Assembly (NCBI GenBank): GCA_902635865.1
Contig: CACPPD010000002.1
Coordinates: forward strand, 90,887 to 154,886
Length of the DNA stretch: 64,000 bases
Reading direction: 5' to 3'
Source of the DNA: an uncultured Pelagibacteraceae bacterium
GTDB lineage: Bacteria > Pseudomonadota > Alphaproteobacteria > Pelagibacterales > Pelagibacteraceae
In this document: positions 1-64,000 of the stretch, piece after piece
Position numbering within the stretch: position 1 is the stretch's first letter
Layout: each line of letters opens with the position of its first letter
Position numbers and translations under genes: made by a program
Notes under the pieces: generated by a model
What the model was told of the DNA's origin: nothing
Databases searched by the model: none
The model's input: only the letters and a program-made list of their open reading frames with translations

Positions 1-1
1 A

Positions 2-232
2 ATTAAGTCAATGTATAAGGAAAGGGAAGCTATTATGATAAAAAATCTCAATTTTATTGAAAATATGCAAAATCCTTATAATGAAACATGGATTTTAGAT
101 GGTCCAACAAAATATAAATTTAATCAAAAATTCTATAATTTAAGTAAATATATTTTACCAGTAGTTTTAAGTTTAATTATAATTTTTCTTTATATTTTAA
201 TTAAACTTTCAAGACAAGACAGACTAAATTGA
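2..232 (+). CDS. 5'-truncated membrane protein, possibly the C-terminus of a Wzz-like chain-length regulator
   Basis: Frame is open back to the window edge; ILDGPT followed by one C-terminal TM helix; glycan-island context. Confidence 0.4.
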   Translation: MKSMYKEREAIMIKNLNFIENMQNPYNETWILDGPTKYKFNQKFYNLSKYILPVVLSLIIIFLYILIKLSRQDRLN

Positions 233-1536
233 TTTTTTTTAATTTAAATCAGATTAAAATTTTATCTTTTTTAAGCTGCTCAATTATTCCACTTTTAGTT
301 ACAGGCCCTTTCTTACCAGATTTACTTCTCAGTCTATTATCATTATGGTTTATATATTATATAATTAAAAATAATTTGTTTTATATTCTTAAAAACAAAT
401 TTTTCTATTTATTTTTAGTGTTTTGTTTGTTTTGCATTTTTTCCTCATTGATGTCAGACAATATTAGGCTAAGTCTCGAAAGCTCTTTATTTTATTTTCG
501 TATAGGAGTCTTTTGTTTTTTAGTATCCTACTTAATCGATAAAGATAAAAATGTTTTAAATCATTTTTATTATACTCTAATTTTTACATTTAGCGTGTTA
601 ATTTTGTATGCTTTTATTCAATACTTTTTTAATTTGCATGCACACCCTTCAAGAATCTCCTCTTTTTTTGGTGATGAATTGATTTTAGGATCTTATCTAT
701 CTAGATTATTACCTCTCGTAATTGCACTTTTCATTATCAGACCCAATAAAAACGATTTAAAGAAATATCTATTTTTATTATTTGTTATATCCACTTATAT
801 GTGTGTCATCTTAAGCGGTGAAAGATCTGCATTTTTTTATATAAATATGTCATTAATATTTATTTTAATTTTTGTTAGGATAAATTTTAAGTTTTTAGTT
901 TCGATAATAGTTATTTTTACAACTATTTTTACTATTTTTTTTCTTACCCTTGAAAATAATCAAACTGGAAAACGTTTATTATCAAGATATACAAAAAGTG
1001 TCATAGATACAATGAATCTCGATTATTATTTTAACAAAGATAAAAATAATGAAAAAAGAGCAGAAAATACAATACCAGGAAGAAAAGGAATCATAATTTT
1101 TACAAATGTCCACGAAACACTCTACAGAACTGCATTTAATATGTTTCTTGATCGACCTATAATTGGTCATGGTCCTAAAATGTTTAGAGTTAAATGTAAA
1201 GATCCAAAATATTCAGAGATTATAGGATATTCTGAAACAGGCTCATGCATGACACATCCACATAATTTTTATATTCAATTATTATCAGAAACTGGAATAA
1301 TTGGTTTTAGTTTTCTATTTTTTATATTTACTTATGTAGTATTTCTTTCAGTAAAATATTTGTATTATAATTTTTTTAAAAAAAAAAAAATTTATTCAAA
1401 TTACAATGTTTGTATATTAGCCTGTCTTTTAATAACTGTTTGGCCAATTATACCTAATGGAAACTTTTTTAATAATTACTTAATGATAATTTATTCTTTA
1501 CCCCTAGGTTTTTTTCAAAAAAATTTTAAGTGGTAA
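229..1536 (+). CDS. O-antigen ligase family (WaaL/Wzy_C) membrane protein
   Basis: Many TM helices; SGERSA, GHGPKMFR and HPHNFYIQLLSETGIIG motifs. Confidence 0.85.
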   Translation: MIFFNLNQIKILSFLSCSIIPLLVTGPFLPDLLLSLLSLWFIYYIIKNNLFYILKNKFFYLFLVFCLFCIFSSLMSDNIRLSLESSLFYFRIGVFCFLVSYLIDKDKNVLNHFYYTLIFTFSVLILYAFIQYFFNLHAHPSRISSFFGDELILGSYLSRLLPLVIALFIIRPNKNDLKKYLFLLFVISTYMCVILSGERSAFFYINMSLIFILIFVRINFKFLVSIIVIFTTIFTIFFLTLENNQTGKRLLSRYTKSVIDTMNLDYYFNKDKNNEKRAENTIPGRKGIIIFTNVHETLYRTAFNMFLDRPIIGHGPKMFRVKCKDPKYSEIIGYSETGSCMTHPHNFYIQLLSETGIIGFSFLFFIFTYVVFLSVKYLYYNFFKKKKIYSNYNVCILACLLITVWPIIPNGNFFNNYLMIIYSLPLGFFQKNFKW

Positions 1537-1593
1537 TATTATATTTGTAGTATTTATTAATAAAAGTGATAGTTGTAATAATTATTATACATA

Positions 1594-2676
1594 ATGAAAA
1601 AAGCTTTAATAACTGGAATTACAGGTCAAGACGGATATTACTTAACTAAATTTCTCTTAAAAAAAGGCTACCATGTTTATGGCATTAAAAGGAGAACATC
1701 TTTAATTAATACACAAAGAATAGATGAATTCTTTAATGACAAAAAACTTCATGATAAAAAGTTCACTCTTTTCCATGGTGATATGACAGATAGCTCCAGT
1801 CTGATTGGGATATTAAATAAAATTAAACCAGATGAAATTTATAATTTAGCAGCCCAAAGTCATGTTCAGGTATCTTTTGAGATTCCAGAATATACTGCTA
1901 ATTCTGATGCGATAGGTGTGCTAAGACTTCTTGAGTCAGTCAGATCAGCAAATTTAATTAATAAAACTAAAATATATCAAGCTTCAACATCAGAACTTTA
2001 TGGAAAAGTAAAAGAAACTCCTCAGAACGAAAAAACTGCTTTTTATCCTAGAAGTCCATATGCTGTTGCTAAGCAATATGCTTATTGGATAGTAGTCAAT
2101 TACAGAGAAGCATATAACATGTTTGCTTGTAATGGTATTTTATTTAATCACGAGTCCCCTTTGAGAGGAGAAACATTTGTAACAAGAAAAATTACCATGG
2201 GATTATCAAGAATAAAGCTTGGTATTCAAAAAGAATTAATTTTAGGTAATTTGAATGCAAAAAGAGATTGGGGTCATGCAAAAGATTATGTAGAGGCAAT
2301 GTGGAAAATGATGCAATTAAAAAAACCCGACGATTTTGTTATCTCAACGGGGAAACAATACAGTGTAAGAGACTTTGTAAATAAATCAGCAAAATATTTG
2401 GGAATTAAAATTAAATGGACTGGTGCAGGAATTAATGAAAGAGGGATTGATAAAAAAACTGGCAAAGTATTAATTAGAGTTGGAAAAAGATACTTTAGAC
2501 CAACAGAAGTTGAAACTCTTCTAGGCAATTCAAAAAAAGCAAAAAAAATCTTAAATTGGAAGCCAAAAATTTCCTTCGATCAACTTGTAAAAGAAATGGT
2601 AACTTATGATCTTCAGAAAGCTAAATTAGAAGAAGAAATAAGTTTATTTAAATCCAAAAATAATGTTAAAAGATAA
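1594..2676 (+). CDS. gmd: GDP-mannose 4,6-dehydratase
   Basis: [46 protein letters not shown]. Confidence 0.98.
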
Positions 2677-3628
2677 GATTTTTGTTGCTGGCCATAAAGG
2701 AATGGTTGGATCATCAATTGTAAAACATTTACAAGAAAATGGTTATAAAAATATAATTACAAAGTCACATATAGAACTTGATTTAACTAATCAAAAAGCA
2801 GTAATAGATTTTTTTAAAAAAAAAAAAATTAATCAAATATACTTGGCTGCAGCTAAAGTTGGTGGTATTTATGCCAATTCAAAATTTCCGGCAGAATTTA
2901 TTTATAAAAATTTAATGATCGAGGCAAATATTATTCATTCTGCTTATTTATGTGGAGTTAAAAAACTTTTATTTTTAGGATCAAGCTGCATTTATCCTAA
3001 AAAGATAAAAATACCAATTAAAGAAGAAGACCTTTTGTCAAATAAATTAGAATTCACAAACGAACCTTATGCTATTGCAAAAATAGCAGGTATAAAAATG
3101 TGTGAAAGTTATAATAGACAGTATGGGAAAACTCACGGTTTAGATTATAGATCTATAATGCCTTCAAATTTATATGGGCCGGGAGATAACTACCATTTAA
3201 AAAATAGCCATGTAATACCAGCATTAATTAAAAAATTCCATAATTCAAAAAAAAAAAAATTACCTTTCGTAACTATTTGGGGGACTGGTAAGCCAAAGCG
3301 AGAATTTTTACATGTTCATGATTTAGCTAAAGCGTGCATCCATGTTATGAATATTAATAAAAAATTATACTATAGCAACTTAAGTAAATTTAGCAGTCAC
3401 ATAAACGTAGGAAGTGGAAAGGAAATAACAATAAAAGAATTAGCTGAAATAATCAGAGAAACAGTAGGTTATAATGGTAAAATCAAATTTGATAAATCTA
3501 AACCTGACGGTACATTATCAAAATTAATGGATAACAGTCGTATAAGAAAATTAAAGTGGAAAGATGAAATTAATTTAGAAGATGGTTTAAAGCAGGTGTA
3601 TTCTGATTTTAAAAAAAAAATTAAATAA
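2663..3628 (+). CDS. fcl: GDP-L-fucose synthase
   Basis: [35 protein letters not shown]; overlaps gmd. Confidence 0.97.
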
Positions 3629-3672
3629 AAATTTTTGTCTAAATAATTGAAATTAAATTTATTTTTTAAAAA

Positions 3673-4431
3673 ATGAAATATATTATTTTTATTAAATCTC
3701 TGTACACATATACAAAAAACAGTTTAATTTCATTTCTAAGCTTTTTAATCATAAAACTAATCCCTAAGAAAAACATTTTAAAATTAATTACTTCCTTGGA
3801 AAATAAAAATGTACTTGTACTTGGTACTGGACCAAGTTTAGACAAATTAAATCAAAAGCTTATTGACGAGTATGATATAATTTTTTTTCTAAATAATGCA
3901 ATTAATGTCTCAAAGATATTCAATTTTGAAAAAAAAAAAAAAATATTTTTTAATTCCGATTTGTTTAGATTTAAGCAATTAAAAAAAAATATTTCTACTT
4001 TAGATAATTCTTGGATATATGTTTTTATCCCAATTCATCTTCAATTATTTTTAAGTTTTATTTATTTTTACTTTAATAGAAATGCTTATTTATTAGTTCC
4101 AAAATATAGGATAGGTTTCCCATTTGAAAAAAATGTAACAAAATCATTCATAACATATTGCCTCGCAGGAAATTATGAAACAAAAAATAAATTAAATATA
4201 AATAATTTTAAAGCTTTCCCACACACAGTTGCTTTAAATGCTTTTTATTTTTTAATTTCAAGCAGAGTAAACAAATTACATTATCTTGGATGTGATTTTA
4301 GTTCAGGGAAATCATCGTACACTCAATACAAAGGAGCAGGTAATCTTAAGAACAAGAAAGTTTATCTTTGGGTAAATAAGTTAAAAAAATTATCAAAATA
4401 TTATTCTATAGATTTTAAAGATTTAAAATAA
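3673..4431 (+). CDS. DUF115/Maf/Cst-II-like putative (nonulosonate) glycosyltransferase
   Basis: VLVLGTGPSL...FLNNA...LHYLGCDFS pattern resembles the GNGPSL...GIDF signature. Confidence 0.55.
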   Translation: MKYIIFIKSLYTYTKNSLISFLSFLIIKLIPKKNILKLITSLENKNVLVLGTGPSLDKLNQKLIDEYDIIFFLNNAINVSKIFNFEKKKKIFFNSDLFRFKQLKKNISTLDNSWIYVFIPIHLQLFLSFIYFYFNRNAYLLVPKYRIGFPFEKNVTKSFITYCLAGNYETKNKLNINNFKAFPHTVALNAFYFLISSRVNKLHYLGCDFSSGKSSYTQYKGAGNLKNKKVYLWVNKLKKLSKYYSIDFKDLK

Positions 4432-4483
4432 TAGACTCAAATTTTGATTAATGAAAGAAAGCTAGATTAAAGTTTTTATTCCT

Positions 4484-5728
4484 ATGAAGATTGTTCATTT
4501 GAGTCATTCAGATATTTCCGGAGGTGCTAGTAGAGCAGCTTATAGAGTTCACAACATGCTTATAAAGAATAATATAAATTCCTTAATGTGGGTAGATAAT
4601 AAAAAGTCGGATAGCAAAACAGTATTTGGTCCTAGCTCAAAAATAGAAAAATTTATAAATGATAAAAAGCAACATTTGAGATTTCCTATAAACAAAATCT
4701 TAAAATCAAAATTTTTTGGAATGCATTCACCTTCCATATTGCCCTCTAAATGGCTTAATAAAATAAATTTTAGTGATGCAGATATAATTCACTTGCATTG
4801 GATTCAAGGTGAAATGCTTTCAATTAAAGAAATTAGCAAAATAACAAAACCAATTATCTGGACATTTCATGACATGTGGCCTTTTTGTGGATGTGAACAT
4901 TATGCTTATAACTTGAGATATTCCGAAGGATATAAAATTTTAAATAAGTCTCAAAATGAGTACCGGTTTTTTGATATAAATCGTTGGCGCTGGGAACAAA
5001 AAATTAAATTTTTTAAAAAACCAATTCAAATTATATCACCCTCAAATTGGATGACCGATTGTATAAAAAAAAGTTTCTTAATGAAAAATTGGCCAGTTCA
5101 AACAATTCCTCATCCAATTGATGTATTGAAATGGTATCCATTAGAAAAAAATATTTTAAGAAAAGAATTAAATTTACCGTTAAATTCAAAAATCATCATT
5201 TTTGGGGCGGCTGGAGGTGTAAATGATTTGCGCAAAGGATTTAAATTGTTTCAAAATGCATTGAATTATTTAAAAGACTCAATTGGGTATAAAAATTTAA
5301 ACTTAATTATATTTGGAGGGAATAATAAAGATTTTCATAAAGAAACAGATTATAAAACTTATTACTTTAATGAAATACATGATGATAATTTTCTTCAAAA
5401 GTTATATAGTGTTGCAGACGTTTTAATTGTTCCATCAAAAATAGAAACTTTTGGGCAGACAGCTTTAGAGGCATTAGCATGTGGAACTCCAGTAGTTGCT
5501 TTTAGAAACACAGGTCTTACAGATATAATTGAGCATAAAAAAAATGGTTATCTTGCTGAGTTTTTAAATGAGAGGGATTTAGCAATAGGTATTAGTTGGG
5601 TATTAGAAAATTCAAATAAAGATATTTTGAATAGAAATTCTAGAGAAAGAGCTGAAAAATATTTCTCTGAGAATGTAATTATAAAAAAATACTTAAATAT
5701 TTATCAAAATTTACTATTAAAGAAATGA
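4484..5728 (+). CDS. GT4 glycosyltransferase (WcaC-like)
   Basis: GGASRAAYR, IIHLHW, WTFHDMWPFCG, ETFGQTALEALACGTPVV. Confidence 0.92.
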   Translation: MKIVHLSHSDISGGASRAAYRVHNMLIKNNINSLMWVDNKKSDSKTVFGPSSKIEKFINDKKQHLRFPINKILKSKFFGMHSPSILPSKWLNKINFSDADIIHLHWIQGEMLSIKEISKITKPIIWTFHDMWPFCGCEHYAYNLRYSEGYKILNKSQNEYRFFDINRWRWEQKIKFFKKPIQIISPSNWMTDCIKKSFLMKNWPVQTIPHPIDVLKWYPLEKNILRKELNLPLNSKIIIFGAAGGVNDLRKGFKLFQNALNYLKDSIGYKNLNLIIFGGNNKDFHKETDYKTYYFNEIHDDNFLQKLYSVADVLIVPSKIETFGQTALEALACGTPVVAFRNTGLTDIIEHKKNGYLAEFLNERDLAIGISWVLENSNKDILNRNSRERAEKYFSENVIIKKYLNIYQNLLLKK

Positions 5729-5732
5729 TATT

Positions 5733-6572
5733 ATGAAGAAACACATTTATCATAAAAAAGTTCAACAAAAATTTCGACATCCAAGGAGTTATAAAAATTA
5801 TCTTAAAAAAACAAAAAAAAATGAACCATTGATTACAATTATAACTGTAACCTATAATTGTGGTAATCTGCTAGAACAAACTATTAAAAGTGTCAAAAGT
5901 TTAGCTTACAATAATTTAGAGTATATAATAATTGATGGTAAATCTAAAGATCAGACCATAGATATTATAAAAAAATATAACAATTCCATTGATTTTTGGA
6001 TGTCACAAAAAGATAGCGGTATTTATAACGCAATGAATAAAGGTATAAAATATGCCTCGGGTGATGCAATTTTTTTTCTTAATGCTGGAGATAAATTGAG
6101 AAATAGAGAATTTATAAATTTAATAAAATACTATAATAAAAATAATAAATTATATGGTAACAATTTTGTTTTATATGGAACTACAAAATATAAAAAAGGT
6201 TATCCTGGATTTTCATTTTTAAAAGAAAATTTTATTCCATTTCTTGGTAGACTTCCTTCCCATCAATCTATGTTAATACCAAGAAAACTTCAGCTTAGAA
6301 ATATGTATGATGAAAAATTTCCAATTAGTGCAGACAAAGATTTCAAATTAAAAATATATAAAAAAAAAGTAAGATATATAAATAAAAATTTTATAGTATG
6401 CCTAAGCTTACCAGATGGTAAATCGCAGAATATAAAAAATCATTTAAATTTAAGAGTTCGCACTTTGGAAATTTATAATATATTTAGAAAAAATTATAAT
6501 TTTTTATGGGCATTTATTTACTCCTCAATGTTTTATTTGTGGAACTTTAGAAAAATAATAAATAAAGATTAA
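5733..6572 (+). CDS. GT2 glycosyltransferase (WcaE-like)
   Basis: ITIITVTYN, IIIDGKSKD, DSGIYNAMNKG, FLNAGD. Confidence 0.9.
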   Translation: MKKHIYHKKVQQKFRHPRSYKNYLKKTKKNEPLITIITVTYNCGNLLEQTIKSVKSLAYNNLEYIIIDGKSKDQTIDIIKKYNNSIDFWMSQKDSGIYNAMNKGIKYASGDAIFFLNAGDKLRNREFINLIKYYNKNNKLYGNNFVLYGTTKYKKGYPGFSFLKENFIPFLGRLPSHQSMLIPRKLQLRNMYDEKFPISADKDFKLKIYKKKVRYINKNFIVCLSLPDGKSQNIKNHLNLRVRTLEIYNIFRKNYNFLWAFIYSSMFYLWNFRKIINKD

Positions 6573-6578
6573 AGCTTA

Positions 6579-7769
6579 ATGATAAAATTTAAGACTAAAA
6601 TGAGCAATTTATCTAAAAACTCTCTTAATTTAATTCTTTATTTATCAATTTCCTTTTATCCGATTTATTTGTTTGGGTCAGGATCAATTCAACTTTCACA
6701 TTTTTTATTATTAATATTTTCAATTATTGTTTTACTAAAAATAAATATTCCTTTGGATAGATATTTTTATACATTTTTATCTTTTGTAATTTACTGCTAT
6801 TTCGTAAGTATATTTTACCTTTATCATGACTTATATGTGTTTAATGATATTAATCTATATATCTCGTCTTCTAAAACGCCTACAATAAAATATTTAAGAG
6901 AGTTACTGTTTTTAACTTATAATTTTATTTTAACAATATCACTTTTATCATTTTTCAACTATCAAAAAAAATATATTGTAATTTTTTATGGTCTCTCAAC
7001 TGCGATATTAATAATTCTTTTTTCTTTAATATACGGAATTCTTAACGAAAGCCTAGCATTTCGTTTTACAGGGTATTTCAATAATCCAAATCAACTAGGA
7101 TATTTTTGTGTATGCATATTTTCATTAACTTATTTGCTTTATAGAAACTTATACATTCCTTATTATTTAATGGTTATTTTTCTATCAATAATAATTTTAT
7201 TTTCAGTTTTAACATTGTCAAAAGCATCTTATATATCTTTACTTTTGTGTGCGATATTCGCAATTAAGCCATATAACTATAAATATTTTAGATTATATGA
7301 AATTATAGCCGTATTATTTGTGATTTTTATATTTGTTTTATTTTTTAAAAATATTTCTGAAATGTTTTTTTTTGATCGAATATTGAACATGTGGACAGAG
7401 CAAGATAGCTCACTAGAAGTAAGGGGTTATCTAGTTTTTTTTGAAGCAAATTCTATTCAAGCTTTTTTTGGTATGGGAATAAAAAATGCAATAAATATTC
7501 AGAACTACGATATTCATTCTACTTTGGCAATGATTATATCTTCTTTTGGTTTTGTTGGTTTTGCAATTTTTTGTAGCTTATTATTATTTTGGATTTTAGA
7601 TATAAATAAATCCTATGGTTTCCGTGGAGTAATTTGCGTATGTGCTCCTTCTTTACTTTATGGTTTGACTCACAATGGAATAAGATTTTCTATATTTTGG
7701 ATTATGTTTGCTGTATCAATATATTTCAGCAAAGAAATTATTAAACAAAAAAACGTTAAAGATTTTTAA
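6579..7769 (+). CDS. Wzy-like O-antigen polymerase / ligase-family membrane protein
   Basis: About 10 TM segments; RFTGYFNNPNQLG, LSKAS, DIHST. Confidence 0.7.
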   Translation: MIKFKTKMSNLSKNSLNLILYLSISFYPIYLFGSGSIQLSHFLLLIFSIIVLLKINIPLDRYFYTFLSFVIYCYFVSIFYLYHDLYVFNDINLYISSSKTPTIKYLRELLFLTYNFILTISLLSFFNYQKKYIVIFYGLSTAILIILFSLIYGILNESLAFRFTGYFNNPNQLGYFCVCIFSLTYLLYRNLYIPYYLMVIFLSIIILFSVLTLSKASYISLLLCAIFAIKPYNYKYFRLYEIIAVLFVIFIFVLFFKNISEMFFFDRILNMWTEQDSSLEVRGYLVFFEANSIQAFFGMGIKNAINIQNYDIHSTLAMIISSFGFVGFAIFCSLLLFWILDINKSYGFRGVICVCAPSLLYGLTHNGIRFSIFWIMFAVSIYFSKEIIKQKNVKDF

Positions 7770-7834
7770 ATAAAAAGTAATTTTAAGTCATTTAAAATTA
7801 ATATAAACAAATACTTAAAATTTGAATTTTTATA

Positions 7835-9109
7835 ATGAATATTAAAAAGCTTAAATTGGGTATAATTGGATTGGGATATGTAGGTTTACCTTTAGCTGTG
7901 GAATTTTCAAAAAAAAGAAAAGTTATTGGTTATGATATTAGCGCTTCTAGAATTAAAGAGTTAAAACGTGGTTTTGATAGGACATTAGAAATTAACAATG
8001 GAAGTTTTAAAATTAATAGAAATTTAGAACTAGCTAACAAAATTGAAAAAATTAAAAATTGTAATTGTTACATTGTTACAGTACCAACACCAATAAACAA
8101 AAGTAACAAACCAGACTTATCTTTATTATTTAAAGCAACAAAATCAATTGCAAAAATTCTTAAACCCAAAGATATTGTAATTTATGAGTCCACAGTTTAT
8201 CCAGGCTGTACTGAAGAAAAATGTGTACCAATATTAGAAAAAATATCAGGACTAAAATTTAATAAGGATTTTTTTTGTGGTTATAGTCCTGAAAGAATAA
8301 ATCCTGGAGATAAAAAACACAGAATTAAAGACATTAAAAAAATTGTTTCTGGTTCTACAAGTAAAATAACCAATTTAATTGATAAACTTTATAACGAAAT
8401 TATAGTTGCCGGGACTTATAAGGTTAAAAGTATTATTATTGCTGAAGCTGCGAAAGTTATTGAAAATACTCAAAGAGATTTAAATATTGCCTTACTTAAT
8501 GAATTATCATTAATTTTTAATAAATTAAAAATAAATACTTCAGAAGTAATTTCTGCAGCCAAAACAAAATGGAATTTTATCCCATTTTTTCCTGGACTAG
8601 TTGGAGGTCACTGTATTGGAGTTGACCCATACTATTTGACATTTAAAGCCGAAAAATTAGGACATAAACCTAAAATTATTTTAGCTGGGAGAAATTTAAA
8701 TAACAATATGAGTTCATATGTTGTATCTCAATTTATTAATCATTTAAAAAGAAAAAACATTAAAATTAAAAACGCAAAAATTTTAATTCTTGGACTGACT
8801 TTTAAAGAAAATTGCCCAGATTTAAGAAATTCAAGAATCAAAGATATTTTTATAAAATTAAAAAACAAAAATTGCAAAATTGATTTATATGATCCATTAG
8901 CAGAACAAAAAGAAATACAATATGTATATAAGAAAAAAAAAATTTCTAAATTTTTAAAAAATAAATATGATGGTATAATTATTTCAGTTGGTCATGATGA
9001 ATTTAAAAAAATGGGAATTGGTTATATTAAATCTTTATGTAAAAATAATCATATCATTTTTGACTTAAAAAGTTTATTTAATAAGAAATTTTCTAACTTT
9101 CAGCTATAA
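7835..9109 (+). CDS. UDP-N-acetylhexosamine 6-dehydrogenase (TviB/WbpO family)
   Basis: GLGYVGLPLA, YESTVYPG, YSPERINPGD, GLVGGHCIGVDPYYL, TFKENCPD. Confidence 0.95.
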   Translation: MNIKKLKLGIIGLGYVGLPLAVEFSKKRKVIGYDISASRIKELKRGFDRTLEINNGSFKINRNLELANKIEKIKNCNCYIVTVPTPINKSNKPDLSLLFKATKSIAKILKPKDIVIYESTVYPGCTEEKCVPILEKISGLKFNKDFFCGYSPERINPGDKKHRIKDIKKIVSGSTSKITNLIDKLYNEIIVAGTYKVKSIIIAEAAKVIENTQRDLNIALLNELSLIFNKLKINTSEVISAAKTKWNFIPFFPGLVGGHCIGVDPYYLTFKAEKLGHKPKIILAGRNLNNNMSSYVVSQFINHLKRKNIKIKNAKILILGLTFKENCPDLRNSRIKDIFIKLKNKNCKIDLYDPLAEQKEIQYVYKKKKISKFLKNKYDGIIISVGHDEFKKMGIGYIKSLCKNNHIIFDLKSLFNKKFSNFQL

Positions 9110-9185
9110 TGTCAATTGATAAGTAATTAAATAAAATAAAAATTATTAATTTCACAAGGTTTAAAGAAATGAGAGAAATTTTAAA

Positions 9186-10310
9186 ATGACTAAACGTTTA
9201 ATTATAGTATCAAATAGTTCATCAAGTGTAATTAATTTTAGAGGCCAATTAATTAAACAACTAATAAATGAAAATTTTAAAGTTTTAGTTATTGTACCTA
9301 AAAACGAATTTACTACTGATTTTGAAAACAAGATTTTAAAATTAGGAGCTTCAGTATCGACTATACCCTTAGATAGAGCAGGTTTAAATCCGATGCGTGA
9401 CTTTATATCTTTTTTAGCTTTAAAATCTGAATTTAAAAAATTTAAACCAGATATAATTTTATCATATACATCTAAACCAATTATATATAGTGGTTTTGCA
9501 ATTAAAAATAATACCAATATAAAATTTTTTCCAAATTTAACAGGTTTAGGTTATGGATTTACAGAAGAATTGAAATTAAAACGAATAATTATTAATTTTA
9601 TATTAAAAAAATTATATAAATTATCTCTAAAATTTTCCTCAGCAATTATTTTTCAGAACCCAGATGATGAAAGTTTATTTAATGATTTAAATATTATAAA
9701 AAATAAAAAAACATTTGTTGTAAATGGTTCAGGGGTAGACTTAAATTTTTATTCTCCTAAAAGTTTACCCTCTAAACCTATATTTTTGATGTTGTCTCGA
9801 TTAGTCGCTGACAAAGGAGTTATTGAGTATTGTGAAGCTGCAAAAGAAATTCGCAGTAAATTTCCTGACGTAGAATTTCAATTAGCTGGATCTTTTGATA
9901 AAAATCCATCAGGTCTGAAATATAATCAAATTAAACCCTTTATTGAATCAAAAGATATAAATTATTTAGGTTATTTAAATGACGTTAGAAATGCACTAAT
10001 AAAATGCAAATTTTATGTTTTACCTTCTTATAGAGAAGGAACTCCAAGATCGGTTTTAGAGGCAATGTCTATCGGAAGACCAATTATAACAACAGATACA
10101 GTTGGTTGCAAAGAAACAGTTGTAAATGGTGTTAATGGATTATTAGTACCGATTAAGGATAAAAAATCCTTAGTAATAGCAATAAAAAGAATGCTTGAGT
10201 ATGATGAAAAAAAAATAAATCATATGGCTAGTGAAAGTATTAGATTAGTCAAAGAAAAATATGATGTTATAAAAGTAAATCAGAACATAATTCAAATTAT
10301 TAAAAATTAA
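9186..10310 (+). CDS. GT4 glycosyltransferase, PglA-like
   Basis: NFRGQLI, YTSKPIIY, FQNPDD, NGSGVD, PSYREGTPRSVLEAM. Confidence 0.9.
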   Translation: MTKRLIIVSNSSSSVINFRGQLIKQLINENFKVLVIVPKNEFTTDFENKILKLGASVSTIPLDRAGLNPMRDFISFLALKSEFKKFKPDIILSYTSKPIIYSGFAIKNNTNIKFFPNLTGLGYGFTEELKLKRIIINFILKKLYKLSLKFSSAIIFQNPDDESLFNDLNIIKNKKTFVVNGSGVDLNFYSPKSLPSKPIFLMLSRLVADKGVIEYCEAAKEIRSKFPDVEFQLAGSFDKNPSGLKYNQIKPFIESKDINYLGYLNDVRNALIKCKFYVLPSYREGTPRSVLEAMSIGRPIITTDTVGCKETVVNGVNGLLVPIKDKKSLVIAIKRMLEYDEKKINHMASESIRLVKEKYDVIKVNQNIIQIIKN

Positions 10311-10316
10311 TAAGTC

Positions 10317-11480
10317 ATGAGAATTAGAGAATATCCTTACTATCCACCACAACTAATCAACAAAATAAACAAAATATTAAAATCAGGTAAAGTTAATTAT
10401 TGGACAGGAGACCAGGGGGTATTGTTTGAAAAAGAATTTTCAAGGTATGTGGGAAATAAATACTCTATTGCGGTATCAAATGGAAGTGTTGCACTAGAAA
10501 TGGCATTAAAAGCATTTAAATTAAAAAAAAATGATAAAATAATCGTTACACCAAGATCATTTATAATATCCTCAAGTTGTGTAATAAATTTAGGTTTAAA
10601 GCCTATATTTGCTGATGTAGATTTAAATGGAAATTTAAGTATAGAGGGTATTAAAAAGTCATATACAAGTAAGGTAAAAGCAATAATTGTTGTTCATCTA
10701 AACGGTTTTCCTTGTGATTTAGATCCTATAATTAGTTTTGCTAAAAAGAATAATATTAAAATAATAGAAGATTGCTCACAAGCACACGGTGCTAAATATA
10801 AAAATAAACCAGTTGGTTCTTTTGGAGATATCTCCACGTGGTCATTTTGTCAAGATAAGATAATTTCAACCGGAGGTGAGGGGGGAATGATTTCAACAAA
10901 TAACAAAAAGTTTTGGAATACATGTTGGTCTTTAAAAGATCATGGAAAAAATTATGCTGGTGTTTTCTATAAAAAACATAATTTAGGTTTTAAATGGCTT
11001 CATGATAACTATGGTACTAATTATAGAATGACAGAAATTCAAGCTGTAATAGGTAGATATCAATTAAAAAATTTAGATTCTCAAATAAAAAAAAGAAATC
11101 AAATTGCAAAAAAAATTATTAATTCATTAAAATTATTTTGGAATAAATATAAGTTAATTTCAGAGCCAAACTTTAAATGTTATGAATGTACTCATGCTTA
11201 TTATAGATTAAATATTTATATTAATGTTAAGAGAAGAGAAAAAATTAAATTACTAAAATATATGAATAAAAAGAAAATAAACTGCAATGAAGGACCATGT
11301 CCAGAAATTTATAAAGAAAAAATTTTTAAAAAATTAAAAATATTTCCATCACGAAAACTTATTAATACAGTAGAATTAGGTAAAAAAAGTATTGCATACC
11401 ACATAAACCCATATATTAAATCACATAAATTAAAAAATGATATTAGAAATTTAAAACTAATATTTTCGAAATTCGTATAA
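10317..11480 (+). CDS. DegT/DnrJ sugar 4-aminotransferase (Neisseria PglC / Acinetobacter WeeJ-QhbB type)
   Basis: KVNYWTG, IEDCSQAHGA, SFCQDKIISTGGEGG (PLP lysine). Confidence 0.92.
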   Translation: MRIREYPYYPPQLINKINKILKSGKVNYWTGDQGVLFEKEFSRYVGNKYSIAVSNGSVALEMALKAFKLKKNDKIIVTPRSFIISSSCVINLGLKPIFADVDLNGNLSIEGIKKSYTSKVKAIIVVHLNGFPCDLDPIISFAKKNNIKIIEDCSQAHGAKYKNKPVGSFGDISTWSFCQDKIISTGGEGGMISTNNKKFWNTCWSLKDHGKNYAGVFYKKHNLGFKWLHDNYGTNYRMTEIQAVIGRYQLKNLDSQIKKRNQIAKKIINSLKLFWNKYKLISEPNFKCYECTHAYYRLNIYINVKRREKIKLLKYMNKKKINCNEGPCPEIYKEKIFKKLKIFPSRKLINTVELGKKSIAYHINPYIKSHKLKNDIRNLKLIFSKFV

Positions 11481-12080
11481 ATGTATAGGAAGTTTTTTAA
11501 AGATCTAATTGATTTTTATTTAGCCATTTTATTGTTTTTACTTTTATTCCCTTTAATAATAATCATTTACTTAATTTTATATATTTTAATTGGTTCACCA
11601 ATTTATTTTCAAAAAAGACCTGGATATTTGAATAAACCATTTACAATTTATAAATTCAAAACTTTAATTGATAAAAAATGTAGAGTCCAAAAGTCAAAAA
11701 AAAAGAATTTTAAGTTTGGTAATTTTTTGAGAAAAACTGGGCTAGATGAAATACCACAATTAATAAACATTTTAAGGGGCGAAATGAGCTTTATTGGTCC
11801 TCGCCCACTATTAATGAGATATTTAAAATTAAGACCCTTTATTAATCATTCAAGAAGTAAATGTCTACCTGGAATTTCCGGATTAGCACAAATTCAAAGA
11901 AATAAAAAAGATAATAAAGGCAAGTGGAAGTCACAGCTTGATTTTGATAAATATTACTTTGAAAATTTATCTTTATTTTTAGACTTAAAAATTTTTTTAC
12001 TTACATTAATTAAAATATTTTTATTAAATAGAAAACAGGACTATTTGGTGGAGAAGCCTTTAACTAAAAAAAGTATATAA
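11481..12080 (+). CDS. Monotopic phosphoglycosyl transferase (Campylobacter PglC / ItrA type initiating transferase)
   Basis: QKRPG, YKFKT, LRKTGLDEIPQLINILRGEMSFIGPRP, PGISGLAQ. Confidence 0.92.
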   Translation: MYRKFFKDLIDFYLAILLFLLLFPLIIIIYLILYILIGSPIYFQKRPGYLNKPFTIYKFKTLIDKKCRVQKSKKKNFKFGNFLRKTGLDEIPQLINILRGEMSFIGPRPLLMRYLKLRPFINHSRSKCLPGISGLAQIQRNKKDNKGKWKSQLDFDKYYFENLSLFLDLKIFLLTLIKIFLLNRKQDYLVEKPLTKKSI

Positions 12081-12131
12081 TTTAAATATAGATATTTGTA
12101 TTTTTTTATTTAAAAATGAATATAAGAAAGA

Positions 12132-12356
12132 ATGTCTAAAAATTCAAAAAAAATACTAAATCATTTATCAAAAATTCTTGAAAAAAAAAATTTAAAACCC
12201 ACTGATAATATCTCGGAACTTAAACTATTTGACTCAATTATAATTTTGCAAATAATAAATATGTGTAACTTGAACTTTAAAAAAAAAATTGATGGTTTAC
12301 AAATATCAAAATGTAAAAAAATAATTGATATTATAAATCTGATCGAAAAAAAGTGA
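12132..12356 (+). CDS. Acyl carrier protein
   Basis: 74 aa; FDSII matches the (W/F)DSL phosphopantetheine site; overlaps a KAS III gene. Confidence 0.7.
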   Translation: MSKNSKKILNHLSKILEKKNLKPTDNISELKLFDSIIILQIINMCNLNFKKKIDGLQISKCKKIIDIINLIEKK

Positions 12357-13396
12357 TAAAAGAAATAAATGGTATTAAAATTGAGGGCATATCTTGCTGT
12401 GTTCCCAAAAAAACAGTTTTAAATAAATATTCAAAAGAAAATCAGCATAGAGCAAGAGCAATAAAAGCAATTGGTATAGAAAGAAGACCAGTTGCTAATG
12501 AAAATATTAATACTTCGGATTTAGTTTTAAAGTCTGCAAAAAATATTTTAAAAAAACTTAAATGGAAAGTAAACGACGTTGATATTTTAATTTTTGTTAC
12601 ACAAACTCCAGATTATTTAACTCCAGCAACATCTGGTATTTTACAAGATAAGTTAAACCTAAAAAAATCAACTTTTGTTTTAGATATTAATCTTGGTTGC
12701 TCAGGGTATACACATGGTTTGATTACAATAAGCTCATTAATGCAAAATTTAAAACTTAAAAAGGGATTGCTAGCAGTAGGTGATGTCACTACTCAACTGG
12801 TAAATAATAAAGATAATGTATCAAATTTACTTTTTGGAGATGCAGGAAGTGTCACAGCATTATTGAATACTGAAAATAATTCAAATAAAATTTTATGTAA
12901 TTATTATTCAGATGGATCTGGTTTTGAAGATATTATAGTGAATACACATTCTTTATCTGGGAGAAATAAAATTTCAAAATCTGATTTTAAAAAAAAAAAA
13001 GATAAAAATAATAACATAAGATCTAATATAAATATTAAATTAAATGGACCTAATATTTTTAGTTTTGCAATTAATACAATTCCACCAACTTTAAAAAAAA
13101 TCTTAAAGAATGTAAAAAATATAAAATATTGTTTTCTTCATCAAGCTAATAAAATGATACAAGAAAATATTTCCTCTCACATTAAACAAAATTATAAAAA
13201 TGTTATCTTTCCTTCATCACTTAAAAACTTTGGAAATACTAGCTCTGCAAGTATCCCCATCACAATATGTAGCAATTTTTCAAAAAAAAAAATAAAAGGT
13301 AATTCAATATTTTGTGGTTTTGGAGTGGGTTTATCTATATCCACTGTTGTTGTAAATTTGAGTAAAACTAAGATTTTTAAAATAATTAAAATATGA
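12353..13396 (+). CDS. 3-oxoacyl-ACP synthase III (FabH-like)
   Basis: Cys-His-Asn triad: LGCSGY, FLHQAN, FGNTSSAS; FGDAG; GFGVGLS. Confidence 0.92.
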   Translation: MIKEINGIKIEGISCCVPKKTVLNKYSKENQHRARAIKAIGIERRPVANENINTSDLVLKSAKNILKKLKWKVNDVDILIFVTQTPDYLTPATSGILQDKLNLKKSTFVLDINLGCSGYTHGLITISSLMQNLKLKKGLLAVGDVTTQLVNNKDNVSNLLFGDAGSVTALLNTENNSNKILCNYYSDGSGFEDIIVNTHSLSGRNKISKSDFKKKKDKNNNIRSNINIKLNGPNIFSFAINTIPPTLKKILKNVKNIKYCFLHQANKMIQENISSHIKQNYKNVIFPSSLKNFGNTSSASIPITICSNFSKKKIKGNSIFCGFGVGLSISTVVVNLSKTKIFKIIKI

Positions 13397-14121
13397 AAAA
13401 TGTACTTGTAACAGGAGCAACATCTGGAATTGGATTAAATTACGTAAAAAAAAATTTAAATAAAGATTACAATTTTTTTTTAATAGGTAGAAATTTTACT
13501 GATTTAAAAAATTATATTAAAAATAAAAAAATTAAGTCAAAAATAAAATTTATAAATTTTGATTTTAAAAAAAAAATTGGATTATTTAATTTTAATAAAA
13601 TACCAAAACTTGATTATATTGTGTTATCAGCGGGTATAGCTAAATACAATTTAATAAAAGATTTTAATGAAAATATATTTGATGAAGTAATAAATATTAA
13701 TTTAATTCAAACATCAAAATTTGTTGGTTTTTTAGTTAAAAAAAACAAAATAAATGAATATGCATCTATAGTAGTTATTTCGTCGATTAGTGGTTGTAAA
13801 ATGGCTTTCAAACTTAATTATGCTTATTCAATTTCTAAAGCTGGGTTAAAAGCAATGGTAGAGACATTAGCATGTGAATTAGCAAGCAAGTATATAAGAG
13901 TAAATTCTGTTGCTCCGGGAATGGTAGAAACTCCATTAAATAAAAAATTGAGCAATGATGATTATTTCACCAAAATTGATAAAACTAAATATTTACTTGG
14001 TAAAAGATACGCAAAAGTAAAAGAAATTAGTGATGTGATTAATTTTTTATTGTCAAAAAATTCATCTTTTATTACTGGTCAAACAATTATTGTAGATGGT
14101 GGTTTTACACTGACGAAATGA
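13393..14121 (+). CDS. SDR oxidoreductase, FabG-like
   Basis: TGATSGIG, YSISK (YxxxK), NSVAPG, ITGQTIIVDGG. Confidence 0.88.
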   Translation: MKNVLVTGATSGIGLNYVKKNLNKDYNFFLIGRNFTDLKNYIKNKKIKSKIKFINFDFKKKIGLFNFNKIPKLDYIVLSAGIAKYNLIKDFNENIFDEVININLIQTSKFVGFLVKKNKINEYASIVVISSISGCKMAFKLNYAYSISKAGLKAMVETLACELASKYIRVNSVAPGMVETPLNKKLSNDDYFTKIDKTKYLLGKRYAKVKEISDVINFLLSKNSSFITGQTIIVDGGFTLTK

Positions 14122-14714
14122 AAAAATTTTATAATAAATTTTATTTTGTTGGATCTGGTGGCTATGGAAAACAACTATCATATATGACAAAGAAAAATCA
14201 GATTATTAAATCACCAATATTTGTTGACGATAAACTTGATTTAAATATTAAAAAATTTTTCAAATTAAATGAAATTATTCACTATAATATTTTTGTTGGA
14301 AAACCAAATAAAAGAGAAAAAATATTTAATTATTTGAAAAAGAAAAAAAATTTTAATTACTCTACTTTAATTCTACCAAATTCATTTATTTACACTGATA
14401 AAATAAAGAATGGATGTATTATAGAGCACCATGTTCTTATTTCAACTCAAGCTTCAATAGGTAATGGTAGTTTAATTCTAACAGGTTCTGTTATAGGTCA
14501 TAACTCTAAAATAGGAAATTTTTGTAATGTTGGTTCAAATGTAACTATTTCTGGAAATGTTAAAATAGGTAAAAAAGTCGAGATAGGGAGTCAAACCTTT
14601 ATTTCAAATAATTTAAGCATATGTGATAATGTCATAATTGCACCTGGTTCCACTGTATTAAAAAATATTACAAAGCCAGGTGTATATAATAGCAATATTC
14701 TTATTAAGTTTTGA
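14118..14714 (+). CDS. Hexapeptide-repeat sugar N-acyltransferase (PglD/NeuD family)
   Basis: GSGGYG and FVDD N-terminal domain; left-handed beta-helix repeats with IGHN. Confidence 0.85.
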   Translation: MKKFYNKFYFVGSGGYGKQLSYMTKKNQIIKSPIFVDDKLDLNIKKFFKLNEIIHYNIFVGKPNKREKIFNYLKKKKNFNYSTLILPNSFIYTDKIKNGCIIEHHVLISTQASIGNGSLILTGSVIGHNSKIGNFCNVGSNVTISGNVKIGKKVEIGSQTFISNNLSICDNVIIAPGSTVLKNITKPGVYNSNILIKF

Positions 14715-15643
14715 TGCAAAACATAAAAGAAAAATTAATTTCTACTAAGCTAAAATCTAACGGTTTTTTTGTTATTAAAAATTTTATAAAAAAAACAGAT
14801 TTGGATAATAATTTTTTAAATTATTTAAAAAAAAAAGAAAAATTTGTTGATGGTGTTATTCATGGAATAGACAATAAATTTTATAATAAAATAAATAATA
14901 AAATCGGAAGACTAGCTTCAAATCTCACTAGCAAAAGCTTACAAATAAGTAATCAAAAATTTTGTTATTTTTCAATAAAGATAAAAAAATCAAATAACAA
15001 AATTCCAAAATTGATAAAACCATTTAACGTTAATAAAGATCCCAAAGTTTTGCCTGGAGGTATATTAAACTGGCACATTGATCATTACACTTATTATTTC
15101 CACAAAGATCATAAAAATTATTTAATTTGTTATCTTCCAATTCTTAAACCAAATAAAAATTACTCAAACGTTGCTTTAATTCCATACAATATTTTAAAAA
15201 AAAAAGATGTAAAAACTTACAACAGAATTAAATATAGAGGTGCTGTAAGATTTAGAAAAGTAGAAAAAGATACAAAACCTTGGTTCGATCTTAGATTTAA
15301 AAAAAATACAAAAATTGGAAACTGGTATGCACTTGATGATTATTTAGATGATGTCAATGGTTGGAAATTAAATTTAGATTTAGAAAAAAATAAAATTGTT
15401 CCAAAGTTAGGTCTTTATGATCTACTGATCATGAGAGCCGATGTAATACATAAAACAAATGATGCAATAACAGATAGGATCGCAATAAGATGTGATATTT
15501 TGCCTTATAAAGCAAAACATGAACAGTCATTTGTGGGATTTTTAAATATATGTTTTAAATATTATTTTGAAACTACCAAAGCCAAATATAATTTAAAAAG
15601 ATATATTAAAAACTATATTAATAAATTTTTTAGATATGAATAA
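14711..15643 (+). CDS. Putative Fe(II)/2-oxoglutarate dioxygenase (divergent PhyH-like)
   Basis: NGFFVIKNF, WHID (HxD), distal VIHKT...DRIAIR. Confidence 0.65.
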   Translation: MMQNIKEKLISTKLKSNGFFVIKNFIKKTDLDNNFLNYLKKKEKFVDGVIHGIDNKFYNKINNKIGRLASNLTSKSLQISNQKFCYFSIKIKKSNNKIPKLIKPFNVNKDPKVLPGGILNWHIDHYTYYFHKDHKNYLICYLPILKPNKNYSNVALIPYNILKKKDVKTYNRIKYRGAVRFRKVEKDTKPWFDLRFKKNTKIGNWYALDDYLDDVNGWKLNLDLEKNKIVPKLGLYDLLIMRADVIHKTNDAITDRIAIRCDILPYKAKHEQSFVGFLNICFKYYFETTKAKYNLKRYIKNYINKFFRYE

Positions 15644-16457
15644 TAATAGCGTTACAGAAAAGACTAAAAATTTGATTAAAAATAAAAAATTTATAGCCAA
15701 AGCTATTAATCATAATATTTTAGAAGATTTAGGATTTTTTGTTATTAAAAATGCTTTTCCTTTAGATACAGTAGAAAAATTTCGTATGAATTTTTTAAAC
15801 TTATTCGAAAAAAAAAAATTACATAAAACAAAACAGCACCCAGTTGAAGTCAAGATTGAAGGCAGGAAATTGTTCGAAAAAATTTATAAAGATAAAAATT
15901 TAAAAAAAATTGTTAAAGGTTTTTTTAACGGACGAGTTGGTTCAGATTTTTTTAGAATTGTCAAAAAAGATTATAAAAACTCCTCTGCAGTTTTCTGCCA
16001 TCAAGATACTGGTTATCAGATGGGTAATTTTGACAGATTTTCATTATTTATTAGCTTAACTAACAATAACAACTTAAATGGAGGGATGGTTATTTATCCA
16101 TCTACTCATAAGTTTGGTTATTTAGGTGATGCAGGAGAAATTTCAAAAAAAATTACAAAAAAATACTTTAAAATATGTCCAAACTTAAAAGAGGGTGACG
16201 TTTTAGTAATGCACTCAGCCTTATGGCATGAGTCGAATAAAAATTTTAAAAAGACAAATAGAATTTACTTAGAAATACATATTCAAAACCTTGATGATCC
16301 AAATACTAAATATAATATTATTGGAAAAAGTAAAAAAGTTATAAAACCATTATTTGATAGAAATAATATATTTTCAAATTCAAGAGTAAGTAGAATTATA
16401 AAATTTAAAAAACAAATTCGTTTATTAGAAAAAAAATATTTAATTAATGATAAGTAA
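15636..16457 (+). CDS. Phytanoyl-CoA dioxygenase family (PhyH) Fe(II)/2OG enzyme
   Basis: GFFVIKNAF, CHQD, NGGMVIYPSTHK, GDVLVMHSALWHES...R. Confidence 0.85.
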   Translation: MNNNSVTEKTKNLIKNKKFIAKAINHNILEDLGFFVIKNAFPLDTVEKFRMNFLNLFEKKKLHKTKQHPVEVKIEGRKLFEKIYKDKNLKKIVKGFFNGRVGSDFFRIVKKDYKNSSAVFCHQDTGYQMGNFDRFSLFISLTNNNNLNGGMVIYPSTHKFGYLGDAGEISKKITKKYFKICPNLKEGDVLVMHSALWHESNKNFKKTNRIYLEIHIQNLDDPNTKYNIIGKSKKVIKPLFDRNNIFSNSRVSRIIKFKKQIRLLEKKYLINDK

Positions 16458-17280
16458 TAATTGTTTGATTTGTGAAAATGAGTGTAAAAATTACAAACAA
16501 TGGAACCAACACAAAATTCTAATTTGTAAGAATTGTACATTTTCATATATTCATTCAACTAAGTCTCAAGTCGAGGATGTGTTCTCTCCTTCAGAAAAAT
16601 CTTTTATAGATAAATCTATTGAAAATGATAAAGCAAGAAGTAATTTATTTGCTGAAAAAATTGTTAAAAATAGAATTAAAGTTTATGAGAAAATATTAAA
16701 AAAAAAACCATTAAATATTCTTGAAGTAGGTTGTGGAACAGCAGTATCTTCATATGGATACCTGAAAAATAATATAAACTATACAGGAATTGAATTAGAT
16801 AGGAATCTGTACAATTTTGCCATGAATAAATCTAGGAATGTTCTTTACGGTGATTTTTTGGAAACTAATTTTGATGAAAAATTTGATATAATATTCGCGA
16901 GTCAGGTTGTTGAACACATAGATAAACCTAATAATTTTTTTAAAAAATGTAACGAAATTTTAGAAAAAAATGGAATTTTACACATTGATGTTCCTAATGA
17001 TTTTTCAATGGTTTCATTTGTGCGTAAAATTTTTAAAAATAAAAAATATTATGGAGCAATTAGGCCACCTTATCATATGCGGGCATATTCTCCAAAATCT
17101 ATAAGTAAATTATTTTCAAGAAATCATTTCTATAATATAAAAGTTTTTTCAAAAATTAATTGGGACAGAACGTTTGGTCAATTAGTTGAGAATGTTTCAC
17201 TACAACGGGCTGTATTATTTCGTTTACAGCAATTATCAGGAATGAACAGTTTATTAATTGGATTGGCTCAAAAAAAATAA
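16447..17280 (+). CDS. Class I SAM-dependent methyltransferase with N-terminal CxxC..CxxC
   Basis: CLIC/CKNC; ILEVGCGT; FDII..QVVEHI; DVPN. Confidence 0.88.
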   Translation: MISNNCLICENECKNYKQWNQHKILICKNCTFSYIHSTKSQVEDVFSPSEKSFIDKSIENDKARSNLFAEKIVKNRIKVYEKILKKKPLNILEVGCGTAVSSYGYLKNNINYTGIELDRNLYNFAMNKSRNVLYGDFLETNFDEKFDIIFASQVVEHIDKPNNFFKKCNEILEKNGILHIDVPNDFSMVSFVRKIFKNKKYYGAIRPPYHMRAYSPKSISKLFSRNHFYNIKVFSKINWDRTFGQLVENVSLQRAVLFRLQQLSGMNSLLIGLAQKK

Positions 17281-17361
17281 TAGCTTTTTTTACCTAAGAA
17301 TATATTTTAATCTTTATGATTATTTATATGTTAATTTAGTTGAAAACTAAAAATTAATATC

Positions 17362-18336
17362 ATGCTAATACAATTTTTGCTTAATTTCCTTTTATCATTT
17401 ATCTTATTAAATTATTACTTATTTAAAATTAACTTTGCAAATTTAATTGATAAAAATTTGTCAGGGTATGGTAGTCAAAAAAAAACTAAAACTGCTTCTG
17501 GAATAGTATTTTCTGTAATTATATTAATTAATTTAGTCTATTATTATACCAGTGAAAACTATATTGAATTACTCCCAAATAGATTTTATGTATTTATTTT
17601 TTCAATTTTTTTATTGAGTTCAATTTCTTTTATTGACGATTTAAAACCATTAGATCCAAGATTGCGATTAATTGCACAAACTATAATAACTTATTTTTCT
17701 TTAACCTTAATAAATTTAGAATATTTTAATCTACCATTAAAACTAATAATATTTTTATCTTTATTCTTTTGGATTTATATTACAAACATAACTAATTTTA
17801 TTGATGGATCTGATGGATATTTAGCAGTTAATGCAATTTCATTTTTTTTAGGATTGATAATTGTTAATCAATTTATTGTTAATACTTTTTTTTCATATCA
17901 TATTGCTATTATTTTAGTGCCAATTTTGCTAAGTTTTATTTACTTTAACAGACCAAAGGCAAAATTATACATGGGTGATACTGGAAGTATCTTGATTGGT
18001 TATATTGTTGGTTTTTGTATTTTAGAATTAATTTTTAGTGATTATTGGTTTATTGCAATTAGTATATATTCCTATCCCTTTATTGACTGTTCTTTAACTT
18101 TACTAAAAAAAATTTTTTCTGGAAGGAGTGTTTTTAAAAGAGATTTTGATTATTTCTTTTTAATACCGATTAAAAAACTTCAGAAAAATAATTATAAAGT
18201 ATTATCAGTGTCAATTATTTACAATTTGTTAAATTTAATTGTTATTACATCTATTATGTACTTTGAAAACGTATTACTTGTTTTTATAAGTGTTATTCTT
18301 AGCTTGATTAAATTAAGAGTATTTCGATATTTATAA
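17362..18336 (+). CDS. MraY/WecA-family polyprenyl-phosphate HexNAc-1-phosphate transferase
   Basis: Multi-TM; SFIDDL, NFIDGSDG, YMGDTGS. Confidence 0.85.
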   Translation: MLIQFLLNFLLSFILLNYYLFKINFANLIDKNLSGYGSQKKTKTASGIVFSVIILINLVYYYTSENYIELLPNRFYVFIFSIFLLSSISFIDDLKPLDPRLRLIAQTIITYFSLTLINLEYFNLPLKLIIFLSLFFWIYITNITNFIDGSDGYLAVNAISFFLGLIIVNQFIVNTFFSYHIAIILVPILLSFIYFNRPKAKLYMGDTGSILIGYIVGFCILELIFSDYWFIAISIYSYPFIDCSLTLLKKIFSGRSVFKRDFDYFFLIPIKKLQKNNYKVLSVSIIYNLLNLIVITSIMYFENVLLVFISVILSLIKLRVFRYL

Positions 18337-18371
18337 AAAAGATATATTAATTTAAAAATTTAAATTTTTTT

Positions 18372-19523
18372 TTAATCAACTAAAATTTCTTTCCATATTT
18401 GTGAGTATCTATTAGTCATCTTTCCAATACTAAATTCATTGCCAATTCTTTTTTTTGCTTTAAAGCACATATTTTTCCAGTTGTTTGATTTAAGATCAAT
18501 TAAAGCTTTTTTTATTGTCATTGCAAGCTCCCTCGAATTGCTTGGCTGAACAATCCAACCAGTTTTTTCAACAATAATTGATGCATCACCAACATCAGTT
18601 GCAATACATGGTGTACCACAAGCCATTGCTTCGGCAACCACATTCGGAAATGCCTCTCCAGATTTACTAGACATGATATGAATATCAATAACATTCATTA
18701 TTACATTAATATCTTTTTGTGATCCTAGTAGTATAATTTCATTATGTAATTTAAATTTTTTGATCATTCCAATAAGTTTTTTATTTTTTTTATTAATTTC
18801 AAGACCTACTAGTATACATTTAAAAAAAACTTTATTTTTTTTCAAAAAATATAATGCTTCTAATAGGCTTTTATGATCTTTATGAGGACGAAAACGTGCA
18901 ACATTGCCCAATATTGGTACTTTTCTACTTAAATTATATTTACTTTTTAATAACTTCTCTCTTACCGGATTTGATTTAAATTTTTTTAAATCATATCCAT
19001 TAGCAATATAAATACTTTTCTTTTTATCATATCCAATTTTTTCATGAATTTTAATTGATTTTTGTGAACAGAATATTATTTTTTTCGGGATTATGTAGGA
19101 GAGTTTTGCTAAAATTTTGACTAAAATTAGTAAACTTTTTTTTGTTTCATTTTTGTCTAAATCTGAATGTCGAACATTCCAAATTATCTTTTTCACTCTA
19201 GCTAATTTAGCTGCTATACTTCCAAAAAAATCTGCATGATACAGCCAAGTTTGTACTATATTTGGTTTTTCTTCTCTTAAAATTTTTATTAATTTAATTA
19301 AAATTTTTATTAATTTAAATAATGAGGTAACAGAAAACATTGCTGATTTCATGTTCAGTGTATAAACTCTTATTTGGTTTTTTGATAAAAGTTCACCATA
19401 CTTTCCTTCATCTATTAATGACACCACAACATGTTCATTTTTAAAATCGTTACAACAAATTCTATATAAAACACCTTCAGCACCACCATCTCCTAAAGAG
19501 GTTATTATGTGTAAAATTTTCAT
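18372..19523 (-). CDS. GT4 glycosyltransferase
   Basis: GGAEG, QTWLYHAD, EAFPNVVAEAMACGTPCIATDVGD. Confidence 0.92.
   Translation of the reverse strand: MKILHIITSLGDGGAEGVLYRICCNDFKNEHVVVSLIDEGKYGELLSKNQIRVYTLNMKSAMFSVTSLFKLIKILIKLIKILREEKPNIVQTWLYHADFFGSIAAKLARVKKIIWNVRHSDLDKNETKKSLLILVKILAKLSYIIPKKIIFCSQKSIKIHEKIGYDKKKSIYIANGYDLKKFKSNPVREKLLKSKYNLSRKVPILGNVARFRPHKDHKSLLEALYFLKKNKVFFKCILVGLEINKKNKKLIGMIKKFKLHNEIILLGSQKDINVIMNVIDIHIMSSKSGEAFPNVVAEAMACGTPCIATDVGDASIIVEKTGWIVQPSNSRELAMTIKKALIDLKSNNWKNMCFKAKKRIGNEFSIGKMTNRYSQIWKEILVD
19277..19318. repeat. Perfect 21-bp tandem duplication, in frame (KLIKILI-KLIKILR)
   Basis: TTAAAATTTTTATTAATTTAA twice, at 19277-19297 and 19298-19318. Confidence 0.9.
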
Positions 19524-19709
19524 AAAAGAATTTTTTGTTAATTTGTAATTTAGTCCTTTTTCTATTACTTATAAAAATTATTATTAATAAACAAGGCTAT
19601 ATAAGACAAGTTAAATGATAAAACTTCTTAAATTTAAGCTCTTAAAAATTTTTATGTAATTTAAAAAAGAAATATAGTTTATTGTGATAAATATATTATA
19701 GATATTGAA

Positions 19710-20723
19710 ATGAGTATATTAATTACAGGATCAGCTGGATTTATTGGTTCAGCATTGTGTTTACGTTTGTTGGAACGAGGAGATAAAATTATCGGAATTG
19801 ATAATCATAATGATTATTATGACCCCTTATTAAAAGAATTGCGCGTTGAAAGATACTTAAATAATTCAAATTATACTCACCTTCGTATTGATTTAAACGA
19901 CCGATCAGCTATAGAAAATGCGTTTTCAAAATATAAACCTCAGAAAGTTGTAAACCTAGCAGCTCAAGCAGGAGTTCGTTATTCAATTGAAAATCCTTAT
20001 GTGTATATCAATAGCAATATTGTTGGTTTTTTAAATATATTGGAAGGATGTAGGTACCATAAAATAAAACATCTAGTTTATGCAAGTTCTTCAAGCGTAT
20101 ATGGAGCAAATACTCTTATGCCTTTTAGTGTTAGTCATAACGTAGATCATCCTTTAAGTTTATATGCTGCAACTAAAAAATCTAATGAACTTATGGCTCA
20201 CACTTATAGTCATCTTTATAACTTACCCACAACTGGTCTTCGTTTTTTTACTGTTTACGGTCCTTGGGGTAGACCTGATATGGCGTTATTTCAATTTACC
20301 AAGTCTATTTTAGAGGATAAGAAAATAGATGTTTTTAATTTTGGAAAACATCGAAGGGATTTTACTTATATTGATGATATTGTAGAGGGCGTAATTAGGG
20401 TGCTTGATAAACCGGCATCGTCAGATATTAGTTGGAGTAGTAAAAAACCTAATCCCGGAAGGAGCAAAGCTCCTTGGAGTATATACAACATTGGAAGAAA
20501 TCACCCAGTTGATCTAATGGATTATATAAGTGCATTAGAAAAAGCTTTGGGAAAAAAAGCTAAAATTAATATGCTTCCATTACAGCCAGGCGATGTACCA
20601 GATACATTTGCTGATGTTGAAGATTTAGTCAAAAGCTTTAATTACAAGCCCAAAACTTCTATCGAAGAAGGGGTTGTTAAATTTGTAAATTGGTATCTTA
20701 AATATTTAAAGTTACAAAAATAA
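19710..20723 (+). CDS. UDP-glucuronate 4-epimerase-like NAD-dependent epimerase
   Basis: [47 protein letters not shown]. Confidence 0.93.
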
Positions 20724-20733
20724 TATATTGATC

Positions 20734-20762
20734 TTTACATTTAGATTGTTTTTTAGTAATAA
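20734..20762 (+). promoter_or_regulatory. Predicted sigma70 promoter of the orphan 5S rRNA
   Basis: TTTACA-N17-TAATAA ending 6 nt before the 5S 5' end. Confidence 0.6.
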
Positions 20763-20768
20763 GCTCAT

Positions 20769-20884
20769 GCCTGGTGATTATTGCGAAAGTGTTATACCCG
20801 ATCCCATTCCGAACTCGGCAGTCAAGCCTTTCAGCGCCAATGGTACTTTGTCTTAAGACACGGAAGAGTAGGACGTTGCCAGGC
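20769..20884 (+). rRNA. rrf: 5S rRNA, unlinked from 23S
   Basis: GCCTGG...CCAGGC terminal helix; CCCGATCCCATTCCGAACTCGG and GAGTAGG signatures. Confidence 0.98.
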
Positions 20885-20893
20885 TGATCTAAA

Positions 20894-21775
20894 ATGAAAA
20901 ATCTCATAGTTGTTACTGGTGGAGCAGGTTTTGTTGGTTCAAATTTAATTGAGCTTTTAATAAAAAAAACAAAATATAAAATTATAAGTTTAGATAACTA
21001 CTCATCAGGGACAAAAAAAAATCATATTAAAAACAAAAGAGTGCAATATATAAAAGGTGACACTGAAAAAATAAAAAGTATTTTAGAAAAACAAAAAACA
21101 AAAATTAAATCACTTTTTCATTTTGGGGAGTTTGCAAGAATTTTTCAGAGTTTTAAAAAATTTGATGAATGTTATCAATCCAATTCTATAGGGTCAAAAG
21201 CTGTGTTTAAATTTTGTTTGAATAACAATATAAAACTTATTTATTCTGCTACTTCTGCAAGTTTAGGGAATAAAGGTAATGATAAAAATCTTTCGCCTTA
21301 TGCGTTTACTAAATCAAAAAACCTAGAGTTATTACAAAACTTAAAAAAATGGTTTAATTTTAAATTTGAAGTTATTTTTTTTTATAATGTATATGGTCCA
21401 AGACAAATTAAGACTGGAGATATGGCAACAGTAATCGGAATTTTTGAAAATCAATATTTAAGCAAAAAACCTTTAACAATTGTAAAACCTGGAACTCAAA
21501 CAAGGAGATTTACACATATTCAAGATACAGTTGATGTTTGCTATGAAGCTTTTAAAAAAGAAAAGTGCAAATATTATAGTATAAGTAGTAAAACTTCTTA
21601 TTCAATTTTAGAGGTTGCAAAAATGTTTAAAAGTAAAATTATTTTTTTAAAACCAAGATTGGGGGAGCGATATGCCTCAGCTTTGACTAAAATTTCCCAG
21701 AATAATCAAATAAATCAAAAATATGGAAAATTACAATTGAAAGATTATATAAGTTCCTTTATTAAGTCATCCTAA
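20894..21775 (+). CDS. NAD-dependent epimerase/dehydratase (extended SDR)
   Basis: [29 protein letters not shown]. Confidence 0.85.
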
Positions 21776-21777
21776 TT

Positions 21778-21903
21778 ATGAAAATTAAAAGCTCACTTAA
21801 GTCTATAAAGAAAAGAGATTTAAACTCAAAACTTGTTCGTAGAAGAGGAAGAGTTTATATAATAAATAAAACAAACCCAAAATTTAAAGCAAGACAAAAA
21901 TAA
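21778..21903 (+). CDS. rpmJ: 50S ribosomal protein L36, zinc-free type (missed by ORF track)
   Basis: Manual translation [41 protein letters not shown]. Confidence 0.97.
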
Positions 21904-21907
21904 TTTT

Positions 21908-22018
21908 ATGGATAATGAAAGCCATAAAAATACTTGGAATACTTTTACTAAATTTGTTCTATGGGGGACAATATCTGTAATTTTAGTTCTTGTTTTAATG
22001 GCAATTTTTCTATTATAA
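21908..22018 (+). CDS. aa3-type cytochrome c oxidase subunit IV-like small protein (missed by ORF track)
   Basis: Manual translation MDNESHKNTWNTFTKFVLWGTISVILVLVLMAIFLL; HxxTW/YxxF plus one TM; sits upstream of pntA as in other Alphaproteobacteria. Confidence 0.8.
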   Translation: MDNESHKNTWNTFTKFVLWGTISVILVLVLMAIFLL

Positions 22019-22021
22019 TTT

Positions 22022-23113
22022 TTGATGCATTTAGTATCTATCACCGAAAATAAACAATCTGAAAAAAGAGTTGCTGTGACTCCAGAGATGGCAAAAAAAT
22101 ATATCGATTTAGGTCTTAAAGTATCACTACAAAATAATTATGCACAACATTTGGGTTTTGATGACGAAAAATATAAAAATCATGGAGTAAATTTCTTAGA
22201 CAAGGATGAGGATTTAATCATCAATTCAGATGTTATTGTACAATTAGGATTGCCAAATGATGAAAAGCTCTCTTTGTTAAAAGAAAATCAAACATTAGTA
22301 GGATCATTAAGCTCATTTTCTAATAAAGAAAAACTAAACGGTTTAAAAAATAAAAAAATTAATTGTTTTTCCCTTGAATTATTACCAAGAATTACAAGAG
22401 CACAATCAATGGATATATTATCATCACAAGCCAATCTAGCAGGATACAAAGCTGTTGTAGAAGCCTTTCAGATTTATGAGAAAGCCATTCCAATGATGAT
22501 GACTGCAGCTGGAACTGTTCCTGCGGCTAAAGTATTGATAGTTGGTGCTGGTGTTGCTGGTTTACAAGCTATTGCAACAGCAAAAAGAATGGGTGCGATA
22601 GTATTTGCTACAGATGTAAGAATGGCCTCAAAAGAACAGGTTGAAAGTTTAGGTGGAAAATTTTTAACAATAGAAGGTTCAGAAAATTTAGAAACAGAAG
22701 GAGGTTATGCTAAAGAAGCCTCAGATGAATTTAAAAAAAAACAAGAAGAACTACTTTCAGAAACATTAAAAAAGATAGATATAGTAATTTGTACCGCTTT
22801 AATTCCAGGGAGAGAAGCGCCTAAAATTATTAAAGAAGATATGTTTAAAAATTTGCAACCAGGTTCAGTAATATATGATTTAGCAGCAGTTCAAGGAGGA
22901 AATACTGTGTTTACCGAGGTTAATAAGATTGTTGAAAAAGATGGAGTAAAAATTTTAGGTGAAGCAAATATATTAAATAAATTACCAGTATCAGCTTCTA
23001 ATTTGTATGCGAAAAATGTATTTAATTTTATCTCGAATTTGTATGATAAAGAAAATAATAAATTTAATATAAATTTAGAAGATGAAATTATAGAGAAAAC
23101 ACTTATTAAATAG
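22022..23113 (+). CDS. pntAa: NAD(P) transhydrogenase alpha subunit, domain I
   Basis: EKRVAVTP, RITRAQSMDILSSQ, GAGVAGLQA, GGYAKE; start may be the ATG at 22025. Confidence 0.96.
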   Translation: MMHLVSITENKQSEKRVAVTPEMAKKYIDLGLKVSLQNNYAQHLGFDDEKYKNHGVNFLDKDEDLIINSDVIVQLGLPNDEKLSLLKENQTLVGSLSSFSNKEKLNGLKNKKINCFSLELLPRITRAQSMDILSSQANLAGYKAVVEAFQIYEKAIPMMMTAAGTVPAAKVLIVGAGVAGLQAIATAKRMGAIVFATDVRMASKEQVESLGGKFLTIEGSENLETEGGYAKEASDEFKKKQEELLSETLKKIDIVICTALIPGREAPKIIKEDMFKNLQPGSVIYDLAAVQGGNTVFTEVNKIVEKDGVKILGEANILNKLPVSASNLYAKNVFNFISNLYDKENNKFNINLEDEIIEKTLIK

Positions 23114-23117
23114 TATT

Positions 23118-23426
23118 ATGGAAATAGATCCTTTTATATTCAGATTAAGCATATTTATATTATCAATATTTGTTGGGTATTATGTGGTGTGGAGTGTAAC
23201 TCCCTCGTTACATACACCATTGATGTCTGTCACAAATGCAATATCCTCAGTAATTATCGTAGGTGCAATTATTGCGGCTTTATCGGGGAGTGATGGAGTA
23301 GTGTTTTCTTCATCCAGTATTTATGGATTTTTAGCAATTATTTTAGCAGCTGTTAATATCTTTGGTGGATTCTTAGTCACACAAAGAATGCTCTCAATGT
23401 ATAAAAAAAAGAAAAAAAATAAATAA
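23118..23426 (+). CDS. pntAb: NAD(P) transhydrogenase alpha subunit, membrane part
   Basis: LHTPLMSVTNAISS, NIFGGFLVTQRML. Confidence 0.96.
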   Translation: MEIDPFIFRLSIFILSIFVGYYVVWSVTPSLHTPLMSVTNAISSVIIVGAIIAALSGSDGVVFSSSSIYGFLAIILAAVNIFGGFLVTQRMLSMYKKKKKNK

Positions 23427-23429
23427 TAT

Positions 23430-24824
23430 ATGTCTGCAAATATTTCAGCAATTTTATATTTGGTATCTGGGGTTTTATTTATTTTAGCTTTAAGAGGTTT
23501 GTCATCTCCAGAAACTTCAAGACAAGGAAATTTATTTGGAATAATTGGAATGGTAATTGCCGTAACAGTTACATTTTTGTCAGTTGGCAATTTTAGTTCT
23601 GGATTTATATATGTTTTAATATTTTTAGCCATTGGTGGAAGTATAGGAGCATTTATTGCATATCGAATACCAATGACTGCAATGCCAGAATTAGTGGCTG
23701 GTTTTCATAGTTTAGTGGGTTTAGCAGCTGTATTTGTAGCAATTTCTGCATTTATTAATCCATCTGCATTTAATTTAGGGACTCCAGGAAATATTAAACT
23801 TGCAAGTTTAATAGAAATGGCAATCGGAGCAGCGGTTGGTGCGATCACTTTTTCTGGATCTGTTATAGCTTTTTTAAAATTACAAGGAATAATGTCAGGT
23901 GCACCAATAACTTTTAAAGGTCAACATTTATTAAATGCATTATTGTTAATTTTGATTGTAATTTTAACTATTTATCTTTGTTCAACACAATCATCTAATT
24001 TATTTTGGATATTAATTGCAATTTCTTTTTTAATTGGATTTTTAATTATTATTCCAATTGGTGGTGCAGATATGCCAGTTGTAATCTCAATGTTAAATTC
24101 TTATTCAGGTTGGGCTGCAGCTGGAATAGGATTTACTTTGGAAAACACAGCTTTAATTATTACAGGAGCATTGGTTGGATCATCTGGTGCAATACTTTCA
24201 TATATAATGTGTAAAGGAATGAATAGATCATTCTTTAATGTTATTTTAGGTGGTTTTGGTGCAACAGATCAAACATCTCAAAGTCAAAATAAAGAACAAA
24301 GACCAGTAAAAAGTGGTAATGCAGATGATGCAGCTTTTTTAATGAAAAATGCATCTTCAGTTATAATTGTTCCAGGGTATGGAATGGCAGTGGCACAAGC
24401 CCAGCATGCTTTAAGAGAAATGGTGGATACATTAAAAAAGAACGATATAAAAGTATCATATGCTATTCATCCCGTTGCGGGACGTATGCCTGGTCATATG
24501 AATGTTTTGTTGGCTGAAGCAAATGTCCCATATGATGAAGTATTTGAATTGGAAGAAATAAATAATGATTTTGCAAATGCAGATGTTGCATTTGTGATTG
24601 GTGCAAATGACGTCACTAATCCTGTAGCAAAAACAGATCCTCAAAGTCCAATTTATGGAATGCCAGTTCTAGACGTGGAAAAATGTAAATCTGTGTTATT
24701 TGTAAAAAGAAGTTTATCTCCTGGATATGCAGGAATAGATAATGATTTATTCTATAAAGAAAATACTTTAATGCTTTTTGCGGACGCAAAAAAAATGACA
24801 GAGGATATTACAAAGAATTTGTAG
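23430..24824 (+). CDS. pntB: NAD(P) transhydrogenase beta subunit
   Basis: GGADMPVVISMLNSYSG, PGYGMAVAQAQ, HPVAGRMPGHMNVLLAEA. Confidence 0.98.
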   Translation: MSANISAILYLVSGVLFILALRGLSSPETSRQGNLFGIIGMVIAVTVTFLSVGNFSSGFIYVLIFLAIGGSIGAFIAYRIPMTAMPELVAGFHSLVGLAAVFVAISAFINPSAFNLGTPGNIKLASLIEMAIGAAVGAITFSGSVIAFLKLQGIMSGAPITFKGQHLLNALLLILIVILTIYLCSTQSSNLFWILIAISFLIGFLIIIPIGGADMPVVISMLNSYSGWAAAGIGFTLENTALIITGALVGSSGAILSYIMCKGMNRSFFNVILGGFGATDQTSQSQNKEQRPVKSGNADDAAFLMKNASSVIIVPGYGMAVAQAQHALREMVDTLKKNDIKVSYAIHPVAGRMPGHMNVLLAEANVPYDEVFELEEINNDFANADVAFVIGANDVTNPVAKTDPQSPIYGMPVLDVEKCKSVLFVKRSLSPGYAGIDNDLFYKENTLMLFADAKKMTEDITKNL

Positions 24825-24829
24825 ATCTT

Positions 24830-25528
24830 ATGAATATAAAGATTTTTTGTGATATTGCAGACCTCTCTTTAATTAAAAAATTTAATAAAAAAAAAGTTGT
24901 TAAAGGGTTTACAACTAATCCAAGCTTAATGAGAAAAGCTGGCGCAAAAGACTACAAGTCATACTCAAAACAAATACTTAAGTTTTGCAAAAATAAACCA
25001 ATTTCTTTTGAAGTATTTGCTGATGATCAAAAATCTATGATTGAGCAGGGAAAAAAAATAAGTACCTGGGGTAAAAATATATATGTTAAAGTTCCAGTGG
25101 TTAACTCAAAAAATAAGTTTACAGGAAATGTAATTAAAGAGCTTAATGATAACAATATTAAGTTAAATATAACAGCAGTATACACTGCTAAACAAACTGC
25201 AAAAATACTTAAAGTAATAAATAAAAAAACAAAAGTGATAATATCAATTTTTGCAGGAAGAGCAGGAGATACTGGAAAAGATCCAATCCCTGAATTTGTC
25301 AAAAGTATTAAATTAGCAAAAAATTATAAAAATGTAGAAATTTTATGGGCTAGTGTGAGGGAACCGTATAATTATCTGCAAGCTAAACAATTGGGCTGCC
25401 ATATAATCACTATTCCTCCAGCTGTAATTGAGAAAATAGAAAAATTTGGAAAATCATTCAATCAGTTAACTATAGAAACAGTTAAAGCTTTTCTTGTTGA
25501 TAGCAAGAAATCTAATTTTAAAATATAA
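24830..25528 (+). CDS. tal: Transaldolase family protein (short type)
   Basis: GFTTNPSL, YVKVP Schiff-base lysine, LNITAV, LWASVRE. Confidence 0.85.
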   Translation: MNIKIFCDIADLSLIKKFNKKKVVKGFTTNPSLMRKAGAKDYKSYSKQILKFCKNKPISFEVFADDQKSMIEQGKKISTWGKNIYVKVPVVNSKNKFTGNVIKELNDNNIKLNITAVYTAKQTAKILKVINKKTKVIISIFAGRAGDTGKDPIPEFVKSIKLAKNYKNVEILWASVREPYNYLQAKQLGCHIITIPPAVIEKIEKFGKSFNQLTIETVKAFLVDSKKSNFKI

Positions 25529-25534
25529 TTAAAT

Positions 25535-25611
<77 letters not shown>

Positions 25612-25618
25612 GTAATTT

Positions 25619-25813
25619 TTAAATTCTATTCTTAAGTTTATTTAATTTCTTAACTCTTTTAATATTTTCTTGAAGAATTCTTTTTTTCTTTTCAGAAGGT
25701 TTTTCATAAGTATTTTTTAATTTAATAACTTTAAAAAAACCATCTCTTTGAAGTTTTCTTTTTAAAACTCTCAAAGCTTGTTCAACATTATTATCTTTAA
25801 CTTCTATTTTAAT
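25619..25813 (-). CDS. rpsU: 30S ribosomal protein bS21; probable ATT start at 25813 (ORF track uses TTG at 25825)
   Basis: VKDNNVEQALRVLKRKLQRDG...YEKPSEK; GGAGGT 4 nt before ATT. Confidence 0.95.
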   Translation of the reverse strand: MKIEVKDNNVEQALRVLKRKLQRDGFFKVIKLKNTYEKPSEKKKRILQENIKRVKKLNKLKNRI

Positions 25814-25834
25814 AACTACCTCCAAAAAAGCGCT

Positions 25835-25863
25835 TAGATAACACTTTTACAAATTTATGTCTA
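25835..25863 (-). promoter_or_regulatory. Predicted sigma70 promoter of rpsU and tRNA-fMet
   Basis: Minus strand TAGACA-N17-TATCTA with a TGn extended -10. Confidence 0.55.
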
Positions 25864-25876
25864 TCAATTTTATTCA

Positions 25877-26458
25877 TTAAACAGATGCCTGGTTCAACTT
25901 ATTTTGTTTTTCTTTTTCTTTTTTTTCTCTTTTTATTCTTCTTTCAGCTTTTTCAATAGCCTCAACCAAATCTTTTTGAGTGAGTAAATTTAAAGCAACT
26001 GGATCTTTTGGATTTAAATTATTATAGTTCCAATAACTTTTATTTCTAATTGATGTTACTGAATTTTTAGTAATTCCAACTAACTTAGCTATTTGAGAAT
26101 CTTTTAAGATATTGTGTTGTTTAATTAACCACAAAGCAGAGTCTGGTTTATCTTGTCTTTTTGATAATGGGACATATTTTTTTATTTTTTTTTCGTTATT
26201 TGAAATTTCGATATCACTACTTTTAATATTTAATGGTCTATTTTCGTCTTTAGATGATAGTTCAATTTCTTCTCTTGAAAGTTGTCCAGAAATAATTGGA
26301 TTATAGGCTTTTATACCTTTTGCAACTTCACCATCAGCAATTCCTTGAATTTCTACTTCATGCAATTTACAAAAATCCGCGATTTGTTTAAATGTTAGAG
26401 TAGTATTTTCTACTAACCATACGGCAGTTGCCATTGGCATTAAAGGTGCGTTTGACAT
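25877..26458 (-). CDS. trcR: DUF1013 family / cell-cycle transcriptional regulator TrcR
   Basis: PLMPMATAVWLVENTTLTFKQIADFC, YVPLSKRQDKP, PKDPV. Confidence 0.9.
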   Translation of the reverse strand: MSNAPLMPMATAVWLVENTTLTFKQIADFCKLHEVEIQGIADGEVAKGIKAYNPIISGQLSREEIELSSKDENRPLNIKSSDIEISNNEKKIKKYVPLSKRQDKPDSALWLIKQHNILKDSQIAKLVGITKNSVTSIRNKSYWNYNNLNPKDPVALNLLTQKDLVEAIEKAERRIKREKKEKEKQNKLNQASV

Positions 26459-26689
26459 CTAGCTTTTTTTTTCCAATTTAAAATTCTGGAATTTCTTATT
26501 AAATTTACTAATTCTACCTTTGTCCATTAATTTTTGCTTTCCACCAGTCCAGGCCGCATGAGATTTGGGATCTATCTCTAATTTTAATACATCTCCCTCA
26601 GCACCCCAAGTTGATTTAGTTTCAAACTGAGTACCATCAGTCATTTCAACTTTTATAGTGTGGTAGTTTGGATGAATACCTTTTTTCAT
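26459..26689 (-). CDS. rpmE: 50S ribosomal protein L31, cysteine-free
   Basis: [31 protein letters not shown]. Confidence 0.97.
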
Positions 26690-26724
26690 ATCGAGACTTA
26701 TAGCAAAAGAAACTTAGAACACAA

Positions 26725-27465
26725 TTAAAAGTTCTTTAAATTTTCAAGCATTTTATCATTAATTGCCCCACTTGATGCTCGAATATCTATATTATTCTGA
26801 TCGAATTTATCTAAATCATTAACTATCCCACCTGCCTCTTCTACCAACAAGGCACCCGCTGCCACATCCCAAATATTAATTTTATTATGAAAAAAACCAT
26901 CTAACCTTCCAGAGGCTACATAAGCCAAATCTAAAGCCGTACATCCGCTATATCTCATATTTAAATTACTGAATTTGACTCCTTCATGATTACTTGAAAA
27001 CAAACATTCATCTATCAAATTTTTATTTGATACTCGTAATCTTTGATTATTAAGATATGCTCCTTTGTTTTTTTCTGCATAAAACATTTCATCTTTAATA
27101 GGATCATAAATTAAACCACTAATTATCTTTTTTTTAGATTGGAGAGCTAAACAAATTGCAAAATGAGGAATACCGTGTAGGAAATTTGTTGTACCATCTA
27201 TTGGATCGATAATCCAAATATTATCCCCATCTTTATTTTTAATTGAGCCAACTTCTTCTGATAAAAAAGAATAATTTTTTTTTGTTTTAGAAAGTTCCTC
27301 AAGTAGAATTTTTTCTACATGTTTGTCAGTTTTTGTAACAAAATCTCGAGGTCCTTTTTTAGAAACTTGTAGTTTCTCAACTTCTCCAAAATCTCTTATT
27401 GCTGACTTTGAAGCTTTTTCAACTGCTTTTATCATAATATTTAAATTTGAAGATATAGAGATCAT
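26725..27465 (-). CDS. suhB: Inositol monophosphatase SuhB
   Basis: WIIDPIDGTTNFLHG, LDLAYVASGRLDG, WDVAAG. Confidence 0.95.
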   Translation of the reverse strand: MISISSNLNIMIKAVEKASKSAIRDFGEVEKLQVSKKGPRDFVTKTDKHVEKILLEELSKTKKNYSFLSEEVGSIKNKDGDNIWIIDPIDGTTNFLHGIPHFAICLALQSKKKIISGLIYDPIKDEMFYAEKNKGAYLNNQRLRVSNKNLIDECLFSSNHEGVKFSNLNMRYSGCTALDLAYVASGRLDGFFHNKINIWDVAAGALLVEEAGGIVNDLDKFDQNNIDIRASSGAINDKMLENLKNF

Positions 27466-27467
27466 TC

Positions 27468-28028
27468 TTAGATTTTTTTAATATATTCCAAATTTCTGGT
27501 ATCGACTACGACTTCATCACCTGCCTCAATAAACGGAGGGACTTGAATATTTAAACCATTATCAAGAGTTGCTGGTTTGTAAGATGATGATACAGTTTGT
27601 CCTTTAAGAGCTGCATCAGTAGTTTCAATTTTACATTGCACTTGGTTAGGTAATTCAATTGATAATGGCTTTTCATTATAAAAACTTACAGAAACTTGCA
27701 GGTTTTCAGTTAAAAGTTTACCTTTATCACCTACAGTTTCTTTTTTTATTTCAATTTGTTCAAATGTTTTTGGATCCATAAAAAAATAATTAATTTCATC
27801 ACTATAAAGATAATTAAATGTTGTTTCATCTAGTGATGCTTTTTCTACTGTTTCACTTGATCTAAATCTTTCATTTAATTTTGTATTTTTATTTAAGCTT
27901 TTCATTTCAACTTGAGCAAATGCGCCACCTTTTCCTGGTTTTACATGTTGGGTTTTTAAAACTTGCCATAAGTCATTTTTATATTCTAAGAGCATTCCAA
28001 CTCTAATTTCTCCAGCATTAATTTTCAT
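27468..28028 (-). CDS. efp: Elongation factor P
   Basis: HVKPGKGGAF, KPATLDNG, VPPFI. Confidence 0.98.
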   Translation of the reverse strand: MKINAGEIRVGMLLEYKNDLWQVLKTQHVKPGKGGAFAQVEMKSLNKNTKLNERFRSSETVEKASLDETTFNYLYSDEINYFFMDPKTFEQIEIKKETVGDKGKLLTENLQVSVSFYNEKPLSIELPNQVQCKIETTDAALKGQTVSSSYKPATLDNGLNIQVPPFIEAGDEVVVDTRNLEYIKKI

Positions 28029-28639
28029 TTTAATCTTTCTATAGCTTGTAACGGTTTATATTTTTTATTTTTCCAAATGTAGCCTGAAATAGCTAAAAAA
28101 TTGGCATTATTCAATAATAGATTTTTATAATTAACAGCATTAATTCCACCAATAGCCACTGTTGGAGTTTTTGTAAATTTTTTAATTTTATTTAATATCT
28201 TTATAGAAGCTACATGCCTAGTTTTTTTAGTTTTAGATTGATTAAAAGCACCAAAGGCAATGTAATCAGCTTTAGCTTTAATTGCTTTTTTTGCTAAATT
28301 GATAGAATTATGACAAGTAATTCCTATAATTTTTTTACCAAGTATTTTTTTTGCTGTTTTAACATTCATATCTTTTTGACCTAGATGGCAACCATCTGCG
28401 TCTAAATTTAAAGCAAGTAGAGGATCATCGTTAATTATAAATTTTACTTTATTTTTTTTGCATATAATTTTAATTTTTTTTCCAATTATAATTTTCTTTT
28501 TTAGAGAATAATTTTTTAGTCTAAGCTGAAAAAAACTTACTTTTCTAGTTTTTAAAACTAAATTAAGATTCTTATAAAAAGAACTATGTATTTTGTTAGG
28601 AGAGATAAGATAAATAAATTTTTTTTTATTTATTTTCAA
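28025..28639 (-). CDS. thiE: Thiamine-phosphate synthase
   Basis: FQLRLK, IINDD, GCHLGQKD, VAIGGI. Confidence 0.9.
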   Translation of the reverse strand: MKINKKKFIYLISPNKIHSSFYKNLNLVLKTRKVSFFQLRLKNYSLKKKIIIGKKIKIICKKNKVKFIINDDPLLALNLDADGCHLGQKDMNVKTAKKILGKKIIGITCHNSINLAKKAIKAKADYIAFGAFNQSKTKKTRHVASIKILNKIKKFTKTPTVAIGGINAVNYKNLLLNNANFLAISGYIWKNKKYKPLQAIERLK

Positions 28640-29636
28640 GTTCGCTAGACCATTTTCCTTGAGCAGCTAAAGTGCACATTTTAGCTCTGTGATTAAAAGT
28701 AGTTTGAGTTGCCTCTACATTTTTAATATCATTAGACCAAACTTTTAAAGCACTTTGTTGAAGAGCTCTTCCATATGAATAGGTCATTATAAAATTAGTA
28801 TTGTTGTTTTTATTTATTAAATTTAAATTTTCTGTGGCCTCAATTTCAGATTGTCCTCCAGATAAAAAAGCTACCCCAGGAACTTCAGTGGGTACACAAT
28901 TTTTAAGGCATTCCAACGTTTTGATAGAAACTTCTTCACTAGAAATTTTATTTTCTGATAGGTTGCCAGACAAAATCATATTCGGTTTTAATATTATTCC
29001 TGAGAGATCAACTTTGTGCAAAATTAATTCCTCAAAACATTTTTTAATTACCTCTGATGTTTTATTTAAACAAACCTCAGCAGAATGGTTTCCATCCATC
29101 AATACCTCAGGTTCTACTATTGGAACCATTCCATTTTCTTGAACAAGTGCAGAGTACCTAGCAAGTGCATGAGCATTGGTACTAATTGCTAGTTTGCTTG
29201 GATATGTTTCACCAATAGAATAGACGCCTCTCCATTTTGTAAATCTTGCTCCAATATCATAATATTTTTTCAATCTATCTCTAAGGCCATCTAATCCTTC
29301 TGTAATTTTTTCTTTGGAGGAATTTGCTAAATCTTTTGCACCAGTATCAACTTTAATTCCAGTAACTGCACCTGAACTAGATATTAAATCTGGTATTGAC
29401 TTTCCTGTGCTTGAAATTTGATTGATGGTTTCATCGTAAAGAATAACACCACCTATATAATCTTTCATTCCATCTGATGAAAAGAGAATTTCTCTGAAGG
29501 AAAGCCTATTTTCTGGAGTTGATACGACATTAACTGCTTCAAGTCTTTTTGTCATAGTTCCATTGCTTTCATCAGCTGCAAGAATGCCTTTGCCATTGGA
29601 AATTATTTTAAGTGCAATTTTATTTAGTTCAGACAT
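28626..29636 (-). CDS. fba: Fructose-bisphosphate aldolase class I
   Basis: GKGILAADES, VPIVEPE, LKPNM, FLSGGQS, SYGRALQ. Confidence 0.96.
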   Translation of the reverse strand: MSELNKIALKIISNGKGILAADESNGTMTKRLEAVNVVSTPENRLSFREILFSSDGMKDYIGGVILYDETINQISSTGKSIPDLISSSGAVTGIKVDTGAKDLANSSKEKITEGLDGLRDRLKKYYDIGARFTKWRGVYSIGETYPSKLAISTNAHALARYSALVQENGMVPIVEPEVLMDGNHSAEVCLNKTSEVIKKCFEELILHKVDLSGIILKPNMILSGNLSENKISSEEVSIKTLECLKNCVPTEVPGVAFLSGGQSEIEATENLNLINKNNNTNFIMTYSYGRALQQSALKVWSNDIKNVEATQTTFNHRAKMCTLAAQGKWSSELENK

Positions 29637-29637
29637 T

Positions 29638-30816
29638 TTAATTTAATGCGGTTATACCAGGAAGGTTTTTACCTTCAAGATATTCTAAAAAAGCTCCACC
29701 TGCAGTTGAAACAAAATTAAATTCATTAACAGCATTTAAATTATTTAATAAAGAAACTGTATCTCCACCACCAACCACTGAAAAAATTTTGTTAACTTTA
29801 CTATTTTCAATTATTTTTTTTGCTATTTGAATACTTCCATAAGCAAAATTTGGATTTTCAAAATATCCTGCGGGTCCATTCCAAAGTATAGTTTTACTAT
29901 TATCAATAATTTTGGTTATTTTATCTATAGTTTTTGGCCCAATATCTAATATCATTTCATCAGATAATATTTTGTTTAATTCTTTATTTTGTGGAGATCC
30001 ATTTAAATCTTTAGATACAATCACATCCTCTGGATAGATTATTTTACATTTTTCTTTTTTTGAAAGAGAGATAATTTCTTCGACTATTATATCACAATTT
30101 TTTTCTTTAATTGATTTTCCAACATTATTTCCAAAATATTCTATAAAATTATTAGCCATACCTCCAACAATTATAATACTATCAAATTTAGTAATTAAAT
30201 TTTTAATAACATCGATCTTAGTTGAAATTTTAGACCCTCCAATAATACAAGTAATTGGTCTAACAATTTTAGAAGTTATTTTATTAAGTGCATTCACTTC
30301 CAAGTCTAGTTGTAACCCAGAAAAAGAGGGTAAGAATTTTGGAATTTTATAAATAGAGGCATGAGCTCTATGCGAACAAGAAAATGCGTCATTGACATAT
30401 ATATCTCCAAGATTTGATAACATTTCAGCAAATTTATTGTCATTTTGTTCTTCTTCAGAATAAAATCTAATATTTTCTAAAATAAAAATATCTTCATTAT
30501 AGTTATTGAAGAAATTTTTACTTTTAATTTGTTTAATATTTTCACTAACAAGTTTTACTTTTTTTCTTAATTTATTTTGCAATTCTTCACAAATTGGTTT
30601 TAAAGAGAGCTCTTTAACAATTTTACCTTTTGGTCTTCCAACATGAGATAAAATTATAATTTTAGCTTTTTCTTTAATCAAAAAATTTAATGTAGGAAGA
30701 ATTTTGTCGATTCTTGTTGTATCTGTTATCTTATCTCTTTTTAGAGGAACATTTAAATCTAGTCTTAATAATATTTTTTTATTGTTTAGATTTTTTTCAT
30801 TAATAATACTTCTCAT
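29638..30816 (-). CDS. pgk: Phosphoglycerate kinase
   Basis: RLDLNVP, NDAFSCSHRAHAS, WNGP, GGGDT, STAGGAFLE. Confidence 0.97.
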   Translation of the reverse strand: MRSIINEKNLNNKKILLRLDLNVPLKRDKITDTTRIDKILPTLNFLIKEKAKIIILSHVGRPKGKIVKELSLKPICEELQNKLRKKVKLVSENIKQIKSKNFFNNYNEDIFILENIRFYSEEEQNDNKFAEMLSNLGDIYVNDAFSCSHRAHASIYKIPKFLPSFSGLQLDLEVNALNKITSKIVRPITCIIGGSKISTKIDVIKNLITKFDSIIIVGGMANNFIEYFGNNVGKSIKEKNCDIIVEEIISLSKKEKCKIIYPEDVIVSKDLNGSPQNKELNKILSDEMILDIGPKTIDKITKIIDNSKTILWNGPAGYFENPNFAYGSIQIAKKIIENSKVNKIFSVVGGGDTVSLLNNLNAVNEFNFVSTAGGAFLEYLEGKNLPGITALN

Positions 30817-31823
30817 TAAGAGATTTTATGCAAAGTTTCAGCGATATCACACATTCTATTAGAAAAGCCCCATTCATTATCATACCAGGCCGATATTTTA
30901 CCCATAGTGCTTCCAACCACATTTGTTAAAGAAGCATCAATTATCGCTGAAGCAGGATTATGATTAAAATCTATAGATACTAATTTTTCATGGGTAACTT
31001 CTAAGATGTTTTTTAATTTATTTTTTGACGCTTGTTCAAATGCATCATTAATTTTTTTTATATTAATATCTTTTTTTGTACAAAAAACTAATTCAACAAG
31101 AGAAACATTAGGAGTAGGTACTCTCATCGCAACACCTTCTAGTTTCCCTTTTAGGTTTGGTATTATTTCTCCTACTGCTTTCGAAGCCCCTGTTGAGGTA
31201 GGAACTATTGATTGACTCGCAGATCTTGCTCTTCTTGGATCTTTGTGAGAATTATCTAAAATTCTCTGATCGCTAGTAAATGCATGAATTGTAGTTATAA
31301 AACCTTTTTCAATTTCAAAATTTTCATCAAGAACGCTGGTTACAGGTGCCAAACAATTAGTTGTGCACGAAGCTGCAGATATTATTTTATCCTCTTTAGT
31401 AATTATATTTTCATTAACACCAAACACTATTGTTTTATCAGCATTTTTACATGGAGCGGAAACGATCACTTTTTTTGCACCATTTTCTATATGAGCAAGA
31501 AGTTTTTCTTTAGAATTAAATTTTCCAGTACATTCGAAAACATAATCAACATCATGTTTTTTCCAATTTATGTCTTCAATTTTTGTTTCTTGAGAAAATG
31601 TAATTTTATTTTTATTAATTATTAAATGATTTGGATCATAATCTAAATCAGCATTTAATTTTCCATGCACAGAATCATATTTGATTAATTTAGATGTAGT
31701 TTCTGAATTTGATCTGTTGTTTATATGATTAATTTTTAAATTTTTATTTTTACTTTCGACAATTGATCTAACAACCATACGACCAATCCTTCCCATTCCA
31801 TTAATTCCAATTTTAATTGTCAT
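30816..31823 (-). CDS. gap: Glyceraldehyde-3-phosphate dehydrogenase, type I
   Basis: GINGMGRIGR, ASCTTNCLAP, RVPTPNVS, WYDNEWGFS. Confidence 0.95.
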   Translation of the reverse strand: MTIKIGINGMGRIGRMVVRSIVESKNKNLKINHINNRSNSETTSKLIKYDSVHGKLNADLDYDPNHLIINKNKITFSQETKIEDINWKKHDVDYVFECTGKFNSKEKLLAHIENGAKKVIVSAPCKNADKTIVFGVNENIITKEDKIISAASCTTNCLAPVTSVLDENFEIEKGFITTIHAFTSDQRILDNSHKDPRRARSASQSIVPTSTGASKAVGEIIPNLKGKLEGVAMRVPTPNVSLVELVFCTKKDINIKKINDAFEQASKNKLKNILEVTHEKLVSIDFNHNPASAIIDASLTNVVGSTMGKISAWYDNEWGFSNRMCDIAETLHKIS

Positions 31824-31824
31824 T

Positions 31825-33783
31825 TTATTTATTTAATAATTTTTTAGTTATATTTTTAATGTTTGTACTCTCTAGTCCAAAATATTTATAAATATCTTTA
31901 TAGGGTGCACTTTTTCCGAATTCATCAATTCCAAAAGCAATATCGTTGTCACCTACATATTTTTTCCAACAATCGCTTGATCCAGCTTCAATGGATATTT
32001 TAAATTTTGTTTCTTCTAAAATTTTATTTTTATAAGATTTTGATTGTAATTCAAAAAGTTCCATACAAGGCATTGATATCACTTTGGAATATATATTGTC
32101 TTTGGCTAATTTATGGCTAACCTCTAAAGCTAGATTAACTTCAGATCCACTCGCTAATATTGTTAGATTAATTTTTTTATTTGTTCTTAAAACCTCATAA
32201 GCACCTAATGAGCATAAGTTTTTATTTGAGTATGTTTTTCTTACTGGATTTAAATTTTGTCTTGTTAAAGATAGAACGCTAGGTGTTTTTGAGCTTTTTA
32301 ATGCATGTTCCCAACACTCGATAGTTTCAATTCTGTCTGCAGGTCTGAATACATTTAGGTTAGGTATAGCACGTAAGCCCGACAGCTGTTCTATAGGTTG
32401 ATGGGTAGGGCCATCTTCTCCGAGCCCAATAGAGTCATGAGTCATTACATAAATGACTCTCTTTTTCATTAAGGCTGACAATCTGATCGAAGGTTTACAA
32501 TAATCAGAAAATATTAAAAAAGTACCTCCATAAGGAATTAGATTACTGTGAAGTGCGATACCATTCATGATCCCACTCATTGCGTGTTCTCTCACTCCGT
32601 AGTGAATGTAGTCACCAGTAAAATCTCCTGGTTTAATTATTTTATGGTTTTTAGTTTTTGTATTATTTGATCCCGCTAAATCGGCAGAGCCACCAATTAA
32701 ATTATTTTTTTGTTTTGTTAATGCATTCAATGTCATTTCTGAACATTTTCTAGTAGCTAAACTTTTTGGCTCTTTTATTGCACTCTCTTTTTCTTTCTTA
32801 AGAACCGTAGTAAAGTTATTTTTTAAAGTTTGATTAAATTTTATTTTTTTTCTTTTAAATACTTTGTTCCATTTTTTTTCTAAAATTTCACCTCTTTGGC
32901 CAATTTTTCTCCATTCATTTAAAATTTTATTTGGGATATCAAAAGGTTTGGTTTTCCAATTTAAGGCTTTTCTTACAAGCTTAATTTCATCTGCTCCCAA
33001 TGGACTTCCATGAGATGATGCTTTTCCTGATTTATTCGGTGAACCATATCCAATCTTTGTTTTACAAGAAATCACAGTAGGTTTTTTAGCTTTTTGAATT
33101 TTTTTTAGTGCTTTAAAAATTTCTTTTTCATTATGACCGTTGATAGAAATATAATCCCAACCATATCCTTCAAATCTTTTTTTAAAATTATCTGAAACCG
33201 CGAGATTTGTTGGACCATCAATTGAAATTGAATTGTTATCAAATAGCATGACTAAATTTTTAAGTTTTAAATGTCCCGCTAAACTCATCGCTTCATGACT
33301 TATTCCCTCCATTAAGCATCCATCTCCAGCTAAAACATAAGTTTTGTGATTAATTAAATCTTTACCTAATTTATTTTTTAAAATTTCTTCAGCTAATGCA
33401 AAACCAACTGCATTAGATATACCTTGTCCAAGAGGACCTGTTGTAGTTTCAATACCTGTTTTTGGATGATATTCAGGATGTCCAGCACAAATAGAATTAA
33501 GCTGCCTAAATTTTTTAATATTATTAATTGATATGCTTTTATATCCGGTTAGATAAAGCAAAGAATATAAAAGCATAGAACCATGACCAGCAGACAAAAC
33601 AAATCTATCTCTATTTATCCAATCTGGATTCTTTGGATTAAATCTTAAAAAATTTTTGAATAACACTGTTGCAACATCTGCCATACCCATTGGCATTCCT
33701 GGGTGACCTGAATTTGCTTTTTGAACAGCATCAATTGATAAAAATCTGATGCAATTAGCTAAATCATTGTGTAGTTTGCTCAA
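31825..33783 (-). CDS. tkt: Transketolase
   Basis: SGHPGMPMG, TTGPLGQG, GDGCLMEG, GEDGPTHQP; TTG start with AGGA upstream. Confidence 0.98.
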   Translation of the reverse strand: MSKLHNDLANCIRFLSIDAVQKANSGHPGMPMGMADVATVLFKNFLRFNPKNPDWINRDRFVLSAGHGSMLLYSLLYLTGYKSISINNIKKFRQLNSICAGHPEYHPKTGIETTTGPLGQGISNAVGFALAEEILKNKLGKDLINHKTYVLAGDGCLMEGISHEAMSLAGHLKLKNLVMLFDNNSISIDGPTNLAVSDNFKKRFEGYGWDYISINGHNEKEIFKALKKIQKAKKPTVISCKTKIGYGSPNKSGKASSHGSPLGADEIKLVRKALNWKTKPFDIPNKILNEWRKIGQRGEILEKKWNKVFKRKKIKFNQTLKNNFTTVLKKEKESAIKEPKSLATRKCSEMTLNALTKQKNNLIGGSADLAGSNNTKTKNHKIIKPGDFTGDYIHYGVREHAMSGIMNGIALHSNLIPYGGTFLIFSDYCKPSIRLSALMKKRVIYVMTHDSIGLGEDGPTHQPIEQLSGLRAIPNLNVFRPADRIETIECWEHALKSSKTPSVLSLTRQNLNPVRKTYSNKNLCSLGAYEVLRTNKKINLTILASGSEVNLALEVSHKLAKDNIYSKVISMPCMELFELQSKSYKNKILEETKFKISIEAGSSDCWKKYVGDNDIAFGIDEFGKSAPYKDIYKYFGLESTNIKNITKKLLNK

Positions 33784-33795
33784 AATTATCCTGAC

Positions 33796-33824
33796 TAGAC
33801 TAAGAAGAATCTATTTAATAATAT
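33796..33824 (+). promoter_or_regulatory. Predicted sigma70 promoter for the zapA block
   Basis: TAGACT-N17-TAATAT, 12 nt before the ATG at 33837. Confidence 0.45.
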
Positions 33825-33836
33825 AAACATATATAT

Positions 33837-34160
33837 ATGAATTCTATAAACGAAAAAGAAAAAAAATTAAATATTGCATTAGAGGAATTAAAAAATTTAA
33901 ATCTAACAAATCCTGAATTACAAAAAAATATCGAAAATTTAAGCACAAAACAAAATCAATTAGAAATTGAAAAAACACAGATTGAAGAAAAATATAAAAT
34001 GTTACTCAAGGAACATGAAAATCTATCAAAAAAACTTGAGGATTTAAAAAACAAAGAAAAGTTGGAAGAAAGAAAACAAATTGAATTTTCTGAAAAAATT
34101 GACGAACTCAATCAAGAAACTGACACACTATTGGATGAAATAGATAAATGGCAAATGTAA
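33837..34160 (+). CDS. Coiled-coil protein upstream of zapA (ZapB/ZauP-like)
   Basis: All heptad-like E/K/L/N sequence; overlaps the zapA start. Confidence 0.6.
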   Translation: MNSINEKEKKLNIALEELKNLNLTNPELQKNIENLSTKQNQLEIEKTQIEEKYKMLLKEHENLSKKLEDLKNKEKLEERKQIEFSEKIDELNQETDTLLDEIDKWQM

Positions 34161-34594
34161 GTATTAAATTTAATAATAAAGAGTTTTTGCTCGCTTGTGA
34201 AGATGGACAAGAGGAGCACTTAGAAGAATTGTTAATTCAGATTAACAAAAAGTTTAATAATTTAAAAAATGATTTAGGAAATTTAGGTGAAAATAAATTA
34301 TTATTAATTACAGCTGTAAAAGTAATGGATGAATATTACGAAACTAAAAAAAAAGTAGATCAAAAAAAAGAAGAATTAAATGATCTATCAAAAAAATTTA
34401 AAGAACTAAAATCTCTAATTTATGATTATAGGGACACAAAAGAGTCTGAAATTGAAAAACTAAATCTCGATCATGAAAATTTAAAACAAGAAATTGACGA
34501 TAATCAAAAAAAATACGAAAATTTAATTGATGAAGCTGCTGATCAAATATCAAATTTTGTAAAAAAAGCAAAATTAGAAAATATTTCAAAGTAG
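34148..34594 (+). CDS. zapA: Cell division protein ZapA
   Basis: VSIKFNNKEFLLACEDGQEEHL; LLLITA; conserved position between tkt and ygfA. Confidence 0.88.
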   Translation: MANVSIKFNNKEFLLACEDGQEEHLEELLIQINKKFNNLKNDLGNLGENKLLLITAVKVMDEYYETKKKVDQKKEELNDLSKKFKELKSLIYDYRDTKESEIEKLNLDHENLKQEIDDNQKKYENLIDEAADQISNFVKKAKLENISK

Positions 34595-34598
34595 GTTT

Positions 34599-35144
34599 GT
34601 GAGTAAATTTAAGCTTAGACGTAAAATTTTAAATCTTAGAAAAAAAAATTCGAATAAAAAACTTAGTCTCAATACTCACAGAATTTATCGATTTTTAAAA
34701 AAAAATAAAATTAATTTCAAAAATGTAGGAGGGTATTATCCTTGTAATCATGAGATTGATGACTTGGATATGCTTTATTTTTTAAGAAACAAAAAGGCAA
34801 ATATTTCCTTACCAATAATTAGAGAAAATAACCAAATGGATTTTTTTGAATGGACAAATAAAGATCCTTTAAAAATTAATAAGTATGGAATTGCTGAGCC
34901 AGCTTTAGGAAAGAAAATTTACCCAGATATAATATTTGTTCCTTTAGTAGCTTATGATGATGATTTGAATAGATTAGGCTATGGTGGCGGATTTTATGAT
35001 CGTTATTTAGAAAAAGTATCTAAAATTAAAAAAATATTTAAAATTGGATTAGGATTTTCATACCAGGAGATAAAAAAAATACCTATTAACAAGTATGATA
35101 AGAAACTTGATTTAATAATAACTGAGAAAAAAATTATACAATGA
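34599..35144 (+). CDS. ygfA: 5-formyltetrahydrofolate cyclo-ligase
   Basis: YGIAEP, FVPLVAYD, RLGYGGGFYDRYL. Confidence 0.95.
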   Translation: MSKFKLRRKILNLRKKNSNKKLSLNTHRIYRFLKKNKINFKNVGGYYPCNHEIDDLDMLYFLRNKKANISLPIIRENNQMDFFEWTNKDPLKINKYGIAEPALGKKIYPDIIFVPLVAYDDDLNRLGYGGGFYDRYLEKVSKIKKIFKIGLGFSYQEIKKIPINKYDKKLDLIITEKKIIQ

Positions 35145-35944
35145 GAATTTTATTTTTAGGAGATGTTGTTGGAATTTCAGGATGTTCTAAATTAAAAAGT
35201 AATTTATTAAATGAAATTGATAAAAACAAAATCGATTTTGTAATTGTAAATGGTGAAAATGCAGCAGTTCAAGGTGTGGGGCTAACTAAAGAAATATGTA
35301 AGGATTTTTTTAATTGTGGAGTTGATGTTATTACAACCGGCAATCATGTTTGGGATCAAAAAGAAATTATGGAATTTATAAATAAAGAAGAAAGATTATT
35401 AAGACCTAAAAATTTATTTGAACCTGCACCAGGAAAAGGTTTTCAGATTTATAAAACAAAGAATGATATAAAAATTGGAGTTCTTAATTTGATGGGTAAC
35501 GTGTTTATGAAAAAGTGTGAAGATGTTTTTGAAGCTTCTCAAAAATTTTTAAAAGAAAATGAAATGAAAAAGGATTTTGATTTACTTGTAGTTGATTTCC
35601 ATGGTGAAATTACTAGCGAAAAAAATGCTATAGGACATCTATTTGATGGAAAGGCAACTCTCGTGGTTGGAACCCATACTCATATTCCAACAAATGATGC
35701 CAGAATACTTAATAATGGCACCGGGTATCAAACCGATGCAGGTATGTGTGGGGATTATGATTCAGTGATTGGAATGAATAAAGAAAATTCCTTGAATAGA
35801 TTTTTAAAAAAGAATTCAGTGAAACACTTTCCTGCTACTGGAGATGCTACTTTGTGTGGTGTTGTAGTAGATTGTGATATAAAAACAGGTTTAGCAATAG
35901 ACATCAAAAGCTATGTATACGGAGATCAACTAAAAAATATTTAA
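35141..35944 (+). CDS. ymdB: YmdB/TIGR00282 metallophosphoesterase
   Basis: FLGDVVG, NGENA, TGNHVWD, DFHGE, GTHTH. Confidence 0.93.
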   Translation: MRILFLGDVVGISGCSKLKSNLLNEIDKNKIDFVIVNGENAAVQGVGLTKEICKDFFNCGVDVITTGNHVWDQKEIMEFINKEERLLRPKNLFEPAPGKGFQIYKTKNDIKIGVLNLMGNVFMKKCEDVFEASQKFLKENEMKKDFDLLVVDFHGEITSEKNAIGHLFDGKATLVVGTHTHIPTNDARILNNGTGYQTDAGMCGDYDSVIGMNKENSLNRFLKKNSVKHFPATGDATLCGVVVDCDIKTGLAIDIKSYVYGDQLKNI

Positions 35945-35949
35945 AGATC

Positions 35950-36675
35950 ATGGCAGGACATTCACATTGGGCAGGAATAAAACATAAAAAAGGTAAGGCT
36001 GATAAGCAAAGATCAAAGATATTTTCAAAATTATCTAAAGAGATTACTGTTGCGGCAAAACTTGGTGACAAAGATCCAGCAATGAACCCTAGACTAAGAT
36101 CTGCAGTACAGGCTGCTAGATCTGCAAATATGCCTAAAGATAATATTGAAAGAGCAATAGATAAATCTTCTGCAGCTACAGGAGCAAATTTTGAAAATTT
36201 AAGATACGAGGGGTTTGGACCAGAAAAGATTGCTGTTATAGTTGAAACTTTAACAGACAACAAAAATAGGACCGCATCAAATATTAGAACTATTTTTCAA
36301 AAAAGTGGTGGGAGCTTAGGAACTCAAGGTTCAGCATCTCACAATTTTCAACAATTGGGTATAATCAAAATTGATAAAAAAGAGATATCTGATGAAAAAA
36401 TTTTAGAATTAGCAATTGAGTCAGGAGCTGATGAATGTTTCTCTTATGAGGAGTATCATGAGGTCCAGTGTCAAGTGAGCGAAATATATAATGTAAAAAA
36501 AAATCTTGAAAAAATTATTGTGAATTTTATTTCTACAGAAATTGAATGGATTCCGTTAAATAGTGTTGGAGTAAATAAAGATAATAAAGATAGTGTGGTA
36601 GATTTTTTAGAAACTCTTGAGGAAGATGACGATGTTCAAAACGTTTATTCAAACGTTAATTTAGGTGGTATTTAA
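35950..36675 (+). CDS. yebC: YebC/PmpR family protein
   Basis: MAGHSHWAGIKHKK, YEGFGP, TDNKNRT, DDDVQNVY. Confidence 0.97.
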   Translation: MAGHSHWAGIKHKKGKADKQRSKIFSKLSKEITVAAKLGDKDPAMNPRLRSAVQAARSANMPKDNIERAIDKSSAATGANFENLRYEGFGPEKIAVIVETLTDNKNRTASNIRTIFQKSGGSLGTQGSASHNFQQLGIIKIDKKEISDEKILELAIESGADECFSYEEYHEVQCQVSEIYNVKKNLEKIIVNFISTEIEWIPLNSVGVNKDNKDSVVDFLETLEEDDDVQNVYSNVNLGGI

Positions 36676-37169
36676 TGATGATTATTGGAATTGATCCAGG
36701 CATCTCAGGCTCAATCTGTTTTTTTCAAGATGGTATAATAAAAGATGTAATTGAAATGCCAACCATGACAGATGGTAAAAAGAACAAAAGACAAGTAAAT
36801 GGTCCTCAAATATTTAATGAAATTAGTGAAAGGATAAACAAATTTGATAAAAAAAACATAAAAGTTGTAATTGAACAAGTTTCTGCAATGCCTGGACAAG
36901 GCGTTACCAGCATGTTTAATTTTGGTCAATCTTTTGGTATTTTAAAGGGAATATGTAGCGCAATGCATTTACCTGTTTATTATGTCAGGCCTGCTAAGTG
37001 GAAAAAATATTTTAATCTTATTAATTCAGAAAAAGATGCTAGCAGAACAAGAGCTATTGAAATTTTTCCATATTTTTCATCACAATTGTCAAAAAAAAAA
37101 GATAACAACAAAGCAGATGCTATTCTAATAGCTAGTTTTTTCTACGAAACTTATCAAAAAGAAGAATAA
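36675..37169 (+). CDS. RuvC-fold Holliday junction resolvase, MOC1/phage-like type
   Basis: IIGIDPG, IEQVSAMPGQG, FNFG, WKK, KDASR, KADAILIA; occupies the ruvC position. Confidence 0.8.
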   Translation: MMIIGIDPGISGSICFFQDGIIKDVIEMPTMTDGKKNKRQVNGPQIFNEISERINKFDKKNIKVVIEQVSAMPGQGVTSMFNFGQSFGILKGICSAMHLPVYYVRPAKWKKYFNLINSEKDASRTRAIEIFPYFSSQLSKKKDNNKADAILIASFFYETYQKEE

Positions 37170-37222
37170 TCAATTTAAATTAAAAGACAAAATCATGACA
37201 CATTTACGTGTGATGAGTAAGC

Positions 37223-37897
37223 ATGGAAGCAGATATAGCAGCAAATGCAATTGAATTAGGAACAAATACTGATTTTTCATTATTCAGTTTATTTTTTAGA
37301 GCAGACATAATTGTTAAGTCTGTAATGATTATATTAATATTGTGCTCAATATATTCTTGGGCTGTAATTATTGAAAAGTTTCGATTATTCAAAAAAATAA
37401 CTAAATCTTCAGAGGAATTTGAACAAAAATTCTGGAATTCTAAATCTGCTGAAACTTTTTACAATAGTTTACCTAGTAAACTTGAAGATCCAATGTCACT
37501 TGTATTTCAAGATGCAATGGAAGGATTGCTTAAAAAAAAATCAAGAACCAATATTAGTGAGAGAATGAGTGCATCTTTAGAAGCTGGAATTGAAAAACAA
37601 ATGACAAAAATTGAAAAAGGTTTTACTTTTTTGGCAACAGTAGGCTCAACTGCACCATTTATTGGGTTGTTTGGAACTGTTTGGGGAATCATGAATTCTT
37701 TTCAATCCATAGCTATTTCAAGAAACACAAGTCTTGCTATAGTTGCGCCAGGAATAGCCGAAGCTTTATTTGCAACTGCACTTGGTTTATTGGCTGCAAT
37801 ACCAGCAGTAGTGGCATACAATAAATTTAATAATGATGCCAAAAAATATTTAGAAAAATTAGAAAATTTTTCAAAAAGATTTTTAACAATTATTTAA
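37223..37897 (+). CDS. tolQ: Tol-Pal protein TolQ
   Basis: LATVGSTAPFIGLFGTVWGIM, VAPGIAEAL. Confidence 0.96.
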   Translation: MEADIAANAIELGTNTDFSLFSLFFRADIIVKSVMIILILCSIYSWAVIIEKFRLFKKITKSSEEFEQKFWNSKSAETFYNSLPSKLEDPMSLVFQDAMEGLLKKKSRTNISERMSASLEAGIEKQMTKIEKGFTFLATVGSTAPFIGLFGTVWGIMNSFQSIAISRNTSLAIVAPGIAEALFATALGLLAAIPAVVAYNKFNNDAKKYLEKLENFSKRFLTII

Positions 37898-38314
37898 ATG
37901 GCATTTAAATTAAATCGTTCTTCTAAAGAACCAATGAGTGAAATAAATGTTACTCCTTTTGTGGATGTAATGCTTGTATTATTAATAATTTTTATGGTTA
38001 CAGCACCGTTGTTAACTGTTGGTGTTCAAGTTGATTTACCAGAAAGTTCAGCAGACTCTTTGCCAGAAGAGACAGAACCTTTAACACTTTCAATTAATGC
38101 AAAAGGTGAAATTTTTATTCAAGAAGCAAAAGTTGAATACGATAATATTATTGCAAAGGTTTTAGCGGTTTCAAAAAATAGAACTGATACCAGAATTTAT
38201 GTTAGAGGTGATAAAACTATAAATTATGGAAGAGTTTTAGAAATAATGGGATTACTGTCAGGATCTGGTTTTACTAAAGTTGCATTGATTTCAGAACCAT
38301 ATAAACAAAGGTAA
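37898..38314 (+). CDS. tolR: Tol-Pal protein TolR
   Basis: SEINVTPFVDVMLVLLIIFMVTAP. Confidence 0.96.
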   Translation: MAFKLNRSSKEPMSEINVTPFVDVMLVLLIIFMVTAPLLTVGVQVDLPESSADSLPEETEPLTLSINAKGEIFIQEAKVEYDNIIAKVLAVSKNRTDTRIYVRGDKTINYGRVLEIMGLLSGSGFTKVALISEPYKQR

Positions 38315-38319
38315 TTTAA

Positions 38320-39183
38320 GTGAATAGAAGTTTAATTATTTCTTCTGCTTTACATGCTTTGTTAATTTTTATTACAGCTATGAGCTTACCTTTTTTGGCA
38401 AAGAAACCACTAGATATTCCACCACTAGTATCAGTTGAGTTAATTCAAATAGCAGAAAAAACCAATATTCCATTTGCACCTAAGGCTAAAAAAATAATTG
38501 AGAAAGTAAAAGAGAAAGAAAAAAAACTTGTTTCAGAACAAGCTCCACCAAAAAAAGTAGAAAAAACGAAAACAAAAACTGTTCTGGCTCCTGATCAAAA
38601 TAATAAAAAAATAGAGAATGAAACGCCTGAGGCAATTCCACTTCCAGATAAAACTTTAAAAAAGGTTGAAACAAAAGAGGAAAAAAAACAAAATCCTGAA
38701 AAAGTAGATGATGAAGTTAAACAAGTATCAGAATTTGAAAAAAAAGATTTGTTTGATCCAAATAATATTGCTGCCTTAATTGATAAATCAAAAGAAGAGA
38801 GTGCAGAAGTTTTAAAAACAAATGATGACATTACTCAAGATCAAGAGAGAAATGTAGACAACACAGGTCTTACACTAAGCGAAGAGGATGCTCTTAAGGC
38901 CCAAATATTTGGGTGCTGGAGTATTCCATTAGGATTACCATACAATGAAAATTTATTGGTAAGAATAAAGTTAAAATTAAAACCTGATGGAACAGTATCA
39001 AAAACAGAAATTTTGGACCATGCAAGAATGAATAAACCAGGCCAAGGATTTTACAAGGTTTTAGCAGAAAGTGCTTTAAGAGCTGTCAAGTTATGCCAAC
39101 CATTAAGAGTTCCAACAACTGGATATGAAAGATGGAAAGAATTACAATTAAATTTTGATGCAAGAGAAATGTTAGAAGGGTAG
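38320..39183 (+). CDS. tolA: TolA
   Basis: N-terminal TM with SxxxH, K/E-rich linker, C-terminal domain (CWSIP...ESALRAV); position in operon. Confidence 0.88.
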   Translation: MNRSLIISSALHALLIFITAMSLPFLAKKPLDIPPLVSVELIQIAEKTNIPFAPKAKKIIEKVKEKEKKLVSEQAPPKKVEKTKTKTVLAPDQNNKKIENETPEAIPLPDKTLKKVETKEEKKQNPEKVDDEVKQVSEFEKKDLFDPNNIAALIDKSKEESAEVLKTNDDITQDQERNVDNTGLTLSEEDALKAQIFGCWSIPLGLPYNENLLVRIKLKLKPDGTVSKTEILDHARMNKPGQGFYKVLAESALRAVKLCQPLRVPTTGYERWKELQLNFDAREMLEG

Positions 39184-39192
39184 TATATTTAA

Positions 39193-40533
39193 ATGACAAA
39201 AAAAATTTTATTATTATTATTTATATTAATACCTATCAAAGCAGATGCTTTAATTGAAGTTGATATAACTAGGGGAAATTTAAATCCACTTCCATTAGCA
39301 GTTTCTCCCCTATCAATTGATGAAGAGTCTAGAAAAGGTTTTGAAAAAATACTTAAAAAAGAAAATATTGGCTCTGAGATATCAAATATCGTTGAGAATA
39401 ATTTGAGAACTTCGGGATTATTTAATCCTTTAGACAAAAAGGCTTTTTTACAAGCTCCTGATATTGCAAATTTAAAACCAAGATTTGAAGATTGGAATTT
39501 AATTAAAGCTCAAGCACTTATTACTGGCAAAGTAAATTATGTTGACGATAAATTAAGAGTTGAGTTTCGATTATGGGACGTTTTAGCTGCTAAAGAAATG
39601 ATGGCTTTAGCTTTTACCACAGTTCCTAACAATTGGAGAAGAGTAGGGCATATTATTTCTGATAAGGTTTACGAAAGGCTGACTGGAGAAAAAGGTTATT
39701 TTGATACAAGAATAATTTATGTCTCAGAAGAAGGACCAAAAACACAAAGAATAAAAAAATTAGCAATCATGGATCAAGACGGAGCTAACAATAAATTTTT
39801 GACATTAGGGAATGAGTTAGTTTTAACTCCAAGATTTAATCCAGCAAGTCAAATGGTAACCTATTTGTCTTACTTTAAAAATATGCCAAGGGTTTATTTA
39901 TTAGATATAGAAACTGGTACACAAGAGGTAGTTGGTGATTTTCCTGGAATGACGTTTGCACCACGTTTTTCACCTGACGGCAAAAAAATAATTATGAGTT
40001 TTGCTAAAGATGGAAAATCAGATATTTACACTATGGATTTAGAAAATAGAATTGTTGAAAAAATTACTAATCATCCATCAATTGACACTTCTCCATCCTA
40101 TTCTCCTGATGGAAAATATATTACATTTAATTCTGATAGAAGTGGTTATCAGCAAATTTATGTAATGAAGAATGATGGAAGTGATGTAAAAAGAATTTCT
40201 TTTGGTAACGGTTTATATGGAACACCTGTATGGTCTCCAAGGGGAGATTTAATTGCATTTACAAAATTACATAAAGGTAAATTTTATATAGGCGTAATGA
40301 GAATCGATGGTAGTGGTGAAAGATTGTTAACTGAAAATTATTATCAAGAAGCACCATCTTGGTCTCCAAACGGAAGGGTATTAATATTTTATAGAGAGAC
40401 AAAAACTAACTCCAAAGGAGAAGGTTTTTCTGCAAAATTGTGGTCAATAGATTTAACGGGTTATAATGAGAGGCAAATAAAGACACCAACAGATGCTTCA
40501 GACCCATCATGGTCATCTTTATTAAGTAATTAA
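39193..40533 (+). CDS. tolB: TolB
   Basis: Signal peptide; GYFDTRI; PD40 repeats (PRFSPDG, PSYSPDG, PVWSPRG). Confidence 0.97.
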
Positions 40534-40630
40534 AGATTAATTTTTGTAAATTTCTTGATTTTTAGACTTGAAACCTCTATTTAGTTGTGAAAAAGTTAAG
40601 AAATTGAAATTAGCAGCAAGGAGCAATTTA

Positions 40631-41122
40631 ATGAGATTAAACAAAATTTTTAAAAACACACTTTTAGTATTAGCAGCTTGCCTAGTGCTATCTGCATGTG
40701 CAACGAAAAAAGAAGTAGCAACAGACATTCAAGGTCAAATGCAAGGTGATGTTTACACAGGAACAGACACAGTTGAATATTTAGCTGATGGTGTTCCAGA
40801 CAGGGTTTTCTTTGCAACAAATGAGTCGATATTAACAACTGCATCAAGAGAAACATTAAGAGCTCAAGCAGCTTGGTTAAGAAAAAATCCAAACATAAAT
40901 GTAGTACTTGAAGGCCATGCTGACGAAAGAGGAACAAGAGAATATAACTTGGCTCTTGGTGAAAGAAGAGCAAATGCAGCTAAAGACTATTTAATGACTT
41001 ACGGAATATCTTCTGACAGAATTACTGTGTTAAGTTATGGTAAGGAGAGACCAGTTGATTCTGGTTCAAACCCATTAGCTTGGTCAAAAAATAGAAGATC
41101 AGTAACTGTTAAAGCAAATTAA
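40631..41122 (+). CDS. pal: Peptidoglycan-associated lipoprotein; likely start ATG 40631
   Basis: AAGGAG SD upstream of 40631; lipobox LSAC; EGHADERGTREYNLALGERRA. Confidence 0.96.
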   Translation: MRLNKIFKNTLLVLAACLVLSACATKKEVATDIQGQMQGDVYTGTDTVEYLADGVPDRVFFATNESILTTASRETLRAQAAWLRKNPNINVVLEGHADERGTREYNLALGERRANAAKDYLMTYGISSDRITVLSYGKERPVDSGSNPLAWSKNRRSVTVKAN

Positions 41123-41135
41123 TTATTTAAAATTT

Positions 41136-41175
41136 AAGACCCTAAAATCTTTATTGGATTTAGGGTCTTTTTTTT
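41136..41175 (+). terminator. Rho-independent terminator after pal
   Basis: AAGACCCTAAA...TTTAGGGTCTT stem followed by a T-run. Confidence 0.88.
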
Positions 41176-41208
41176 GCCATTTTTATAATCATAAATCTAA
41201 CTTAAATA

Positions 41209-42213
41209 ATGATCATATTTAAATTAGTAATTTTAAAATTATTTTTTATCTTAAATTTGGTTTTTCTTAACATTTCTTTTGCAGATAACCATAATATCTA
41301 TGAAACATTAGAAATAATAAAAAATGATCTTAAAACTCTTGAAAGAGCAGTCTATTCTGGATCTATAGAAGTGAAAGCTAACATCAATGATAGTTCAGTT
41401 TCAGACTTGGATCAAAATTCAGAAGATGTTTTAACTAGACACTTATTAAAATTATCTGAGGTTGAGGATCAGTTTAGAGAACTCACTAATAAATTTGAAG
41501 AAATAAATTTTAAGTTGGATAAATTATCTACCCGTGTTTCAAAAATTCAAGCAGATAACCAAATAAGATTTCAAGATATAGAGAACAACGTTAGCTCTGG
41601 AAATATAAGTAGCGTAGAAAATCAATTGAGTTCAAAACCAAAGACAGATCAACAAAAAGTTTTACCTGGTAGTTCACAGCCCCAAGATTTAGGAACAATT
41701 TCATATAAAGATACAGAGACAAACGAAACTTCACAGCAAATTCAATCTGTAGATACTACGGCTTCAATTGTAACAGAAACTTTTCAGTCTGAAGAAAAAA
41801 TACTTCCTCAAGACTTAAATGCAGAGGAGCAATATGAATTTGCAACCAGTTTTTTAAAAGTTGGAGACTACAGTACAGCGGAAAGAGCTTTTAGAGAATT
41901 TGTTTTATCTAAACCTGATCATGAGTTAGCGGGTAGTGCACAATACTGGTATGCAGAAACATTCAGAATAAGACAATTGTATACTGATGCAGCTTCTGCT
42001 TATTTAGAGGGTTACCAAAAATATCCTAAAGGAAAAAAAGCTCCAATTAATCTATTAAAACTTGGAGTATCAATGGTTCAAATTGGTGAGAAAGACCAAG
42101 GATGTAAAATGATAAATGGCGTAGAATTACAATATCCTAATGCAAATCAGTCTGTAATACAAAAAGCAAAATATGAGTCCAAAAAATTTGAATGCATTAA
42201 ACAAGACTCATAA
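41209..42213 (+). CDS. cpoB: CpoB/YbgF
   Basis: Signal peptide, coiled coil, TPR (AQYWYAE, LLKLG); follows pal. Confidence 0.88.
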   Translation: MIIFKLVILKLFFILNLVFLNISFADNHNIYETLEIIKNDLKTLERAVYSGSIEVKANINDSSVSDLDQNSEDVLTRHLLKLSEVEDQFRELTNKFEEINFKLDKLSTRVSKIQADNQIRFQDIENNVSSGNISSVENQLSSKPKTDQQKVLPGSSQPQDLGTISYKDTETNETSQQIQSVDTTASIVTETFQSEEKILPQDLNAEEQYEFATSFLKVGDYSTAERAFREFVLSKPDHELAGSAQYWYAETFRIRQLYTDAASAYLEGYQKYPKGKKAPINLLKLGVSMVQIGEKDQGCKMINGVELQYPNANQSVIQKAKYESKKFECIKQDS

Positions 42214-43201
42214 GTTTTTATTAAATCAATTAAAAGATAAACAAACTTCTAAAATTTATAAAAAATTTGAAAAAAATCTTCATTTAAAAGAGGATTTTAT
42301 AGTTGCGGTTTCTGGTGGACCAGACAGTCTAGCTTTATGTTTTTTATCAAAAATTTATTCGATTAAAAAACACCTAAAAGTAAAATATTTTCATGTTGAC
42401 CATAAACTTAGAAATAATTCAACAAAAGAAGCAAAATTTGTAAAATTAGTTCTAAAAAAATTGTCTACTAATCTTGAGATTTTAACCTGGGTTGGAAAAA
42501 AACCAAAAAGCAACATTCAATCTATTGCAAGAAATAAAAGATATGCACTGATGATAAACAAGGCAAAAAAATTAAAAATAAATAATATTTTATTAGGTCA
42601 TCATAAGGATGATTTAATTGAGAATTTTTTTATTAGAATTTTAAGAGGTAGTGGTTTAAATGGTATGGTGTCATTTGATCAAAGAACCAACCTACGAAAT
42701 ACTAATTTGATAAGACCTCTATTAAATTTTTCTAAAAAAAATTTAGAACATATTACCAAAAAAGTTTTTAAAAATTATATTGAAGATCCCTCTAATAAAA
42801 ATAATGAATTTAAAAGAGTAAAAATTAGAAATTTTATAAAAAACTTGGAATTAGAGGGATTGGATAATGATAAATTTAATCTAACGATTAAAAATTTAAA
42901 ATTTGCAAACGAGTCAATTAAATACTTTGTAGAAAAAAATTTAAAAGACAATTCAACAATTACAAATATTAATAAGTTTGTTATTTTGAATAAAAATTTT
43001 TTTCTTAAACCAGAAGAAGTAGTTTTTAGGTCTCTAACAGAAGTGTTAAAAGCTGTTGGCAAAAAATACTATCCAGTACGAGGAAAAAAAATTGATAACT
43101 TAATTTATCGAATTAAAAATGATAACTCATTCATTACCACTTTAGGAAACTGTGTAATCAAGAAGGTGAATAACTCAGTTATAGTATCAAAAGAGCGCTA
43201 A
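42173..43201 (+). CDS. tilS: tRNA(Ile)-lysidine synthetase
   Basis: AVSGGPDS, VDHKLR, GHHKDD, RPLL, EDPSN. Confidence 0.95.
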   Translation: MSPKNLNALNKTHKFLLNQLKDKQTSKIYKKFEKNLHLKEDFIVAVSGGPDSLALCFLSKIYSIKKHLKVKYFHVDHKLRNNSTKEAKFVKLVLKKLSTNLEILTWVGKKPKSNIQSIARNKRYALMINKAKKLKINNILLGHHKDDLIENFFIRILRGSGLNGMVSFDQRTNLRNTNLIRPLLNFSKKNLEHITKKVFKNYIEDPSNKNNEFKRVKIRNFIKNLELEGLDNDKFNLTIKNLKFANESIKYFVEKNLKDNSTITNINKFVILNKNFFLKPEEVVFRSLTEVLKAVGKKYYPVRGKKIDNLIYRIKNDNSFITTLGNCVIKKVNNSVIVSKER

Positions 43202-43229
43202 AGTTGGTCAAATAACTGATATTTTGTCA

Positions 43230-43257
43230 CTTGTTAATTTAATAATAATTCTTATTT
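43230..43257 (+). promoter_or_regulatory. Predicted RpoH (sigma32) promoter of ftsH
   Basis: CTTG-N17-CTTATTT fits the alphaproteobacterial CTTG-N17/18-CyTATnT consensus. Confidence 0.5.
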
Positions 43258-43264
43258 TAAACCT

Positions 43265-45172
43265 ATGAATTTAAAAAATCTTGCTATGTGGGGAATAATA
43301 GTTTTTTTAACTATAGGTCTTTATAACATGTTTAAAAATCCACAGTCTAATGTTAGAGGTGGAAATCAGATAATATTTTCAGATTTTTTAAATTCAGTTG
43401 AGGATGGTGAAGTTCTTAAAGTTGAGATTCAGGGTAATAACATCAAAGGTACTTACTCGAATGGAAATTCTTTTTCAACTTATGCTCCTAATGATCCAAA
43501 TCTTATAGAAAAATTATCAGAGAAAGGTGTGAGTATTTCAGCAGCACCTTTAGATGAAAAAATGCCTTCATTGTTTGGTGTGCTCCTATCATGGTTTCCT
43601 ATGTTACTGCTTATTGCAGTATGGATTTTCTTTATGAGACAAATGCAAGGTGGCAAAGGTGGAGCAATGGGATTTGGAAAATCAAAAGCTAAAATGATGA
43701 ATGAGTTAAAAGGAAAAGTTACTTTTAATGATGTCGCTGGTGTAGAGGAAGCTAAAGAAGAAGTAGAAGAAATGGTTGAATTCTTAAAAGATCCAAAAAA
43801 ATTTAGTAGGTTGGGTGGTAAAATTCCAAGAGGAGCTTTACTTGTTGGCCCCCCAGGGACTGGTAAAACTTTATTAGCAAGAGCAATTGCGGGAGAAGCA
43901 GGAGTTCCGTTTTTCACTATTTCAGGTTCTGATTTTGTTGAGATGTTCGTTGGAGTAGGAGCATCAAGAGTAAGAGATATGTTTGAACAAGGTAAAAAAA
44001 ATTCTCCATGTATTATCTTTATAGATGAGATAGATGCTGTTGGAAGAAGTAGAGGAGCAGGTTTAGGGGGTGGAAATGACGAGAGAGAACAAACCTTAAA
44101 CCAGTTGTTAGTTGAAATGGATGGTTTTGATACAAATGAAGGTGTCATCATTATAGCTGCAACAAACAGACCAGATGTGCTCGATCCAGCATTATTGAGA
44201 CCAGGAAGGTTTGATAGACAGGTAGTAGTTTCAAACCCAGATATTATAGGAAGAGAAAAAATTTTAAAAGTTCATGTAAAAAAAATAAAAATGGCGCCAG
44301 ATGTTAACTTAAGAACAATTGCAAGAGGCACGCCAGGATTTTCAGGAGCTGATCTTGCAAATATAGTTAATGAAGCAGCTCTGTTAGCAGCAAGAAAAAA
44401 TAAGAGGATAGTCACATTACTAGAATTTGAGGAAGCAAAAGACAAAGTTATGATGGGTGCTGAAAGACGTTCAATGGTCATGACAGAAGATGAGAAAAAA
44501 CTAACTGCATACCATGAAGGTGGACATGCTCTAGTGTCATTTAACATGCCAAGTTATGATCCAATTCATAAAGCTACTATTATACCAAGAGGAAGAGCTC
44601 TTGGAATGGTAATGAACTTACCTGAAAGAGACAAACACGGTTACTCAATAAAATATCTTAAAGCAAGACTAGCAGTTTGTTTTGGAGGAAGAGTAGCTGA
44701 AGAATTAATTTTTGGAAAAGATAATATATCTACAGGAGCAGGTGGAGGAAATGGGTCTGATATTAACCAGGCTACACAACTTGCAAGAGCCATGGTGACA
44801 AAATATGGAATGAGTGAAGAAATGGGTCCAGTTGAATATGGAGAAAACCAAGAAGAAGTGTTTTTGGGAAGATCAGTTACTCAAACTCAATCGGTATCAG
44901 AGGAAGTTGCTCAGAAAATTGATAAAGAAATAAGAAAGCTTGTCGATGAAGGATATAATAAAGCAAAGGAAATTTTAACAGAAAAAATAGATGATCTACA
45001 TAAAATTGCTAAAGCTCTAATAACTTATGAGACTTTAACTGGTGAAGAAATAGAGAATATAATTAATAAAAATTTATATCCTAAAGATAAAATTTTAGAT
45101 AATCCAGAGTCAAAAGATGATCAAGACTCAGCTTTGGGCGCGATGGGTTTGAAACCAAAAATTGTTCATTAG
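43265..45172 (+). CDS. ftsH: ATP-dependent zinc protease FtsH
   Basis: [26 protein letters not shown]. Confidence 0.99.
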
Positions 45173-45178
45173 TAAATA

Positions 45179-46231
45179 ATGCCAAGATATTACACAAGAG
45201 CGTGTAATTTCTACTTCGGTAAACAATCAAAAATTTTAGTAAATAAAAAACAATCTATCCCTTTACATCAGATTAAAGAAATATCTTTTGACCATGTTGA
45301 GATAATTACAAGAAAAAAAATTAGAAAAATTTCAATAAAAAAAATTAGAAATTTATCAAAAAAATTAAAAACAAAAATAAATTTAGATTTAAAAAAAATA
45401 ACGTCGAAAAAATCAAATTTTTCAAATTTAAATTTTAAAAAAATTCCGAATATATTAGGTGTTTTAAATTTAACTCCTGATAGTTTTTCCGATGGAGGAA
45501 AATTTAACAAAAAAAATAAAGGCGTCAGTCATGCTATCAATTTATATAAAACTGGTGCTTCGTTAGTAGATGTTGGCGGAGAGTCTACAAGACCAGGATC
45601 GAAGGAAGTAAATAAAAATCGAGAATGGTATAGAATTAATAAGACATTAAAATTAATTGTAAAAAAAATACCAATATCTTTAGACACAAGAAAATCTCCA
45701 ATTATGGAAAATGGTATTAGAATGGGGGTTAAACTTATTAATGATGTTTCAGGATTAAGCCATGATCCTAAAACAATAAATGTTTTAAAAAAGTATAAAA
45801 TTCCATTTGTAATACAGCATTCAGTTGGGACACCAGAAAATATGCAAAAGAACCCAATATATAAAAATGAATTATTAGATATATATGATTATTTTGAAGA
45901 TAAAATTAAGTTAATAAGGTCTAAAGGTATTAAACACAATAATATAATTTTAGATCCTGGAATTGGATTTGGAAAAAATTTGAAACATAATATGAATCTT
46001 ATAAGAGGTGTTTCTATTTTTCATTCATTAGGTTTTCCTATACTAGTAGGTAATTCAAGAAAAAGATTTATTAAAGATATATCAAAAAAAAATGATAGTA
46101 AATCAAGGATTGGTGGGACTATGGCTTCTTCAATTTATTTAATGATGCAAGGAATTCAGATTTTAAGAATTCACGATGTTAATGAAGTTATACAAGGTAT
46201 TAAAGTTTTTAATCAGATAATCAAAAATTAA
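45179..46231 (+). CDS. folP: Dihydropteroate synthase with N-terminal extension
   Basis: NLTPDSFSDGG, GGESTRPG, DPGIGFGK, SRKRF, RIHDV. Confidence 0.96.
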   Translation: MPRYYTRACNFYFGKQSKILVNKKQSIPLHQIKEISFDHVEIITRKKIRKISIKKIRNLSKKLKTKINLDLKKITSKKSNFSNLNFKKIPNILGVLNLTPDSFSDGGKFNKKNKGVSHAINLYKTGASLVDVGGESTRPGSKEVNKNREWYRINKTLKLIVKKIPISLDTRKSPIMENGIRMGVKLINDVSGLSHDPKTINVLKKYKIPFVIQHSVGTPENMQKNPIYKNELLDIYDYFEDKIKLIRSKGIKHNNIILDPGIGFGKNLKHNMNLIRGVSIFHSLGFPILVGNSRKRFIKDISKKNDSKSRIGGTMASSIYLMMQGIQILRIHDVNEVIQGIKVFNQIIKN

Positions 46232-47562
46232 TGACAAAAAAATATTTTGGAACAGATGGAATAAGGGGAGCAGTTAATAGTAAATTTATAAATGGAGATA
46301 TGTTCTTTAAATTTGGACTTGCTAGCGGAACATACTTTAAATCTCAAAAAAAAAGAAAACAAACAGCAATAATTGCAAAAGATACTAGATTGTCTGGATA
46401 TGCACTCGAGCCGGCTCTTGTTTCAGGCTTGGCCTCCGCCGGTATGCATGTTTATACTTTAGGGCCTTTGCCAACTAATGGGCTGGCTATGCTAACAAAA
46501 GAAATGAAGGCTAACATGGGGATAATGATCACTGCCTCTCACAATCCACATTTTGACAATGGTTTAAAATTGTTTGGTCCTGATGGAATGAAATTATCAG
46601 ATAAAATAGAAAAAAAAATTGAAGGAATTATAGATAAGAAAATCTCTAAAAACCTTTCGAATTCTGAAAAATTAGGAAGAGTTAAAAGATTAGAAACAGG
46701 CACCAAAAAATATATTAAAATATTAAAAAAAAATTTTACAAAAGAGTTCAATTTAAGAGGACTAAGAATAGTAATTGATTGTGCAAATGGTGCTGGTTAT
46801 AAGGCAGGTCCCGAATTATTGAAATCATTAGGAGCTAAAGTCATAGCAATAGGTGTAAAACCAAATGGTTTGAATATTAATTATAAATGTGGATCAACTT
46901 TTCCAAGAAAAATTAGATCTGCAGTAAAAAAATATAAGGCACATATCGGGATATCATTAGATGGAGATGCTGACAGAATTATAATGTGTGATGAAAAAAG
47001 CAATATAATTGATGGAGATCAAATTATAGCTGCTTTAGCAACAAGATGGAAAAATAAAAAAATGTTAAGAGGAGGGGTTGTTGGAACATTAATGTCAAAT
47101 TATGGTTTAGAAAAATATTTTAAATCAAAAGAAATAAAATTTTTAAGGGCAAATGTCGGAGACAGATATGTTAAAGAAAAAATGCAAAAATATAATTTCA
47201 ATTTAGGTGGTGAACAATCAGGACATATTATTTTAGGTAAATTTGCAACTACGGGAGATGGTTTGTTAGTAGCTTTAGAAGCTCTTTTTGCTATAAGAAA
47301 AGGAAAAAAAGCAAGTGAATTTTTTGAACAATTTAAGAAAACACCCCAGCTCTTAGAAAATATCGAAGTAAAAAATAAAAATATTATTAACAAACCGGAG
47401 ATAAAAAAAACTATCAAAAATGCAGATAATTTAATTAAAGGTGAAGGAAGAATTTTAGTAAGAAAATCAGGAACAGAGTCTAAAATAAGAGTAATGGGAG
47501 AAAGTGAAAATAAAGCCCTTCTATATAAATGTGTGAAAATGATCACGAAAAAAATTAAATAA
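46231..47562 (+). CDS. glmM: Phosphoglucosamine mutase
   Basis: FGTDGIRG, TASHNP, DGDADR, GGEQSGH. Confidence 0.97.
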   Translation: MTKKYFGTDGIRGAVNSKFINGDMFFKFGLASGTYFKSQKKRKQTAIIAKDTRLSGYALEPALVSGLASAGMHVYTLGPLPTNGLAMLTKEMKANMGIMITASHNPHFDNGLKLFGPDGMKLSDKIEKKIEGIIDKKISKNLSNSEKLGRVKRLETGTKKYIKILKKNFTKEFNLRGLRIVIDCANGAGYKAGPELLKSLGAKVIAIGVKPNGLNINYKCGSTFPRKIRSAVKKYKAHIGISLDGDADRIIMCDEKSNIIDGDQIIAALATRWKNKKMLRGGVVGTLMSNYGLEKYFKSKEIKFLRANVGDRYVKEKMQKYNFNLGGEQSGHIILGKFATTGDGLLVALEALFAIRKGKKASEFFEQFKKTPQLLENIEVKNKNIINKPEIKKTIKNADNLIKGEGRILVRKSGTESKIRVMGESENKALLYKCVKMITKKIK

Positions 47563-47563
47563 A

Positions 47564-48376
47564 TTGAAACCTAATTCTAAAATTTTAATTATTGCAGGAT
47601 CTGACTCATCTGGTGGAGCAGGTATTCAAGCTGACATAAAAACTGTTACTGCTTTAGGCTCTTATGCAATGACAGCAATAACTGCAGTTACATCGCAAAA
47701 TACCAAAGGTGTAAAATCAATTATTGGGATTAATCCAAAAGAAATTTTTAATCAAATTATTTATACTTGCAAAGATATAAGACCTGATGCAATAAAAATT
47801 GGTATGCTTCATTCTTCAGAGGTTATTAGAATGGTATTAAAAGCTTTGGATGTAATTAAAATTAAAAAAATCGTATTAGATCCAGTGATGGTTGCTAAAG
47901 GAGGAGCTAAACTGATAAATAGTAAAGCTATTCAATTATTAAAATTAAAACTAATTAAAAAAGTATCGCTTATTACGCCCAACATCCCTGAGGCAGAAAT
48001 TTTGACTAAAACAAAAATTATAACAAAAGAGGATATGATTTTTGCTGCCAATAAACTTATAGGGTTAGGTGCAAAAAATGTACTGATAAAAGGTGGCCAT
48101 TTAAAACATAAAAATGTAATAGATATTTTAATAAACACAAAAGAAATTAAAATCTTTAAAAGCGAGCGTCACAAAACAAAGAATACTCATGGTACAGGTT
48201 GTACTTTATCTAGCTCAGTTACAACTTTTCTTTCATGTGGAAAAACAGTAAAGAAATCTTGTGAGCTTGGCATTAAGTATGTAAATTCAGCAATTAAATC
48301 AAACCCGCAATATGGAAAAGGTCATGGCCCAATTAACCATCTCACTTCCTTAAAAGTAAACAGAAAATTTAAATAA
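47564..48376 (+). CDS. thiD: HMP/HMP-P kinase
   Basis: [25 protein letters not shown]. Confidence 0.96.
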
Positions 48377-49668
48377 TGAAAAATATAGTCGTTGTTGGAT
48401 CTCAATGGGGTGACGAAGGCAAAGGAAAAATTGTTGATTGGTTATCCGAACAGGCTGATGTGGTAATAAGATTTCAAGGAGGTCACAATGCTGGCCACAC
48501 TTTAGTGATTGATGGTGTTACATATAAATTGAGATTACTGCCATCTGGCATAGTTAGAGAAGGCAAAATATCAATTATTGGCAACGGAGTTGTCGTAGAT
48601 CCATGGGCTTTATTAGAGGAAATAGAAGAAATAAAATCTAAAGGTGTAGAAGTAAATGTAAATAATTTTATTATTTCAGAATCTGCAAATTTGATTTTGC
48701 CTTTTCATAGGGAAATGGATGAGATTAGGGAAGATGCAGCAGGAAAAAGTAAAATAGGAACCACAAGACGTGGAATTGGACCGGCTTATGAAGATAAAGT
48801 CGGGAGAAGATCCATAAGAGTTATGGATCTAAGTTCTGAAAAAAATTTAGATCAAAGACTTGATTCTGTATTAGTTCATCATAATGCAATTAGAAAAGGT
48901 CTGGGAAAAAAAATTTTTGAAAAAGATCAGCTTAAATCTGATTTGCTTAAAATAGCACCTAAAATATTAGAATTCTCTCAGCCAGTTTGGCAAAAGATTG
49001 ATCAATTTAAAAAACAAAAAAAGAAAATTTTATTTGAAGGAGCCCAAGGGATTTTACTTGATGTAGATCATGGAACTTATCCTTTTGTAACTTCTTCTAA
49101 TACAGTTGCCTCAACCGCAGCGACAGGAACCGGTTGCGGCCCTAATTCGATAAATTATGTTCTTGGAATTACAAAAGCTTATACAACAAGAGTTGGAGAA
49201 GGTCCTTTTCCTACAGAGTTAACAGATGATATTGGTGAACTTTTAGGAACACGTGGAAAAGAATTTGGAACTGTTACAAGTAGAAAAAGAAGATGTGGAT
49301 GGTTTGATGGTGTTTTAGTAAGGCAGACTATTAAAGTTTCAGGCATTGATGGTATTGCTTTAACGAAATTAGATGTACTTGATGAATTTGACGAAATTAA
49401 AATGTGTGTTGCTTATGAAATTGACGGTAAAAGATTAGATTATTTACCTGCTGCTGTTGAAGACCAAATAAAAATAAAACCAATTTATGAAACTTACCCA
49501 GGATGGAAAGTTTCTACGAATGGAATCAAAAATATGGACTTGTTACCTGAAAATGCAAAAAAATATATTTTTGCAGTAGAAGATTTTATTGGTGCAAAAG
49601 TATCAAGTATTTCAACTAGTCCAGAAAGAGATGATACTATCTTAATTGAAAATCCTTTTGAAGTTTAG
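48376..49668 (+). CDS. purA: Adenylosuccinate synthase
   Basis: [29 protein letters not shown]. Confidence 0.99.
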
Positions 49669-50558
49669 TTTGCGGGCAAAAGATTTTTTGATTTTGCCAA
49701 CAGAAGCATATGCTTTTGTAGTTTTTCAAATGCTTTATTTTCAATTTGTCTAACTCTTTCTCTGCTAATTTTGTATTTTTTACTTAAATCCTCTAGTGTA
49801 GTTGGGTCATCATTAAGTCTTCTAGAGTATAAAATTTCTCTTTCTCTATCGTTAAGAACTTTAATAGAGTCTTTTAATAAATCTTTTCTTTGCTCCATTT
49901 CTTCGTGGTGAGCAAATTTTAAATCATGATCAAGTTCTTTATCAACCAGCCAGTCTTGCCATTCATCGCCATCTTCTCCAACTTGAGCATTTAACGAGAA
50001 CTCCTTCCCAGAAAGTCTTCTATTCATTGAAACGACTTCTTCTTTACTCACATCGAGCTTATTAGCTATATGATCAACATGTTCATCTCTTAAGTCTCCT
50101 TCAGTCTCTGGAGAAATTTGATTTTTAATTTTTTTTAAATTAAAAAATAATTTTTTTTGAGCAGTTGTAGTTCCAATTTTGACTAGACTCCAAGATCTTA
50201 GAATATATTCTTGAATAGAGGCCTTAATCCACCACATTGCATAAGTTGCCAATCTAAAACCTTTTTCTGGTTCAAATTTCTTAACAGCTTGCATAAGACC
50301 CACATTTCCCTCTGAAATCATTTCATTAATAGGTAAACCATATCCTTTGTAGCCCATAGCAATCTTTGCAACCAATCTTAGGTGACTAGTGACAAGTTTT
50401 TCTGCAGCTTTAATATTACCAGTTGTTTTCCAATTTTTTGCTAGCATATATTCCTCTTCTGCAGCTAACATCGGAAATTTTTTAATCTGCTCTAAATATG
50501 CAGATAGCCCTCCTTCATTAGAAAGTGTTGGCAGATTGTTACTCATTGTTGTACTCAT
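49665..50558 (-). CDS. rpoH: RNA polymerase sigma factor RpoH
   Basis: RpoH box [12 protein letters not shown]; SRERVRQIE. Confidence 0.97.
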
Positions 50559-50599
50559 AGAAGTGTTTATTTAATTAATTATAGCTAATTTTCAATAAT

Positions 50600-51580
50600 T
50601 TATTCTTCAGTGTTTCTAAGCTTTTTTAGAATATTATTTAGATCTTGTGGCAAAAGTGAGGAAAAAATCATCTCTTTCTTGGTACGTGGATGAATAAATC
50701 CTAAAGTTTTTGCATGCAGGAATTGTCTATTTAGTTTAGTAATTGAATTTTGGATGTCTAAATCGATATTTTTTAATTTTTTATATTTTTTTTTATATTT
50801 ATCATCTCCAACTAGACTATTACCTTTGTAATTCATATGGACTCTTATTTGATGTGTTCTTCCAGTTTCTAATTTACATTCAACTAAACTTAAAGTTGGT
50901 GTTTTCTGGTTTTCAAAAATTTCAAGTGTTTTATAATTTGTTACAGCTTTTTTACCTTTAGAATTACTAACTTCCATAAGTTGTCTATTTTTTGAACTGC
51001 GAGTTATAAATGTTTCAATCTTTCCTGAAGATGGTCTTAATTTTCCCCATATTAAAAGTTGGTACTCTCTTATAATTGTATGATCACTAAATTGTTTTGA
51101 TAAATTTTCATGAGTTTCATTGTTTTTTGCAATTACAACTAAACCAGAAGTGTTTTTATCAATTCTATGAACAATACCAGGTCTTAACTCATCACCTATA
51201 TTTGATAAAGAATTCTTATCATAATGCATCAATGCATTAACAATTGTTTTATCATAATTTCCAGCCCCAGGATGCATGATTACTCCGGCAGGTTTATTAA
51301 TAACTAATAGATCAAAATCTTCGTATATTATTTCTAATTTAAATTCGTAGGGTTTGAGGGATGCTATTTCAGGCTCTGGAATCTTAAGATTTATAGTGTC
51401 ACCAATTGAGACTTTTTTTGATGGACTTTTAATTATTTCATTATTTAATGTTAAATTTTCTTTTAAAATTAAATTTTTAATTCTAGTTCTACTAATTAAT
51501 TCCTCTCTTTTGTTAATTAAAACATCAACCCTTAAATTCTTCTCATCCTCTTTGACTATAAAATTAATGTTTTTTTCCAT
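50600..51580 (-). CDS. rluD: RluA/RluD pseudouridine synthase
   Basis: S4 domain, NKPAG, GIVHRIDKNTSG, ETGRTHQIRVH. Confidence 0.92.
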   Translation of the reverse strand: MEKNINFIVKEDEKNLRVDVLINKREELISRTRIKNLILKENLTLNNEIIKSPSKKVSIGDTINLKIPEPEIASLKPYEFKLEIIYEDFDLLVINKPAGVIMHPGAGNYDKTIVNALMHYDKNSLSNIGDELRPGIVHRIDKNTSGLVVIAKNNETHENLSKQFSDHTIIREYQLLIWGKLRPSSGKIETFITRSSKNRQLMEVSNSKGKKAVTNYKTLEIFENQKTPTLSLVECKLETGRTHQIRVHMNYKGNSLVGDDKYKKKYKKLKNIDLDIQNSITKLNRQFLHAKTLGFIHPRTKKEMIFSSLLPQDLNNILKKLRNTEE

Positions 51581-51603
51581 AAAATATAATAATAATACTA
51601 TAT

Positions 51604-51680
51604 GCGCTTGTAGCTCAACTGGATAGAGCGCCTGACTTCGGATCAGGAGGTTCTGGGTTCGACTCCTAGCAGGCGCACCA
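51604..51680 (+). tRNA. tRNA-Arg (anticodon TCG)
   Basis: Full cloverleaf; anticodon arm CCTGA-CTTCGGA-TCAGG; A20; encoded CCA. Confidence 0.95.
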
Positions 51681-51682
51681 AC

Positions 51683-52474
51683 TTATTCACCCATATTTAT
51701 TAAAGTTCCCTTATCTCTTGCTTTATCGAAAGAGTAATAAAACACAAAAATTGACAAAATTAAATAAAATCCATTAAGATAAATTGCAGTAAGAATATTT
51801 TCATAATTTACCATCCCATTAACTAAAATATTTCTTGTTTCTTCAAATATATAAACTAGTGGAAGAGCGAATGCGATTGATTGGAAGATTTCTGGTAATA
51901 TTTCAACTGGATAATAAATACAGCCAAAAGGTGCTAATAAAAACATAGTCGACCATGCAATATTCTCAAAAGATGGTCCAAATCTTAACAATCCCGCAGA
52001 AACAAAAAGACCAAGAGTAATTCCAAATAAATATAGACTTAAAAAAAGAAATGACAAAGGAAGACCAAGTTTTAACAAGGATATACCAAACAATGGAGAA
52101 GTTAATAAAATTGCTGGAATTAATCCAATTAATGCTCTTATTAAAGCAGTGAATACGAGGGAAACAATTATTTCACTAATTTTCATAGGTGCGATAAATA
52201 GATTTGTAAAATTTCTACTCCAAATCTCTTCTAAAAATAACATATTAAAGCCAATACTAGTCCTAAATAAAAAATCATATAGAATTGCACATGATAGTAT
52301 GACTCCTACTGCACCACTATAATAAGAACTATGGGCTGCAAAAAAATTAGAAATAAATCCCCAAAGAGTAATTTGAATTGAAGGCCAATAAATTAAATCT
52401 AAAATTCTAGGAAATGATCTAGTAATTAAATAAAAGTGTCTTAAAAAAAGGCCATAAATTCTTATTAAATTCAT
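51683..52474 (-). CDS. ABC-2 type exporter permease
   Basis: Six TM segments; YYPVEILP; coupled to the ATPase gene. Confidence 0.88.
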   Translation of the reverse strand: MNLIRIYGLFLRHFYLITRSFPRILDLIYWPSIQITLWGFISNFFAAHSSYYSGAVGVILSCAILYDFLFRTSIGFNMLFLEEIWSRNFTNLFIAPMKISEIIVSLVFTALIRALIGLIPAILLTSPLFGISLLKLGLPLSFLFLSLYLFGITLGLFVSAGLLRFGPSFENIAWSTMFLLAPFGCIYYPVEILPEIFQSIAFALPLVYIFEETRNILVNGMVNYENILTAIYLNGFYLILSIFVFYYSFDKARDKGTLINMGE

Positions 52475-53199
52475 TTTTCTTTTCTCGCTATTTCTAAAAA
52501 TACTTCCTCTAAATTTCTTCTTCCATATTTTGTTATTAAATCTTCAGGAGTTCCTCTATCAACAATTAAACCTTCTTTCATCATTAGAACGGAACTACAT
52601 AATCTTTTCACTTCTTCCATATTATGAGAGGCAAGCAAAACTGATATTTTTTTTTCATTTTTGTAATCCTCTAGAAAAGATCTTACAAAATCACCTGTTT
52701 CAGGATCTAATGAAGCAGTAGGCTCATCTAACAAGAGTACCGTTGGATCATTTATTAAAGCTTTAGCAAGACTTACCCTATTTTTTTGTCCAGAGGAAAG
52801 TTCCCCAGTAATTTTGTTTAAAAGGTCTTTTAATCTAAGCTTATTTGCTAAGTGATCTATACGATCATTTAAATTTTGAATATTATATAATTTTCCATAC
52901 ACAATTAAATTTTGTTTTACTTTAAGTTTTTTAGGCAATTCAATATAGGGTGAAATAAAATTCATTTTATGGAGAAGTGAAATTTTATTTTTTTCAATAT
53001 TCATTCCGTTGATTAAAACTTTTCCACTACTTGGTTTTAATAATCCTAAAATCATTCCAATAGTTGTGGTTTTACCACATCCATTTGGTCCTAATAAACC
53101 AACCATTTCATTTTCATTAATTTTAAAACTTATATTAGCTACTGCTTCTTTATCTTTATATTTTTTAGAAAGATTGATTATTTCAATAGAATTAGTCAT
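52471..53199 (-). CDS. ABC exporter ATP-binding protein
   Basis: GPNGCGKTT, LSSGQ, LLDEPTASLDP. Confidence 0.95.
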   Translation of the reverse strand: MTNSIEIINLSKKYKDKEAVANISFKINENEMVGLLGPNGCGKTTTIGMILGLLKPSSGKVLINGMNIEKNKISLLHKMNFISPYIELPKKLKVKQNLIVYGKLYNIQNLNDRIDHLANKLRLKDLLNKITGELSSGQKNRVSLAKALINDPTVLLLDEPTASLDPETGDFVRSFLEDYKNEKKISVLLASHNMEEVKRLCSSVLMMKEGLIVDRGTPEDLITKYGRRNLEEVFLEIARKEK

Positions 53200-54131
53200 T
53201 AATATTTTGATGCTCTTTTTAATCTATCGTTAATAGTTTTGCCAAGACCTTTGTTGGGGATATTCTCAACTGCAATCCTTTTAAATCCATCGTTCTTTAT
53301 CTTTCTTAAAATTGAATATAGGTTTTTTGCAGCCTCTTCTATATTTTTCACTTTTGATAAATAATAATAGTTTTTAAAGTTTAATTTTCTTTTTTTTATT
53401 AATAAATAAGCCTCATTTTTTTTTGGTTTTTTAACATTAATTCTTAAAGGTATTCCAGGTGAGTAATGTAACGGAAATAGACCAGGTGATAATTTTTTTT
53501 TTGAATGTGTATTAATTAATAATTTTTTTTTTAAAACTTTTTCAATTTTTTTGGTATCTAGACCTCCATATCTTAAAAGCGACGGTTTTTCTAAAAGATT
53601 TAATATTGTGGACTCAACTCCAATTTTACTTTTTCCTCCACTTAAAATATATTTTAATTTTGAACCAAATTCCTCTTTTACATCAGATGGTTTAACTGAG
53701 CTTAATCCTGATGATATATTTGCGCTAGGTGCAGCTACTGGATAATCTAAATTTTTTAATAAATTTCTGAATAATTTATGTTTAGGAAAACGTACGGCAA
53801 TACTTTTTTTATTATTAGTAACAAATTTTGATATTTTTGAGTTATATTTTAATTTTAAAATATAAGTTATTGGACCTGGAGAAAATTTTTTGTAAAGTTT
53901 TACAAAATTATTATTGATGTCACAATCCTCCTTAAGTCTTTGGATATCATAATAATGGACAATAAGCGGATTGTTAAATGGTCTTTTTTTAAGACTAAAT
54001 ATTTTCTTAACAGCACTATTTGAGTAAGCGTTTGCAGCTAATCCATAAACGGTTTCTGTTGGTACAGCAACACAATGATTGTTATCTAAATATTTTTTTG
54101 CTTTTTTGATATTTGATTGAATAGATTTCAT
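53199..54131 (-). CDS. sua5: L-threonylcarbamoyladenylate synthase (Sua5 type)
   Basis: PTETVYGL, KKRPFNNPLIVH, APSAN, GVESTI, SPG..HYSP linker. Confidence 0.95.
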   Translation of the reverse strand: MKSIQSNIKKAKKYLDNNHCVAVPTETVYGLAANAYSNSAVKKIFSLKKRPFNNPLIVHYYDIQRLKEDCDINNNFVKLYKKFSPGPITYILKLKYNSKISKFVTNNKKSIAVRFPKHKLFRNLLKNLDYPVAAPSANISSGLSSVKPSDVKEEFGSKLKYILSGGKSKIGVESTILNLLEKPSLLRYGGLDTKKIEKVLKKKLLINTHSKKKLSPGLFPLHYSPGIPLRINVKKPKKNEAYLLIKKRKLNFKNYYYLSKVKNIEEAAKNLYSILRKIKNDGFKRIAVENIPNKGLGKTINDRLKRASKY

Positions 54132-54154
54132 GTATTAATAATTATTAATATATG
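54129..54154. promoter_or_regulatory. Palindromic 20-bp divergent intergenic region; candidate bidirectional promoter
   Basis: CAT-G-TATTAATAATTATTAATA-T-ATG; 54133-54150 is a perfect 18-bp palindrome. Confidence 0.55.
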
Positions 54155-54400
54155 AAAGATAAAATATTACCACTTGATTATGATCAGTACTCAATTGAGG
54201 AGCTTACAGAAAAAGCAAATAAAATTATAGAATCTCTAGAGAAGGAAAATAATTTAATTAATTCAGTTGACGCTTATCAAGAACTTATAAAATTAAATAA
54301 TATTATTGAAAAGAAATTTCACAAAAATTTTAAATCTATTGGTGAAGAGACAAATAAAAAGATTAAAGAGATAACTAAAAAAAATGAGAGAAAAGCTTAA
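54152..54400 (+). CDS. xseB: Exodeoxyribonuclease VII small subunit-like protein (divergent)
   Basis: SIEE..E..IIESLE...S...YQE pattern; xseB-ispA-dxs order. Confidence 0.65.
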   Translation: MKDKILPLDYDQYSIEELTEKANKIIESLEKENNLINSVDAYQELIKLNNIIEKKFHKNFKSIGEETNKKIKEITKKNERKA

Positions 54401-55256
54401 TAAAATAGCAAAGGACACAAATATATTTCTTGGAAAATATATTAATTCACAGAAATACTCACAGTTAACAGCACCCATGAAGTATGGTTTATTTCCAGGT
54501 GGAAAAAAAATAAGATCTAAAATCTTAATTGACTTAGGGTCATTATTTTCTATTGATTATAAAACATTGATAATAATTGGGTCAGCAGTTGAATGTATTC
54601 ATGCTTATTCACTCATTCATGACGATCTACCCTGCATGGATGATGATGATATAAGAAGAGGAAAACCTTCAACTCATATTAAATTTGGAGAGTCTACAGC
54701 AGTTCTAGCAGGAAATTCATTATTAACTTTAGCTTTTGAAATTTTATCAAGTCCTAAATTGAAATTAAATGAAAAGATAAAAATCAGCCTAATCAAAAAG
54801 TTATCAGAATGTTCAGGTCATTTAGGAATAGCTGGTGGGCAATATTTAGATTTAAGCTATGAGAAAAAAAAAATTTCTAGGAATAAAATATTAGAAATGG
54901 AAATAAAAAAAACAGGAATGTTATTTAGTTTTTGTTGTGCAGTCCCAGCAATAATTAAGAAAAAAACAACTCAAGAAGTTAAATTTTTTGAAAATATCGG
55001 ATCAAAAATTGGTCTTTTATTTCAAATAGCTGATGATTTAATTGATCTGAAAAGTAAATCTAAGGAAGCTGGAAAAAAAACAGGAAAAGATCAAAAAAAA
55101 GGTAAGGCAACACTTATAAATTTAATAGGCTATGATGACTCAGTTAACTATTGTGATAAGATAATTAAAGATATTAATAAGAATTTAATAAAATACGGTT
55201 TAAGATCTGAAGAAATAAATGAAACATTGGACTATATATTGAATAGAAAAAAATGA
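54384..55256 (+). CDS. ispA: Farnesyl diphosphate synthase
   Basis: [30 protein letters not shown]. Confidence 0.95.
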
Positions 55257-57169
55257 AAACAAACTATCAATTTTTAAATAATATCAACTTTCCATCTGAT
55301 TTAAGAAAAATTTCTGAAGATAATTTACAAAAAGTAGCAGATGAGGTTAGGGAGGAAATGATTAGTGCTGTTTCAGAGACAGGAGGTCACCTTGGTGCTG
55401 GTTTGGGAGTAGTTGAATTGACAGTCGCACTTCATTATGTTTTTGATACTCCAAATGATAAATTAATTTGGGATGTTGGACATCAATCTTACCCTCATAA
55501 AATTTTAACTGGAAGAAAAGATAAAATTAGGACTTTACGAAAAGGTGATGGTTTATCAGGTTTTACAAAAAGATCTGAAAGTGAGTATGACCCATTTGGA
55601 GCAGCTCATAGTTCAACATCTATTTCATCAGCATTAGGAATTGCAGAGGCAAATAAATTAGAAAATAAGTCTTCCAATGTAATAGCCGTAATCGGCGATG
55701 GAGCAATTAGTGCCGGTATGGCTTACGAAGCTATGAATAATGCTGGAGCGTCTAAGACAAAAATGATTGTTATTTTGAATGATAACGACATGTCAATTGC
55801 AAAACCAGTCGGTGCAATGAGAACCTACTTGGCAAAATTATTTACTGGTAAGATATATTTTAGTTTAAGGGAAACCTTTAAATTAATTACATCTGCGTTT
55901 TCAAAAAGATTTAGTGTTAAAGCAGGAAAAGCAGAAGATTTTTTCCGTTCAGCAGTAACAGGAGGTACATTGTTTAGTTCACTAGGTTTTTATTACGCAG
56001 GTCCTATAGATGGTCATGATTTATCAAGCCTAGTTCCGATTTTAAAAAATGCAAAAGACTCAAGACATGAGGGTCCAATAATGATCCATATTAAAACTCA
56101 AAAAGGGAAGGGTTATTCTTATGCAGAAAAAGCAAATGACCATTATCATGGAGTATCAAAATTTAATGTTGAGACTGGAGAACAGTTAAAGAGTAAATCT
56201 AATATTCCGGCTTATACAAAAGTTTTTGCAAACACGTTAGTGAAACATGCAAAAAAAGATAGCAAAATAGTTGGAATAACAGCAGCTATGCCAGGAGGGA
56301 CTGGCATGGATATTTTTGGAAAGGAGTTTCCAAATAGAATGTTTGATGTAGGGATAGCAGAACAACATGCAGTAACTTTTGCTGCAGGTTTAGCAACAGA
56401 GGGTTATAAACCATACGCTGCAATTTATTCTACATTTTTACAGAGAGCATATGATCAAGTTGTCCACGATGTTGCCATTCAAAGTTTACCAGTAAGATTT
56501 GCAATAGATAGGGCAGGATTAGTTGGTGCTGATGGATCAACACATGCTGGTTCATTTGATATAACTTACCTATCAACTTTACCTAACTTTGTAGTAATGG
56601 CTGCAAGTGATGAAGCTGAACTAGTTAAAATGATTAATACCTCAGTAGATATAAATGATAGACCTTCTGCAGTTAGATATCCAAGAGGAAATGGAGTAGG
56701 TGTTGATCTCCCATCAATAGACGAAAAAATTGAAATTGGTAAAGGGAGAGTCGTTCAACAAGGAACACAAGTTTGTATTTTAAACCTCGGTACTCGACTT
56801 GAGGAGTGCAAGCTAGCTGTAGAGGAATTAAAAGTAAAAGGAGTTTCAACAACTTTGATAGACGCTAGATTTGCTAAGCCTTTAGACGAAGAACTTATAC
56901 TAAAATCTGCTAAGGAACATGAGCTTATGATTACTGTTGAAGAAGGATCAATAGGTGGTTTCGGATCTCATGTTAAAAATTTATTAGCTGAAAAAGGAGT
57001 ATTTGATAAAGGTTTAAAATTTAGATCAATGACTTTACCAGATGAATTCATTGAACAAGATGATCCAAAAAAAATGTACGATAAAGCTGGATTAAATAGT
57101 TCTCAAATTTCTAAGAAAATTGCTGATATTTTGTTTCAAAAGGAGACAATTAGAGTTGTGAAAAATTAA
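55253..57169 (+). CDS. dxs: 1-deoxy-D-xylulose-5-phosphate synthase
   Basis: [33 protein letters not shown]. Confidence 0.98.
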
Positions 57170-57175
57170 TTTAAG

Positions 57176-58258
57176 CTAACTACATTGTGCTTTATTCATT
57201 AAGTAGTGGTCAAGTAAAACACAGTTCATCATAGCTTCACCAATTGGTACAGCTCTAATTCCTACACAAGGATCATGTCTGCCTTTAACAGATATTGAAG
57301 TATTTTTCCCAAATTTATTAATAGTTTTTCTACTAGTTAAAATTGAGGATGTTGGTTTGACAGCAAAAGATGCAATAATTTCTTGGCCCGTAGAAATTCC
57401 ACCAAGAATTCCACCCGCTTTATTTGAATTGAATTTCAATTTATTTCCTTTTGAAGAAATTTCATCTGAATTCTGTTCTCCACTTAATTGTGCTGAGTTC
57501 ATTCCTGCACCAATATTTACACCTTTAACTGCATTAATGCTCATTAGACCTGAGGCTATGTCAGTATCCAATTTTGAATAAATTGGAGCACCTAAACCAA
57601 CTGGGATACCTCTCGCTCTTATTTCAATCACTGCTCCACAAGAGGATCCTGATTTTCTTACACCTAGTAAATATTTTTCCCATAATTTAATCATTGATTT
57701 ATCTGGACAAAAAAATGGATTTTTTGAAATTACTTTATCGTTCCATTGATTTGTGTCACATCCAAGAATCCCTAGCTGAGTTACTGCACCAATTACTTTA
57801 AATTTTTTACCTAATTTTTTTTGAAGTACGACTTTTGCTATTGCACCAGCTGCTACACGTGCTGCAGTTTCTCTAGCAGAGGATCTGCCACCACCTCTAT
57901 AGTCTCTAATTCCATATTTTTTAAAATAAGTAAAATCTGCATGACCTGGTCTGAACTTGTCTTTAATATTACTATAATCTTTGGATCTCATATCTTTGTT
58001 GTAGATTATGAGAGAAATAGGTGTTCCTGTAGTTTTGCCCTCAAACACACCTGACAATATTTGAACTTTATCATCCTCCTTTCTCTGAGTTGTAAATTTA
58101 GATTGTCCTGGTTTTCTTTTGTCTAATTCTATTTGAATATCTTGCTGTTTAAGAGTTATGTTTGGAGGACATCCATCAACAATACAACCAATTGCAGGTC
58201 CATGAGACTCTCCCCAAGTTGTGAAACGAAATAGCTTTCCAAAAGTATTAAATGACAT
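57176..58258 (-). CDS. aroC: Chorismate synthase
   Basis: [27 protein letters not shown]. Confidence 0.98.
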
Positions 58259-58291
58259 TATTTATATTATATAGATTATTTTGTTAAAATT

Positions 58292-58918
58292 ATGAATCAA
58301 AAAAACTCTTTAGGTATTAATAGTTGCTTTCTAGATATAGATGATCCGTTTGATTTATTTCATGAATGGATGGAGGAAGCAAAGAAAACCGAGCCAAATG
58401 ATCCAAACGCTGTTGCTTTGGCAACATCTGATAAAAAAAACATTCCTTCAGTAAGAATGGTTTTACTTAAAGATTTCAATAAAGATGGATTTGTATTTTA
58501 TACAAATCTAAACAGTCAAAAGGGAAATGAATTAAAAGAAAATCCGAATGCTGCGATGTGTTTTCATTGGAAAAGTCTCTTAAGACAAATTAGAATTAAT
58601 GGAAAGGTGTCATTAGTTTCTGATCAGGTTGCAGATGAATATTATTCTTCTAGAGCGTATGAAAGTCGAATAGGAGCATGGGCTTCTAAGCAAAGTGAAG
58701 AATTAAATTCTCGAGAACAATTATTAAAATCTATACAAGATTACAAAAAAAAATATAGCAACAAATCAGATGTACCAAGACCAAGTCACTGGTCTGGATG
58801 GATTTTATCTCCAGATAGTATTGAATTTTGGCTAGATGGTGAAAACAGAATCCACGAGAGATTAAAATATAATAAAGATAACTCCGGGAAGTGGATAAAG
58901 TCTTTATTAAATCCTTAA
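58292..58918 (+). CDS. pdxH: Pyridoxamine 5'-phosphate oxidase
   Basis: RMVLLK, FYTN, GAWASKQS, IEFW, RIHER. Confidence 0.96.
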   Translation: MNQKNSLGINSCFLDIDDPFDLFHEWMEEAKKTEPNDPNAVALATSDKKNIPSVRMVLLKDFNKDGFVFYTNLNSQKGNELKENPNAAMCFHWKSLLRQIRINGKVSLVSDQVADEYYSSRAYESRIGAWASKQSEELNSREQLLKSIQDYKKKYSNKSDVPRPSHWSGWILSPDSIEFWLDGENRIHERLKYNKDNSGKWIKSLLNP

Positions 58919-59928
58919 AAATTTCTTGATAAACTAAATGATGTTAATTTTTTAAGAATATTTTTCTCTTCAGAATCTTTAAATACACTTAGAGAATTAG
59001 AGGCTAAATTTATATAGTGCTTTGCTTTTTGATAGCATTCCTGAATTATTTGATACTTATTTATAAGAGATATAATTTCATTAAAGTCATCTTTTGTTCT
59101 TAAATCTTTTTTAAACATATTTGATAAAATTTTCTTTTCATCATTTCCTAATCTTTGAAAAAGTAAAATTATTGGTAACGTAATTTTTCCTTCAAAAAAA
59201 TCCTGACCAATTTTTTTGCCAAATAGTTTTAGCTCAGCATTATAGTCTAGTGTGTCGTCTGCTATTTGAAAAGTTAATCCTAAGTTTCTTCCATAAAATT
59301 CTAAAGCATCTTTTTCTTTATTTTCCGCATTAGATAAAATTGCACCAACTTTAGTTGATGCTGCAAATAACTCAGCAGTTTTTGCTGAGATTATTTTTAA
59401 ATATGTTTCTTCCAGCATATCAACTTCACCTTTGTGTTGTAGTTGCAAAACTTCTCCTTGAGCAATTTTAGATGAAGTGGAAGATAATAATTTTAAAACT
59501 TCTAGGTTCCCATCTTCTACCATCATTTCAAAACATCTACTCAATAGATAATCTCCTATTAAAACTGACGAATGATTATCCCAAACTTTATTTAAAGTTT
59601 CTTTCCCTCTTCTAACAGTACCTTCATCAATTACGTCATCATGCATCAATGTTGCACTGTGAATTAATTCAACACACGCAGCTAAATTTATATCTCTAGA
59701 GCCTTTAGAGTAACCGCATAATTTTGCACTACCCAATGTTAGTAAAGCTCTTAGTCTTTTTCCTCCTGTTTCTATATGATAATCTGTCATTTTTTGAACC
59801 AGCTGAACGTCACTAGATAATTTTGATTTTATTTTTTCTTCGGTTAAAACCAGTTTTTCTTCAACCGAGTCTTTTAGCTGAAAATATGAATCATTTATTT
59901 GATTTTTAAGCTGTACAACTGTTCCCAT
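58915..59928 (-). CDS. ispB: Long-chain polyprenyl diphosphate synthase
   Basis: GGKRLR, HDDVID..RRG, FQIADD, EGKITLP. Confidence 0.92.
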   Translation of the reverse strand: MGTVVQLKNQINDSYFQLKDSVEEKLVLTEEKIKSKLSSDVQLVQKMTDYHIETGGKRLRALLTLGSAKLCGYSKGSRDINLAACVELIHSATLMHDDVIDEGTVRRGKETLNKVWDNHSSVLIGDYLLSRCFEMMVEDGNLEVLKLLSSTSSKIAQGEVLQLQHKGEVDMLEETYLKIISAKTAELFAASTKVGAILSNAENKEKDALEFYGRNLGLTFQIADDTLDYNAELKLFGKKIGQDFFEGKITLPIILLFQRLGNDEKKILSNMFKKDLRTKDDFNEIISLINKYQIIQECYQKAKHYINLASNSLSVFKDSEEKNILKKLTSFSLSRNF

Positions 59929-59974
59929 AAGATTTTTAAATTAGTATAATTTGTTTATATATATTACTTATCAA

Positions 59975-60002
59975 TTGACGCACCAGTTTCTTCAATTATA
60001 AG
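59975..60002 (+). promoter_or_regulatory. Predicted sigma70 promoter upstream of the S49 peptidase-glyQS block
   Basis: TTGACG-N16-TATAAG; a second TATAAG at 60029-60034. Confidence 0.5.
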
Positions 60003-60042
60003 TAGTCTTTATATTCAATAAATAATTCTATAAGACTTACCT

Positions 60043-60849
60043 ATGTTCTCTTTTTTTAAAAAGAAAAAAATTGTTGCTCACTTAAAATTGAGTGGGGTAA
60101 TTGGTAATGCAGGAAAATTTAAACAAGGTATTGATTTTGCAGGTCAAGAAGAACTAATTAAAAAGGCTTTTTCTCTAAAAAAAGCGGCATGTGTTGCTTT
60201 ATCAATCAATTCTCCAGGAGGATCACCAGTTCAATCACATTTAATCTATAGCTTTATTAGACAACAAGCAAAAAAACATAAAAAAAAAGTTATTGTATTC
60301 GCTGAAGACGTAGCAGCTTCAGGAGGCTATTTGATTTCTTGTGCTGGGGACGAAATTTATGCAAATTCAAGTTCAATAATTGGGTCCATAGGAGTGATAT
60401 ATTCTTCTTTTGGATTTACAGAGTTGATAAAAAAAATTGGGGTTGAAAGAAGAGTTCATACTGCTGGCAAAAACAAAAGCACACTTGATCCATTTTTAGA
60501 AGAAAAAAACGAGGATATTGAAAGATTAAAAAATATTCAATTGGATCTTCATAAAGACTTTATAGATGTTGTTGAAAAAAGCAGAGGATCAAAATTAAAT
60601 AAATCTGATGTAGAACTTTTTTCAGGTGAGTTTTGGTCAGGCAGTAAGGCAAAAAATTTAGGATTGATTGACGGAATAGGTAACGCACATGAAATATTAA
60701 AAGATAAATTTGGTGAGGATGTAATTATTAAAAAATTTGAAAAATCAAAAGGGTGGTTAAGTCAAAAACTTTCCTCATCTAGCAATCAAGTGGATCAAAT
60801 AGCTAGTATTTTAGATGAAAGATCAATTTGGCAAAGATATGGTTTCTAA
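60043..60849 (+). CDS. S49 family peptidase (SppA-like)
   Basis: [30 protein letters not shown]. Confidence 0.92.
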
Positions 60850-61720
60850 AGCAAAAAAAGAAAAAAAAAAAATTCAAACATTCCAAGATACAATTTTAAA
60901 TCTTCAGAAATTTTGGAGTAAAAAGGGATGCGTTATTCTTCAGCCTTACGATATGGAGGTTGGTGCGGGAACTTTTCATCCAGCTACTACCCTAAGATCA
61001 TTAGGAACTAAACCATGGAAAGCAGCTTACGTGCAACCATCAAGAAGACCCACAGATGGAAGATATGGAGATAATCCAAACAGGTTACAACACTATTATC
61101 AATTTCAAGTTTTAATCAAACCTTCTCCTGAAAACATAAAAAAACTTTATTTAAATAGTTTGTCTATTATAGGAATAGATCATAATGATCATGATATTAG
61201 GTTTGTTGAAGATGATTGGGAAAGTCCAACATTAGGTGCCGCAGGATTGGGATGGGAAGTATGGTGTGATGGAATGGAAATTACTCAATTCACCTATTTT
61301 CAACAAATGGCTGGATTTAATTGTAAACCTGTATCAGTTGAAATCACTTATGGTTTAGAAAGAATTTGTATGTTCACTCAAAAAGAAAAAAATGTTTATG
61401 ATTTATTGTGGAATGATGAAGGTGTAAAATATAAAGAAGTTTTTCATCAAGCTGAGAAAGAATTTTCAGCATACAATTTTGAACATGCAAATGTAGAAAC
61501 ACTTTTGAAAATGTTTGAAATGCATGAGTCTGAGGCAAAAGATTTGGTAGAAAAAAAAATTTCATTACCAGCATATGATCAATGTTTAAAAGCCAGTCAT
61601 GTGTTTAATATTCTAGATGCAAGAGGCGCAATCAGTGTCGCACAAAGAGCTGGTTATATTACTAGAATAAGAGATATTACAAAATCTGCAGCTGGCGTTT
61701 GGTTAAATAGTCAAAAATAA
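60839..61720 (+). CDS. glyQ: Glycine-tRNA ligase alpha subunit; likely start ATG 60839
   Basis: [29 protein letters not shown]. Confidence 0.98.
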
Positions 61721-63786
61721 TGTCAGAGTTTTTTTTAGAATTATTTAGTGAGGAAATACCTTCAAATCTTCAACAAAATTTAAGGGAAGACTTACTTAAA
61801 AGTTTTAATGATTTATTTTTAGAAAAATCAATTTTATTTAAAAAAAGCTCGTCATATTCAACACCAAACAGACTAGTGGTATTATTTGAAGGTGTTCAAA
61901 AAAATGTTGCACTAAAATCTGAGGAGATTAAAGGTCCAAATATTAAGTCACCAGAAGCAGCACTCGAGGGGTTTGTTAGGTCAAATAAAATCTTAAAAAA
62001 GGATCTCTACCAAAAGAAAACAGACAAAGGAGAATTTTATTTTTTCAAAACAAAATCAAAAAAATTGCACACACATGAATTATTAGAGGAATTTATCCCA
62101 ATATTGTTAAGCAAAATTCAATGGAAAAAATCAATGTATTGGGGAACTTTCGACCTAAATTGGGGCAGACCTTTAAAGTCAATTCTAGCTGTATTTGATA
62201 AAAAAAAGTTAAATTTTAATTTTCATCACCTAACATCTTCTAACTCAACTTTTATTGATAAAGAATTTGAGGAAAATAAAAAGTCTTTCTTAGAATTTAA
62301 AAATTATAAAAGTTTTTTTAAAAAAATTGACATTATCGTTGATCACAACGAAAGAAAAAAATTAATAGAAAAAAAATTTAACAATATATTAAAAAATAAA
62401 AATATTAAGATTCAAAATAATCCCAAATTACTTAATGAGGTTGTAGATTTAACAGATCAACCAAATATCCTACTTTGCGAATTTGATAAGAAATTTTTGA
62501 ATATTCCAAAAGAAATATTAATTATTACCATGCAATACCATCAAAAATATTTTCCTATATTTGATAATAAAGAGAATATTACTAATGAGTTTTTAGTGGT
62601 TGCAAATAAAAAAGATAAAAAGGGATTAATTAAATTAGGAAATGAAAGAGTGGTCGAGGCAAGATTAAACGACGCAGAATTTTTTTGGAAAAAAGATAAA
62701 TCTCAAAATATGGTCAAAAAAGTTACTGATTTAAAATCAATGAATTATTTTAAAGGATTAGGAAGTTATTTTGATAAAGCTCAAAGAATGAGAAAATTGG
62801 GTGGTATGATATCTGATGAACTTTTAATCAGTAAAGAAAAAGTTGAATTATCAGCTTCAATTTGTAAAGTTGATTTATTATCAGAGCTAGTGGGTGAATT
62901 TCCAGAACTCCAAGGTGTAATGGGAGGTTATTTTGCTAACGCACAAGGTTTTGATAAAGATTTGGTTCTGGCAATAAGTGAGCAATATTTACCATCAGGT
63001 TCAGGCTCAAGAGTCCCAAAAAAACCATTTAGTATAGCTCTTTCTTTAGCTGATAAGATAGATACTTTAGTAGGTTTTTTTGGTTTAAACCAAAAGCCAA
63101 CAAGTTCTAAAGATCCATATGCTTTAAGAAGACTAGCATTAGGGGTAATAAGAATAATAATTGAAAATAAAAAAGATTTTAAAATTAAAGATTTAATTAA
63201 TTATTCCTCAAGCCTGTATTTAGATCAAGGATTTGAAATTGATAACCAATCTTTACAAAATGAAATATCAGATTTTTTAATGGATAGATTAAAATATCAC
63301 ATGAAGGAGGAAAATATTAGAAATGATATAATACAAGCGTCAACCAGTTCTTTTAACTTAGATCAATCTGTTATAATTTTTAATAAAGCTAAACATTTAA
63401 ATAAAATTATTAACAAATCGGATGGTTTAGATATTATTGCAAGCTATAAACGAGCCTCAAACATTTTAGACGGTGAATTAAAAAATGATAAAATAGAATT
63501 ATCAAATACAACTGACCCTAGTATTTTTAAAACTGAGTTAGAAAAAAACCTATTTAAAAAAATTAGCGATTTAAGGAAATATTTTTCAGGTATTAATAAA
63601 GATGAAAATTATGTTCAAACGTTGGATAATCTAGCTAGCGTCAAAAGGGAGGTGTTTGACTTTTTTGACAATGTAATTGTGAATGAAGATGATCCAGTCA
63701 TAAAGAAGAACAGGCTGGAACTAATTCAAATGATGTGTAAAACATTTAACAATTATGTTAATTTTTCTCTAATAGATTCCCATTAA
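61720..63786 (+). CDS. glyS: Glyci­ne-tRNA ligase beta subunit
   Basis: LELFSEEIP, TPNRL, EFPELQG, SKDPYALRR. Confidence 0.97.
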   Translation: MSEFFLELFSEEIPSNLQQNLREDLLKSFNDLFLEKSILFKKSSSYSTPNRLVVLFEGVQKNVALKSEEIKGPNIKSPEAALEGFVRSNKILKKDLYQKKTDKGEFYFFKTKSKKLHTHELLEEFIPILLSKIQWKKSMYWGTFDLNWGRPLKSILAVFDKKKLNFNFHHLTSSNSTFIDKEFEENKKSFLEFKNYKSFFKKIDIIVDHNERKKLIEKKFNNILKNKNIKIQNNPKLLNEVVDLTDQPNILLCEFDKKFLNIPKEILIITMQYHQKYFPIFDNKENITNEFLVVANKKDKKGLIKLGNERVVEARLNDAEFFWKKDKSQNMVKKVTDLKSMNYFKGLGSYFDKAQRMRKLGGMISDELLISKEKVELSASICKVDLLSELVGEFPELQGVMGGYFANAQGFDKDLVLAISEQYLPSGSGSRVPKKPFSIALSLADKIDTLVGFFGLNQKPTSSKDPYALRRLALGVIRIIIENKKDFKIKDLINYSSSLYLDQGFEIDNQSLQNEISDFLMDRLKYHMKEENIRNDIIQASTSSFNLDQSVIIFNKAKHLNKIINKSDGLDIIASYKRASNILDGELKNDKIELSNTTDPSIFKTELEKNLFKKISDLRKYFSGINKDENYVQTLDNLASVKREVFDFFDNVIVNEDDPVIKKNRLELIQMMCKTFNNYVNFSLIDSH

Positions 63787-64000
63787 TGAAAAAACTTATA
63801 TTAAACTTTAATTCTAAGGAAACTAAAAAAATTAAAAATCCAAAAAATTTTTTAGGAGGAAAAGGTGCTAATCTTTCTGAAATGGGAAGAATGGGTCTTC
63901 CAGTGCCCCCAGGTTTTACAATATCTACAAAAGTTTGCGAAATTTTTTATAAAGATAAAAAAAAATTAAATAAAAATTTGATTTCTCAAATTAAAAAAGA
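63786..64000 (+). CDS. ppdK: Pyruvate phosphate dikinase, 5' part (runs off the window)
   Basis: Manual translation ...FLGGKGANLSEMGRMGLPVPPGFTIST; glyQS-ppdK order. Confidence 0.93.
   Translation, partial: MKKLILNFNSKETKKIKNPKNFLGGKGANLSEMGRMGLPVPPGFTISTKVCEIFYKDKKKLNKNLISQIKK

Follow-up and report, generated by a model that had tools for sequence, protein, structure and literature searches.

A predicted acyl-supply and tailoring cassette with two attached Fe(II)/2OG oxygenases in a SAR11 glycan island

The viosamine island of Pseudomonas syringae pv. tabaci 6605 consists of seven ORFs, vioA, vioM, vioT, vioS, vioB, vioR and acp, homologous to orfA-orfG of the P. aeruginosa PAK flagellin glycosylation island (PMC3927599). 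Its product, built from dTDP-viosamine, is placed on flagellin by the transferase VioT. Mutants of vioR and vioM have defined glycan phenotypes, and VioM methylates the 2-OH of the sugar, not the acyl group (PMC3927599). The closest precedent for the type of sugar considered here is Flavobacterium psychrophilum, whose wfpC-wfpG genes, with two KAS genes among them, make Qui2NAc4N(3,5-dihydroxyhexanoyl) (Cisar et al. 2019, PMC6519341). There, an O-antigen-type locus with a pglF/pglE-type supply of UDP-Qui2NAc4N combines KAS and ketoreductase genes with a PglD homologue, predicted to use the acyl group of a locus-specific ACP. In the pgl systems, Campylobacter uses PglF/E/D/C, and the Neisseria version PglB/C/D together with the O-oligosaccharyltransferase PglL.

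We analysed a 64,000-nucleotide stretch of DNA, hereafter the window, from an uncultured Pelagibacteraceae bacterium. Positions 12132-17280 carry seven co-oriented genes with intact motifs, all on the + strand, successively overlapping by 4, 4, 4, 4 (or 1), 8 and 11 nt (Table 1). Upstream, 51 nt separate the end of a PglC-like gene (12080) from the ACP start; downstream, 81 nt separate the methyltransferase from a WecA-like gene (17362). This layout, first described in an initial annotation of the locus, was reproduced by our ORF calls, and the gene identities proposed there, those of both dioxygenases included, are upheld by family searches, motifs and fold. All seven genes are under purifying selection when compared with the nearest metagenomic relative (dN/dS 0.06-0.17 at dS 0.23-0.53; 0.10 for the ACP). 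Dozens of independent contigs show the arrangement, which rules out a chance pattern of ORFs. The cassette's location in SAR11 HVR2 agrees with a surface glycan that varies from strain to strain.

Table 1. Genes of the cassette and its surroundings, in coordinates of the window.
Feature	Position	Strand	Length (aa)	Family evidence
Wzy_C-domain protein	229..1536			Wzy_C
DegT/PglE-type sugar 4-aminotransferase	10317..11480	+		PF01041, 266.6 bits
Small PglC-like polyprenyl-phosphate sugar-1-phosphate transferase	11481..12080	+	199	PF02397 (Bac_transf), 164.5 bits
Dedicated ACP	12132..12356	+	74	PP-binding, 20.1 bits (slightly below the gathering cut-off, 20.8); D34-S35 motif
KAS III (FabH-like)	12353..13396	+	347	ACP_syn_III and ACP_syn_III_C domains
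FabG-like 3-oxoacyl-ACP reductase (SDR)	13393..14121	+	242	adh_short_C2, 133 bits
PglD/VioB-type left-handed beta-helix (LbH) N-acyltransferase (4-amino sugars)	14118..14714	+	198	TIGR03570
ORF5, divergent PhyH-like Fe(II)/2OG oxygenase	14711..15643	+	310	Fold, HxD...H...R
ORF6, PhyH-family Fe(II)/2OG oxygenase	15636..16457	+	273	PF05721
Class I SAM-dependent methyltransferase	16447..17280	+	277	Methyltransf_23, _11, _12, _25
WecA/MraY-family (Glycos_transf_4) phosphosugar transferase	17362..18336	+		PF00953, 88 bits

The phosphopantetheine attachment site of the ACP is invariant among 17 homologues, from SAR11-like loci to Dyella. KAS III, which matches 4efi best in the PDB (E 9e-46), keeps its C116/H263/N295 triad in 10 cassette homologues. 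The third protein scores 120-133 bits with FabG-type NCBIfam models, under their cut-offs; its TGATSGIG (TGxxxGIG) and YxxxK motifs agree with a 3-oxoacyl-ACP reductase of SDR type, with the substrate predicted from sequence. The N-acyltransferase has Hexapep repeats and falls in the NeuD/PglB/VioB subfamily (TIGR03570, 126 bits); VioB (7txp, E 5e-18) and C. jejuni PglD (3bss) are its best PDB matches, and G127-H128, the latter being the catalytic histidine, is invariant across cassette homologues. ACP, KAS III with its triad, SDR reductase, LbH acyltransferase and the adjacent 4-aminotransferase are five components of a private-ACP N-acyl amino-sugar module. The same set, plus a methyltransferase, occurs in the viosamine island, and the gene-level likeness to that island claimed in the initial annotation holds against the published gene list (PMC3927599). 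These enzymes, together with the PglC-like transferase, represent a known design, that of the viosamine island and of F. psychrophilum wfpC-G; what goes beyond it is the two oxygenases attached.

The aminotransferase lies outside 12132-17280, yet it belongs to the functional pathway. Among NCBIfam models it matches PseC (205 bits) and the LegC family best, in each case under cut-off, and relatives keep it in synteny with the cassette; the PglC-like gene is likewise kept immediately 5' of the ACP in SAR11-like loci. Relatives carry a PglF-type UDP-GlcNAc 4,6-dehydratase of about 650 aa directly after the cassette, so that a pglF/E/C/D-like set is complete there. In four of them, it lies with an AT3-SGNH acyltransferase gene between the methyltransferase and the WecA-like gene, and in three loci Wzy_C-domain proteins follow PglF, as one also occurs in the window. 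A PglF-type dehydratase is absent from the window and from the nearest relative. The genome, 75% complete, shows only PseB (C2:54477, 518 bits) and no RmlB above cut-off, which leaves the sugar precursor uncertain in this strain.

Taken with the relatives, the gene context points to a predicted UDP-GlcNAc-derived 2-acetamido-4-amino-2,4,6-trideoxyhexose, following the pglF/pglE/pglC/pglD logic. The viosamine-type design put forward in the initial annotation is therefore retained for its acyl core but not for its sugar, which would not be dTDP-viosamine. The viosamine pathway ends in the C4 3-hydroxyacyl amide of a 4-amino-4,6-dideoxyhexose, and the cassette is predicted to do so too; unlike the viosamine island, it stands in a pglE/pglC-like context, suggesting a UDP-HexNAc derivative and an initiating sugar linked to undecaprenyl phosphate. 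The locus has three enzymes in common with the Campylobacter and Neisseria pgl systems (aminotransferase, small PglC-type transferase, PglD-type acyltransferase), and its relatives have the PglF type as well. It would differ from them in replacing the acetyl donor by a locus-encoded acyl-ACP and in adding oxidative tailoring.

We propose, with a probability of about 0.6, that the cassette serves a bacillosamine-type pathway in the HVR2 glycan island of SAR11, as its arm for acyl supply and tailoring. The identities of the genes, their motifs and folds, the selection on them and their synteny are observed. Every step of the pathway is assigned from family membership; chain length, oxygenase substrate and methylation site are predictions on that footing. 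KAS III would condense acetyl-CoA with malonyl-ACP, on the private ACP, to acetoacetyl-ACP, which the FabG-like enzyme would reduce to 3-hydroxybutanoyl-ACP. As the cassette has a single KAS III and neither dehydratase nor enoyl reductase, the chain is expected to end at C4. The PglD/VioB-type enzyme would transfer the acyl group to N4 of the nucleotide-linked 4-amino-4,6-dideoxy-HexNAc made by the DegT aminotransferase, and the PglC-like enzyme would load the acylated sugar onto undecaprenyl phosphate, making it the first sugar of a surface glycan, either O-antigen/LOS or an O-linked protein glycan. ORF5 and ORF6, with their hydroxylase-type HxD...H triad, may hydroxylate unactivated carbons, most likely in the hydroxybutanoyl group, while this is bound to the ACP or once it has been transferred. 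The methyltransferase of this sub-lineage could then O-methylate one of the hydroxyls so formed, and the product would be a butanamido sugar, di- or trihydroxylated and in part O-methylated.

ORF6 is a member of the PhyH family: it scores 32.8 bits with PF05721 (cut-off 22) and has the HxD...H triad, the 2OG-binding arginine and the DSBH fold, with H122, D124, H198 and R209 invariant. Its AF2 model (pLDDT 88) retrieves proline hydroxylase H11, SnoN, human PhyH and EctD by Foldseek at E values of about 1e-12.

ORF5 is divergent. Sequence searches of Pfam, NCBIfam and the PDB gave no match for it, and it does not reach the PF05721 gathering score; its close homologues also lack Pfam and NCBIfam matches, and PF05721 is carried only by wider relatives (E ~1e-25 to the ORF5 profile). 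The true start is probably the ATG at 14714 rather than the TTG at 14711, as its relatives begin at the equivalent ATG. The residues H122-x-D124, H247, R256 and R260 are invariant across homologues. In Foldseek searches its AF2 model (pLDDT 89) matches the CurA halogenase domain and PHYHD1 at E 1e-7, with the CurA domain as the best match (E 1.4e-7), and VIA-align gives Z scores of about 15 to SnoN, AsqJ and the CurA halogenase. An hhalign comparison with the ORF6 family reaches 81% probability over the distal-His/Arg segment. On the evidence of the model, ORF5 is a 2OG oxygenase (DSBH) fold, and its invariant residues supply the HxD...H facial triad and an arginine after the distal histidine.

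We rejected the assignment of ORF5 and ORF6 as halogenases of the SyrB2/CurA Hal type: HxD, and not HxA/G, is invariant in both families, and retention of this carboxylate ligand excludes that chemistry. The CurA domain (PDB 3nnj/3nnf) is part of a PKS, whereas ORF5 stands alone, keeps HxD and is only ~12-15% identical to it. The structural match is nonetheless compatible with an acyl-ACP substrate, and one ORF5 relative, 33% identical, is encoded in the midst of genes for type I PKS, thioesterase and NRPS; the two observations agree with a carrier-tethered substrate for ORF5.

The same structural neighbours allow for chemistry other than hydroxylation. One or both enzymes could desaturate, epoxidise, cyclise or epimerise the acyl chain or its precursor, yielding an unsaturated, cyclic or stereo-inverted amide, and the top Z-scores indeed go to the epimerase SnoN, the carbocyclase SnoK, the desaturase/epoxidase AsqJ and the endoperoxidase FtmOx1. 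Hydroxylases (proline hydroxylase, PhyH, EctD) tie with them, however, the fold does not tell the reaction type, and the HxD triad excludes halogenation only. We consider this outcome improbable.

The expectation that the dioxygenases accompany the acp-KAS III block elsewhere was borne out by a synteny check. When only loci with 3 kb or more of flank are counted, ORF5 relatives are linked to the KAS/SDR/LbH block in 24/26 SAR11-like and 17/23 distant loci, and a second oxygenase is present in 25/26 and 15/23, respectively; this is usually ORF6 in SAR11 and a Rieske enzyme elsewhere. The contexts in which ORF5 and the block are found together comprise SAR11 HVR2, a Dyella pilin island and soil metagenomes. 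A second KAS III gene is found in Dyella-type relatives, along with a Rieske enzyme and the ORF5 homologue; in Dyella lutea, the module is positioned between pilA and pilB.

The methyltransferase behaves differently. Its N-terminus bears a CxxC...CxxC motif and its glycine-rich motif I, LEVGCGTA, identifies it as class I; it is weakly similar to UbiG and BioC, with 3cc8 as its best PDB match (E 5e-8). It was detected behind ORF6 only where ORF5 is 79% identical or more. Of the seven-gene unit initially proposed, six genes thus form the conserved unit, and the methyltransferase is an accessory confined to the closest relatives, unrelated to the methyltransferase of the viosamine island. Distant loci pair their oxygenases with an FkbM methyltransferase, so the pairing of oxygenase and methyltransferase recurs through non-orthologous genes.

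The linkage data bear on where the oxygenases act. It is conceivable, if unlikely, that the acyl module supplies plain 3-hydroxybutanoyl as in P. syringae, and that the oxygenases and methyltransferase modify the sugar ring or other glycan residues, for instance by deoxysugar C-hydroxylation, epimerisation or oxidation followed by VioM-like O-methylation of the sugar. VioM itself targets a sugar hydroxyl (PMC3927599), the PhyH-fold neighbours of the ORF5 and ORF6 models include the sugar-acting SnoN, SnoK, AviO1, EvdO1 and KanJ, and in three SAR11-like loci ORF6 lies between the aminotransferase and PglC, away from the acyl genes. Against this, ORF5 follows KAS/SDR/LbH through differing glycan contexts while sugar and glycosyltransferase genes vary; moreover, a QuiNAc4N-type initiating sugar has O3 alone free, and chain extension requires it.

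A free or lipid-linked small molecule, such as a signal or secondary metabolite, is a highly improbable product, and would make the location in a glycan island accidental. The remote relative in a PKS/NRPS cluster would suit it, as would six distant ORF5 homologues, including that of Xanthomonas sp. NCPPB 1128, which have no acyl block within their flank (up to 10 kb) and no sugar genes detected nearby; these six also count against the proposal of acyl tailoring. Yet the transferase belongs with the sugar N-acyltransferases of PglD/VioB type, neither a thioesterase nor an export gene is present, and the cassette is translationally coupled and flanked by the aminotransferase and PglC genes and, in relatives, by PglF.

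Returning to acyl tailoring on a glycan sugar, the oxygenases are what sets the cassette apart from its precedents. There is none among the seven ORFs of the viosamine island (PMC3927599), to which the cassette adds two of PhyH type; for F. psychrophilum, the passages of the report used here name neither oxygenase nor methyltransferase among the acyl-synthesis genes (PMC6519341), and two KAS genes there lead to a C6 group, where the window combines a single KAS III with two 2OG oxygenases. The literature searched yielded no description of an ACP-KAS III-acyltransferase cassette with two 2OG oxygenases, in line with the initial view that the combination is not a described pathway, and text searches of that literature found no bacterial glycan whose N-acyl group is a butanoyl or hexanoyl both polyhydroxylated and methoxylated. 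Hydroxylation of the acyl group by the oxygenases, and a role of the glycan as phage receptor, are inferences.

More tentatively, the ORF5 family, which in a set of 1.84 billion representative proteins makes up about 15 clusters (E<=1e-30), may be an unrecognised clade of stand-alone 2OG hydroxylases for short acyl chains on the private ACPs of glycan pathways. Together with a second oxygenase and a methyltransferase, they might furnish bacillosamine-type sugars with a butanoyl or hexanoyl amide that is polyhydroxylated and methoxylated. The second oxygenase would be of PhyH type in SAR11 and of Rieske type in Xanthomonadales and soil bacteria. If so, such a glycan would decorate the surfaces of SAR11 as well as the type IV pilin of Dyella-type bacteria.

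SAR11 is the most abundant marine bacterial group, and its HVR2 island is thought to determine strain-specific surface structures; to our knowledge, no SAR11 surface glycan has been characterised. For one such decoration, the cassette leads to a specific prediction that is open to test. An unannotated oxygenase family also comes to light, whose partners are nearly always a private ACP, KAS III, reductase and acyltransferase, and the presence of the module in the culturable Dyella lutea opens this chemistry to genetic tests outside SAR11. Should acyl-ACP or the acyl amide be the substrate of the oxygenases, N-acyl diversification would extend beyond chain length to oxidative and methyl tailoring, which would be relevant to serotype and phage-receptor diversity and could provide enzymes for glyco-engineering.

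The seven-gene cassette, a proposed acyl-assembly and tailoring unit, is a genuine feature that is conserved and subject to selection. The open reading frames lie exactly where the initial annotation had placed them, with overlaps of 4, 4, 4, 4 (or 1), 8 and 11 nt between successive frames and flanking gaps of 51 and 81 nt. Pfam and NCBIfam bear out the assigned identities: PP-binding (ACP), KAS III, FabG-like SDR, hexapeptide acyltransferase (LbH), PhyH (ORF6) and class I methyltransferase. The catalytic motifs, described from the sequence as intact, are invariant in alignments of cassette homologues: D34-S35 in the ACP, C116/H263/N295 in KAS III, H128 in the acyltransferase and H122/D124/H198/R209 in ORF6. 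The acyltransferase is of the NeuD/PglB/VioB type, its closest solved structures being VioB and C. jejuni PglD; ORF6 is predicted from its model to adopt a PhyH-type fold, and a single-sequence search of the PDB with it gave no match. Compared with the nearest metagenomic relative, locus L010, dN/dS is 0.06-0.17 in all seven genes. In L010 the match to KAS III is split between two reading frames, in segments that overlap; either a misassembly or a frameshift could account for this.

ORF5 had also been read as a dioxygenase. Pfam and NCBIfam scans gave no match for it, none of its 69 database clusters has a name, its profile finds only a chance match in the PDB, and the phage collection searched holds no homologue. 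Its AlphaFold model (pLDDT 89) matches the CurA halogenase domain and PHYHD1 in Foldseek (E 1e-7) and SnoN, AsqJ, PrhA and CurA Hal in VIA-align (Z ~15). Residues H122-x-D124, H247 and R256/R260 are invariant in the alignment, and the ORF5 and ORF6 family profiles align over the distal-His/Arg segment with 81% probability. In a library-wide profile search, close clusters numbered about 15 and wider relatives about 400; those sampled among the latter carry PF05721. On the model fold, the invariant HxD/H/R residues, the profile match to the ORF6 family and this domain in wider relatives, ORF5 is predicted to be a PhyH-like 2OG oxygenase. The fold match to CurA Hal had raised the idea of a halogenase, which is ruled out, since the invariant HxD keeps the carboxylate ligand. 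A PhyH-family protein 33% identical to the ORF5 core is encoded on a plasmid of Pseudanabaena sp. ABRG5-3; it keeps WHxDH...H...R, and its gene has type I PKS/thioesterase genes on one side and NRPS/AMP-binding genes on the other.

The ORF5 alignment was used to scan for related loci, of which 6 came from genomes and 69 from metagenomes; their gene content was mapped by tblastn. The grouping of the dioxygenases with the ACP-KAS III block holds elsewhere, for both enzymes in SAR11-like loci and for the ORF5 family in distant loci. Among the 26 SAR11-like loci (ORF5 65-92% identical) that have 3 kb of flank or more, ACP-KAS III-SDR-LbH-ORF5 is kept in 24, the other two having no upstream sequence. 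ORF6 occurs in 25 of the 26, usually directly after ORF5 and sometimes between the aminotransferase and PglC; the methyltransferase follows it only at ORF5 identities of 79% or higher.

The 23 distant loci (ORF5 40-49% identical; flank again 3 kb or more) belong to Dyella lutea, Chiayiivirga and metagenomes of soil and freshwater. The ACP, KAS III, SDR and LbH genes are kept in 17 of them, and in 15 the ORF5 homologue is paired with a Rieske oxygenase, several also having an FkbM methyltransferase. The set of two oxygenases and a methyltransferase therefore recurs via non-orthologous genes. In Dyella lutea the cassette is bordered by pilA (two copies), by two large proteins without annotation (646 aa, with TPR, and 685 aa) and by pilB. 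A Wzx-like flippase, GT2 genes and a UDP-GlcNAc 2-epimerase are encoded there as well, and the whole is a probable glycosylation island for type IV pilin. ORF5 homologues are not always accompanied by the acyl block: no ACP, KAS, SDR or LbH genes were found within the flank (up to 10 kb) of those in loci L005, L061, L062 and L065. In L005 (Xanthomonas sp. NCPPB 1128), the ORF5 homologue lies between two proteins without annotation (751 and 421 aa), which precede it, and a LysR regulator.

Coordinates of the features discussed, in the window and in related loci
Feature	Sequence	Position	Remark
Glycan genes	window	1-20723	
Wzy_C-domain membrane protein	window	229-1536	
252-aa protein	window	3673-4431	weak MptE-like (DUF115) match only
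Wzy_C-domain membrane protein	window	6579-7769	
DegT aminotransferase	window	10317-11480	
PglC-like phosphoglycosyl transferase	window	11481-12080	199 aa
Seven-gene cassette	window	12132-17280	+ strand
ORF5	window	14711-15643	
ORF6	window	15636-16457	
Spacer	window	17281-17361	81 bp
WecA-family transferase	window	17362-18336	
337-aa SDR	window	19710-20723	SSSSVYG epimerase-type motif
Lone 5S rRNA	window	20770-20884	directly past glycan island
Pelagibacter pntA RNA motif	window	21904-21965	upstream of pntA
PseB	G000:C2 (contig of the same genome)	54477-55442	
KAS III matches	L010	2726-3741	
AT3-SGNH and/or PglF-type genes	L044	10984-14918	
AT3-SGNH and/or PglF-type genes	L013	13078-17038	
Homologue of Wzy_C protein 229-1536	L025	14008-15261	
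Homologue of Wzy_C protein 229-1536	L035	12877-14127	
DegT-ACP-KAS III-Rieske-ORF5h-SDR-LbH-KAS III-FkbM	L002 (Dyella lutea NZ_JAMZEK010000002.1)	803-20823	
PhyH-family protein	L087 (Pseudanabaena plasmid NZ_AP017566.1)	8692-9711	

The lone 5S rRNA and the Pelagibacter pntA RNA motif mark the window as SAR11, as do homologues of its genes that bear the name Pelagibacterales. In SAR11, the hypervariable island HVR2 runs from the 16S-23S cassette to the 5S gene (PMC3448164); with the 5S rRNA and then the pntA motif past their end, the glycan genes of the window are thus the 5S-proximal end of HVR2. Within the order, ORF5 was found in one of 401 genomes, the window's own, which matches rare, strain-specific HVR2 cargo. 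The DegT aminotransferase and the PglC-like transferase adjoin the cassette upstream, preceded by glycosyltransferases, two Wzy_C proteins, gmd/fcl and a TviB-like dehydrogenase; downstream lie the WecA-family transferase, a GT1 and an SSSSVYG-type epimerase. This layout follows a pglE-pglC-(acyl supply)-pglD logic. Between 9000 and 19700, 81 promoter-like sites (89 expected) and one terminator-like site (1.6 expected) were counted, a scan made uninformative by AT-rich DNA (G+C of the window 0.22-0.34).

Two further observations concern the upstream genes. The MptE-like domain that the 252-aa protein weakly matches also occurs in Maf-type nonulosonate transferases, and the contig carries PseB and a PseC-like gene at some distance upstream. 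The first Wzy_C protein has homologues (45-47% identical) directly 3' of PglF in several SAR11-like loci; this protein could act as an O-antigen ligase or as a PglL/TfpM-like O-oligosaccharyltransferase, the TfpM match reaching only 28 bits.

Most relatives carry a PglF-type UDP-GlcNAc 4,6-dehydratase of about 650 aa after the cassette; in L044, L013, L014 and L018 this gene and/or an AT3-SGNH O-acyltransferase separates the methyltransferase from the WecA-like gene. No PglF-type dehydratase was found in the window or in L010, where the same interval is only the 81-bp spacer, in what looks like a recent loss. In the source genome (0.93 Mb, 75% complete), PseB is the only UDP-GlcNAc 4,6-dehydratase found, and no RmlB scored above the cut-off. 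The 337-aa SDR was ruled out for this role: its motif is of the epimerase type, and it pairs with the TviB-like dehydrogenase.

The likeness of the core to the viosamine system of P. syringae, proposed in the initial annotation, is upheld by the available sections of its description: that island has the same ACP, KAS III, reductase, LbH transferase, aminotransferase and methyltransferase, and yields 4-(3-hydroxybutanamido)-2-O-methyl-viosamine (PMC3927599). According to the sections available for F. psychrophilum, wfpC-G with pglE/pglF likewise match the core, two KAS genes there leading to a 3,5-dihydroxyhexanoyl amide on Qui2NAc4N (PMC6519341). These sections name no oxygenase in either gene set (PMC3927599, PMC6519341), whereas the cassette has two. 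Our literature search found no description of an oxygenase in such a cassette and, for dihydroxy- or methoxy-butanoyl amides on bacterial glycans, nothing beyond the known 2,4-dihydroxybutyryl perosamine type; the initial annotation, too, did not recognise the combination as a described pathway.

For acyl supply, transfer, hydroxylation and methylation we infer the following steps. With one KAS III, one ketoreductase, no dehydratase and no enoyl reductase, the carrier-bound product would be 3-hydroxybutanoyl-ACP; the PglD/VioB-type enzyme would then load the acyl group of this product onto N4 of the amino sugar. Both HxD...H oxygenases would hydroxylate the acyl chain, and the methyltransferase, translationally coupled to ORF6, would then methylate a new hydroxyl. 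The most plausible substrate of ORF5 and ORF6 is the acyl chain, a view that three observations favour: ORF5 tracks the acyl genes while glycan contexts change, the relative with 33% identity is part of a PKS/NRPS cluster, and an enzyme that depends on ACP gives the best fold match. Sugar-acting PhyH-fold enzymes are structurally as close to ORF5 and ORF6; modelling ORF5 together with the ACP gave no answer (score 0.00, no controls), which speaks neither for nor against binding. The core of the cassette is a known kind of pathway, and its new elements are the pairing with two oxygenases, one of them from the unannotated ORF5 family, and the optional methyltransferase.
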